From Rhizodiscina lignyota (Eukaryota), in contig ML978122.1 of the NCBI GenBank assembly GCA_010015805.1, positions 1,956,453 through 2,020,452 of the forward strand: 64,000 nucleotides of DNA, written 5' to 3'. Under the pieces are notes generated by a model. That model was not told the origin of the DNA. It saw only the letters and a program-made list of their open reading frames with translations, and searched no databases. Made by a program: the position numbers and the translations under genes. Each line of letters begins with the position of its first letter. Position 1 is the first letter of the stretch. Positions 1-64,000 of the stretch are shown here, one piece after another.

Positions 1-3000
1 CCATATTCTCTCCTCCTGGCCCATCAACGACCGCAGACACAGCGCGAGTGTCCATACCAATAAGGTCGAGCTGTGCTTGGTTGATCTTGATTGCACTTGT
101 CTTGCTCGTCTTACTAACGCCCTCGACTTGCGTCCTGAAAACCTCGCGCCTTTGATGCAAGTCAAGCATGAAGCTATCGAGCTTCGTCTTTAGCCCGGTC
201 GCATGTTCTTTGCCCTGGCCCAATTCATCGGATTCCTTGTGCTTGTAGATGTGGCTCAAGTACAATGGAGAGAAAAGAAGGCTGTATTTGATCGTCGCAA
301 GATGCCGTCCGAATTTCTTGCTTGATTTTCCAGGACCAGGCCAGATCTTCCCTTGATGCACAGGTAACGACATGGCGCCGGAGAACATTTTCCACCAGCT
401 GAAGAAATGGGAGAAGAATAGTGGTGTAAGGTGGACACTATTGTAATGTGTGGACGGCTCTAGATTGGTGACCGACCAGTCACGATCAACGGGCGCCGCA
501 ATTCCAACCGACATGTGTATGTGGTGGCTCCGGAAACCACGGAACGCATCATACGGTCTGCCATTATGCGGTTTCGCGTACTTCGGGTTTTTCAATACCA
601 CTTGATAATGCGGTAGAAACTCGAATGAACGTCCACCACTATCGGTGTTGCGCTCGAATACCAGACCGGCTGACCATCGGACATTCCCATGCAGCTTCAT
701 GACTGTCTTCTGGAACATCTTATCATGGCTGCCAGAAGACGACCCTGAAAGACTGCTTCGAGTATCCGAGGCATCAGACTTTAGAGAGTTTCGAACGTAG
801 AAGTTTGCATCCGGAATTGCGAGGACATAATCGTCACTGTCTACGGTCATGAAATTTTTCGGATCGGGGTCTTGGCAGATGTTCCAGAGCACGTTCTTTC
901 TCCAGCACATGACAAATCCAGCACCGTCGCCGATGATGTCGTATGGATCCCTCGTGCCTTTGAGTATAAGATGTACGTCGCCATCTCCTGCCCAGGCAAC
1001 TTTCACTCGTGAATGGAACGACAGTCTGATCTTATCCCAGAACCCGACACGCTCCGAGGGATCTACTGCAGGTTTTGTAAAGCTTTCAATGACTTGCATA
1101 GTGTCTTGGATAGCTGGCTGATACGAGACACCCCATGTGATCTTGGTCGGGTTACTCGTGTTGATGTTGGCGGCAATATCCGAATAGGTCTTGATGGCTG
1201 CAATAGTTCGCCGAACATTGACTGTGTAGCCCTGGCCCTCATTGTCTGATGTAGTGCTGTCGGGTGGCACCACGACCACATCAACCCTGCGGATCGACTG
1301 CTCATCGCGGAATTCCTCGGCGATCACAAAGTCAGCCTTTAGCGAAAGACTGCCTTGTTTATGAGATTGTCCATAGGCAAGCGCTGGGACATGGAGTAAA
1401 GGAAGCGGGTAATCTCGAAGAGTGACACGAGCTTCCCCCATTCCAAGCTGCACGCTAGTTGGAATCAGCAGACCGTACTTCATGTCATACGGCATGCCCT
1501 TTCCAATACGATGCAAGAACTCTGGGTAGTCGTTTAATGGGAAGGATGGTTTGTCAATCAAAATGCTCAGATCGCTGATCTCGACGGCCATAAGTGCTGG
1601 TCGTTGGGGTACCGCCAAGATCATCTCCGGCTGCTCAACGTCGTCCGGGATATCATCCAAAATGCCAAAGCTGTGGCGGATGTCTTTCATTCCCCGATTC
1701 TGGAAGTTCATGTTGTGATCGATCCTCCGCTTCCAGCTTTGTGCATTGAGTTTCAAGAGTTGATCCCAAGCTTGGTCAATGCTTCGATGCGACTGGTCGC
1801 TCATCTCGCAAGTGCCTTCCGCATCATAGTGCATACGTCGGCCGCGTCGTTCTTGACGAGGAGGAGAAGGTTCACGCTCTCGCTCAGTGCCATCTTCACT
1901 TTGACTCCGTCGCTTAGGCTCTTCCTTGTGCCTTCGACGTATCCGGCCGCGTGGACTTTTGGTTCGCATATTGTGCGCAGACTGGGTTCTGAACCTAGAG
2001 CCACCGCCTTTGTTCTTCTCAAGGTCCGTGAGCCTCTTGACTTTGAGGCGGAATGCTTCTTCCCTTGCGAGTCGTTGTTTCTGCTCCTCCAGACCAGTCC
2101 GAAAAATGCAACCTATCTTCCACTCGAACGATCCATCTTCAATTTCGAACAAGAACGCTGAGCTTTTGAAAGATATCCTTGGAACATGTTTTGGACCCTC
2201 CGGTTCCTTCTCGAGAATGTATTCATCAGTACCCGTTTGGAATCGATGATGCAGCTGCTCAACAGTCTTCTTGACATTCACAATATTATCCATGATCTTG
2301 TGGACGACAAGCTGATGAGGTATCGCGATTCTTGTTGCGTCTGCAACAACGTCGAACGATCTCTCCTCAACGAACGAAGCGCCGATTTTCCGCCTTGCTC
2401 TTCGATAGTCAAAGCGCAAGGATCGGAAGCTGATTACACGAGTCCAAACGTTGCGAACATTTGGTGTCTCGGCATAGAGTCGAATCAGCTTTGATCGAAG
2501 GAAAGGGAATGCCCAACGATGTCGTCCAGCCTCTACGCTAAACACCTGCAGCATTAGAGGAGGATCGGTGGGCATTGAAACCTTCACTTGTACGAATGCA
2601 GCTCTAAAGTCTAGCGTAGTAACTTCTGGTCCATCTACGCTAGATGGTCTGTCCCCCGGAACCAGAAGAGATGAGCTTGACTGTTGATGTGTCGGAGAAG
2701 GTCTGGCTGACGATTGCTGTGGCTTCTGAAACGTTTTTTGCAGTACGGTCATAGCCATACCAACAGCAAAATGACGGTATAGAGAATAATTGGCGGTGAG
2801 GCTTCTCGCAAAGGAATTGACATGGAACAGGGGTCCTTGGTTATCCGTAGAAGTAGTAAAGGCTACCTCAAATCTGGGTAACGAGAGGAATGACTCTGGT
2901 TCCCATGTATCTGCTGACTCAACCACGAAGGCCTCTAAGCCCTGCGTGTGTATTGCAAGCCTTCGGCCATCAGTGGCACTTGAATGTCTTCTCCGACTAG

Positions 3001-5248
3001 GGGGTGCGGGGGATGACTGCCTGGGAGAGTCATCTCCACGGCGGACCGATTTGCTGACAGCTCTATGGCGTGCAGTTGGAGATTGTAGAGGTTCTGACTT
3101 GTCTGCTCGATACTCGGCGTTCCAGCTTTCCAAATGCAGGGCCAAGCCACGGGCTTCTCTTGAGACCTTCGTGTCGACGCCAGCGACCTCGACATTAAAG
3201 TCTGCTCCATGAACTTGCACATTCTGTAGCCACGAAGGAAGCCTGCGCAAAAAATTGGATCGGGGAGTTTCGGATGACGAATTTGGCACGAGGAAAGTAT
3301 CGCTCCGCAGCTGGGCGACGATCTGGCGCACACCTTCACTGATTTCCGGGCGGACCATATAGATTGAGAATGTCTGGACGTTTGCTGTTGCAATGACAGC
3401 AACATCCGGTGATGCACTGACTTGCACTTTAATCTCGAACGTCTCGGTATTGTGGAGATTGAACTTCTCGCCGGAGGCAGTTTGGTAGTAGAGGTTGTGT
3501 GATGTGATTCTGAAGTTGGACGACAATGCATAGTGCAAGTCTCCGCCGGCAGAATGGGAGGACTCAATCTCAAGAGACATTGCAGACATGGCAGATATGA
3601 GGAGGTCGAATTCATCAGTTCCCTTCTTTTCTACTTCCATGGGTGGTAATGCCACTCGAGTGACAGGCTCATGCACTGAGATCTTGATACTGGCCTTCGG
3701 GAGAAGTCGAGAGATGAGATGATGGCGAGTTCGTGAATTAGGCCTTGACTTGGGATTTGAAGATCTTTCCCGACGCTGGAGAACAGCAAGCATCAGTGGT
3801 AAGTGCTTTGGATCCAGATCCACGGACGGGGAGGTGACGACGAGATTAGCAAAGAGAATGTTAGTGTTCCGCTCTGCGACGTTCTTTTCCCGTGTAAACT
3901 GAATAGTCTTTGATGGCAAAGTTGTCCGCATAGTAGCTGTGGCCATTGGTACGTACATGAGTCGCTCCGGATGCTCTTCGCCATCGTCAATACCTATGGA
4001 AATTGAAATGGCGGTAAGCAGTGCTTGATGGGCGACGTCCTTTGGAGAGAAGTACATGAGATGAGCAGGGCTTTTTGGATCAAGTCTGAGCAGATCCAAG
4101 CTGATCTCCTTCATCGAGATGTTCAGATACACCGGTGGGCCCGAAGGTTGAATATCACGGACTCGCTGACTCATGCCGAAGAAGCTAATTGCAAATTGCA
4201 CCTCCTGAATGCCACGGAGGATCGAGCTGACGAACTCTTTGGAATCCGACACTGTCTGCACGATCGATTCTTCGGTGCTTCCAGGGCTTTCCAATTCGTC
4301 CATGACATTCTCAAAGTACACTTCTGAATCGCTGGCGGGGCCCTCCGGATGCGGCCTGAGTGAACGTCTCCAGAACTTGATCTGCTGGATGCTGCGCTCA
4401 ATATCATCATACGGCAGGCTGACTCTTCCAAGTTTAAGTGCAACTGAAGCGTCACGAAGGCCATCCAATTCCGGAACCAACAATCCATGCACATTGAGAG
4501 TGCAATTGTCCAGAATTTCCGTCGACTCCTTGCCCTCTGGAAGAAACAGAATGCTTCTGACATTGATTATCCATTCAGCTGGTCGTTGATTGGCCGATTT
4601 TGCACGTCGGTGCTGAAATAGGCGACTCCTGTCGACGGTCTTACGACGCGTATCTACAGCCATTGTGTAATGAGCCACCTGAATTGTGCCAACGTCGACA
4701 ATTACCAAGGACGTATTCGTCGCAACCAGGTCGAACATGCGGATCCAGTTTATTTTCCGATGAAGGCGCTTGATCCTCTCTTTAGTCTCGGTCAAGCGCT
4801 CCCAAATCCGACTTCTCTGAGAATCATTTTTAGGCTCTGGTGAGACACCAGGAGTCCCAGGGTTTGTAGGACTGCCTGGCGGAGTCTCCAAGAACGACCT
4901 CGCCTTCGTTTCTGGAACAGGACTGCCGTTCGTCCATGTTCTCCACCGCCCAGACTTGTGAGTCTCTGTTCCAAGCGTCTTGAGATCGACTGTGACCTTG
5001 AGTTCTGTGAGAACTATACTGAGCCATGTTGGTTGCGCAAATGTTGGCCGGTGCAAACTTAGTCCAAGTCCACGAATGTCGACCCGTATGCCTTCTTTCG
5101 GGGAGAAAGAGATTCGGCGCAAGCTCGCATATCCGAGACGCTGTATCGAGATACCCGTGATTATGCGTAGGAGCGCGAAGACGACGAAGGAAGAGAGGTA
5201 TAGTAGGGCGAAGACGCCGACTATGAATGAAGGGTGGGGAAGAGCCAT
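1..5248 (-). CDS. FMP27: Fmp27/Hobbit (BLTP2) bridge-like lipid transfer protein, 5' part; runs off the left edge
   Basis: ATG at 5248 gives MALPHPSFIVGVFALLYLSSFVVFALLRIITGISIQRLG...LHRPTFAQPTW. GFWDKIRLSFHSR lies near 1045-1007. The same frame reads ...KINQAQLDL...RAVSA at the window edge. It is missing from the ORF track, consistent with no stop inside the window. Confidence 0.92.
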   Translation of the reverse strand, partial: MALPHPSFIVGVFALLYLSSFVVFALLRIITGISIQRLGYASLRRISFSPKEGIRVDIRGLGLSLHRPTFAQPTWLSIVLTELKVTVDLKTLGTETHKSGRWRTWTNGSPVPETKARSFLETPPGSPTNPGTPGVSPEPKNDSQRSRIWERLTETKERIKRLHRKINWIRMFDLVATNTSLVIVDVGTIQVAHYTMAVDTRRKTVDRSRLFQHRRAKSANQRPAEWIINVRSILFLPEGKESTEILDNCTLNVHGLLVPELDGLRDASVALKLGRVSLPYDDIERSIQQIKFWRRSLRPHPEGPASDSEVYFENVMDELESPGSTEESIVQTVSDSKEFVSSILRGIQEVQFAISFFGMSQRVRDIQPSGPPVYLNISMKEISLDLLRLDPKSPAHLMYFSPKDVAHQALLTAISISIGIDDGEEHPERLMYVPMATATMRTTLPSKTIQFTREKNVAERNTNILFANLVVTSPSVDLDPKHLPLMLAVLQRRERSSNPKSRPNSRTRHHLISRLLPKASIKISVHEPVTRVALPPMEVEKKGTDEFDLLISAMSAMSLEIESSHSAGGDLHYALSSNFRITSHNLYYQTASGEKFNLHNTETFEIKVQVSASPDVAVIATANVQTFSIYMVRPEISEGVRQIVAQLRSDTFLVPNSSSETPRSNFLRRLPSWLQNVQVHGADFNVEVAGVDTKVSREARGLALHLESWNAEYRADKSEPLQSPTARHRAVSKSVRRGDDSPRQSSPAPPSRRRHSSATDGRRLAIHTQGLEAFVVESADTWEPESFLSLPRFEVAFTTSTDNQGPLFHVNSFARSLTANYSLYRHFAVGMAMTVLQKTFQKPQQSSARPSPTHQQSSSSLLVPGDRPSSVDGPEVTTLDFRAAFVQVKVSMPTDPPLMLQVFSVEAGRHRWAFPFLRSKLIRLYAETPNVRNVWTRVISFRSLRFDYRRARRKIGASFVEERSFDVVADATRIAIPHQLVVHKIMDNIVNVKKTVEQLHHRFQTGTDEYILEKEPEGPKHVPRISFKSSAFLFEIEDGSFEWKIGCIFRTGLEEQKQRLAREEAFRLKVKRLTDLEKNKGGGSRFRTQSAHNMRTKSPRGRIRRRHKEEPKRRSQSEDGTEREREPSPPRQERRGRRMHYDAEGTCEMSDQSHRSIDQAWDQLLKLNAQSWKRRIDHNMNFQNRGMKDIRHSFGILDDIPDDVEQPEMILAVPQRPALMAVEISDLSILIDKPSFPLNDYPEFLHRIGKGMPYDMKYGLLIPTSVQLGMGEARVTLRDYPLPLLHVPALAYGQSHKQGSLSLKADFVIAEEFRDEQSIRRVDVVVVPPDSTTSDNEGQGYTVNVRRTIAAIKTYSDIAANINTSNPTKITWGVSYQPAIQDTMQVIESFTKPAVDPSERVGFWDKIRLSFHSRVKVAWAGDGDVHLILKGTRDPYDIIGDGAGFVMCWRKNVLWNICQDPDPKNFMTVDSDDYVLAIPDANFYVRNSLKSDASDTRSSLSGSSSGSHDKMFQKTVMKLHGNVRWSAGLVFERNTDSGGRSFEFLPHYQVVLKNPKYAKPHNGRPYDAFRGFRSHHIHMSVGIAAPVDRDWSVTNLEPSTHYNSVHLTPLFFSHFFSWWKMFSGAMSLPVHQGKIWPGPGKSSKKFGRHLATIKYSLLFSPLYLSHIYKHKESDELGQGKEHATGLKTKLDSFMLDLHQRREVFRTQVEGVSKTSKTSAIKINQAQLDLIGMDTRAVSAVVDGPGGENM

Positions 5249-5901
5249 GGTGGCTTCTCCGCCATGAGCGGAGACAGCGTCGGTGGAGTGGAACAAGGAG
5301 CGGCCGTTAGGTTGGAGAATTGCGAGGAGATAGTTGGGACAGGTTGAGGGAGGTTCGTGACAAAGCTATGCCATAGCTCTGGGTTGTTCCGCGCATGCAC
5401 GCATATCTGCCGCGATTGCGAACTGTGGGGAATGCGGGCGATTTAAGCCTCGTATCTGTGAGCCGCACCCGGCCGAAAGAATTGAAAGAATGTGTGGTCA
5501 ATGGCAGTACAGAGGCGAAACCCTCTACAAAGGAGATTGTGTTAGAGATACGTAGTACCCTGTGTGAGGTGCGAATTTGCCTCTGCGTGAGAGCGAGCCC
5601 AAGATGTAATTGCGCAGCAACTTGTAGGGCTACTAGCCTGGCCTTGGCGGCCAGATTCCGCCATGAAGGAAGCGTTAACTGACTGGCATCTGTACGAATC
5701 ATCGGTACCCGGCAAGCGCTATCAGCACCCAGTTTCGGGTGCCTGGCCCCCGGGAGTTTAGTGCATCGTGAACCGCTCACTCCGCCATCAAAGCCCTGCT
5801 TTAAGCTTACTCTCATACGAGCTTACAATACGTTAATTAGCGTGTCATTTCCAAAGGAGCTTCAATCCAAATGGGTCTGTACACTATATATGTACACAGA
5901 C

Positions 5902-8059
5902 TCATGGCCCACTCAAGTCAACCGTGGGCAGCTCCCCCATCCTGATCTTCGTACTTCCATACGGTCTCAATGTGATATCTATCGTGTCTCCGATGCACTT
6001 TCTTTGGTCTTTCAAAGGCGCTGGCCCAGGAACCGCCTTGTAGAGCGGCCATTCAATCTCACACCCTTTACCAGTGATCTTCCCCGGAGGCGCGCCAGGC
6101 GCAAATATGGGATTGGCTAGATCTGATCCTCCGTCGCCAGAGTACTTGAGTGTTGAGGTGTCAATGGCAATATTCCAGGCCGTGGTATTGAATATCTGAT
6201 AGTCCTTCGCTTGCTCCGGTACCGAACCTTGGGGCTGTGTCGCGTTCACATTGTTCCAGAGCTTTGGCTGAGTGGAAGTGTTCGTCGATCCTATCTCCAG
6301 GGCATAGAGAAGAGCACCGTAGCGCACGGCGACTGTATCATTGGCTCGAGGTTCCAATACCAGACCGCTGGGAAGAGAATACATGAGCGTAGAGTCTCCA
6401 GCCGGTACCTCGATCTTTTGCATCCTGGTGCTGGAGTCGAGATTTGTGGAGAGCGAGCCATAACCTGGATTGCTGCTCTTGAAAGTCACCGCGCTGGCAT
6501 CAGCCCAAGCAGGAACTCGGATATAAAAGGAGAACTTCGACTTTGCCGAAATGCTGTACGTAAAAACGTTGTCGAATGGATAGTTTGTATCGCATTGAAT
6601 GCTGACGTCGTTTCCGCTACTGAGAGTCCATTTCACGCTGGCAGGTCCGAGAAGCGTGTGTGCTATGCCTTCTGTGCCATTTTCTCCCACTCCAGAGAAC
6701 ATGGCGGCCAGGAACTTGGGAAGGCCTTGTGGATGATTGACAGTGCAGCATGGATAGTTTGGTTCCGTTCCGAAGGTCTGGCCCCAGCTATTCACGTTGT
6801 AAAATGGTGTTCCCTCTGCCAAGTTCTGCGACCATGGCTGGTTCGGCTCTGCGACGTACTGATGTGCCCAATGGTCAGCGGTCAACATTGCTGGTAAGGC
6901 GTTGAATGCAGCAAGCTCGCATTTATCGGCGTAGTCTGCGTCACCGAGAGCCTGGTAAAGATAGGACATCGAATACATCGTCTCTACTACAGTGCAGAGC
7001 TCCGAGCCATAGTATGGAGTGAGCCCTTCCAACCTTTCATCAGCAAGGACGACTCCAGATGCTGCTCCGTGGTACTGTTGAGTCCATTCTACAGCATTGC
7101 GGGCTACTTCCACCAACGAGTCATTATGTGTGAGACGTCGGATGACAGCGCCAGCCTTGAGTCCTATGTCATAATGAGCATCCGTGCTAACCCAATGTAG
7201 AAGACGAAGCAAGCTCTCTTACCCTGGCCAACGTTAACGCCGTGTTCAAACCAATATTGATTCTCGGTCTGTGCCACAGGGAGCGTGCTGAGGTCCTGCG
7301 TCGGATATACGTCTTCCTGATACCAAGAAGCCCAGTCCAGCTGCTCGTTAAGCATTAACTGCATGTTATCAATGAGGATGCTGGATTGATTTCTTGGATC
7401 ATTCTCCAGCATCCACTGCAGGGTAATGAGCATGTCACATAGACGGACCCTCCCCCATGAGGTGTCAAACGATCCGACTTTGTCGCCGTCCTTGTAAAGG
7501 TATCCGGCGTAATCGTCGTGAAGCATGGAATTCATAAGTTTGAAGAAAGAATGTAGGGCATTCAGAACTTGGGTTCTGTATGAAGAGTCCGCCTCAACCA
7601 GCCCAATGAGTCCAAGAAAGAATGGGTAGCGGGCCCAGAAATTCCTTGCATTTCCAGTCTCGGGCCCGATCCAGCCATCGCTCTGCTGATGGGAGAGAAC
7701 ATATGTGACAGCGTCATGAACCTGGCCTTTAATTCTGTCGTCATCGAGTCCATACGCCAGAGGAACCATGCCGTTGAACCAGTAAGGGAACCCTTCATTG
7801 AGAGCGCTATACTCCTGCGTGCCACCGGTCCAGGTACTTTGCGAAACATAGCGGAAGAAGTCGTGCATATGGCCAGCAAGGCCGTCTGCCTCCTGTTGCA
7901 TTTCATTCAAAAGCCATCCCGAAGGTTTTATGCTGCCGAGTGGCAGCGGCTGAAACACGAATGGAAGAACTGCACGACTGTCAGTAAGACAGCCTCACAA
8001 ACATGTTGAGTGTAAGGAAACGAACGTGGTGTATCGGCGTGACCGCCCTTCATCGTCAT
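5902..8059 (-). CDS. GH127-like (DUF1680) beta-L-arabinofuranosidase-family glycoside hydrolase
   Basis: Introns at 8025-7970 and 7222-7164. Motifs PLPLGSIKPSGWL, HGVNVGQGLK, ELCTVVE, NYPCCTVNHPQG and TNYPF. The start codon is uncertain. Confidence 0.85.
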
Positions 8060-9263
8060 GAACAAAGTTAAGATAGCTGTTCGAGAATGAGCACCTCTCC
8101 CACTTTTACAAAAATAGAAGTCCCCGCCTACTGTTAAGCGAAAGCGAGCAACTGGAGATCCAGCGGGCTCCCAGAGCGAAAGAAACCATAATAAAAATAA
8201 TCAGCCGAAATCTCCTATCCTTCCTGAAGATACGCCACCATGCTGTGGACCCAGTTGTCTTCTCTCCATCGCAAGCGGCTTTGCGCACAACAGGAGGCCG
8301 CGGGCCTTTTAAGGACTCGAATTGGCCCATGGTCAGCTAGGTCCACAAGTCAGAAGGCAGGCATTACACTCTGCGAGGGGCAAGGCCACCAGCACAGCCA
8401 GCTTCTTGCAGCAAGAAGTGGGTGTCGGACTGGGGAGAGTGGCTCCTAGAAAGCTGCACGTTGGGGTCGTTGGCCGTAACGTCTGGGGCAGTCATCAAAG
8501 AAAGTTGGGCGGAATGGCCTAATCCCGGGAATAGGGACCTTTTTGCTCGGCCGCAATGCAAAAAGATATGTCGATCGCCGCCTTATGCCTGCTTACGCTC
8601 GTCTCCTGCCATGATCAGTGAACGTGAATGGAGAGACGGCTGCGCGTGACGACCTGTCCTAGCAGAGATACAACCGGAAAGATGCAAAATTCGATGATCG
8701 TTACTTTGGATTGATCGTGTCTGCAGGTCGGCTGGTTCGAGGTTGTATTTGGCCAAGCGCCCGGATGCACGAGGAAACGGGACGAGTGACACTTCCTTAA
8801 AGCATGTGGCCCCTTGCGTTAAATCCTAAATTGCGGGTGCGTTGCGGGGAGCTTCCTGGAGACGGAGGAATTATTCGCTACCATAGACTCCAGCGCAAAT
8901 TACTTCATTGAGTAATACCCACCTTTAAGAAAACTCCATGGATACAGCCTCCGGGCCCTTTGGCTTACGAGATGGCGGGCTATGCCGGATGTATCTCCTA
9001 GCCTTACTGGGTTTATATGCAAGATATATATATGAAAGGCAAGAACGAAAGTGAGTTGAAAGGAGTATGTATTCGCCTGTTGAGTTTCGGTGCGAGATCT
9101 CACTACAGATCTACAGCCCATCATCCGAACGCCTTCCCATGATGATCGGCATCCAGACCAGCTATCCTACAACAACAGCAGATGTGCCTGTATTGGTCCA
9201 GAAAACATGACCCAGAGACCCGACTGAAGACTATGCAAACCGTGACGCCGAAAATTACCTCTC

Positions 9264-11107
9264 TCATACGAGTTCCATGCAATCCAGCCCGAAGATCTCA
9301 ATGCAACTGGCCTCTTCCCATGACGTTGGTTTCACAGAGCGCACGAAACCGGATGACCCGCGTGGTGGATTTTTATCCTCGTCTCGGATGATGCCGCCGA
9401 CTTTATACGCCTTTCGACCCATTCCAACCCACCTTATGTTCTTATATACGTCTCGCCAAAGCTCATGGCTCATGGCCAAGACATGCAAATCATCCTCAAT
9501 GTTGACGATCTTCTCCCATAAGGACTCGGATAAACTAATGAGAAGTCTTATTGCGTATAGTTTGGGTGCTAGAGGCATCATTTTCCGCAATATGTCGATG
9601 TTGTTGTCTTCCAGCGCGAGCCCGATCTGCTCTAGATTTGGACAGCTTCGCATAAGGTTCGTCACAGCGGTTTCTCCAAGATGCCACTGATCTGAAAGCA
9701 GCAGGATCCGGAGCGATGGCCCATGGTCGCGGGATAGCACACCAAGATAGTCGGAGGCTACGCCTACACACTCTTCATGTGACAGTGAAGGCGTTGGCGG
9801 CTCTGAGTTGCCAGGTGTGGCTGGTGAAACGACAGTTGGTCCACTGTTTCCAGCTGAACTGCCTCCGTTCGGTGTCGCTTTCCGGGAAGCGCCTTTCTTG
9901 TTGATAACGTAAAACTCTTCCAGGCCTTTTATTCTTGACACCATCTCCGCATGTTCTCGGCTGAGGGCTTCCCCGCGCATCATCTTTAGGTTCTTTGGAA
10001 CATCCTTCATGTTGTTGGGATGTATCCATGTCCGATCGAAGAAGATGGTCTTGGGATTCGAAGAGTCGACATTGTTTATGAACGAGATCCTCTCCAGCTT
10101 TTCATGTTGTATGCAATGTGGCAGCTCTCCGTGATTAATGGCGTAAAGATTCTGAATGCCGACTCGTTTTAGAGGCATTCGGTATCCCGCAGCTATGCAT
10201 TTCCCGAATATGCTGTGTAGGTTGATGCTTGGTTCGCCTTGTTCCCGCATTCGCGGGCTCCAGTGTAGATTCAGCTCTTCGAGATTCTTAGACTGTAAGA
10301 GAAGTAGAGAGAAGTCGTCGGGGTAGCATAGAGGGTCGATGTCCGTGACTTTGAGGGATTTCAGACTAGGGATTGGCGGGACGAGGCAGGTCGGTCTTAT
10401 GAGCCGTTGGGTTGGCGACTTGATTGTTAACGATCTAAGCGTCGATCTGCCAGCTAGCCCTTGGTATATCGTGGGCATGGGTTTCGCGTTTAGGCCCCAG
10501 CTGTTAAAGAAAGTCCGTGTCAGATCGCATTGCAGTGGTGGTTTGGTATGCGCGATACATACCTGAAAGACTCTAATATGGCCATCCTGTCCATAGCGGC
10601 ACGGATGGCAATATTCAGCATCATTGAATTGTCAGGTATCCTGCCCTTCGAGAACTCTTCCACGTCTCGTTCTCTCCATTCGCCTTGGACACTCCATTTC
10701 CTGACGTAGGCTGCCACATTCCTAGTGACCAATCCATTGAGTCCCATGCTGAAGGGGCTGCCCCCTCCATAGCCTTCTACTTGCCCATCAATGTATCGGA
10801 GTTCGGGATAGGACTTTAAGGTGACCGATTCGTAGAGTCGAGGCAAGGCCATGTAGTAGAACAGACGCGACGAGCGCGTAACGCGCGCAATGTCTCCGAC
10901 ATCTTCAATCTGCGCAAATAATCAGGCTCTGAGGAAGGCCCAGAGTATAATGCGATTACTCACGTAAGAGATGATCCTCTGTATCAGGTCGAGCGGCAGT
11001 TCGCGTCGCTCGCGATGAAGTGCGACAGGTGAGGTATGGAGAAGAGAAGTGGGTATCTGACGGCCCTGATATGGCCCATCGCGGACAAGGCCGCCGTTTT
11101 GAGCCAT
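9264..11107 (-). CDS. Fungal F-box domain protein with an LRR-like C-terminal region
   Basis: Introns at 10963-10910 and 10562-10501 join three ORFs. F-box-like LPLDLIQRIISYIEDVGDIARVTRSSRLFYYMALPRLY. Confidence 0.75.
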
Positions 11108-11532
11108 TTAGCGCTCCATTCGAGTCTTTTTCGCGATTACCAGGAAGCACAGATGTCGTGAATAAAAACCTACGATGCCGTTCGCATTCCGCTGAGTCTG
11201 TGGATTTGCAAGCCACCCTGCAGGCGCGCATGGTTAACGCCGACCCTACAGTCATCACCGGCAGCCTAGCATTATAGTGGACCGAATGCTCGTCCGAGAA
11301 ACCTCAGCACAACTGCTTGTACTCAAGTGGTTTGTTAATACCCAAAGCAGGCATGTAGGCATGAATTTGAGGTGCAATTGAAGTCAGAGTTTCATGATCT
11401 ACGTCGTGTCATCCAATCGGCGCCATGCACCATTATCCCTACCTGGAGTAGGGGGCGTGTGAAAAGATATGATATAGTGTCCGTAATCACTTCCTTATGG
11501 CCCGCTAGCTGCTTCCCTTTCCAATTGAACTC

Positions 11533-13359
11533 TCAATGCTCCAAGAAATACCAAGGCTGTCGGCCATCATACGGCTCGCCAGGAAACTCGAAGGGGACAT
11601 CGACACGCTCTTTGAAGACGTCCATGGAGACTTCTTCTCCCTCAATCTCCTCGACAGGAACAGGAAACAAAACGCCAGATTCCCAATTCCGTGCATTGAG
11701 TTTAGGCTCCTTACGTGTCCTATCCATCACAACTTTCCCCCATGCGCTCTCCGAAAGATTGGCACTGCCATGATAGACCCATGCAATTGGGGTCGATGTG
11801 CCGTCTGCTGCTTCTTTCTTACCGCGAATAAAGAGAATCTTGTTGTGACTCAGAAGACCAGGCCTAGAAGATCTGTAGTCTCTCATCAAAGCTTTAGGGA
11901 ACGTGGGTGCGGTGAACCATTGGCGCCGAAGGCAAATAGTACCAGCTGCGTCGGTCCCTCCGAAACTGTTCGCGACGGTCTCATGCGTAGGGAAATATAT
12001 CCGAAAGGAATCTCGGAGCTGCTGTCCCTTAGCTATTTTTCCATTTGCTGCCGCATTTAGAGATGGTCCAATGCCAGATACAGCATCGTACATGGTCTTC
12101 AAAAAGGCCTCGTTGAGGGATCCAAGAGATGAAGCGGCGAAATCGATCTGCATAGGTAAGGTTGTCTCCAGATCCAGCTGGCGGACTGCCCGACTCAGAC
12201 CCGGGTAGCCCGTTCTCTCCATGTCCTCTCCAAAATGCGACCCACCTACAGTGTGAATGAATGCCAGATGCGCCGTTGGTGAAAAATCGTACCGTAGTAT
12301 AGCTGTTTCAAGAGATTCCGGAACCTCCATACGCCTTAGAAAATAGTGTAGTTCCTGACCGAAGGGAGGAAGATCATCTACACTTTGGCTCTTCTCGCCA
12401 GAAGCGGCGAGGGGACCAGGGAGATCGATGATGAAAACGGAGTTTTCCATCCGTCCATCCTCGCCCCAGTCGTACTTTGTCAAGTTGGCGCTCGGGATGA
12501 CAATTCGCATGTAATCATCGTAAAAGAGAAGCATCAGCTTGCTGTGCATACAGTTGACCTGGCCCGGCATCGGTGGAAAGCAGATTTTGATCTTCGGATT
12601 GACTTCCTTTCCTTCTGCTAGGATTTGGTCCCGGTCTGCCTGAGTTTTTGCTTGCACTATCATGAGAAGATCTGTTCGGTTTACGTCAATCTTGCCAAAG
12701 AGCCACTCATGGTCCCAGAGGAACGAGCTCAGTGCTGCGCGCCGGAGTTGGTCCCTCTGTAAGACTTCTTCGATTTTGATGTCGTTTGCCCGGTTGTGGC
12801 TGGCTGCCCAAGTCCGCTTGATCACACCTATTGGATAGGCCAATGAGGATGTTGGGTGTGATATCGAGTCTTTTCCAGAATCAACAGTGGCATGTTCCCC
12901 TAACTCGGCCTTGGGTTGGGGAGTGTTCTCGGCTTCCAAATCGATAACCTCTGAAGGGCCTTTCGTTTCTGCTGGCACACTGCTGGGGCCTTCAACCCTC
13001 CTCCTCTTATATGTCTTTTCTCCGCTTCTTCGTGATGGGGGTGGAGATATTGACGACGTCGAACGCTGTCGCCTCGCAGTTCTTGCAAGCCTTTCCTGTT
13101 CCATAGCCTTCCGATTGAGGCCATGGATTCCTTTGGGAGAAAGCATCCGCTCACGTGAGCTATTATGAGCTGACTGATATCCCGAGTCAGTTTCGACTCT
13201 GCTCATATTCTGTGGTGGCGCATCACATTCATCGAGGTCAATAACATGCGGCGTTCCAGCAGTGTTGTCATTCCCGCTCTTGAGTTGAGGGCTGCTCGGG
13301 ATCTCAAGTGACATTTTAATAGCGAGTTGAAGCTCTTCATCTTCACTAGACTCTGCCAT
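11533..13359 (-). CDS. Tyrosyl-DNA phosphodiesterase (Tdp1/PLD superfamily) domain protein with an N-terminal UIM
   Basis: 608-aa ORF with two HKN-type motifs (MHSKLMLL...SANL and HNK...GSANLS). UIM-like EDEELQLAIKMSL. Confidence 0.88.
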   Translation of the reverse strand: MAESSEDEELQLAIKMSLEIPSSPQLKSGNDNTAGTPHVIDLDECDAPPQNMSRVETDSGYQSAHNSSRERMLSPKGIHGLNRKAMEQERLARTARRQRSTSSISPPPSRRSGEKTYKRRRVEGPSSVPAETKGPSEVIDLEAENTPQPKAELGEHATVDSGKDSISHPTSSLAYPIGVIKRTWAASHNRANDIKIEEVLQRDQLRRAALSSFLWDHEWLFGKIDVNRTDLLMIVQAKTQADRDQILAEGKEVNPKIKICFPPMPGQVNCMHSKLMLLFYDDYMRIVIPSANLTKYDWGEDGRMENSVFIIDLPGPLAASGEKSQSVDDLPPFGQELHYFLRRMEVPESLETAILRYDFSPTAHLAFIHTVGGSHFGEDMERTGYPGLSRAVRQLDLETTLPMQIDFAASSLGSLNEAFLKTMYDAVSGIGPSLNAAANGKIAKGQQLRDSFRIYFPTHETVANSFGGTDAAGTICLRRQWFTAPTFPKALMRDYRSSRPGLLSHNKILFIRGKKEAADGTSTPIAWVYHGSANLSESAWGKVVMDRTRKEPKLNARNWESGVLFPVPVEEIEGEEVSMDVFKERVDVPFEFPGEPYDGRQPWYFLEH

Positions 13360-13596
13360 GTCTCGGCGGTCCCAGGTGTGGGCATAAAGAGTGTGGAAGA
13401 ATGTTGTAACTTCAATCGCGAGAAGTCGCGCTATGTAACAGATATCCTATTTAGGTTTAGCGCATTTATTGAAACCCCACCAGAACCTCGATAAATTCAC
13501 GGTGACTCGGCTACGCGGTTTGAATTTCTTAATGTAACTACTACACAGAACCGTATTTGATGTCCTAATAGTTGCATATCGCGCTGTAGTCTCCAT

Positions 13597-14025
13597 TTAC
13601 ATCTTCGGAATCCTCTTGATTCCCTCCGGCAGCTCAACCCACTCCGGTCTCTCACTATCAAATATCGCAGCCTTTGGCTTAAACAGTGAGGCATCATCCA
13701 GTGTCCCAGCATAGACCGTGTGCTCATCGTCAACCGCATACTCTCCTCCAAAAATTAAACTACCACAGTTGATACAGAAGTTTCGCACGGCTGGCGTCCC
13801 ACTATCAGACAGACTCGTGTATTGTTGTAGATTTGATGTATTCGTGATGGTCAACGAGGAAGCCGGAAAGCCCATGAATGGGACGAATCCACTGCCACTG
13901 GCCTTGCGGCAAGAATTGCAGCAGCAGTAACCGCTGAAGTTGGGCTCGGTCGTCGAAGTCCAGCGGACAGTGCCGCAGAGACATGAGCCAGTGTATTTGG
14001 AGCGTGAAGGCGTTGTTTCTGCCAT
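13597..14025 (-). CDS. GFA/CENP-V (Mss4-like) zinc protein
   Basis: GSCLCG...CCCNSCRKASG...RNFCINCGS pattern. Confidence 0.88.
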   Translation of the reverse strand: MAETTPSRSKYTGSCLCGTVRWTSTTEPNFSGYCCCNSCRKASGSGFVPFMGFPASSLTITNTSNLQQYTSLSDSGTPAVRNFCINCGSLIFGGEYAVDDEHTVYAGTLDDASLFKPKAAIFDSERPEWVELPEGIKRIPKM

Positions 14026-14642
14026 CTTGGAATAAAATGTGTCTGAAGGCTAGATGGAATGCTGGCGTTGGTGAGAATTACGTCGTACTTCTCTATAACG
14101 ATCGATTTAAAATTCTACAACTTTCAAAAGAGACGAGAACAAACAATTATATATATATGAGGGATGGGATGGATACCAGGCAAGCGTTATCGCGTTGGTG
14201 CCTGGAGTTGTGCCTGTAGTCACGAAGTACCGCTAGGCACCACGTTGAGAATCAAGATCACTCAGATATGATTTCTAATTTCTGTTTGAAATAATTTTCG
14301 AGGTTTGTAGATAATCCTGGGCCCTTCCTTTCATAAACAATCCTATCTCAGTGCCTCAGAGTGTCCACGTGACCTCTCGCTTTTTGGTTGTGATGAAGGA
14401 AATAGACTTGAGGAGGTCCAGGGCGAAAGGGATTCTCTGCTGAAAGTCTTGTCATGCAACTTAACTGGATATCATATCTCCGCTCTCATGACACTCATCA
14501 ACGTCGTTCCTATTTCCCATGCACCAACCACATAAACGGCATAAGAACTTTTCGTTTCTCATCTCCATTGTGCGTCAAATCGCCCCCCAAAACGCCTTCA
14601 TGAACAGCTCCTGTAGCGTCCACAATGATACAGGAGTCACAA

Positions 14643-16386
14643 CTAGTAACTCCTCCCAAACATGACCCACTTCTTCGCCACGTCTTTACAATTCGGATTG
14701 GTGCATTTGTCACCCTCCACCAAACCATCCGGCTGCTCGAACGGAATGCACAGACTCTTCGCCCCCATGCTCGGAGCTCGCGCGTCCTCAGCAGCACTAT
14801 CGCCCGCTGTCGTCCTTGCACTCATCGCCTTGATCTCATCCTCGCACTTCTCGCCAAGACAGTGCCTGATCAGACATACATTCTTATTGTTGAGCGTCGG
14901 TACAAAGTCGTCCCACTCGCGAATGATCTTGCGATGGGAAGCATAGGCTTCTGATGCGCGGTTGAAGAGGTCGCTTTGGATCTTGAGGAGGAGTTCGGGG
15001 ACGGCGGTGGCGATGGACTCGAGGGGTAGCGTATCTTTGCCTTCCACGTCACGGCGGGAGAAAGTCGCCACGCCCTTCTCGAGATCTTTAGGTCCGATTT
15101 CAAGACGCAGCGGGACACCTTTGAGTTCCCAGTCGTTGAACTTCCAGCCCGGAGAATAGCCTTCTCGGTTATCGAGCTCGATACGCAGCGGGAGGTCCCA
15201 AGCGGAGCCCTTCTGTAGCGCCTCATAGGCCTTGTTGATTCCGCCATACAGCTTCTCCTTATCCTCATCGGTAGTCTTCGCAGTGACGCCTACAGGAACG
15301 ATGACGACTTGAATGTCTGCTACACGCGGCGGGATGACAAGACCCTTATTGTCGCCGTGAGTGAGGATCATCACGCCGATACTGCGTGTTGTGAGGCCCC
15401 AGCTGTTCTGCTGCACGAAGACCGGGGGTTTCTTCTCGCCACCTTCTCTCGTGGACGGATCCTCGACTGTGATTCCGTACATCTTGCTGAAATGTTGGCC
15501 TAGACAGTGACTGGTACCCGCCTGAATACCTCGACCTGTACTAGCAATGAAGCCTTCGATGGTCGTGGTGTACTCGGCTCCTGGAAACTTCTCGGCCTCG
15601 GTCTTCCGCCCCTTTACCACTGGGACAGCGAGCAACTCTTCGTAAATGCCCGTATACCAATCAAGGATCTGCAGCACTTCTTTGCCAGCCTCCTCGAGCG
15701 TCAGGTGGGCCGTGTGTCCTTCTTGCCAGAGGAACTCGCGTGACCGAATAAACGGCATCGGGTGCTTGAACTCCCAGCGTACGACGTTGTTCCATTGGTT
15801 GAGTTTGAGGGGAAGATCGCGATGTGATTGGATTGATTTGGCGTAGTAACCGTACATAGCTGTTTCCGAGGTCGGACGGACTGCTACCGGCTTCTCGAGG
15901 TCTGACTTGCCGCTGTGTAGTTCCTATATCAGCCAAATTGAAAAGTCACAACGACCAGCGATCATCGTAAACATACCCTTTCGTCACCCACGCAACCTCA
16001 GCTGCAAAACCCTCGATGTGGTCCTTCTCCTTCTGCAGATTATCCTGTGATATAAAAATAGGGAAATAGCAATTCTTCACGCCAATTGTCTGAATCTTCG
16101 CGTCGAACCAACTCTTTATGATCTCCCATATTGAGTACGATGCCGGCAGCAGGATGTAGCATCCCGATACGTCATAGAAATCTATCATCTTTCCCTTTGT
16201 GAGCACCTGCTGATACCACTCGGCCAAATCATCGTCTTTCGCGACATCGATGCCTATGAGTGCAGCGCCCTCTATTTTCTTCTTCGGCGCAGACTTGGCC
16301 TTCGGTTCTTGTGCAGGCTTCTCCTTCTTCTCCTTCTTTTCCTTCTTCGAGCGCTCCGGGATCTTGGCTTTTGCTTCGTCGGCCAT
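14643..16386 (-). CDS. Cytosolic prolyl-tRNA synthetase
   Basis: Intron at 15976-15913. Motifs HIEGFAAEVAWVT, RPTSET, SREFLWQEGHT, GIQAGTSHCLGQ and the C-terminal FGRSY. Confidence 0.97.
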
Positions 16387-16465
16387 ATTGGGCAGCTATA
16401 GGGAGCTTTTGGGGGCTTGCGGGGTAGCCTTCCTCGAGACTGAATATATGATAAATGCAATTGCG

Positions 16466-16530
16466 CTACAAACAATGTTAGTTGAGTGACTCTCAAAGCT
16501 CCTATATATTTTGCGCAAAGATTGACTCAC
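16466..16530 (-). other. Probable 5'-UTR intron of the ProRS gene
   Basis: Minus strand GTGAGT...CTAAC...TGTAG upstream of the ATG at 16386. Confidence 0.6.
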
Positions 16531-16752
16531 TGTTTGGGGGCTGTGTTAATTTCCAGCTCTTAGTAGAGTCACAGCAGTGAATCTGAGGCGCGGTGCTGGA
16601 GCTCCCCAGTCGGCAAAAATTAATTCCGATCCGGCCAAAAGTTCGCGTCGACGCGACTTTTGGTGAAGAATATCTCAACCTTGGCCGTGCAATACAAACC
16701 CGTGGAAAGCATTCAACTGGTCAAGGCTCCTGAAGAGCAAGGATTACAAACA

Positions 16753-18633
16753 ATGGCCAGCATATTTGAACAGCCGCGAGAAGGCGGTACACTTTGTGAG
16801 TCCCCAATATCAAACTTCTGCCTCCTTCAAAGCTCTTCTGTACCTTCAGAAAGCACCTAGCTAACACTTGATGTCAACGTAGTCCTTGGTGGGTCGAAGA
16901 TCACAGGACAAGATGTCCGCGATCAGAATGTCCTTGCGACTCAAGCTATTGCAAATGTCGTCAAATCCTCCTTCGGACCGTCAGGGCTAGACAAGATGAT
17001 GGTCGACGACATTGGTGACGTGACTGTAACGAACGACGGCGCGACTATTCTTTCTCTCCTCGATGTCGAACACCCTGCGGGTAAGATGTTGGTAGATCTG
17101 GCGCAGCAACAGGACCGAGAAGTTGGAGATGGCACCACAAGCGTTGTTCTAATCGCGGCGGAGCTTTTGCGTAGAGCGAACGAGTTGATGAAGAATCGAA
17201 TACATCCCACAACGATCATAACAGGCTACAGACTGGCTTTAAGAGAAGCGGTGCGGTACATGAGCGAGAACATAAGTGTAAAAGTGGAGAACCTTGGACG
17301 AGAGTCTCTCGTCAACATCGCGAAGACGTCCATGTCCAGTAAAATCATTGGCTCGGATTCCGACTTCTTCGCCAATATGGTCGTTGATGCCATGCAAGCG
17401 GTCAAATCAACGAACCCTAAGGGCGAAATCAAATACCCTGTCAAAGCGGTCAACATCCTTAAAGCGCACGGGCAGAGCGCCACCGAGTCAATACTGGTCA
17501 AGGGCTATGCACTCAACTGCACAGTTGCAAGTCAAGCCATGAGAACTCAAATCAAGGACGCCAAAATTGCATGTCTGGACATGAACCTGCAGAAGGAGCG
17601 GATGAAGCTTGGTGTACATATTACGATTGACGACCCAACCCAGCTCGAGAAGATCCGTGAGAGAGAAGCAGGGATCGTTATGGAGCGCGTGGAAATGATT
17701 CTCAAGGCAGGAGCAAATGTGGTTTTGACCACCAAGGGTATTGACGACCTCTGCCTGAAAATGTTCATCGAGAAGGGTGCTATGGGCGTACGGAGGTGCA
17801 AGAAAGAGGATCTCCGGAGGATCGCAAAAGCTACCGGAGCAACGCTTATCAGCACTCTCTCTGACCTTAATGGAGACGAGAAGTTCGAACCTTCATCACT
17901 GGGTTTTGCAGAAGAAGTGGTGCAGGAAACAATATCAGAGGACGAGTGCATCCTCGTCAAAGGCACAAAAGTCCACTCCTCCGCCTCCATCATCCTCCGC
18001 GGCCCGAACGAGTACTCTCTCGATGAAATGGAACGCTCTGTACACGACTCCCTCTCCGCTGTAAAGCGCACTCTTGAGTCCGGACGCATAGTGCCTGGTG
18101 GCGGCGCAGTTGAGACAGCGTTACATATCTATCTGGAGGAATGGGCGCGCTCAGTAGGCTCCCGCGAGCAGCTTGCCATCGGCGAGTTCGCACAGGCGCT
18201 GCTTGCCATTCCGAAAACGCTCGCCGTCAACGCTGCAAAGGATGCATCGGAGTTGGTCGCGCAACTGCGCAGCCGACATGCGCTTGCCCAGTCTACTATC
18301 AATGACCCAGCCTTTGCCAGTACTGCGCACCCCTCCACCCCCCCTGCAGCTGACGGTCACGCTCCTCCTCCTCGCTCACCTGGTAAACCCGGCACAGGAG
18401 TAACAGAGGACGAAAAGGCGATTGCCAAGAAGAAGAACTACAAGAATTACGGCCTGGACTTGGTGAGGGGACGTGTGGTGGATCAGGTGAAGGCCGGTGT
18501 GCTGGAGCCCAGCATGAGCAAGGTGAAGCAGCTGAAGAGCGCGGTAGAGGCGTGCGTCGCGATCATGCGAATTGATACTATGATCAAACTAGATCCGGAG
18601 CAAAGGGGAGAGGATGATGGACACGGACATTGA
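16753..18633 (+). CDS. CCT1: T-complex protein 1 subunit alpha (CCT/TRiC chaperonin)
   Basis: Intron at 16796-16882. Motifs [29 protein letters not shown] and VPGGGAVE. Confidence 0.97.
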
Positions 18634-18979
18634 TGAGGATGTACTAAAGACAGCATGGGCTGGCGCTGGGGAGTGGATTGTTCATATACCACATCATACG
18701 TGTCTTCCAATGGACCTGATCAAAATTCCGTTTCTGCTTTCAGACCCCAGCGTCACGATTTTAAATTGGGAATAGGTATTCAAAGTGATCCTTTAGTGTG
18801 ACGATACAGCCTGGCAGGAGGTGCCAAGAGTTTTCTTGGCATGCGCGTTTAGGCCGAACGATCGGTCCACAGCGTCACATTGCAGCCTTCAGCCTTCCAT
18901 AAATTTGCACTCCATCTTGCCTCATAGATTCACTCATCTACAATAAACTTGCTCTTGACTAATCCTTCAATTCGCAATC

Positions 18980-19474
18980 ATGGGCTCCGTCGTGTTGCCT
19001 CATCTTGTCACTGCTTGGCATGTCGACCAAGCCATCATGAGCGAGGAGGAGCGCCTCGTCGTTATTCGCTTTGGCCGTGATTGGGATCCCGACTGCATGC
19101 GCCAGGATGAAGTCCTCTATCGTAAGTTCTTCTTTACGAGATCTCCCTTCTATTGTGCTTTTATCTTACTGACAAACTGAGCAGGCATCGCCGACCGCGT
19201 CAAGAACTTTGCCGTCATCTACGTCTGCGATCTCGACCAGGTGCCAGACTTCAAGCAGATGTACGAGCTCTACGATCCGATGACCATCATGTTCTTCTTC
19301 CGGAACAAACACATGATGTGTGATTTCGGCACGGGCAACAACAACAAGCTGAACTGGGTATTGGAGGACAAGCAGGAGCTGATTGACATCATCGAGACGA
19401 TCTATCGGGGAGCAAAGAAGGGTCGGGGTCTGGTAGTCAGCCCAAAGGACTACTCGACCCGCTATCGATACTAG
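18980..19474 (+). CDS. DIB1: U5 snRNP thioredoxin-like protein Dib1/Dim1
   Basis: Intron at 19122-19184. MGSVVLPHL...VVIRFG...GRGLVVSPKDYSTRYRY. Confidence 0.97.
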
Positions 19475-20105
19475 TGACGGCCTTGGTCGCCTGGCAACAA
19501 ACTACAGAAAGTGGACGAATTCGGCACCCGTTCGTGATATGCCACATCGACGACTGGCATATGGTCATTTATCTAGGCTGCCGATGAAACTCTACATAAG
19601 CGTCAATACGACGGATGATGGAATGAGCCGGCGAACCCAAGGAATTATCTGAAGGACCGGCAAGGCGTTTGGCTGAAAGTGGGAAAGGAAGGAATGGTTT
19701 TGGTTGGTCTCACTCAAGCAACATGACTCTCAGAACTTAACATGCTAATACGAAATGGTTCCTTAAGACTTATACCTTTTTTCGTAAGTGTCCTAGAGGA
19801 AACTACTTACTTGAAGATGTGAAGTTTTGAAGTCGATGCAACTGCACGAAGAGACGGTACCTGCCGTCGAAGCCATCCTCAACGTTGAGCTAAAGACGCT
19901 GCCAGACTTCGGGCTTGGGCGTTCTAACAGCACAGTAAATGTCAAGGTAAAGCGCCCAATCCGTATCCGGTGATTTTCATAAGGTAGCGCAAGCTGAATG
20001 AGTGGATCCCGCGCGGTATCGAGCGCATCCTCTATATTTACAGCATTCGTCTATCATAATAGTTTACATATCTTACAACAACCTTGGTCATATCTATGTA
20101 CACTT

Positions 20106-23026
20106 TTAGCTTGCAGAAGCTCCAGCGCGATTCTCCTTCTGTGCCATTTGTTCGCGAAAGACCTGGAAAGTCGGCGTTTGTGCTGTTTGTGAGCTCTCTG
20201 CAGCCTGCTGGTGGGTTTTGGTATCCAGATCGTCGGGGGTCGGCGTCGAGTGTTGGCCTATATCATCGGTGGATGCCATCGTATCTGCTCCTTCATATTC
20301 AGGCCTCCCAAACGCCTCATTGATCACCTGGACCTCTGTCGCTCTGCCTCGTGCACTGTCGTAGTCAAGCTCAAAGGTGTCACCTGCACCCGCGTTTTCT
20401 TCCACCGATCTGGCTTCAAGATCAGGTTCCGCTCCCTTTCCTTTGCTAGCTACGTTCCCAGTCTTTTCAATATCATCATTCTCTTCGTCTTCTTCTTCAT
20501 CCAACATCTCCTTCTGCCCCTGCTCATCCATATTCTCATACGTCTTCTGGATCTCCTGTAAGGCCGATTGTTCTCTAGCCACCAGCTCCCTTTGGACCCT
20601 CATCCTGTGCCTCGACCTCTCGTTAAAGCTCATCTTTGCAATGGTCTCCTCGATCTTCTTCTCCACCAAGCCTTTCACATATAATGCGAGCTGCCTCGTG
20701 GAGAAGATGCCACTGAACCGGTAGCTTAGCCACAAATACAAAATGATATCCTTGTGCAACCTTTCTAGCCTCCGCAACGATGAACGTTCACCATCAGCGG
20801 GCTGCTCTAGAAGCTCGAGTTGCAGTTGCTCAGGTGGAAGGTCGAGAAGCGACCCACCCTTCTGATCTGCGACACAACGCGCAAGAGAGACCAGAAGCTC
20901 TCCAGGATCCTTACTCACAGGAGCAGCACAGAATATGATGCGGTCGGTGGTACTGAGGCCCTCTACCTTCTGAATCAAGTCTGCAACTAGGATGGCATCG
21001 CGGAGTCCGCATAGGTGAAAGCGAGAGCTCGTTCGTGATATCTCATGCAAACGGAGAAGGATGTAGCTGAAGGGAGTGCCGGGAGGGAAATATGAGCTGA
21101 AGCGCTCGACGACTGAGGATGGAGGGAATAGTCCGGCGGATGTGATAGGTTCGGCCTCCATTTTCAGGCGATCTGTGATGACGGGATAGTCGAAAGCGTA
21201 AAGCGTAGTGACCAGACCAGTCGTTGAACGGTCAGAAGAGCGCAGCGAAGTTGAAGGCTTGGGCAGAATAGTGGAGTTCTCATCTCTCGCGTGGAAGTTT
21301 GCACTTCCGGTTGCTCCCTCAATCTCACCCGAATCGAAGATAAGATCTCGTTCATCCTTTGCCGGCGCCGAACGCTGTGATGAAAGTGCAACATTGTCCG
21401 CTGGTGGTTCAATAATCTCCGTTTTCGGCTCCACTTCAGGGGGGGTAGCATCTAGATTCGATGCGGCTTCCTTATTGTCTTGGAGTGAGGTGCGGTAGCG
21501 TCCAGCTCTTCCAGCAATCTGTTTGATTTGAGAAACGGTGAGCGTCTTCATTGCCGAACCGTCATTTTTCTGGCTGGACTCGAAAATGATGCGCTTAATG
21601 CTCAAGTTCAAACCCATCCCTATGGCATCGCTTGCCACGAGGAAATCGTAATTGTTGTCAGGATCGTTGAAAAGCCGAGCTTGCTGCGCTCGAGTCTCTG
21701 GGGGCAAGCTGCCGTAGACAATTGCCACATTCTTCCCCGTGGTCTGTTCAATCTGCTTTCGTAGTGCGTGTATGCCGAGAATTGAGAAACTGACGATGCA
21801 GTCGCCCTTGCGCAGCTTATGTAGACGACCACCTAAATGCCGGGGATCTGTTTCAAGTGGAGTGAGGCGTTCATAACGGTGTATTTCCAGACTGTCTCCC
21901 ATTAAGGCCACCAGTTCCTTTATCAAAGGAACAGCCCTCTCCTCGCCACAGAGATGGACCTCCTTTGCCCTTACCCCTAGTAACGCCTGGGTCCAGGCCC
22001 ATCCACGGTCATTGTCGCCGATCATTTGGATTTCGTCGACAACAGCAACATCCATACGATTACTGCAATCCATCATCTCCACTGTACAGCTGATAAGATT
22101 GGGCTTGTCTCCATAGTCGGGAATTCTCCTCTCTTCGCCAGTCACAAGCATACAGTTCTTGCCTTTCGCGTTCATCCGTGTGTACACCTCATGAGCTAGC
22201 AGTCTGAGAGGGCCAGCATAGACGCCAGTCGCAGCCTTCTCGAGGGCCTTTAATGCGTGATATGTTTTCCCCGAGTTCGTCGGCCCAACATGGAGATGGA
22301 TCTTTCGCTGCAGTTCGCGTGTAGCTGGGTACCATTCTAGGGGGTATCTCAGGTCCGCCAGATCTTTTTGGTTTCGTAGCTCTATAGCGGAGAACCTCTT
22401 TGTCGCGATATGTCCATAGAACGTAGATTTGAGCTGTGCCTCAAACGCTGCCCAGCCATTCTCTTTGTACATTGTATGCATGGCTCGGATGAATTGTGGC
22501 CCAGATTCGAGGGTTTTGCGGTTCAGAGCTACTCCAATTGAGCTATTGAGGAGAAGTTTGAACTCGTTGAGCTGCTTGCAGAGTTCTTCAACGCTGAGCC
22601 CTAAACTGTACTGGCTATCCCATTCTGGAAGCTGTGTTTCTAGCCGAGCAAGTCCTCTCTGAAGTACATCTGAGAAATCTTCATTCTTTCGTTCATTCTT
22701 TCCTAAGACATTTGCGGGTCTGATAGTGATGGAACCCTTATTGTAGGCGGTTAAGCGTGCGGAAGGGTCGCGAATACTCCGTGTAATATCGTTTTTCTAA
22801 CTCGACAGCATCAGCACCTAAGAACCCCTAAAGACCGTCGATGAAGAGAGGTTTGGGGTCTTACTCCGTGCATCGCACCAACATATCTGATATTCTGCGA
22901 AACTCTCTTGCTTGTTGTATAAGTCGCGGCAGCGCGTTGACCGGTGCGGTTGGAGGTTGAAGCCCGCCATGATTGTCTGAAGGCGCAGAAGACACACTGG
23001 CCTGCCTGCAGAGGCCTTCGTTGCAT
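20106..23026 (-). CDS. SUV3: Mitochondrial ATP-dependent RNA helicase Suv3
   Basis: GPTNSGKT, DEIQM, ASDAIGMGLN and QIAGRAGR. Exon 1 (23026-22865) encodes an Arg-rich presequence-like peptide; intron at 22864-22797. Confidence 0.93.
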
Positions 23027-24521
23027 GCCCCAGGCCACAAGAAGGCAGATTCCTCGTCGTTAAGAAGTACAGCGACGTTGTGTTTGGACGTTCAGCGAAG
23101 CATCTGAGTAGATGTAGAGCTCTTTCAATTGGAGACATCAGAAAAGTATCGTGGCTTGAACTGTGGCTGACGCCACAACCTTCCCCGGCCTTCCCTGGAT
23201 TGCCCTGTCATCTCGGCAGAGATCACCGTATCTTGCTTTCACAGTTTCACTTCGCTACGTGACATTTGTCTCTATCTTCTTATACTTTTCATTTCTACTT
23301 CTTTGCGTTCCTTCAATAGGTCCCCCCCGGCCAACATATCTGCGAGAGACGTGACGCGCTGTATGACAGGCGTTCCTCGTCATCACTTGTCGAGGGAACA
23401 AAGCAATTATTTGCTCTATGTTTAACAGCTTCCAATAGGAGCTCTAACTAGCCCACTCGTTCTCCACGGCGAATTGGTAGAGAAAGATGGTTCCGGTTGA
23501 GCATGTCGCCAAGGCCCTCCTGGCCAGATAGAAATATATCGAATATTGTCCGGACCACGGGTACTGTGCATTTTCGTCAGTCTATTCGAAAACTTCATCG
23601 ACGATGTTTGAAGCGAGATGCATGGACGACTTTGGGGAGTTTGTTTCAGGATAGAAACTTTGCCCTGGAAAGGTGGTGTCACGCTGAGAGCCAGTTGGAA
23701 AGAAGGCCGAAGAAAAGAACGTGAGCAGCACGCCGGCCAAAAAATGGCAGAATTAAGAATAGACTATTATTTCTATTTCGCACATTTCCAGATGGGCAGC
23801 CTTCTGATTGATCTTCGTTCTTCAATTCACTATAGTCTGGCCCCTTTTCGTCCAACCCGGCCACATAGACATATCCAGTGTGTTTTTGATGGGCTCGAAT
23901 AACGGTATGATGAAAATATTTATAAGGCCACGCGGTACTTGGAAGGGAGATAATGAGATTTGTGGTATTGCTCATGAGACGAAAGGCCGCTTCATCGAAT
24001 CATCACTTTTGGCGCTTGTTAACAACATCCAGGCTATCCATAGCAGTGACGAGAAAGGAAGTCGCAAAGACCATGCAACGCAGAGATTACTGGAATACGG
24101 TTATACGAATACTACTACTAAGGAACAAACTGTCATCCTTCCTTTGATCTGGACTCAACCGATACGCCTATCTCCGCTTACATGATTACATCAGCGGCTA
24201 GCCTTCCTTTAGCACGCTCGTTTATGCCCTCTGCTGTTCAGCTTAACTGCAGTGTCATGTTCGTTAGCGTTGGAAGCCATCCAATATCCACTTTGCTGTT
24301 GTGCATCCGCAGAGCACAGGCTCTGCCTCAAACTCTCAGATGTACGACTCAGGAGTTGGGGCGCTTACTGTTCTCGCTCGAGAAAACCCTCCTACTTGTG
24401 AGTGAGGGCTATGAGAGACTGTAGTGGGAGCGAGATTTGCCTGAACAATCTCCGTAAGTTTGGCGCAGTTGAACAGAAAGGATGTTAATTAAACAAACGT
24501 GACACTGTCTAGGTATTCGAA

Positions 24522-36727: not shown

Positions 36728-38767
36728 ATGCTTCTGAAGGGCACTTCAACGCCCCAGCTTTTGCTGGCGGGCGTTTGTGGTAGTGCTCTCGTTGCCGCAG
36801 ACTCGCTCAAATCTATCAAACATGTCGTAATCTTCATGCAAGAGAATCGTGCTTTCGATCACTACTTTGGCACAATGCCGGGTGTACGCGGCTTCGCGGA
36901 TCCAAATGTCCAGGTGAATCCTGACGGCCACAATACCTTCGAGCAGCTTGTCAATTCGACGCTCACCAATCGCACCGACGTTAGCTATCTTACACCTTGG
37001 TACGCAAACTACCTCGGCGGCAACTGGAGCGAGGCTACACCATGTGTCCTCAATGGAGGCGACAATAGCTGGCAGGCTGTCCATCGTGCCTATGATGGAG
37101 GCTTAAATGACGAGTGGGCACAGACAAATACTCCATACAGCTGGGTGAGTAGAGTTTTGGGCCCAGTATGCTTCTTGACTCGGCTAACTGTTATCTCGTA
37201 ATTTAGGCTCACTTCAAAAGACAAGACATTCCAACACATTTCGATGTCGCAGAGGGATGGACAGTGGGCGATATGTATCAGGCCGCGCTGATTGCAGCAA
37301 CCGATCCCAACCGTGTAATGTGGATGTCTGGAACTGTCAATACTCCTGGGACACCAAACAACCCCGATGGTACTGGTAATATGATTCTCGACAACAATGC
37401 CTCGCCTGGCTGCGATATAAAGCCAAACGTGAACTGCTACCCTTTTACGTGGAAGACATTCCCTGAATATCTTCAGGACGCGGGCGTGACTTGGCAGCTG
37501 TACCAGGATCCTGACAATTTTGTGAGAGACCCCCATGTGCATCTTCAAATATTGTACTTACAGATATGTTCAGGAGGACAATATGCTCGCGTACTTTGAG
37601 CAATACCAAAAGGCTGGCAAGGATTCACCTCTTACGAAGCGAGGAAACTCTTACATCGGCCTGCAGCGGTTCTACGACGACGCCCGTGAGGGCAAGCTGC
37701 CGCAAGTCAGCATTATTGTCGGCCCGGCCGAGCTCTCGGAGCATGCACCGTATCTGCCGAGTGATGGCGCATGGCTTATCAAACAAGTCGTCGACGCCGT
37801 AACTCACGGAAAGAACTACAAGGAAACCGCTCTGTTCATCAGCTATGACGAGGGTGGTGGGTATGGCGACCACGTTGTTCCGTATCACTCCCCTGAGGGA
37901 ACGCCTGGAGAGTGGATCAACGATCCTTATAAGCTCTTCGGCGAGACGCCTATTGGGCCCGGTATCCGTCTTCCTTTCTTCATTATTTCACCTTGGACTC
38001 GTGGAGGTGTCGTCTTTTCCGAGCACGCAGACCACATCTCGCAACTCCTCTTCCTCGAGAAATGGCTTGCAACCCAAGGCCACTCTGTCCACAGCAAGGA
38101 GATTACCCAATGGCGACGACAACACATGTCCGACCTCGTCTCTGCCTTCGACTTCTCGTCTCCTGACTACTCTCTTCCGTCCATCGTACAGCCACCTGCA
38201 CCATTAGTTGACAACTCCATTCCGCCCCCGATTGACACCACTCTGGGCAATCTGAGCGGTAACTATGTCGGTGCAGCGGACTGCGAAGCAAAGTTCGGCA
38301 GCATGGTTCTGCCTGTTCCGTATGGCGAGGCCAACGAGAAGGCAGACGTGGCAGCTCTGGTTGAGGATGGCTTCAAGAAAGTCAGAGGCGCGTTGACGGA
38401 GGGAAGGTACCTCGTCTTCGAAAGCCGTGGCTTCGCCCTCACCAACAGCGGCGGCAAAGTCACATCATCTAGAGCGACAGCTAAGCACAATAGCATTCAA
38501 CAACGGTGGGTGCTGCACCAACAAGGTGAAGGCGACAGTGATGTCTTCACCATTCAGAGCGCCAAGGATGGATCGTATGTTTCGAAGGGCTGGAAGCTGT
38601 CGAAGTCTTCGAAGAGTGCGATAACTGTGACAATCCAGGATCAAGGCAATGGCAAGGGCTACACTTTGAAGACTGGGTCCCAACCGCTCAGCATTGACAG
38701 CTGGGGCAGGATTTCCGCAGGCAAAGGCAGCGGCTTCTCCATTTTCAGTGTCACTTATAAAAAGTAG
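36728..38767 (+). CDS. Secreted phosphoesterase-family phospholipase C (non-hemolytic PC-PLC type)
   Basis: Signal peptide; IKHVVIFMQENRAFDHYFG, TDPNR, YDEGGGYGDHV and GPGIRLP; introns at 37145-37206 and 37522-37573. Confidence 0.92.
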
Positions 38768-39391
38768 GATTATTCCAAGTAGGGTATAATTCGACACTAT
38801 ATATTCATAGCTCTTCGTGCGCAGCTCTTCTTCTTGTATGCAGGAGGATTCTGGAGTATCCTGAGATCAGACATGCATCTGTGATATCGCATGAGGCCTG
38901 ACAGCATCGAACAGAGAATTCGGCACTCAATTCACGGTATAGGGCACCATCGTGTGCTAATAGTCCCCTTTGCTGATTCGCAAACGTTGGGGCTTGGGAA
39001 GCAGTATGCAGTGGTGGACTATTCTCTCTTCTTGAGACTAGCCTCTGAAGTTGAAAATTGAGTATGTTGAGCGAGATAGGCGCGCGCTTAAACCCTGAGC
39101 ACCTCTCGGATAATCTCTCCCGCTTTTCACAATCATTCCAACTGCCATGCAGTCGCCGAGCTCGACAAAAGAAGGCCCCGATTGGAAGTGTATCGTCTGG
39201 GGGTAATAATGACTCGAAAAGCCACTTGTAATGATGCGAAACGGATATCAACGGCATGAGCCCTGAGGCTCTGCATCTCCGCCGCACCCTCGGCTCGAAC
39301 TGCGGAGTTTGAGCCCCTCTAGCTGGACCTGAAGATCACTCTCTTTGCCAAGGGCCACCTTCAATCACCACTGCACTCTCATGCTGCAATT

Positions 39392-40668
39392 ATGAGGGTC
39401 ACTTTGAGGCCTGTGGGGCCGGTATGGCGGTCATGTATAGCTTCTACTCCTTCGGCGAGACGATCATTCTCTGCCACAGCTTCAGCGCAGAAGTCATATG
39501 GCTTCATTGGCCTAGGGAGAATGGGTGAGCTCTCCTGGACCTTGAACAGAGCATTGAGTAGTACTGATTTGCTATAGGTTTCCCAATGGCTAAGAACTTG
39601 CGCGCGAAGCTGCCAAAGGAGGACACGCTATACATTCAGGACGTAAACCCGGCAGCGACGGAGAAGTTCATGAGCACGGGGTTGGACGAGAATGTCAAAG
39701 TTGCATCCAATCCTCGTGAGGTTGCGGAGAATGCTGTATGTCCAATTCTCTCTATGAAACGTTTTGTGATGAGTATTTCGAATTATGATCTAAGTTGGGG
39801 GCTACATCTGTAGCTCTTTTTCTGATTATTCCATTAAATATAGCCAATCCTCTGATTTCTGCGTTTCGCTTCTACCACATTTCTATCAGATCTTGCCGTG
39901 TCTATTGAATGCTAATATGGCAACGTGTAGGAAGTCATCGTCACCGCACTCCCCGAGCCGTCGCACGTAAAGTCCGTATACGGGGCGATACTCGAGCCTG
40001 CCACTCTCCTTAAATCCTCCGTGGGCACTCCACGCCTCTTCATAGACACCTCAACTATAGACCCCATAACATCTCGTGGCGTTGCCAAGATTGTGAACGA
40101 AACCGGCCAGGGAGCGTTCATCGATGCTCCAATGTCCGGAGGTGTCGTCGGTGCAACAGCAGGAACTCTTACATTCATGATTGGCGCCTCACCAGACCTA
40201 GTCCCAAAGGCCAAAGAGGTTCTCTTGATGATGGGTCGGCGTGTGCTTCACATGGGCGAGCAAGGAGCTGGCTTGAGTGGCAAATTAGCAAACAACTACC
40301 TTCTGGCTTTAAATAATGTCGCGACCGCTGAAGCATTCAACATGGGCATCAGGTGGGGACTTGATGCTAAAGCACTAGCGGGAATGATCAATACCAGTAC
40401 TGGCAAGTGCTGGCCCAGCGAGATCAACAACCCAGTCCCAGGCGTACTCGAAGGCGCACCCGCTGGCAAGGACTATGAAGGCGGGTTCGGTATCGGACTA
40501 GCAAATAAAGACCTTAAGCTTGCGATAGCAGCTGCGAAAGAAGTTGGCATTCCTGTGGAGCTTGGAGAACATGCGCAACGCATTTACGACGGAGCAGAGG
40601 CGGCCGAGCAGTGCAAGGGAAGAGACTTCTCTGTTGTCTATAGATACATAGGCGGCGCGGGTGCGTAG
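39392..40668 (+). CDS. Mitochondrial 3-hydroxyisobutyrate dehydrogenase
   Basis: GFIGLGRMGFPMA, DAPMSGG and KLANN; introns at 39525-39577 and 39736-39930. Confidence 0.93.
39762..39858 (+). ncRNA. Intronic box C/D snoRNA
   Basis: Lies in an unusually long 195-nt intron. Box C GTGATGA at 39766, D'-like ATGA at 39785, hairpin GGGGCTACA/TGTAGCTCT, C'-like CTGATTA at 39822, and box D CTGA at 39852 preceded by AGCCAATCCT. Confidence 0.75.
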
Positions 40669-41106
40669 AAACCATTGAAATCCGCTGTTAACGTGACTCC
40701 AAGAATCCTAAGTATGGCGACAAGAATGAGGTGGCATCTGCCTTGCAACGGTTCAATGCGAGCTGTGAAATAGTCCATGTGGAAGAGAGGACACTTCGAC
40801 CTTGGTGAAACAGGCAATAAAATGTTGAACTAGACACATCAGAATGAACATACTTGCCTTATCTCAGGCTCCTCGGTGTGAAAAAATGGATACTGGTCGC
40901 GTGCTCTGTACTATTGCCAATCCTGCGTAACATTTTTCGCAAGTCTGCGTCATCGGCGGCCTCCGCCACCAGCCCACTCCTGCAGCCGCGATTCGCTGCG
41001 CCCCATGGCCGGCCTTCAAGTACCCACCTCCAACCCACCTTCAGCATCATTTCCATCGAACAACAGAATACAAACATTCGCTCTCTAGTGCATACTAGTC
41101 GCCAAG

Positions 41107-41734
41107 ATGTGCAGTGGCAGTGACCTGTTTCTCGCCCTCCTCTCCGTCCTCTTTCCCCCCATCGGAGGTAAGTCTTCCCCGCCATATCGCTTCCTAGGCA
41201 GCCTCAATATCACACCATCTCCTCAATTCGAGCGAAGCCTCCCAAGAAAAGAGTCGTACTAATCATTTTCTCATAGTTTGGATCAAGCGAGGCATTTGTA
41301 CAGCCGATTCCCTCATCAACATCGCTCTTTGCTGCCTTGGTTACCTCCCCGGTCTTCTTCATGCCTGGTACATCATTAGTGTGTACCCTGAGCCCGACTA
41401 CACTTCCATCCCGCAAGACCAAGAGGGCCAATACACCGTCTGGTATGTGAGCTCTGGCGGACCGGCGCCGCACGGCCAGCCACAGTATGGCAATCAACAG
41501 CAAGGCGGCAGGACGTATGGAACGCTGCGGACGCCTTCTGGAGGTCAGTTCGTGGGACAGCAGAGCGGCACGACGAATTCGTTCAAGGCACCGAAGCCGC
41601 AACGGCAGAGTGGAGGTGAGAGGCAAGGAGAGCAGGGACAGAATGCGGCGGGCTCAAGCCAGAGGCCGGACGAGACGCCTCCGAGCTATCAGGATGTGAT
41701 TCAGGCGGACAACAAGATTCAGTCTAGTGATTGA
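41107..41734 (+). CDS. PMP3/RCI2/SNA-family proteolipid with a C-terminal PPSY motif
   Basis: Intron at 41168-41276. [38 protein letters not shown]. Confidence 0.92.
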
Positions 41735-42379
41735 GGCGGGAAGATAGTAATTGTGGTATGAAAGTTGTACGTGGATTGGATCAAGGAGTTATGCGGCGTT
41801 TGGGAAACGGTTCCGATATCCTATTGACAATAAGTGTTTTCTCCTCTTTCAGCACGTTTACGTTGCGAGGACGCTTTTGAAAGCAATCAAAGCAAGTTAA
41901 TCAATTAAGCTTGAAATCGCCTCTGCCTGATGAAGGTGATGTCACTTCATGGTGTGTCTGTATTTGCACTGACAATCTTCACCTAAGCCTTGACGAAAGA
42001 ACTAGTTTCCAGCGCGCGAACGGTTCACGGAGCTACTCTATTACAGTTGCCCCTTGGCACTTATAAGAGCTTTTCCGTACCAGTGAGCTTACATTTAAGA
42101 TTGTCAGGGAATAGCTTGCCCAGCCTGACTTGGAGGATTTGCTTCTCGTTGTCATAGAAGAGTGACGCTGTTGTAAGCCTCGTTCGCTCACGAGGAAATA
42201 GGCACTTCGTACGCGGCCAGATCTAACACTTGATTTACACCCTCCGGTAACAATCACTTAGTATTTAAACTCGAGCTCCACTCTTCAACTTTCTACCTCC
42301 GACCAAGACCATCACACTACACTTCCACCCCAGCTGTTTCCTGCCGCACCCAACACTAATGACAGTTGAAGAAGTAATC

Positions 42380-43704
42380 ATGGCAGATGCAGCGAAGGAA
42401 GGCGCAAGCTCCACAGAGGTGTCAATACTATCCCTCTGCAAGGATCTGTCTCCGGAGCAGCTTACTGAAATCATCGCAAAACTTCAAGATATTAAGGCGA
42501 AAGACACATCGCAGGCTTCGACGCAGAAACCATCATTGAAAACTGGAGGGGCTGCAAGCAGTAAGAGTATCGAGAATCCTTATTCTCATTGCATCAAAAT
42601 TTAACGACTGTTCTAGATACGATCTCCTCAGACCGCCACAGTCTCTTAACTCTTCATGCAGAGATTCGCAGCTCGATCTATCGAGAGTTGCTTATTCCAA
42701 TCGAAAAGGTGATATGGTTCCCCCAGTACGGTGGTGACTTGATAGACATTAGCATATTATGCACATGCCGACAAGTTCATCAAGAAGCTACCGAGTTGCT
42801 CTACTCCGAAGCAGCCCTGTACGTCGAAGCTTGGTACGAGCCGGCCGAAGCAAGTACCACTACAAAATCCGAACTGGATAACGCTGAAGAGTCCGAGGTG
42901 TACAAGTCACTTACTCTTGCCGAAGAAGCGCCCGACACTGAATTAAAGTCCGACTCATGGAGCAAGCAAAATGAAGCTTTGGAAAACTCTGAACCTACCG
43001 TAGCCATCGACAAGAATGAAATCAATCCGGATCCAATCATCACGCAGGACAACGATGCTATGATTGCACGCGTCGCGATGCTTCTTCCGGGGAAACGCAC
43101 GACTGGGCATGTTGCTGCTATGTCCGGAATCATGGCCCGCTTCCGAGAACTGCGCCTCTGTTTTCTTGCAAGCGCAAATTTTCCAAATGAAGGGGAGTAC
43201 ACAGCTTTCTTTCAGTACTCCCGATATCTTTGGGGTCGGCACTACCCTGGTAAAGAGAAGGGTTATGGCATGCTCAAAGTCATGCTTTTGTGGCAACCTA
43301 CCTTTCAGCATAAGGTGGGGTTAACTAAGGACCTTGCTCGTCAAATCGCCTGCTGGAGAAAAGTCGATGCAGCTTCATCTTCACTTATGTGGAGTCTCAA
43401 GGAGCTGTGCACTTCAGGCCTGGGTACAAAGGTTGTGCTTACCCCGCTGGCACACAACGTACCAGATGGCGACGAGCAGGTAGATATGTATTTGGTAGAC
43501 GGGGGTTCGCAGGGTGACTTGCAGGCCCAGACCTGGGCTCCCGACGAACCGCTACCACCCTGGGGAATACGATGTCGGTTCGGGGAGCATGCCTTCCTGC
43601 TAGAGGACGAAGTGATTGGGAAAGACGATGATGAGAGCGAGGATGATGGCATCCAAGAGGACGAGGATGATAGTAAGGAAGATGCTGATGGCGAAGAGTA
43701 TTGA
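42380..43704 (+). CDS. Hypothetical protein with an F-box-like N-terminal motif and an acidic tail
   Basis: Intron at 42561-42616. LLTLHAEIRSSIYRELL...ILCTCRQVHQEATELLY. Confidence 0.7.
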
Positions 43705-44203
43705 CGATGATGGAAATGCCGATCTGAAAGCGAGAGCAATTAAAATGGGGACGAATGCAGCGATGGGATTAAATGATAACGGGATGGGTCGTTTCTTACG
43801 AGTCGGCAATCGGAACTTGAAGTTGTCTTTTGCTACTCACCAGGAACCTCATGGGCAAGCAGATTCCGCCTGCAGTTGAACAAGGAGTTGACACACAGTT
43901 GAGCTTGGACGGTAGAATATCTACCGCTCCAAATTGAAACGGTTAATGATCGATCTGAGATAGCATGCATACATGGAGCAGAAATTGAAAATCAAATTAT
44001 TCAAGATGTCCGCATCTAATCAAATCTTCAGAGATGCTCTTGAATGTATCGAAGAGCAAACCTGTGATATTCCCAACTAATGTGTAATGAGAAACGCAAG
44101 AGGAATAAGTCTTCGACAGGTAAAACCTGTATCAGTTGAGTGGAAGGCGGGCACGGACCACTAGCACGGTTTCAATTAATTGTCCTAAAGTAGCCTAGCT
44201 CAA

Positions 44204-44220
44204 ACGCGTCGCGAACGCGT
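44204..44220. promoter_or_regulatory. Tandem MCB (ACGCGT) cell-cycle boxes
   Basis: ACGCGT at 44204 and 44215, about 90 bp upstream of the MCM6 ATG. Confidence 0.75.
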
Positions 44221-44301
44221 CCCGCTCTATCTATTTCCATCCAGCACGTCGTGCACCAGGGGCAGTCCAAGCACTCTACAACAACCACAATTGTCGCCAA
44301 A

Positions 44302-47297
44302 ATGTCTTCATTAGTAGACGCCGTCCTGAATTCTGATCATGCCGACATTGCCCCTGCTCAAACTCCAACCGCTGCGCGCCCTCGCACAAATGCAAGATCG
44401 TCATCCAGACCTCGCGCGCCTCCCTCAGACAGCGCAGGCGCTCACAGCGACATAGAAGGCTTCCCAGACGATGAAGTGGTTGGCACGAGGGGAACGGAGA
44501 GAAGAGCGAGAGGCCCACGAGAGGGTATTCCGCGCGTGGTCGATGTCACAGGAGAGACGCTATCGCAGCGGTTCGAGGAGTTCTTGGAATCGTAGGCGCC
44601 GTCCAATCTATACATTACACTTATACCATGCTCACAGTCTCTCCAGGTACGTGGAGGATCCAACAGCATCAGGTGCTGCAGCCTCGAGCGTGACGACAGA
44701 CAAGTACTATATCGCGCAGATTCATGGTATGCGCCAGTACGATCTGTCCACTCTCTACGTCGACTACCGTCATCTTCTGGCACACGAGGAAGGCATTGTC
44801 GCAACGGCTATTGCGGGCGAATACTACCGTTTCCTCCCTTTCATGACTCGCGCCCTTCACAATCTCATTGCAAAATATGAGCCTCGTTACTTTCGCGAGC
44901 ATCGACAACCGACTACAGCTGGCAGCACAACTGCAACATCAATCGCTGGCAATGCAACGAGCCAAGCCGAGTCAACGTCCAATTTGACGTCTAATCAACA
45001 AACGGACAAGCTCTTCACACTCGCATTCTACAACCTTCCCCTGGTCAGCCGCATTCGCGCTCTCCGCACTGCGCAAATCGGCAAACTCCTCTCAATCTCT
45101 GGTACAGTTACGCGAACTTCTGAAGTTCGACCCGAGCTGAGTCTTGCGACATTTATCTGCGAGAACTGCAATACCATCATTCCGAACATCGAACAGACCT
45201 TCCGCTACACCGAGCCAACGCAATGTCCCAATCTTACCTGTGGAAACCGGTTTGGATGGCGGTTAGATATCAGACAGAGCACGTTCGTCGATTGGCAGAA
45301 AGTCCGGATTCAGGAGAACAGCTCGGAGATTCCTACAGGAAGCATGCCTCGTACGATGGACGTGATTCTTCGTGGAGAGATGGTCGATCGTGCAAAGGCT
45401 GGCGAGAAGTGCATCTTTACCGGAACACTAATTGTAATTCCGGATGTGAGCCAGTTTAGAGTACCTGGTACCAAGCCTCAAGCGACTCGAGGCAACCCAA
45501 ACACACAACGTGGGACAGATATCGGCGGCAGTGGAGTCAGCGGTCTCAAAGCACTCGGTGTGAGGGATCTGACATACCGCATGGCATTCTTAGGATGCAT
45601 GATTACTCCAGACCTCTCTACTCAAGGCAATTCTGCAGGCCAGCAATTGCAGGGCCAAGCGGGCAACATCCTGGCTTCTCTTCACCAGACAATGATTGAT
45701 TCCGAGGACGAGACGGGTGAGAAAGCTCAAGCAGATTACCTTGAGAACTTGAGCCCGGCGGAAGTTGAGGACTTGAAAGCCATGGTGCACAAGCCGAATA
45801 TCTTCATGCGGCTGGTGGATAGCATCGCGCCTATGGTCTACGGCCATCAAGTCATCAAGAAAGGCCTGCTCCTCCAACTCATGGGCGGTGTGAGCAAAGT
45901 TACACCCGAAGGCATGGCGCTCAGAGGTGACATCAATATCTGCATCGTTGGCGACCCAAGTACCAGCAAATCGCAATTCCTCAAATACATCTGCTCTTTC
46001 CTGCCTCGAGCGGTCTACACGTCTGGCAAAGCCTCTTCAGCGGCTGGTCTCACCGCAGCGGTGGTCAAGGACGAAGAGACTGGCGACTTCACCATCGAGG
46101 CAGGTGCGCTCATGCTTGCTGACAATGGCATCTGCGCCATCGACGAGTTCGATAAGATGGATATCGCGGACCAGGTTGCGATCCACGAGGCGATGGAACA
46201 GCAGACTATTTCGATCGCAAAGGCGGGTATCCAGGCTACCTTAAACGCAAGGACGAGTATCCTCGCAGCTGCAAATCCAGTTGGTGGCAGGTACAACCGC
46301 AAGACGACATTGAGGGCGAACGTAAACATGAGCGCGCCTATCATGTCCCGTTTTGACCTGTTCTTTGTGGTTCTTGACGAGTGCGACGAGGCCGTAGATC
46401 GACATTTGGCTGATCATATTGTCAACATCCACCGTCTTCGGGACGATGCAGTGGAGCCAGAATTCAGCACCGAACAATTGCAGCGGTACATCCGATTCGC
46501 AAGAACATTCAAGCCCGAGTTCACGCCCGAGGCGAAGCAATCGCTTGTGGAGAAGTATAAGGAACTCCGAGCAGACGATGCGCAAGGTGGTATCGGCAGA
46601 AGCAGCTATCGCATCACGGTCAGGCAGCTGGAGAGTATGATCCGATTGAGTGAGGCGATCGCGAAGGCAAACTGCGTCACGGAGATTACGAGCGACTTTG
46701 TCAGGGAAGCGTACAACCTTCTCCGCCAGAGCATCATCTCTGTCGAGAAAGACGATGTGGAAATCGAGGGCGATGAAGCTGCAGAAGAAGATGAGCAGGC
46801 GGACGGCGGCGCTGATCACGACAGAGATGGCGATTCGCCCATGGCCGATGGAGACGCGGAGATGGGCGATGCGTCGAGAGCATCCGCGACTCCAGGACCT
46901 TCGCAGAAGGAGAGGACGAAGATCACGTATGATAAATACATGTCGATACTTAATACGATGGTCCGGAGAGTCAACGACGACCAGCAGTCGACGGAGGACG
47001 GTGTCGAGGAAGAGGAGCTTCTCGTATGGTATTTGGAGCAGCGAGAGGCGGAGCTGGAGACACAGGAGGACTTGGAGAGTGAGAGAACGCTTGCGAAGAA
47101 GGTCCTGAAGAGGATGGTTAAGGTATGTCGAGTCCAACTACAGCGAATTGAACAACACCGACTGACTGGTAATATAGGACAACATCCTGATGCAGATTCG
47201 TGGAGAAGGTCTCGCTGACGAGCAAGGCCAAGGTTTACAGGGCGAAGGGAAGGTAGTGTATGTCATGCATCCAAACTGCGCAGTTGAGGATATGTAG
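44302..47297 (+). CDS. MCM6: DNA replication licensing factor MCM6
   Basis: Introns at 44592-44646 and 47123-47177. GDPSTSKSQ, IDEFDKM, SRFD and ITVRQLES; C-terminal YVMHPNC. Confidence 0.97.
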
Positions 47298-50200
47298 GGT
47301 AATCATGCGTCGTCTGACCTGCACAATCTGGGTTTCTGCATTGCGATGTTTAGAATGGCGATTGGGGCTATGGGTATTGCATGAGGGTTGCATGAGGGTT
47401 GGATTATGACCGCATATCGTAGTAATCCGCAAATGATACCACATGATGATGGCAGTACCTGCTACTATTCGATGCGGTGCACTGGCAATGTTGCTCCTGT
47501 GTCGCCTTTTGAGGTTGACCAGACTTGTGAGCACGATTCAACTCTCGCAGCAGACTCGGTTGATGTTTGGCATCAACATGAGAAGGAGAGTTTAAGCACA
47601 AAGTCAGAAATACGCAAATGCTATCATTGTGTCAACGTAGGTAAAATGCCTTATGAAGAGGTGCTAATACTCGCGTCGCGCGTCTATAAATTGTCCGTTG
47701 CCGGCCAGCAGAAAATAGCTTAGTTATTCCAGATGTGCATGCTTGCCTAAGGTTCGTATCAGTTCACCCTTGCCAGGAGATGCACAGGTGTCGCGACCCT
47801 ATATTCCTAGTCTAGTAGGGCGAAGCGATGTTGTCAAACTTGTGGTCGGTTTGACAAGACGGCCGGGCCTCCTGGCCTGCGTTGCTGCGTTGCTGCGAAG
47901 TTTGTTACTGTTACCTGCGCACCACATGTCCAGTCTAACACAAACCACAGGCAAAGCGTGCCATTCGGATCCTCCCGCGTATTTCACAGCACATGTTGCT
48001 GCTCCAGGCACTATTGGATGGCTGGCCGAACCCCCTCGCTCATTGGTGGGATGCAGTCGCCGATGCATGCAGCAACCGAAGAGTCGGTGGAACAAATCCA
48101 CAGCTCGGCTGCTCGAGTGCCATGGGCCTGGAATGACAGAGCCGATGCCACGGGGAGCGGTCCAGCTGCGGACTGCAAAGTTGGAAGCAGACGTTCCACA
48201 GCTTCTGCAGTTCCATGTCGCTTTTCTGGCGGAGCATTGTTCCGTACCGTCAGGAGGGAAGAGGCTGGCCAATGCGTGTGGGATTGGCCACTCTCAAACT
48301 CTATTCGACGACCCGGAAAGGCGGAGAGGTTCGCGTGGTGCAGTCGCTTGCAAGAGCAGTGAATGGGCATTGGGAAAGGTACTTTGGCACCTCCAAGCAC
48401 AATGGCGCTGAAGCCCAACCCTCTCGGATCTTCCGAGACTACTGCTACTCCTCGCGGCACTATTGCTCCTTTGAAGTGAAGGGGCGAGAGTTAGCGCGTC
48501 GCGCGTCTAACGACTTCGTCGCGGTTACATCGTCCCCGGAATACAGACTCGAAGCACTTCATTTACCGACAGACGAGCACTGCCGGTGCCTGATCGTCGA
48601 GATGTGTACGCAATGGCCAGTTCGCAGCCGGAGCAAATCGATATATCGGTAGCCGGCCCTTGGCCTCGAAAGTATTCAAGATGACATGTGCCCTGTCTCG
48701 GACTGTGCGCGGCCTGATGCGTGCAAGGAACTCGGGACGCAGGGCCGTCTAGCCTATTGCACAGCAGCCCGTACAACCTGTCAAATGGCTGAGGTATTGT
48801 TCGTCTCCTCCATACAATGCAATTGTCGATACGGACAATTGCGCGGCTGCGCGTTTGACAGCTGTTGCCGGTCGCTGCCACGTTTTCTCGAAGTGCTTTT
48901 TCTTGCGCGCGCGTGCTCTTACGTTTGACGTTGTGCCACTGTGGCTGCATCACTATCAGCCAGGTTTCCGTGCCCTTCTTTGTGCTTTTCCCAGTGCTCT
49001 CGTGCTTGCTCCTCCGTCCAACGCTGCTGATGCTCGCAGGGGCAGAGCCGTAAGCCCTGAGTCGCGAGACTTTTCTAATATCGATTCCAGGAATTCGGAT
49101 TGAAGCTGAACGCGATGACGCAGCGTCTCTAGGAGGATTGAAGCATTCTGGTGGAAATGCGAGCGCTACCCACGCACGCACCGCATCGCAGCATCCGCTT
49201 TACCAGATCTCTACAAGCCCGGTTCCAGCAACTCGGAATCACGCTGATAGGTGCCCGTTAGACCCGGAGAGACGTTGCAAACTTCAGAACAAGCTCTCCT
49301 CACCTCATGCCTAGGCTGGAAGGGTGCAAGCCTCCTCTTGGAAGTTGGGGAGAAGCAAAGCTCGCCGCAGGCCATGCCATGTCCGCGCCGTGTGCAGCGA
49401 TCGATGGAGCTTGCCCTACTCCCGCTTCATCAGGATTGGCCGCGTAGAGCAGCCGGGCAGAATGATATTTGTGTGTGAGAGGGTTTGGAAAGCCACACCA
49501 CAATCTAAGCAACTGCATGCGTTGGAAATGCAGATGCAACGTACGATATTCCTGCTCTGCCGCTCGATCAACTGCAGAATTGGTCGTCTGCTCTCGAGCC
49601 TTCCTCCCCGTCACTGTCGGGCTCATTCTTATCCCTCGCCAGCTGGGACGCTCCTTGTAGCAAGGAGCTCTATCCCATAGTTCCAGCGACGCACAATTCA
49701 AGGCCGCCAGCAGTTCCAGCGCAGCGGTTTCAGTGGGTGTAGCGAGGCCGTTGGTGGTCTGAGTCTCAGTCGCTTGCTCTCGGCTTGGAGCAACCTTGCA
49801 TTTGCTACTGTTCGAGGGCACCGCACCGCCCTCCGCCCCAGCCAGAGCTCTCAAGGGACCCCCTTCCACCGGCTGGGCCTTGCCTGACCTGACCGGCTCT
49901 AATCAATCTCGCTTTCGCCTCCGACCACCACCTCCACTCCGCTAGTTAACCACTAACCCTTCCCCATCCGACCTGCCAACTCTTTTAAATACTCCGATCA
50001 TCGCCCATCACACCTGCATCACGCACGCCTCGCGTGAGCGACGACTCTCTGGACGATCGGCGTTGTTGCTAGCCTTCGGTCTCGGGTCTCACCAGCGTCT
50101 CTCGCGCGTGCCGAGTCCCCGCTCGCTGGGCCGGGCAGAGATTTCCCACGGCATCGGGAGCCCATACCGCAGCACCAGCACCACCGAACCCACCAGCACA

Positions 50201-50306
50201 CTTGGGTGTCTAGCGTAGCACCAAAACTCCGCCAGTTGAAGACACTAGCTGGATTATCCATCGATCACTCACTTATTGTCCATTATCGCGCCGTCGATGA
50301 CCAGAA

Positions 50307-51522
50307 ATGAGCTCAGAAGCACCGAAAACTGAACCGGGGGTTGAGGAGGCGAAGTCCACCTCGAGACCACGAATTGGAGGCCTTCTCAAGCGTGTAAAGT
50401 CCGTACTGAGAAGAGGAGGTTCTAGCAAAGAGGCAGCGACCGAATCGTCACCAATCCAGGCCGAGGAGGTGAAGAAGGACGAGCAAACGCCAGTTGTTTC
50501 AGTGGCGAAAACAACTCAACCCGTGTCTCCAACGTATGTCTCATCAGCTCCAATTTAACATACAGAGCTAATTAATATCCCTTAGTTCCCCAGTGGAGTT
50601 ATCCGCAGAGAAAGAGGTCACCGACGAAAAACAACAATTCAGAACGAGCAGACAGGCAGTCTTCGAGGAACGCGCCCGTGCCATCTTCGCAAAGTACGAC
50701 CTCAAGCTGGAGCCCGAGTGGATGCCCGTCCCAGTCGCTGGTGTCAGCCCAGCATCCACCGTAGAACGCGTCCATAAGCCCATCCGCATACGCGTGCATC
50801 GCTACTGCCATCGCTGCGAAACGGTATTTGGGCCGGACCGCGTGTGCACGAAGTGCGATCACAAGAGATGCAAGAAGTGCCCTCGGTATCCCACTGAGAA
50901 GAAGGGCGACGAGCGTACGGGCATGAGGAGAGACAGGTCAGCACAGGGGAAGGGGAAGGATAGGGCAAGATCGGAGACCAGGGAGCCGCTGCTCGTAATC
51001 CAGAGTCGGGGCACGGGACAGATTCTGGTACACCAACCCATCATGCAGAGAATCCGGAGAACGTGCCATAAATGTGAGACGCAATTCCTCCCCTCATCGG
51101 CCCAGGTGTGTACAAATTGCGGGCATCTCAGATGTACCAAGTGTCCCAGAAGTCCGGCGAAGTTGAACAAGTGGGAGTCTGGTTATCCAGGAGACGCACC
51201 GCCGAGCAGTGAAGAGGAAGAGCTAGATATGCCAAGGAAGCAAGAAAGGGTATTCCGTAAGCCAAGGCAGAGGGTCAGGTGGAATTGCGAAAATTGTTCC
51301 ACCTTGTTCCTTGAGGGCACAAAGATTTGCAGAGGCTGTGGACACCAGAAGTGCGAGAATTGCAGGAGGCAGCCGTACGTCTTTCCCTGATGCCACACAT
51401 TACATTCATACTGATTTGCGTCCAGACCAAAGAAAATCAAAGACAACTTTGATCCTGCTGTCGTCGATGCTTTACACGAGAAGCTCTCTGCACTAGTCGT
51501 CACGACCTCTGCCAGAGGGTGA
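50307..51522 (+). CDS. Hypothetical protein with three Cys/His-rich putative zinc-binding repeats
   Basis: Introns at 50534-50585 and 51375-51425. Three copies of CxxC-x9/10-CxxCxHxxCxxCxR. Confidence 0.8.
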
Positions 51523-52780
51523 CAGTAGCTATGCCATAGCTGCGACACATCGTCCTCCCGGGATGCAATGTCTTTGCTATGATGACCATTAATTAATCTC
51601 ATTAAAAGGTTAGTGTTCCTATATGTCTGAAGTATATCAGGATTAAAGATGTAGTCTTGCTGATTTTGAAGCAGAACTCAGTTACACTGCACTCTTTTGG
51701 GTTTCATCAAGGGTGGCTATTTTTTACCCTCGAGTAGTTCCGCTTCTACTGCTCCACGAGGCCCTCATGATCCACACGACTGTGCCAATCCCTCTTAGGC
51801 GCCATTTTATTCGGGCTTCGAATCGTTTTGTCGTTCACGAGATACCTCTTCGCATGTCATTCTCACTTTGCAAAAAATGGGTGGAGTAATTGTAGTATGA
51901 AGCATTGCAGGCGTATTTGGTTCGAAACCCTGGAAGGGATTCGAACAGGAACTTTACAGCTGGAACTTCTCTTTGGGACTGCACTTCACATCTCATGCCA
52001 TATACCCGCTATCCAGCGGTAGCTTCATGAATTGACAACTTTTTTCTTCTGACGACGTTCCATTACGCTCCTTCCTGAGGCTTTCTTGTTTCACCAGCCA
52101 CCCTCACCGCCTATCACAGCCACTCAGCATCTCTGTTGCCAAATTCAGCCAACCATTTTCATCACATGGCTCATCCATGCGCAATCACGTCTCCAACCAG
52201 ATGGCTGGGACGCTTTGCAATCCTGCCTCGGTGCTCTAACCCCGTCCTATTGTACCTCCAGTGGACAGTTCTGACGAAAGATTCACGACTCGCGTTTACC
52301 CTGTGGTTAAATGACTCGCTACATTGAACTGAGCTCTCCGTATGTATCCGTAGGGCTGTGCAATCGGCGTGTAGGCGCGCCTTTACCTACCTATTCTGTT
52401 GTATATGTTGCTTTACTAATCCAGCAGTAGCGACTGCCTGAGGCTGGAACTTGCAAGAGCCGCGACCCGTGACGGAATTCTCCGCATCTCCTATATGATT
52501 CCAATCATTCCATTGTCCATGGAGAAGGCTTGTTGGAACGCGGAATGGTAAGATTAATTGGCATTTTGTATTTGTGAGCATGACTGTCTCTCCAGGCTGG
52601 CTGCAACTCGACTATTGGGATCATCTGTGACACTGAGTAGTACAGGATTTCTCGCGAGACGCGCGGACGGTGAGCAAACAGGTCCATGTGCTACACCTCC
52701 CTACTCCATATTGCCATCTTTGGGGCGTGTTAGAGTTGCCAATCTCTCCAGAGCCCTATCAGATCCGCGCTCCTTATTCC

Positions 52781-54233
52781 CCGTCATCGTTCGAGAACTC
52801 GCTGCTTATTGTTTGGCACTTACTTCCCCGGCGCAAAGACCGCGCAACTGTCCCCCCGTGAGTGGTGAGCACTGCGGCAGGGCTGAAGCGTACGCTTTCG
52901 CTATCGCAACTCGCATCACAGCGAAGATCCCTGCGGCCACGGTCTTTTCCCTCGTGGGGACCGACGAGCGGCTGTTTGCATGAGCGCCGCCCATCGCTCG
53001 GGAGGCCTACCGGCCAGGCCCGCCGTCCCCGAAGCCTGGCTCCTGGCCGTGAAAAATGCTTCCGAGAGGCTTGAACGACGTGGCGGCACCCTGTGGGCTG
53101 AGGCTCTGCGGACGCTTGCTTCACGGTGGCGTGGGCTTGCGGGTTTTCTGGAATTTTCATTCTTGATGTGCAGCGCGGGAGAAGGGCAGGATTCAGGGAG
53201 TCCAAGGGGAGCGACGGCTTCTGCTCCTATTCTGATCGCCGTCAGCGGGCGCCATGTCAATTCCCATCAGCCCTGCGATTCATGAAGTTCCTCAGATCAC
53301 GCGAGCGTCATCGCACACGACGTCGAAGGCACGAAGAACTCGGTACTCTGTTGCCGTTTATACGACTCGTTCGGCCAACTTACTCCGTTCTTCACCACGC
53401 GGCCGCCACCTGCGGCTCGTAAGGCAAGACACGGAATCGTGGTTCGATGCATACAAGTCTCCGGCAATTCCAGCGCTTCGTCCTCACAAATCTCTACGGA
53501 TCCTGGGCCTACAAGATCAGATCCCGATTCCCCGTAACGCCTGGCTGCCTCAAACAGTCCCGAGTCTCTGGAGTGCGGCGCTTCGGCTCGCTGACTGGCT
53601 TGCGACGCAATAAAAGCCGGAAGGTTGATGCCTTCAGTCGCACGACGTCGTCGAAGAACCAAGGCCATAGAAGCCTTCGAGAAGCAACGGGAGACGGCCC
53701 GGCTGTCTCAAACGAGGACCCATTCAGGGCACGTCATCATTATTCCCGGAGCTTGGATATTCGTACCCGTGAAAATGGATACCTAATGTGGAACAACCCA
53801 CTCCTCGGGGGTCGGCCCGTTGCGTTGAAGCCCAACTTTGGGGCAGTTGGGCTCCGTTGACGCTGGACTGGAACTGCCAGCTTGTTCGGGACAATCCTCG
53901 AACGGATGGTTCCGAGGAGAGCGAACGTCGGGAATTGGGCGAAGCCATGTGGAGTTTTTGATATGCAACTCAGACGCCCTCACTTCCTCCCTGCAGACGT
54001 TCGTTACGACTCGCCTTCAAGGGATGTATGCATGCGGTCATGTTGGATTCCAGATGTCCTCCCACTTCCCCTGCATTCGGTGCAGAGCTCCCGCTGCAGC
54101 CCACTACATGCGTGGGATGGTGGAAGGCGACTCAGGAGATGAGAGAGGTAGAGGATGAGCTGTGCCAGTCCTTGAGCAATTCTCGAACGGAGCAGAATCT
54201 TTCATCAATGATGTCTCGGTTCAAGTTTGACGG
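52781..54233 (+). ncRNA. Candidate long structured non-coding RNA (about 1.5 kb)
   Basis: Many nested inverted repeats inside a long-range closing helix (52788-52797 with 54180-54189). G-U wobbles favour the + strand. No credible ORF. Confidence 0.55.
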
Positions 54234-55226
54234 AAGCAGATCAAACCATCAACCATTCAATTCTTGCGAACACGGTTTCTAAGCGGACACTTCGGTTTAG
54301 GATGGCTGGTCAAGCAATATGCACCCTGTATTCTGTTCTGCTTCTCGTTCCCCCGTTGCACAACTCCTGATACTATGCATTGAGCTTTTCTCTCAACTTT
54401 CGATCGTATCTCATTCTTATTCTGGTTCCGATTCAACTGAATCTATGGTTCACACTTGGTCTGTGAAAGTGTTAAGTTTCCTCAAGATCTATTTGTTGTT
54501 CTGCTACCAGTAGACCAGTTCTGAGTTTATGCTTACCCACGCTCGTCCTCGAATGACGAGATGGAATTTGGTTTCAATATCTTCACCGACATTATGACAT
54601 CTCGCTGTTCTTCTTACTTTATTTGGTTTAGAAGAATTGCAATGCAAAATTGCATAAGGCGTTAACCATAGCTTCGCCGATATGCTAAAGTGTAAGTTGA
54701 AGACTGAACGCTGCATACATCAGTAAAACCTGATGTCCTACAACAAACATTCAGGAACGAAGAGCCTCTCGTGCCTCCGGTTCTCCGATTACCCATCAGT
54801 ATCCCCGACCGGTTCGCTTTGGCTGCTTTTCTGTCTTTCTCTTAATTCTTTCTAGAGTGGTGCTTGAACGACTGGCAGCTCCTCAGGGTTTAAGATAGGC
54901 CAAGTATCTTGAACAAGTTTGAATTAAGTTGACTGAAGTCAAACTATACGCACGGGTGACGGACTTAAGGAGGGGTTATAGTATTGATCACCTGATTGCT
55001 AAGTGGTCAGTTCAGGTTCTATATCACATTCACACGCTAACAATTACCCTATTCCCTTTCTCCCCAAAGTAGTTTAATCGCATGTCAAATAAACAAAATT
55101 TACACATGCCTCCAAGGTTTGATATGCAAAAGACCAGTCGACCTCCCCTTTAACGTACCTTAATAATCATCAATGGAGCGGAATCATCGAAGGGGGTTAA
55201 TTGTTCAATTCAAACTACAATAAACC

Positions 55227-57687
55227 TTACTCATAACCTGCACCCCGCGCCCAGGGACTCTCAGGGTTATGCTGGTATTGTGCTAGTATGGAGATTTTAT
55301 ACGTTATCGTTGCGTAAGGACTCATATTTGACATCACACCCTCCTTCTTCAGTGCCTTCACTATCTTCGTCTCTTTAAGGTTCTCAGCACTGGTTTCAAC
55401 AGCTCTGGAGCAAACTGAATAACGAACCTTTTTGATGGGTAGACTGGCCTGTTTCTAATTTGAAGACGTCCCCGATCCTGGTCTCGTGAACGGCAATGGA
55501 GCTTCTCATCCAGGACAGCTTGTCATTGTAGAGCTGTATTCTGAGGATGCTATTCTCAGCTACCCACCTATTCGCTCAAAACGCAAATCAGTACCTATTC
55601 GTATTAGTCTTCATCGGCCTCCTACGTACATGCTAAACCTTTCACCCCAGAAAGGACTATGTGGCTGTTGTATGGTCATTGTCCGCCGAAACTGCTCGCC
55701 ATCGATCGTAGCGACTGCGTAAGTGCTGTGAGTGGATCCCCATGCTGTATAAGCGTAAGTGTTCAAGTATTCCTTCTCATAAATGTAAGGCATGGAAGAT
55801 TTTACAGAGTAGCCTGTCCCTTAAATTCCTTCTCATATACAGCGCATCCGCAGCAATGACTGTGCACTGATTAGCCGATCTGCCTCGCAGCACGATCTAT
55901 ACTTCCTAGACTTACTCTGAAGCAAAATTGTGTATTTCTTTCGTGGGGCTGCTTCTTGGGGACGTAGATCCACGGGTTGCGGCGTCCCAGCAATGGACAT
56001 ATCATCAAAGGGCTCAAATGCAGACAAGTTAGTTAAATTAAATTTTGCGTCCCTTGGAGCAACATCTTGATATAATTGCCGAAGGTCAGGCTGGTCAGGT
56101 GAATCTGCTCTCTGCTCTGAGCCATTCGCTGAAGTGGGCCCTCCGTCGCTTGGAGCACGAGATTGATCCAACTGTCCCGGTTTGGGTGGGCCTACTTCTT
56201 GCTCTGGCTTATCAATCGCAATATTAGGGGCCTTGGACTTGGATCGAATAGTGCGCTCCGTATCAGACAGAGAGACGAGGTGAGATGTATCCTCAACCTC
56301 AGGCAGCATTAATTCTTCGATTGCTGACCCGTTAGAATATTCTCTCCATATATTCGATGCCTGTGGCTTACGCGTTATCTGAGACCCATGTCGTCTCTCC
56401 GTATGCTCTCGTGGAATGACTTGAGGCGGGGAGGCGAGGCGAGATGAATCATCGCCTTTCGGCTGCGTTGCTTCTTCGATTGCCGAGCGATTAGAGACAA
56501 TACTCCATATTCCTGAAGCTTCTGGCATTTGCCCTGTGCGAGGCGCGTCCCGTCTTTCCGTATGTTCCTGTAGAATGACTGGAGCGCCGAGCGGTGAATG
56601 AGTTGAGCAGTGTTCTCTGAGCTTAGTGCTAGCCTGTTTCAGCCACGGATGTTGAAGAGCCTCACTTGCTTTCATCCGACGGTTAGCATCTACTGCCATG
56701 AGATTCATGGCGAATTGAACTCCATCGGGTCCAGCAGAGGGAACAAGGCGTCCTGAAGGATATTGATCTACTCCTCGACAGTAATCCCCTAGGGCACGGA
56801 GATTCTTAAAGGTACGCTCACCAGTGAGCATTCGAAAGCCAATCTCTCCCAGAGCCCACATATCAGCCGGCTGATAGTCGTAGGGTTGCGAATCATTAGC
56901 GGGCTGGCCGAAGCCGAGGAGTTCGGGTGCCATAAACTCCAGCGTGCCTTTTACAGTTGATGGTCCACCTCTGTCTGCAGCGCGGTTACTGATGCCAAAG
57001 TCGCCAAGTTTTACCCACCATTCCGCTGGTGGATGTGATCTGATAAGTATATTCTAACCAAATATGGCTGTTAGTCGCTGTGACACGAATATATGGCGTA
57101 AACCTCCTTACTGCAGGCTTCAAATCTCTGTGTGCGAATCCATTCAAATGCATCTCGCGAAGGCCCTCTAGGATTTGACTGGTCAACTCTCGAGCTTCTG
57201 CAGGCGGCAATCTAACGTTGAAGAGGTAGTCATGAAGATCGCCAAAAGGACAGTATTCCATGGCAATATAGATTGCCTCCGCATCGTCATACCAGCCAAA
57301 TGATTTCACGAAGTAGACGTTGTACTAGAATCTGTCAGGTCTCGCAAAAATTGTTGAATCGACACGATGTTGACTCACTTTTGGATGAGCAAACTTTGCG
57401 ACCGCTTCCAACTCTCTGTAAAAATCAATAGCCTTCGGCGAGGTTTGCCGCTTATGGACCATCTTCACTGCGCGCACATGTCCAGTGCTGTTGCCTTCTA
57501 CGCATTTTTCCAGCCAAACACGTCCGTATGATCCTTGTCCAAGATCCTTTTCTCGTTTCCACCGCTCTTCTCGAGATATGCGTCGGCGATTGGTACCCGC
57601 CTCGGTATAGCTGTGGACAGTGTGGTGATCGTTGAAATGTGTGTCGAGTTTCGAATCACGTACAAGATCGGGTATCGGAGGCATCAT
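55227..57687 (-). CDS. Ser/Thr protein kinase with a C-terminal Rsp5-like C2 domain
   Basis: GQGSYG, AVK, HRDLKPANIL, DFG and APE. Introns at 57378-57325, 57111-57054, 55915-55860, 55805-55745, 55629-55568 and 55427-55373 keep the frame to the TAA at 55227. Confidence 0.82.
56265..56582 (-). repeat. Diverged 159-bp tandem duplication in the kinase linker
   Basis: VILQEHTERR...ASGIW...SAIEE versus VIPREHTERR...ASNIW...SAIEE; AATGACT anchors at 56574 and 56415. Confidence 0.85.
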
Positions 57688-58145
57688 GCCTACAATTCTT
57701 GTTAGGTTTTGCTCAATATTAATTTAAGATTGGGAAACCTTACCCAGAATGTTAGATTCCCATGTCCTTCGTGGAAAGGTGACCGTAAGGTCCTTCCGTC
57801 AGGGTGAGCCGGCTGTCGAGTTACTCTAATTACCGCGCTGTCGAGTCGCGTGGGTTTCTCTCAAAAGCATGGGAAAGCCTCCAAATTAGTGAAATGGCGA
57901 AGATAGCAAAAAGGTTACGAGAGGGCTAATTGATGAGAAATTTGAGTAGGAATCGGTCTCCGTCGGGGTTGGCCTTTCATGGCAAGGCTGAGGCTGTGAG
58001 GGAGGCAGTTCCGAGGCGCTGTTAGACACCTGCATACTGCAGGCAAACCTGGATCAACGTCTTTAAAATCCTAGCCTTCTGCAGAAGAAAGTATTGACGC
58101 CTACTTTTCTCCTCGTTATGTGCTCCTCAGCTTGAAATTGCCACT

Positions 58146-59808
58146 ATGGCCGGTGTGGATATCGCTCTTGCTCTCCCCGGTGTGGTGGACTTAGCAATAA
58201 AGTAAGTCGGCTTCACTTGCTTCGCCCGTATCGTGTGTCAAACGAAGAGTCACCATCTAATCCCAAACAAATATGGCAAAATCTTGATCCAGACTTGCTC
58301 CGCCTTCAAAAATGCAGACCAGGAGATCTTTGAGCGCGCCATTCGTATCGAAAGCTGCTGGAAGCGAACAAGTGTGCAGTTGGATTCCTTAAGTCGGGTT
58401 TCGAGTGATCTAGATGAAGAACATGAAGCACTACAGAATCAGATTTTAGTTATCCTCAGCTCAAAGCTTAAGGCTGCCGATCTCAAGTTAAATAGTTATC
58501 TCGAGGAAGGACCTTGCCCGAGCCCCGAGAACTCTGCCACATCATCCAAAATGGTGAAGATCAAGAGATTCAAATACGCATTGCTAAAAGAATCCCTGGA
58601 CAAGACCATCTTGGACTTGGAGTCGTGGCAGAAAGAGCTTTTCGATCCATCATGGTTTCTGATCGCGAGAGTTGCAGGACAACTTGTCGATAAAGAGCTG
58701 TCCGGCACGAGCCAAAAGAGTAACGTCATCACAACCGCTTCGGGTGTGCGTGACTCGTTGAGTAAAAGTCCAAGGCAAAACGTCTCTGTATTTTTACCAG
58801 AAGACGGATTAGAGTCGGCCAAAATTGCTCATATACCTTTGAGCTCTGCAAAGTCGGTGCAAAGAGCAGGCTCTACCAAATGGCTCATCCAGGACTCGAT
58901 ATCATGCGAGTCATCCGCAGATTTCTCCCAGCGAAGGAAAGCGATTCGGGATCTGGGAAGAAAATTAAAGGCTGCCGATCCTTCAACTTTTGCACTACTG
59001 AACTTAGTCGGCGTTGTCGCGGAAATTGCGTCGAACGAGTTTAGACTAATTTTCAGAACACCGGATAAGATGGACGACCCGCAATCTCTACGGACTGCTC
59101 TCATATACAAAGACTCGAACCATTCTCTCTCAGATCGATTTCGAATAGCCACGCAGTTAGCAAGAGCAATATGTTCTTTCCATACGTTTGGATTTGTGCA
59201 CAAGAGTATCCGACCGGAGAATATTCTCCTGTTCCAAGACGAAGATTCAATCCTCGGATCCGCATTCCTTCTTGGCTTTGAAAAAATACGTCTAGAGGCA
59301 GGTCAGACGCGACTGACTGGCGATGACGCTTGGGAGAAGAACCTCTATAGACATCCTCAACGACAGGGTGTGAAACTCCAAGAACCCTACGTCATGCAAC
59401 ACGACATTTACAGCCTTGGAGTCTGTCTGCTCGAAATCGGCCTTTGGCAGTCTTTCGTACTGTATGACGATGCATCTTCGAGCCCCAGTGAGGCAGTGGC
59501 TTACAGGTTCGGTGCAAAAGCTACAGACAGAGCAAGCTATGCAGAGTCTGTTAAGGGCAACTTGCTCGGTTTAGCTAGAGAGTCGCTTCCAAGTCGTATG
59601 GGATGCAAGTACGCAAAGATCGTTGAGACCTGTCTGACCTGTTTAGATGAGGGGAGCGATGATTTCGGGGATGAATCGGAATTTCAGGATGAAGACGGCG
59701 TTTTAGTTGCTGTGCGATATATCGAAAAGGTAGGCCACCTTGTGCGTCTCGCGGACAAACAGCTCACGTCTCAAGGTCCTTCTACAGCTTGGCAACATTT
59801 CAGTATGA
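58146..59808 (+). CDS. HeLo-like N-terminal domain plus pseudokinase (MLKL-like architecture); intron 1 acceptor looks defective
   Basis: MAGVDIALALPGVVDLAIK|YGKIL..., HKSIRPENIL, LLGFE, NLYRHPQRQG and HDIYSLGVCLLEIGLW; last intron at 59730-59775. Confidence 0.75.
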
Positions 59809-60008
59809 GAAGACCGAATGCGGAAACCACCAAACTGTCTTGGATGATCAGAGTCTAGTATGTGCGGTTGAGTGTAAGCCATGATCCTTATCGTATTTAA
59901 TTGAGTTCTCAGGAAACGAGCGATAAATGTCCGAATTGGAAGCAACATTGCAATAGATACGAAGGAGGGCTTCTTCCATACTGCTCAGACTGCCGTAAGT
60001 CATCCATT

Positions 60009-64000: not shown

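Follow-up and report, generated by a model that had tools for sequence, protein, structure and literature searches.

A fungal kinase gene carrying a predicted C-terminal Rsp5-type C2 domain, probably gained by genomic exon capture

Within a window of 64,000 nucleotides from Rhizodiscina lignyota, we identified a minus-strand gene (57684-55227) whose predicted product joins a Ser/Thr kinase, through a linker, to a C-terminal C2 domain derived from RSP5. Gain of this architecture by genomic exon capture is, in our judgement, the best explanation overall and a quite probable one. The 5' end of RSP5 would have been partially duplicated as DNA, introns included, and the intron-bearing duplicate fused onto the kinase ORF at its 3' end; the route would have been exon shuffling or partial gene duplication and not retroposition.

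The gene is predicted to consist of seven coding exons encoding about 703 amino acids, separated by six introns that are all 54–62 nt long. The kinase ORF runs from the ATG at 57684 to 55916 and meets the donor GTAAGT at 55915. Its first exon (57379..57684) includes the G-loop GQGSYG and the lysine of AVK, the second (57112..57324) the HRD motif, and the third (55916..57053) DFG, APE and the C-lobe as well as a linker of about 230 aa, so that all the catalytic motifs are present; the introns on either side of exon 2 measure 54 nt (GTGAGT..TCTAG) and 58 nt (GTAAGG..GTTAG). Pfam Pkinase matches exons 1 and 2 and spans residues 1-138 of the exon 3 ORF. On the public protein P0001 (Rhizodiscina lignyota, 676 aa), which is 100% identical and whose exon chain was reproduced exactly from the window, Pkinase (PF00069) scores 168.4 bits (cut-off 31.7). 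The assignment by Pfam is to generic Pkinase only, and none of the tests run placed the kinase in the AGC group. Two linker stretches starting with EHTERR had looked like a repeat by eye; self-BLASTP (E<=0.01) and Tandem Repeats Finder recovered no such repeat. A divergent neighbouring gene at 58206-59858 encodes a DUF7580/kinase-like protein.

The third kinase exon ends in ...KKYTILLQ and an A, the first base of a split Ile codon. Beyond it, as the initial annotation had proposed, four small exons can be spliced in frame, and the joined frame stays open. The introns around them are all GT-AG, with lengths of 56, 61, 62 and 55 nt and phases 1, 1, 2 and 1. The first (55860..55915, GTAAGT..CACAG) lies inside the first Ile of I-I-A-A-D and is followed by small exon 1 (55806..55859, 54 nt), encoding the beta-1 strand IAADALYMRR and a loop. 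The second (55745..55805, acceptor ATACAG) falls in the beta1-beta2 loop, and its donor at 55805 is indeed the weak GTAAAA that had been pointed out. Small exon 2 (55630..55744, 115 nt) encodes ...YAVATIDGEQ...SPFWGERFS and ends with the AT of a Met codon split by the third intron (55568..55629, GTACGT..GAATAG). Small exon 3 (55428..55567, 140 nt) reads WVAENSILRIQLY...RIGDVFKLETG..., its last base being the G of a Glu codon divided into G and AG by the fourth intron (55373..55427, GTTCGT..TTAAAG). Small exon 4 (55227..55372; 143 nt and the stop TAA at 55229-55227) includes ...KALKK... and the last C2 strands. When the mononucleotides of the spliced C2 coding sequence (453 nt) were shuffled 20,000 times, only 5 of the shuffles had no in-frame stop; in the real sequence, the two alternative frames contain 13 and 10 stops. 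Judging from the sequence, the coding capacity of the RSP5-derived exons is still being preserved.

By homology, the public gene model mis-splices the C2 region, with one exon omitted and one acceptor placed 27 nt too far downstream. P0001 lacks 55859-55806, an omission that keeps the frame, and begins small exon 3 at 55540 instead of 55567 (acceptor 55541, 89-nt intron). As it contains the last three small exons, the four exons that had been described as hidden are only partly so. On an HMM that we built from 16 Rsp5-type C2s, the homology-guided splicing scores 48.4 bits versus 25.0 bits for the public model; inclusion of small exon 1 raises the score from 43.2 to 48.4 bits, and the upstream acceptor of small exon 3 (start at 55567) adds 18 bits. 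The intron 55568..55629 was also recovered by a spliced aligner using homology alone. For the second small intron, the aligner favoured an alternative in-frame acceptor at 55715, which scores 49.3 bits versus 48.4 bits with 55745 and loses the conserved Y-A-V stretch. We kept 55745, the acceptor of the public model; 55715 may be the one used. The skipped exon and the displaced acceptor explain why Pfam misses the C2 in the public model: C2 (PF00168) reaches 12.6 bits on P0001, below the gathering cut-off of 22 bits, and 16.1 bits (E = 0.014) on exon 55744-55630 alone, likewise under the cut-off. With regard to the eight-stranded beta-sandwich expected of a C2, an AlphaFold2 model of the public-model tail, which is without two strands, gave a mean pLDDT of 49.8 and a pTM of 0.41 with 21 Rsp5-type rows, a quality too low for structural comparison.

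The predicted C-terminal domain is an Rsp5/Nedd4-type C2, copied from the N-terminal C2 of Rsp5/HulA and since diverged. A profile made from the C-termini of two kinases, the window gene and P0002 (described below), was searched against 1.84 billion protein representatives and gave 186 matches at E<=1e-3, of which 150 were listed. Among the listed matches, 38 were examined, and every one of them contained a Pfam C2, together with WW in 18, HECT in 4 and a kinase domain in 3; no C2 family other than the Rsp5 type was found among these 38. The longer of the examined matches add WW, HECT or both, and four proteins (P0017, P0018, P0152 and P0162) bear the ligase names Rsp5, NEDD4 or HulA. The nearest relatives of the spliced peptide are thus C2 domains of C2-WW-HECT ligases, as the initial annotation had anticipated, the peptide being 29% identical to the Rsp5 protein P0017 over 103 aa (55 bits). 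The core C2 motifs YAVATIDGEQ, SPFWGE, ENSIL and RIGDV persist at this overall identity. In tblastn, the Rsp5 proteins P0017 and P0152 matched 55623-55721 (small exon 2), and nothing resembling HECT or WW came up in the rest of the window; Pfam found neither WW nor HECT in P0001.

The manner of acquisition may be read from the introns themselves, two of which are identical in position and phase to those of RSP5 and two compatible. For comparison, we used 32 metagenomic RSP5 loci, some of them mutual duplicates, in place of R. lignyota's own RSP5; 20 of the 32 have the four-intron pattern of Pezizomycotina-type RSP5, in which phase-1 introns split an Ile codon at aa14, an Arg codon at aa27 and a Glu codon at aa106/107, and a phase-2 intron splits a Met or Leu codon at aa62. 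The split Ile (intron 55860..55915) and the split Met (intron 55568..55629) of the window agree exactly, in codon and phase, with aa14 and aa62. The other two sites, both in gapped loops, agree in phase only: the split Ser (intron 55745..55805, phase 1) lies within an 8-aa insertion adjoining aa27, and the split Glu (intron 55373..55427, phase 1) is 3–4 aa off aa107, where the RSP5 intron sits in the Glu after G-G-D. Read-through signatures of the last RSP5 intron were seen in 116 of 153 database fragments, and one of the first intron (55860..55915) in P0025, from a Dothideomycete. The proposal that 5' exons of RSP5 were captured by exon shuffling is therefore upheld at two sites and compatible with the remaining two, and the comparison supports a C2 tail that goes back to the 5' part of RSP5, copied as DNA with its introns.

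That the closest kinase homologue, which belongs to another Dothideomycete order, also has a terminal Rsp5-like C2 makes an early origin of the kinase–C2 fusion probable. This homologue is P0002, annotated as a hypothetical protein in Trypethelium subeluteriae; 380 aa of its kinase part show 54.7% identity. It was compared as the deposited protein, whose gene was modelled on a metagenome-assembled genome. The C-terminus of P0002 scores 57.9 bits on the Rsp5-C2 HMM and is best matched by C2-WW-HECT ligases (46% identity, E = 4e-6). Other homologous kinases, among them P0003 and P0016, end in WD40 propellers that weakly match those of the NLR type, for example NWD2. In the C2 tree, the window domain was placed within a 99/99 clade that unites the four-intron loci with Rsp5 proteins of Neonectria and Fusarium; this position is uncertain owing to its very long branch (6.1 changes per column, compared with 5.47 for the C2 of P0002). 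The free search did not join the two kinase C2s, and a clade uniting them was not rejected by the AU test (p-AU 0.575, lnL +1.21). The tree alone neither demonstrates nor refutes a single origin of both kinase C2 tails.

What the C2 may do for the kinase can be approached through the residues that it has lost. A study of yeast Rsp5 showed that the C2 requires its lysine patches, KK and KKFKKK, to bind membranes, and that mutation of K44, K45, K75, K77 and K78 abolishes the binding (PMC2172079). In our alignment, the window residues at these five positions are Q, Q, L, W and M, the patches reading QQ and K-L-S-W-M-R. Given that all five of the lysines reported there are replaced, the initial suggestion of a membrane sensor is weakened. 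P0002 keeps a polybasic K-R-S-K-K-K patch, and the Trypethelium C2 could still bind acidic lipids. We infer that the kinase has retained the C2 for targeting or regulation; in Rhizodiscina the domain most likely acts via protein contacts, in intramolecular regulation or partner binding, or drifts towards loss.

The last of these possibilities leads to an explanation in which the RSP5-derived exons are a decaying relic outside the functional product. Retention of the intron 55915-55860 brings the ORF to a stop at 55835-55833, which would leave a 580-aa product; alternatively, the tail could be translated, functionless and heading to loss. Consistent with decay are the weak donor at 55805, the two junctions at which the public and homology models differ, the subthreshold Pfam C2 on the public model, the replacement of all five membrane-binding lysine positions known from yeast Rsp5, and the very long branch of the C2. 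The low pLDDT of 49.8 points the same way, though it was obtained for a public tail that lacks two strands. We nevertheless consider a relic unlikely: the four-exon frame is open where shuffled sequences and the alternative frames are almost always interrupted, every splice site is GT-AG with introns of uniform size, the core motifs persist at 29% identity and the Trypethelium homologue also keeps its C2 tail.

It has also been suggested that the domain is an integrated decoy, an idea under which the kinase C-terminus would be an exchangeable sensor slot, taken by NLR-like WD40 propellers in many homologues and by an Rsp5-derived C2 in Rhizodiscina and Trypethelium, with the Rhizodiscina C2 mimicking Rsp5 and the kinase sensing an attack on, or the state of, Rsp5 trafficking. 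On circumstantial grounds, the WD40 propellers on P0003 and P0016, with their weak NWD2-type matches, would suit such a slot, the loss of lipid-binding lysines from a retained fold core is what one might expect of a bait, and the DUF7580/kinase-like neighbour fits as well. However, Pfam finds on P0001 only kinase families and a weak C2, with NACHT, NB-ARC, HET and other death or immune-receptor domains absent, and we know of no effectors that target the Rsp5 C2. No test backs the decoy or separates it from an ordinary targeting domain, and we regard it as very improbable. That the peptides merely look like Rsp5, by chance or through an annotation artefact, seems scarcely credible. Searches with single exons against PDB sequences gave chance matches only, and a word-index search with residues 540-676 of P0001 returned only itself among 62 candidates, a result that reflects the limit of sensitivity and not an absence of relatives. 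A resemblance by chance was rejected on the 48-bit match to the Rsp5-C2 profile, the C2 found in all the examined matches among the 186, and the two intron positions and phases shared with RSP5.

If genomic exon capture is the correct explanation, the gene would be a well-documented case of fungal domain gain by this route in which the donor gene, RSP5/HulA, can be identified, and the retained intron positions and phases would be a fossil record of the capture event. The titles and abstracts searched contained no description of a kinase with an Rsp5-derived C-terminal C2. The analysis would correct the public gene model in its skipped exon and in the acceptor that is 27 nt off, and the domain may serve as a natural experiment on how an Rsp5 C2 functions without its lipid-binding lysines. 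Should the sensor-slot reading prove true, the gene would have its parallel in the kinase-fusion immune receptors of plants. As the kinase is lineage-restricted, we expect only a modest wider impact.

Compared with known systems, the nearest sequence relatives of the window domain are the N-terminal C2 domains of Rsp5/HulA, in which the C2 (PF00168) is followed by WW and HECT. From beta-1 through to the final strand, their motifs come in the same order, and the two share intron positions and phases. In contrast to Rsp5/HulA, the window C2 stands at the C-terminus of a kinase without WW or HECT, is only about 29% identical, has the 8-aa insertion in the beta1-beta2 loop and has lost the lysine patches. 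P0002 shows the same architecture, from kinase through linker to a C-terminal Rsp5-like C2, although in the deposited model its C2 can be recognised in the second half only; unlike the window copy, it has preserved the G-F-L-G and G-G-D-E-M motifs together with the polybasic patch. Protein kinase C likewise combines a kinase domain and a C2 module in one polypeptide, but there the C2 precedes the kinase domain and is of a different C2 subfamily; the PKC-type Pfam hits (PKC_C2) in our data were weak and on Rsp5 proteins only. Rsp5-type C2 domains, with or without WW, are also fused to a kinase domain in P0037/P0170, P0151 and P0107 (Tulasnella sp. 403), there in the reverse order with the C2 first and with kinases at most ~31% identical, over short stretches, to the kinase of the window. 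Given the opposite domain order and the unrelated kinases, these are independent fusions, and the Rsp5-type C2 has thus been joined to kinases elsewhere as well.

On the minus strand, the kinase gene starts with an ATG at 57684 and continues through three coding exons (57684-57379, 57324-57112 and 57053-55916) on which Pfam recognizes a protein kinase domain. The third of these extends about 230 residues beyond the domain and ends with ...KKYTILLQ and one further base, closed by a strong GTAAGT donor whose intron runs from 55915. The initial annotation had proposed that four small exons then splice in frame to give an Rsp5/Nedd4-type C2 domain, and a scripted assembly of that model places them on the minus strand at 55859-55806, 55744-55630, 55567-55428 and 55372-55227. 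The introns before and between them measure 56, 61, 62 and 55 nt, have GT-AG borders and fall in phases 1, 1, 2 and 1, and the joined pieces form a single open frame of 703 codons ending with TAA at 55229-55227. The four-exon structure was thus borne out, with all the quoted peptides recovered and the weak GTAAAA donor found at 55805.

The Rsp5-type identity of the domain held as well. We built a profile from the tails of the window kinase and its homologue P0002 (A1) and searched it with HMMER against 1.84 billion representative sequences. This gave 186 matches at E<=1e-3, with a top score of 57 bits. A Pfam scan of 38 of the 150 matches listed, the eleven best together with the longer sequences, found C2 in all 38, along with WW in 18, HECT in 4 and a kinase domain in 3; no C2 family other than the Rsp5 type appeared among these 38. 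Some of the matches are named as NEDD4 or HulA ligases of Neonectria and Fusarium, and in a scripted alignment the spliced peptide is 29% identical (55 bits) to residues 14-108 of P0017, a C2-WW-HECT ligase.

Using a 406-aa ORF as a protein-search query, we retrieved P0001, a 100% identical R. lignyota "kinase-like protein" of 676 aa. Rebuilt from the window, this public model joins 55916 directly to 55744, leaving out the 54-nt exon 55806-55859 through a 171-nt intron, and begins the third small exon at 55540 rather than 55567, leaving out another 27 nt (55541-55567). Three of the four exons that had been described as hidden are therefore already in the public record, though spliced in a way that hides the C2 from Pfam: P0001 has only kinase families among its precomputed domains, and our Pfam scan scores its C2 at 12.6 bits, under the cut-off of 22. 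On an HMM built from 16 full Rsp5-type C2s among the A1 matches, the splicing with the first small exon and acceptor 55568 scores 48.4 bits, compared with 43.2 when that exon is skipped and acceptor 55568 kept, 30.1 when the exon is kept and the public acceptor 55541 used, and 25.0 for the public model. Each omission weakens the match to Rsp5 C2 (48.4 bits without them, 25.0 with both), and because of them Pfam does not call the domain; at both disputed junctions, homology therefore favours the four-exon splicing. That splicing has introns of uniform length, 54-62 nt, where the public model requires 171 and 89 nt. The R. lignyota genome paper (PMC7082219) mentions only use of the JGI pipeline. 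For intron 2, acceptors 55715 and 55745 score equally on the C2 HMM (49.3 and 48.4 bits), and we prefer 55745 as the predicted site: the public model uses it too, and the conserved Y-A-V-A-T stretch is then preserved.

Most of the A1 matches are ORF fragments of 60-140 aa in which RSP5 exons read through into introns. The conserved stretch ends in G-G-D followed by Gly and unrelated residues in 116 of 153 sequences, which marks a phase-1 intron within the next Glu codon, and 76 fragments have an Arg before the (R/K)-V-N-E-D-S-I-L exon, the mark of a phase-2 acceptor. We fetched 80 metagenome-contig loci encoding relatives of the database protein P0020 and passed 32, chosen for intron-like tblastn footprints with a few intronless controls, through a purpose-written protein-to-DNA spliced aligner, the reference being the translation of a cDNA-like locus (L001). 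The same four introns were found in 20 of the 32 loci, some of which are duplicates, so that the counts are not all independent. With the same reservation about duplicates, the individual sites are Ile14 (phase 1, first Ile of I-I-A-A-D; 21 of 32 loci), Arg27 (phase 1, beta1-beta2 loop; 24), Met/Leu62 (phase 2, ahead of R-V-N-E-D-S-I-L; 23) and Glu106/107 (phase 1, after G-G-D; 27). Other loci depart from this pattern (L023 and L029, with a phase-0 intron at aa22) or are intronless. An extra phase-2 intron at aa6 was seen in 7 of the 32 (L052, L054, L060, L062, L066, L067 and L069), and L009 and L036, which have the last intron (aa107) alone, could represent another lineage or transcripts that are only partly spliced.

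Against these sites, the window introns match exactly at two of four positions and compatibly at the other two. In pairwise alignment, the split Ile corresponds to aa14 in phase 1 and the split Met to aa62 in phase 2, both exactly, and homology was enough for the spliced aligner to place the intron 55629-55568 at the latter site and phase. The phase-1 split Ser falls within an 8-residue insertion directly adjoining Arg27, and the Glu codon split in phase 1 (G|AG) is 3-4 residues off Glu107, where the loop carries an insertion. In P0025, a Dothideomycete protein, the first RSP5 intron is visible as an in-frame read-through. These two exact and two compatible matches show the C2 exons to have been taken from RSP5 as genomic DNA, not via mRNA, and their origin from RSP5 is strongly supported. 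The residues I-L-L-Q ahead of the first intron align with the L-R-V-T start of Rsp5 beta-1, which hints, as weakly as four residues can, that RSP5 exon 1 contributed its end as well. That the gene might be RSP5 itself is ruled out, since no HECT- or WW-like sequence was found within the 64-kb window.

The splice sites are all canonical. When the 453-nt spliced C2 coding sequence was shuffled 20000 times, just 5 versions were free of in-frame stops, and the two alternative frames of the actual sequence are interrupted by 13 and 10 stops. As a neutral relic at only 29% identity to Rsp5 would be expected to lose its frame, the C2 exons appear to be held by selection. To the eye, the kinase linker (56290-56600, minus strand) seems to contain a duplication, a pair of segments of about 45 aa that both open with EHTERR and close with ...SAIEE; self-BLASTP (E<=0.01) and Tandem Repeats Finder did not report it. 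Divergent from the gene, a 550-aa open frame on the plus strand (58206-59858) matches DUF7580 (21.7 bits) and kinase families at about residues 290-480, though only weakly and below threshold; it possibly encodes a pseudokinase-type protein. Another plus-strand frame of 272 aa (50572-51390) contains three similar Cys-rich units, C-x-x-C ... C-x-x-C-x-H-x-x-C-x-x-C, and has no Pfam match at E<=1e-5. The surroundings are ordinary housekeeping genes, namely Hobbit/FMP27 (2-5365), Tdp1 (11533-13446), SUV3 helicase (20106-22796), multicopper oxidase (34090-35943), MCM6 (44456-47218) and a DUF7102/SAM-like protein (60009-62900), and the region is not obviously unusual.

Rhizodiscina lignyota is a Dothideomycete of the order Aulographales, and the best kinase homologue, P0002, comes from Trypethelium subeluteriae (order Trypetheliales), with 54.7% identity over 380 aa. 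Its architecture is the same as that of the window protein: its end resembles the second half of the Rsp5 C2, and the tail best matches the C2-WW-HECT ligases P0017 and P0018 (46% identity, E about 4e-6). In a tree of 47 C2s, the window copy, whose branch is 6.1 changes per column long, falls inside a 99/99-supported clade with the four-intron RSP5 loci and Sordariomycete Rsp5 proteins, and is not joined with P0002. A clade of the two is not rejected by the AU test (p = 0.575), the constrained tree being 1.21 log-likelihood units better, and a single capture before the Aulographales/Trypetheliales split is the fairly probable history. No further kinase with a C-terminal Rsp5-like C2 was present among the 150 matches listed for A1; P0001 and P0002 are themselves absent there, so a representative library can hide such proteins. 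Three of the same 150 show the reverse order, with the Rsp5-like C2 at the N-terminus and the kinase at the C-terminus: P0037/P0170, P0151 and P0107, the last (Tulasnella sp. 403) having two C2s and a WW domain. Since this order is opposite to that of the window gene, whose kinase is unrelated to theirs, fusion of the RSP5 5' module to kinases has happened independently more than once.

The window kinase has the full set of catalytic motifs and is therefore presumably active. Dunn et al. (PMC2172079) showed for the yeast protein that the Rsp5 C2 binds phosphoinositides and alone suffices for membrane localisation, and that it becomes soluble once K44, K45, K75, K77 and K78 are replaced by Gln. 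At the positions so described, the window C2 has Q-Q for the first lysine pair and K-L-S-W-M-R for K-K-F-K-K-K, leaving all five non-basic; it also lacks the G-F-L-G motif, whereas the Trypethelium tail retains both K-R-S-K-K-K and G-F-L-G. The suggested role as a membrane sensor or integrated decoy was only partly right. The captured C2 may at first have tethered or regulated the kinase at membranes, and the Rhizodiscina copy would since have lost lipid binding in the manner of Rsp5 and would now work by protein contacts, or drift. The decoy has no direct support, as a Pfam scan of P0001 found no NACHT or NB-ARC domain and the only hint is the tails of homologues: in many of them (P0003, P0005 from Bathelium mastoideum, P0006, P0007, P0010, P0015 and P0016) WD40 beta-propellers occupy the C-terminal place of the window C2, and the C-terminal module thus seems variable within this kinase family. 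Literature searches at the title and abstract level found no description of a kinase with an Rsp5-derived C-terminal C2; the gene joins known kinds, as a C2-bearing kinase and as a case of domain capture by exon shuffling.

What the first reader, a model, noticed from the sequence alone, without database searches (positions are those of the whole stretch)
55227..59808. Head-to-head kinase and HeLo-pseudokinase pair resembling RIPK3-MLKL
Seen: divergent ATGs 459 bp apart. The left gene has intact HRD/DFG/APE motifs. The right gene has a hydrophobic-start helical N-domain and a kinase fold with HKSIRPENIL and GFE in place of HRD and DFG. Known: MLKL has a HeLo-related four-helix bundle and a pseudokinase with GFE, and is activated by RIPK3; fungal HeLo domains execute membrane-targeted cell death. 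Inference: a two-gene sensor-executor module for fungal immunity or allorecognition, with a swappable sensor tail (C2 here), sitting among ordinary genes.
Basis: partly seen in the sequence, partly recalled or inferred. Interest (0 to 1): 0.82.

Follow-up and report, generated by a model that had tools for sequence, protein, structure and literature searches.

The report
Conserved fungal kinase and MLKL-like pseudokinase pair
Two back-to-back fungal genes, an active kinase with an interchangeable tail and a dead kinase carrying an N-terminal helical bundle, stay next to each other across many distantly related fungi, which suggests a kinase-triggered switch built like the animal cell-death pair RIPK3-MLKL.

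Summary
In this Rhizodiscina lignyota window, two start codons on opposite strands lie 459 bp apart. The left gene is an intact CAMK-like Ser/Thr kinase with a sub-threshold C2-like tail. The right gene has a hydrophobic N-terminus, a predicted four-helix bundle with brace helices, and a kinase fold in which the HRD aspartate and DFG aspartate are lost across the family.

The pairing is the strong result. Of 51 metagenomic homologue loci with at least 1,200 bp upstream, 36 carry a related kinase head-to-head, 7 carry one elsewhere in the locus and 8 carry none. Only one such kinase gene lies in 257 kb of more distant flank. Kinase and pseudokinase distances co-vary (Mantel r 0.70). Kinase tails vary: WD40, ankyrin, KA1 and C2-like.

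The names fit less well. The N-domain matches no Pfam HeLo model, and its structural matches to MLKL are no better than generic helical bundles. The kinase is not RIPK-like and has no RHIM. Binding, phosphorylation and toxicity are untested.

Best reading, at about 0.5: a sensor kinase controls an MLKL-architecture executor. My paper searches found the architecture mentioned but not the gene pairing.

The parts
55227..57687 (-). Left gene: CAMK-like Ser/Thr kinase with a long low-complexity linker and a C2-like tail. Exons 57687..57379, 57324..57112 and 57053..55916 are firm. Tail exons run 55744..55630, 55567 (NCBI model: 55540)..55428 and 55372..55227. I also propose a 54-nt exon at 55859..55806, which is inferred.
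   Evidence: ORFs and splice sites were read. The NCBI model P0121 is 100% identical. Pfam Pkinase scores E 2.7e-49 over residues 43-311. The earlier acceptor at 55567 restores an ENSIL stretch shared with the Trypethelium orthologue P0122.
56922..57132 (-). Catalytic motifs of the left kinase: HRD 57132..57124, DFG 57002..56994, APE 56930..56922.
   Evidence: Read. Among 29 paired partner kinases (window included), AVK is kept in 28, DFG in 20 (plus DMG 4, DLG 3) and APE in 24.
55227..55859 (-). C2-like C-terminal domain, below the family threshold.
   Evidence: Pfam C2 gives E 0.0096 and 16.6 bits against a cut-off of 22 on ORF 55611..55820. It gives E 0.17 on the whole NCBI model. The nearest named ESM Atlas clusters are C2_CAPS 0.91, C2 0.89 and C2 0.88.
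57688..58145 (.). Shared 458-bp divergent promoter region. It contains AAGGCTGAGGCTG at 57984..57996.
   Evidence: Sequence. The hexamer AGGCTG or its complement occurs in 30 of 36 intergenic regions of paired loci. The maximum was 21 in 50 mononucleotide shuffles.
58146..59808 (+). Right gene: four-helix-bundle pseudokinase, about 522 aa. Exons are 58146..58201, 58250..59729 and 59776..59808.
   Evidence: Sequence. The C-terminal exon (VLLQLGNISV) matches the ends of homologues. The 48-nt first intron yields an LIP-K stretch also present in the Trichoglossum protein P0002.
58146..58790 (+). N-terminal domain: a hydrophobic start, four long helices, then two to three short brace-like helices.
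   Evidence: AlphaFold2 model of the 64%-identical orthologue P0003, residues 1-191. pLDDT is 78.7, with helices at 3-29, 36-65, 68-98 and 111-142, followed by 145-152, 156-164 and 170-182. The same helices appear in the full-length model, which has pLDDT 87.5 and pTM 0.86.
58791..59729 (+). Pseudokinase domain. HKSIRPENIL is at 59199..59228, GFE at 59274..59282, and a near-invariant activation-segment Thr at 59307..59309.
   Evidence: Family alignments are. The H-K of this motif and the G of GFE are invariant among the 38 sequences and nearly invariant or invariant among the 132. The catalytic-Asp position is S, N, G, T or M. The Thr is kept in at least 90%. The kinase fold is confirmed at Z 18-20 over 250-270 residues against MerTK, CTR1, BRAF, RIPK1 and IRAK4.

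Best explanation
This is a conserved two-gene module of filamentous ascomycetes. One gene encodes a catalytically competent CAMK-like kinase. Its C-terminal tail differs between lineages: WD40 or ankyrin repeats, KA1, and a C2-like domain here. The divergently transcribed neighbour encodes a protein with the MLKL domain order: a hydrophobic N-terminus, a four-helix bundle, brace helices and a TKL-like pseudokinase.

Proposed mechanism, with each step marked:
1. The tail senses a cue or places the kinase at a membrane (inferred).
2. The kinase engages the pseudokinase domain and phosphorylates its activation segment, probably at the near-invariant Thr about 9 residues after GFE (inferred).
3. 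This releases the N-terminal bundle to act on membranes, giving regulated cell death or another membrane response (inferred by analogy).

What is shown: the domain architectures, the loss of catalytic residues across the family, the recurrent adjacency, the co-divergence and the tail variability.
For: Adjacency:
- 36 of 51 loci with at least 1,200 bp upstream have a related kinase on the opposite strand. Estimated start-to-start distance is 330-1163 bp, median 555 over all 42 such loci. 7 loci have the kinase elsewhere in the locus and 8 have none.
- Among 40 informative clusters (95% nt identity), 28 are head-to-head, 2 are mixed, 3 have the kinase elsewhere and 7 have none.
- Background: one kinase gene (2 HSPs) in 256,763 bases lying more than 3 kb from the pseudokinase genes.

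Named genomes:
- Trypethelium subeluteriae has consecutive locus tags, Q9165_007807 (pseudokinase) and Q9165_007808 (kinase), and both records give a longest contig of 118,308 bases.
- Single gene models hold both parts in Monosporascus (P0040) and in Fusarium heterosporum and F. tjaetaba (P0289, P0291). Their kinase parts are 39% and 35% identical to the left gene.

Co-divergence: Mantel r is 0.70 over 29 pairs, with 0 of 5,000 permutations as high.

The partner kinases look active. The pseudokinase is degenerate family-wide.

Tails:
- WD40 in 9 of 26 examined loci, KA1 in 1, weak SH3 in 2, RhoGAP ORFs in 1, nothing attributable in 13.
- The tail domain lies in the same uninterrupted ORF as the end of the kinase domain in L008, L011, L058, L062 and L063 (WD40) and in L023 (KA1).
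- Some WD40 arrays have very similar neighbouring units, with a mean of 80% in P0123 and 76% in L077. From recall, this is typical of fungal NLR-type sensor repeats.

Fold and features:
- A four-helix bundle plus brace plus kinase fold.
- MLKL 4HB (4btf, Z 9.5, rmsd 2.2, 97 residues), potato Rx CC, NRG1.1 CC-R, MLA13 and AtMLKL3 appear among the top 50 of 48,161 chains.
- The nearest named ESM Atlas clusters are HeLo at 0.95, 0.93 and 0.90.
- The more distant relatives P0292 and P0293 combine a Pfam-significant HeLo domain with this type of pseudokinase.
Against: - No experiment or expression data bear on function.
- The N-domain matches no HeLo-type Pfam model. This holds for the window at E<=0.1, 8 of 8 homologues at E<=1 and 0 of 120 precomputed annotations.
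- hhalign of the N-domain profile against two HeLo-bearing proteins gave probability 0.3% and 0.2%.
- Structural Z-scores of 8-10 for MLKL and CC domains sit within the range the tool calls common for helical bundles. They are exceeded by unrelated bundles: a sperm microtubule protein at 12.7, Cbl TKB at 10.7-11.1 and designed proteins.
- The kinase is CAMK-like, not RIPK-like.
- 8 of 51 informative loci lack the kinase.
- Co-divergence can arise from shared ancestry alone.
- The loci come from metagenomes and are not phylogenetically independent.
Confidence: 0.5

Rival explanations
1. This is a signalling pair without cell death. The pseudokinase is an allosteric activator or scaffold of the neighbouring kinase, as STRAD is for LKB1 (recalled). 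Its helical N-domain serves oligomerisation or localisation.
For: The same adjacency and co-divergence fit this reading. The N-domain is no more similar to MLKL 4HB than to generic four-helix bundles such as Cbl TKB. There is no HeLo Pfam match. The pair sits among housekeeping genes.
Against: The hydrophobic extreme N-terminus is kept in 18 of 18 modelled relatives. The nearest feature clusters are HeLo. Related pseudokinases are fused to bona fide HeLo domains. NLR-like repeat tails occur on the kinases, and HET-domain genes occur beside or within models of relatives.
Confidence: 0.25
2. The logic is reversed, as in a guard or antidote pair. The kinase keeps a constitutively dangerous executor phosphorylated and off. 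Loss or inhibition of the kinase then releases it. This is a toxin-antidote-like or allorecognition arrangement.
For: Tight linkage with a shared promoter suits a poison-antidote pair. Near-identical contigs differ in the kinase gene: it is absent in L003 versus L002 and inverted in L007 versus L006.
Against: Pseudokinase genes without a nearby kinase exist (8 of 51 loci). That is hard to reconcile with an obligatory antidote. Repeat-type tails suggest ligand-triggered activation. Differences between metagenomic contigs may be assembly artefacts.
Confidence: 0.12
3. The two genes are co-regulated neighbours only. They share a divergent promoter but their products do not act on each other.
For: A recurrent hexamer in the intergenic regions points to shared regulation.
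Against: Adjacency survives changes of orientation: tandem arrangements in L007/L030, L017 and L054-56, and single gene models in Fusarium and Monosporascus. A promoter-sharing constraint does not explain that. Both partners are kinase-fold proteins and they co-diverge.
Confidence: 0.08

Closest known systems
Animal MLKL with RIPK3 (necroptosis)
   Same: [quoted passage not shown] An active kinase is the candidate upstream partner.
   Different: No sequence-level homology to MLKL was detected. The best PDB matches of the pseudokinase profile are B-Raf, LIMK1 and RIPK1 at E 1e-7 to 1e-5. The partner is CAMK-like and has no RHIM. The two genes are genomically paired, which from recall is not so in animals. 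The partner carries repeat or lipid-binding tails.
Fungal gasdermin/protease two-gene clusters (het-Q1/het-Q2-like; PMC8851545, passages read)
   Same: A candidate executor gene is adjacent to a gene for a modifying enzyme in most genomes. The paper gives about 80% of 1,884 gasdermins; here it is 36 of 51 loci. The enzyme often carries WD40, ANK or TPR repeats, and partner types track executor clades.
   Different: The executor is a helical-bundle pseudokinase rather than a gasdermin. The enzyme is a kinase rather than a protease. No NOD-containing kinase partner was seen in the loci examined.
Fungal HeLo/HELL executors activated by NLR amyloid templating (HET-S/NWD2, HELLP/PNT1; review PMC12881547, sections and passages read)
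   Same: A hydrophobic N-terminal helix followed by a helical bundle, and a two-gene genomic organisation. The review's figure legend notes that some HELL domains sit in proteins with a kinase or pseudokinase domain.
   Different: No amyloid motif or prion-forming tail was seen, and there is no Pfam HeLo or Helo_like_N match. The neighbour is a kinase, not an NLR.
HeLo + DUF7580 proteins (P0293, Gallowayella weberi; the HeLo + pseudokinase part of P0292, Mollisia scopiformis)
   Same: The pseudokinase is related to this family (E 2.4e-5 and 4.8e-9) and is preceded by an N-terminal helical domain.
   Different: Their N-domain passes Pfam HeLo (30.7 and 46.6 bits against a cut-off of 23.2). Ours does not. 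The window's DUF7580 score is 21.9 against a cut-off of 27.
Plant MLKLs and plant tandem kinase resistance proteins
   Same: AtMLKL3 is among the structural matches (Z 7.8). In plants, a kinase plus pseudokinase acts as an immune unit. I saw this only in the search-listing abstract of 10.64898/2026.02.17.706082; otherwise it is recalled.
   Different: Plant tandem kinases are single polypeptides without a four-helix bundle. No homology was tested here.

Membership tests
MLKL-type executor (by architecture) | N-terminal four-helix bundle followed by brace helices | tested here: met
   AlphaFold2 models of orthologue P0003 show helices at 3-29, 36-65, 68-98 and 111-142, then 145-182. The model is of a 64%-identical orthologue, because the window's first exon cannot be joined.
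MLKL-type executor (by architecture) | C-terminal protein-kinase fold lacking catalytic residues (HRD Asp, DFG Asp) | tested here: met
   Kinase fold at Z 18-20. The motifs are HKS..PEN and GFE. The Asp positions are lost across 38 and 132 family members.
MLKL family (homology) | Detectable sequence or specific structural similarity to MLKL above other kinases or bundles | tested here: inconclusive
   The 60 best rows shown, of 229 PDB matches to the profile, are led by B-Raf, LIMK1, RIPK1 and eIF2AK. MLKL 4HB scores Z 9.5 and 8.5-8.7, within helical-bundle background.
MLKL family (function) | Activation-loop phosphorylation by an upstream kinase, membrane permeabilisation | not testable with these tools
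   Only a near-invariant Thr about 9 residues after GFE is seen.
Pfam HeLo (PF14479) / Helo_like_N (PF17111) / SesA (PF17107) | Match to the family HMM | tested here: not met
   There is no hit for the window at E<=0.1, for 8 of 8 homologues at E<=1 or in 0 of 120 precomputed annotations. hhalign against two HeLo-bearing proteins gave probability of 0.3% or less. Only language-model features point to HeLo, at 0.95.
RIPK3 / RIP kinases | TKL-group kinase domain | tested here: not met
   The best PDB matches of the left kinase are Rad53 (5.7e-32), Chk2, DAPK1, CaMKII and AMPK, all CAMK group.
RIPK3 / RIP kinases | RHIM core tetrad ([IV]Q[IVLC]G) | tested here: not met
   The regular expression finds none in P0121, P0122, P0001 or P0003. 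The form of the motif is recalled.
C2 domain (PF00168) | Match at or above the gathering score | tested here: not met
   16.6 bits against 22 on one exon ORF, and 12.6 bits on the whole NCBI model. Feature search gives C2 clusters at 0.88-0.91. A spliced model that would restore the first strand could not be scored.
DUF7580 (PF24476) | Match at or above the gathering score | tested here: not met
   The window scores 21.9 bits against 27. The best homologue, P0092, scores 26.5. The family sits next to DUF7580 rather than inside it.
Fungal executor/activator two-gene clusters (het-Q1/het-Q2 type logic) | Recurrent adjacency of executor and modifying-enzyme genes, with the enzyme carrying repeat or sensor domains | tested here: met
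   36 of 51 loci are head-to-head and 7 more have the kinase elsewhere in the locus. WD40, ANK and KA1 tails are present.
Fungal executor/activator two-gene clusters (het-Q1/het-Q2 type logic) | The enzyme directly activates the executor and cell death follows | not testable with these tools

The most novel reading that the evidence does not exclude
Filamentous ascomycetes carry a widespread necroptosis-like pathway that has gone unrecognised. In it, a NOD-less receptor kinase, made of a CAMK-like kinase fused directly to NLR-type WD40 or ankyrin repeats or to lipid-binding C2/KA1 modules, phosphorylates a genomically linked MLKL-architecture executor. The executor's helical bundle then attacks membranes. 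This would be the kinase counterpart of the gasdermin/protease clusters. It would also be an independent or very ancient origin of kinase-to-pseudokinase death signalling.
Probability: 0.4. Interest if true: 0.9.

Novelty: new variant of a known kind. Interest (0 to 1): 0.76.

Why it matters
Animal necroptosis uses a kinase (RIPK3) to switch on a helical-bundle pseudokinase (MLKL). Fungal HeLo executors are known to be switched on by NLR amyloids and fungal gasdermins by neighbouring proteases. No fungal kinase-to-pseudokinase route turned up in the papers I searched. The 2025 review only remarks that some HELL domains sit in kinase or pseudokinase proteins.

A gene pair that stays linked across at least six classes of Pezizomycotina supplies both candidate partners at once. 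The question 'do fungi have kinase-controlled necroptosis-like death?' then becomes directly testable by co-expression. The variable repeat tails also offer a new class of candidate fungal immune receptors that lack a NOD domain.

Tried and rejected
- Whole genome: none is held for this window, so paralogues in the same genome could not be surveyed.
- Earlier notes of this scan: nothing on this genome.
- RNA evidence: no RNA holder is listed for the stretch. Read laying was not used, so the introns and the proposed 54-nt exon stay unconfirmed.
- Complex prediction of the kinase domain with the pseudokinase domain: the job was accepted but not folded.
- Foldseek of the N-domain model against PDB: no match at E<=0.001. 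The best was IncA at 0.057.
- VIA-align lists: the solved HET-s HeLo domain is not among the 50 rows shown in either list. This does not exclude it.
- N-domain profile search of 1.84 billion representatives: 670 hits at E<=0.001. Only the best 150 are shown and all are at E<=3.3e-30, presumably family members. The distant hits that might have linked to HeLo could not be seen.
- hhalign of the N-domain profile against P0292 and P0293: no alignment to their HeLo regions. Single-sequence templates give this test low power.
- Full-length model against PDB: generic kinases only (Roco4, IRAK4, PKA). There was no two-domain match to MLKL in the rows shown.
- RHIM core motif: none found.
- Literature: searches for DUF7580/PF24476 returned 0 papers. 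Searches combining HeLo, MLKL, pseudokinase, kinase, gene cluster, WD40 and fungi found no paper whose listing, or whose passages where I read them, described a kinase/helical-bundle-pseudokinase gene pair in fungi. Subscription journals and supplements were not searched.
- A first version of the repeat-identity script failed on a formatting error and was rerun.
Full report
**Source and observation**

The left gene's largest exon is 100% identical to an NCBI protein named 'kinase-like protein [Rhizodiscina lignyota]' (P0121). The window is therefore from this dothideomycete. No whole genome is held.

The coordinates in the finding are right:
- A minus-strand ATG at 57687 and a plus-strand ATG at 58146 lie 459 bp apart.
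- The left CDS ends at 55227 and the right CDS at 59808.
- The left gene has HRD (57132..57124), DFG (57002..56994) and APE (56930..56922).
- The right gene has HKSIRPENIL (59199..59228) and GFE (59274..59282).

**Gene models**

The left gene has firm exons at 57687..57379, 57324..57112 and 57053..55916. Its intron between HRDLKPA and NILI is at the same place in the Trypethelium orthologue, whose NCBI model reads through it.

The tail is split into small exons. The NCBI model (P0121) joins 55916 directly to 55744. I think a 54-nt exon (55859..55806) and an earlier acceptor (55567) are more likely. Both give introns of 55 to 62 nt. The earlier acceptor restores an ENSIL stretch that the Trypethelium protein also has. 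This is inference, and no RNA run is listed.

The right gene is 58146..58201, 58250..59729 and 59776..59808. The last exon gives VLLQLGNISV, which matches the ends of homologues.

**Right gene: a large family of conserved pseudokinases**

The word-indexed search found 1,795 relatives at E<=0.001 among 8,000 scored candidates. The 120 listed are 44-67% identical over most of the length. Named sources span Dothideomycetes, Geoglossomycetes, Eurotiomycetes, Lecanoromycetes, Sordariomycetes and Leotiomycetes.

In alignments of 38 and 132 members:
- The H-K of the 'HK.IRPE' motif and the G of 'GFE' are invariant in the 38-member alignment. In the 132-member one, G stays invariant and H and K are kept in at least 90%.
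- The catalytic-Asp position is S, N, G, T or M.
- The catalytic-loop Asn is mostly T.
- There is no glycine-rich loop.
- A Thr about 9 residues after GFE (59307..59309) is kept in at least 90%. It is followed by a nearly invariant NLYRHP.RQG and MQHDIYSLGV.

Pfam sees only sub-threshold Pkinase, PK_Tyr_Ser-Thr and DUF7580 matches on the C-lobe. A profile search of PDB gives B-Raf (1.4e-7), LIMK1, RIPK1 (5.6e-6) and eIF2AK over the same region.

The full-length AlphaFold2 model of orthologue P0003 is confident (pLDDT 87.5, pTM 0.86). Its residues 189-515 superpose on TK/TKL kinases at Z 18-20 over 250-270 residues. It is a genuine kinase fold that cannot catalyse by the canonical mechanism.

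**N-domain: a four-helix bundle, HeLo membership not shown**

I therefore folded residues 1-191 of P0003, which is 64% identical. The model (pLDDT 78.7) has four long helices at 3-29, 36-65, 68-98 and 111-142. Three short helices follow and lead into the kinase N-lobe.

Results of the tests:
- Foldseek found nothing at E<=0.001.
- The exhaustive VIA-align search (48,161 chains) lists potato Rx CC (Z 9.6), mouse MLKL 4btf (Z 9.5, rmsd 2.2, 97 residues, model 12-146 on chain 2-116), NRG1.1 CC-R (8.7), human MLKL N-domain (8.5), MLA13 (8.3) and AtMLKL3 (7.8) within the top 50.
- Unrelated bundles score higher: a sperm microtubule protein at 12.7, Cbl TKB at 10.7, and designed proteins. The tool itself warns that Z under about 13 is common for helical bundles. 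The second look gave the same picture.
- Sequence tests were negative. No HeLo, Helo_like_N or SesA hit appeared for the window, for 8 of 8 homologues at E<=1 or in 0 of 120 precomputed annotations.
- hhalign of the N-domain profile against two HeLo-bearing proteins found nothing.
- On the positive side, language-model features place the N-domain nearest to HeLo clusters (0.95, 0.93, 0.90; 7 of the 10 best share the family or clan).
- The more distant relatives P0293 and P0292 combine a Pfam-significant HeLo domain with this kind of pseudokinase.
- The first 18 residues are hydrophobic in 18 of 18 NCBI models.

My reading is that the protein has the MLKL architecture and probably belongs to the wider 4HB/HeLo world. 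Membership is not demonstrated.

**Left gene: an active CAMK-like kinase**

Pfam Pkinase scores E 2.7e-49. The best PDB matches are Rad53 (5.7e-32), Chk2, DAPK1, CaMKII and AMPK. The gene therefore resembles RIPK3 only in its proposed role. It has no RHIM core.

Relatives share a conserved N-terminal extension and a short S-A-x-W-S motif after the kinase domain.

The C2 assignment rests on two weak lines. Pfam C2 gives E 0.0096 and 16.6 bits against a cut-off of 22 on one exon, and 0.17 on the whole NCBI model. The nearest feature clusters are C2 at 0.88-0.91.

**Neighbourhood survey**

One scan of metagenome contigs with the family alignment returned 80 loci. I searched them with the left kinase domain (P0121 residues 1-330) and with P0003 by tblastn.

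- 42 loci have a related kinase on the opposite strand immediately upstream. Estimated start-to-start distance is 330-1163 bp, median 555.
- Among only the 51 loci with at least 1,200 bp of upstream sequence, 36 are of this type, 7 have the kinase elsewhere in the locus and 8 have none.
- The remaining 29 loci are too short upstream. Six of them still show the start of the kinase.
- After collapsing to 63 clusters at 95% nucleotide identity, the 40 informative clusters split into 28 head-to-head, 2 mixed, 3 with the kinase elsewhere and 7 with none.
- In the 256,763 bases lying more than 3 kb from the pseudokinase genes there is one such kinase gene (2 HSPs, L078).

Partner kinases keep AVK (28 of 29), DFG (20, plus DMG 4 and DLG 3) and APE (24). 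A few odd HRD strings lie at the conserved intron and are probably read-through.

Pairwise distances of kinases and pseudokinases correlate (Mantel r 0.70, 0 of 5,000 permutations as high). The nearest neighbour is the same in both matrices for 13 of 29. This shows long joint history. It does not by itself show interaction.

**Named genomes and other arrangements**

- In Trypethelium subeluteriae the two proteins carry consecutive locus tags, and both records give a longest contig of 118,308 bases.
- A Monosporascus gene model runs from the pseudokinase into a fragment of the partner kinase and WD40 repeats (P0040).
- Among 12 longer relatives, three Fusarium models contain the pseudokinase, a kinase and ankyrin repeats in one model. 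In the two I compared, the kinase part is 39% and 35% identical to the left gene. I cannot tell real fusions from merged tandem genes.
- One pair of contigs differs by a 2.8-kb inversion that carries the kinase-WD40 gene (L006 versus L007/L030, 93% identical over the inverted segment). Another lacks the kinase altogether (L003 versus L002).
- Adjacency therefore survives changes in orientation.

**Tails**

Of 35 representative head-to-head loci, 26 had at least 590 bp beyond the kinase domain. I scanned ORFs of 85 aa or more, which is 161 of the 331 ORFs of 55 aa or more. The Pfam thresholds were E<=1e-4 and E<=1e-3.

| Tail finding | Loci | Count |
|---|---|---|
| WD40 | L006, L008, L010, L011, L025, L058, L062, L063, L077 | 9 |
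| KA1 | L023 | 1 |
| Weak SH3 | L024, L050 | 2 |
| RhoGAP ORFs, gene boundary unknown | L076 | 1 |
| Nothing attributable | remaining loci | 13 |

In L008, L011, L058, L062, L063 and L023 the tail domain lies in the same open frame as the end of the kinase domain.

Database relatives of the kinase add further WD40 forms: P0123, P0125, P0126, P0127, P0130, P0135 and P0136.

Neighbouring WD40 units are very alike in some arrays, with means of 80% in P0123, 76% in P0040 and 76% in L077. They are not alike in others, such as L011, L058 and L010. From recall, high internal repeat identity is a mark of fungal NLR-type sensor repeats.

**Context and literature**

The pair sits among ordinary genes: MCM6 at 44456..47215, Pmp3, a 3-hydroxyisobutyrate-dehydrogenase-like gene and a DUF7102/SAM-like gene.

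The 2025 review PMC12881547 states in a figure legend that some HELL domains are part of proteins with a kinase or pseudokinase domain, reminiscent of MLKL (passages; section 18). Neither that review, nor PMC9815663 (passages), nor PMC10197012 (passages), nor the plant MLKL preprint (passages) mentions a linked kinase gene in the passages I read. Five further searches found none.

The closest described logic is the gasdermin/protease cluster. In that system about 80% of 1,884 fungal gasdermin genes have a protease gene within 10 kb, often carrying WD40, ANK or TPR repeats (PMC8851545, passages).

**Mechanism**

Shown:
- the two architectures;
- an intact catalytic set in the kinase and a degenerate one in the pseudokinase;
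- persistent linkage;
- joint divergence;
- modular tails.

Inferred:
- the kinase acts on the pseudokinase, probably at the conserved activation-segment Thr;
- the helical bundle is thereby released to act on membranes;
- the tail senses a ligand (WD40, ANK) or a membrane or calcium state (C2-like, KA1).

The main rivals are a non-lethal kinase/pseudokinase signalling pair, a reversed guard-type logic, and mere co-regulation.

Noticed in passing
window 57984..57996, and the intergenic regions of L-loci: The hexamer AGGCTG or its complement occurs in 30 of 36 kinase/pseudokinase intergenic regions, against a maximum of 21 in 50 mononucleotide shuffles. The window has AAGGCTGAGGCTG. This may be a shared cis-element of the divergent promoter.
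   Followed up: partly
window 55428..55916, minus strand: The NCBI model of the left gene (P0121) probably skips a 54-nt exon (55859..55806) and uses a later acceptor (55540 instead of 55567). That removes the first strand of the C2-like domain and may explain why C2 is missed on the whole protein.
   Followed up: partly
L006 4975..7760 versus L007/L030 5008..7761: Two contigs differ by a 2.8-kb inversion, with the inverted segment about 93% identical. The inversion carries the whole kinase-WD40 gene and ends just upstream of the pseudokinase start. It could be a real structural polymorphism or an assembly artefact.
   Followed up: partly
L002 versus L003: The pseudokinase genes are 95% identical, but homology stops about 260 bp upstream of the start. 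L003 has no kinase in nearly 8 kb of upstream sequence. This may be presence/absence variation.
   Followed up: partly
L074 2391..3677 (minus strand); P0288 residues 820-1016: HET (heterokaryon incompatibility) domains occur near or within gene models of family members. The match is weak in L074 (E 1.1e-4) and strong in the Fusarium decemcellulare model (E 2.2e-27).
   Followed up: no
P0292 (Mollisia scopiformis, 1430 aa): One gene model holds NB-ARC (180-363), TPR repeats, a Pfam-significant HeLo domain (864-1027) and a related pseudokinase (1199-1404). It is either an NLR gene merged with a HeLo-pseudokinase gene or a true fusion.
   Followed up: no
P0121 residues 1-45 and about 350-356; alignment A4: Partner kinases share a conserved N-terminal extension (PDLVRDSKLETHF ... 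TVH.Y) before the kinase domain and a short S-A-x-W-S motif after it. These could be docking or regulatory elements.
   Followed up: no
L023 5142..6527, minus strand: One paired kinase ends in a KA1 domain (E 2.4e-10). From recall, KA1 is a phospholipid-binding module. Like the C2-like tail here, it would place the kinase at membranes rather than sense a ligand.
   Followed up: no
window 44456..47215 and 60012..62900: The neighbouring genes are housekeeping-like. An MCM6 homologue lies upstream. A DUF7102 plus SAM-like domain protein lies downstream on the minus strand.
   Followed up: partly
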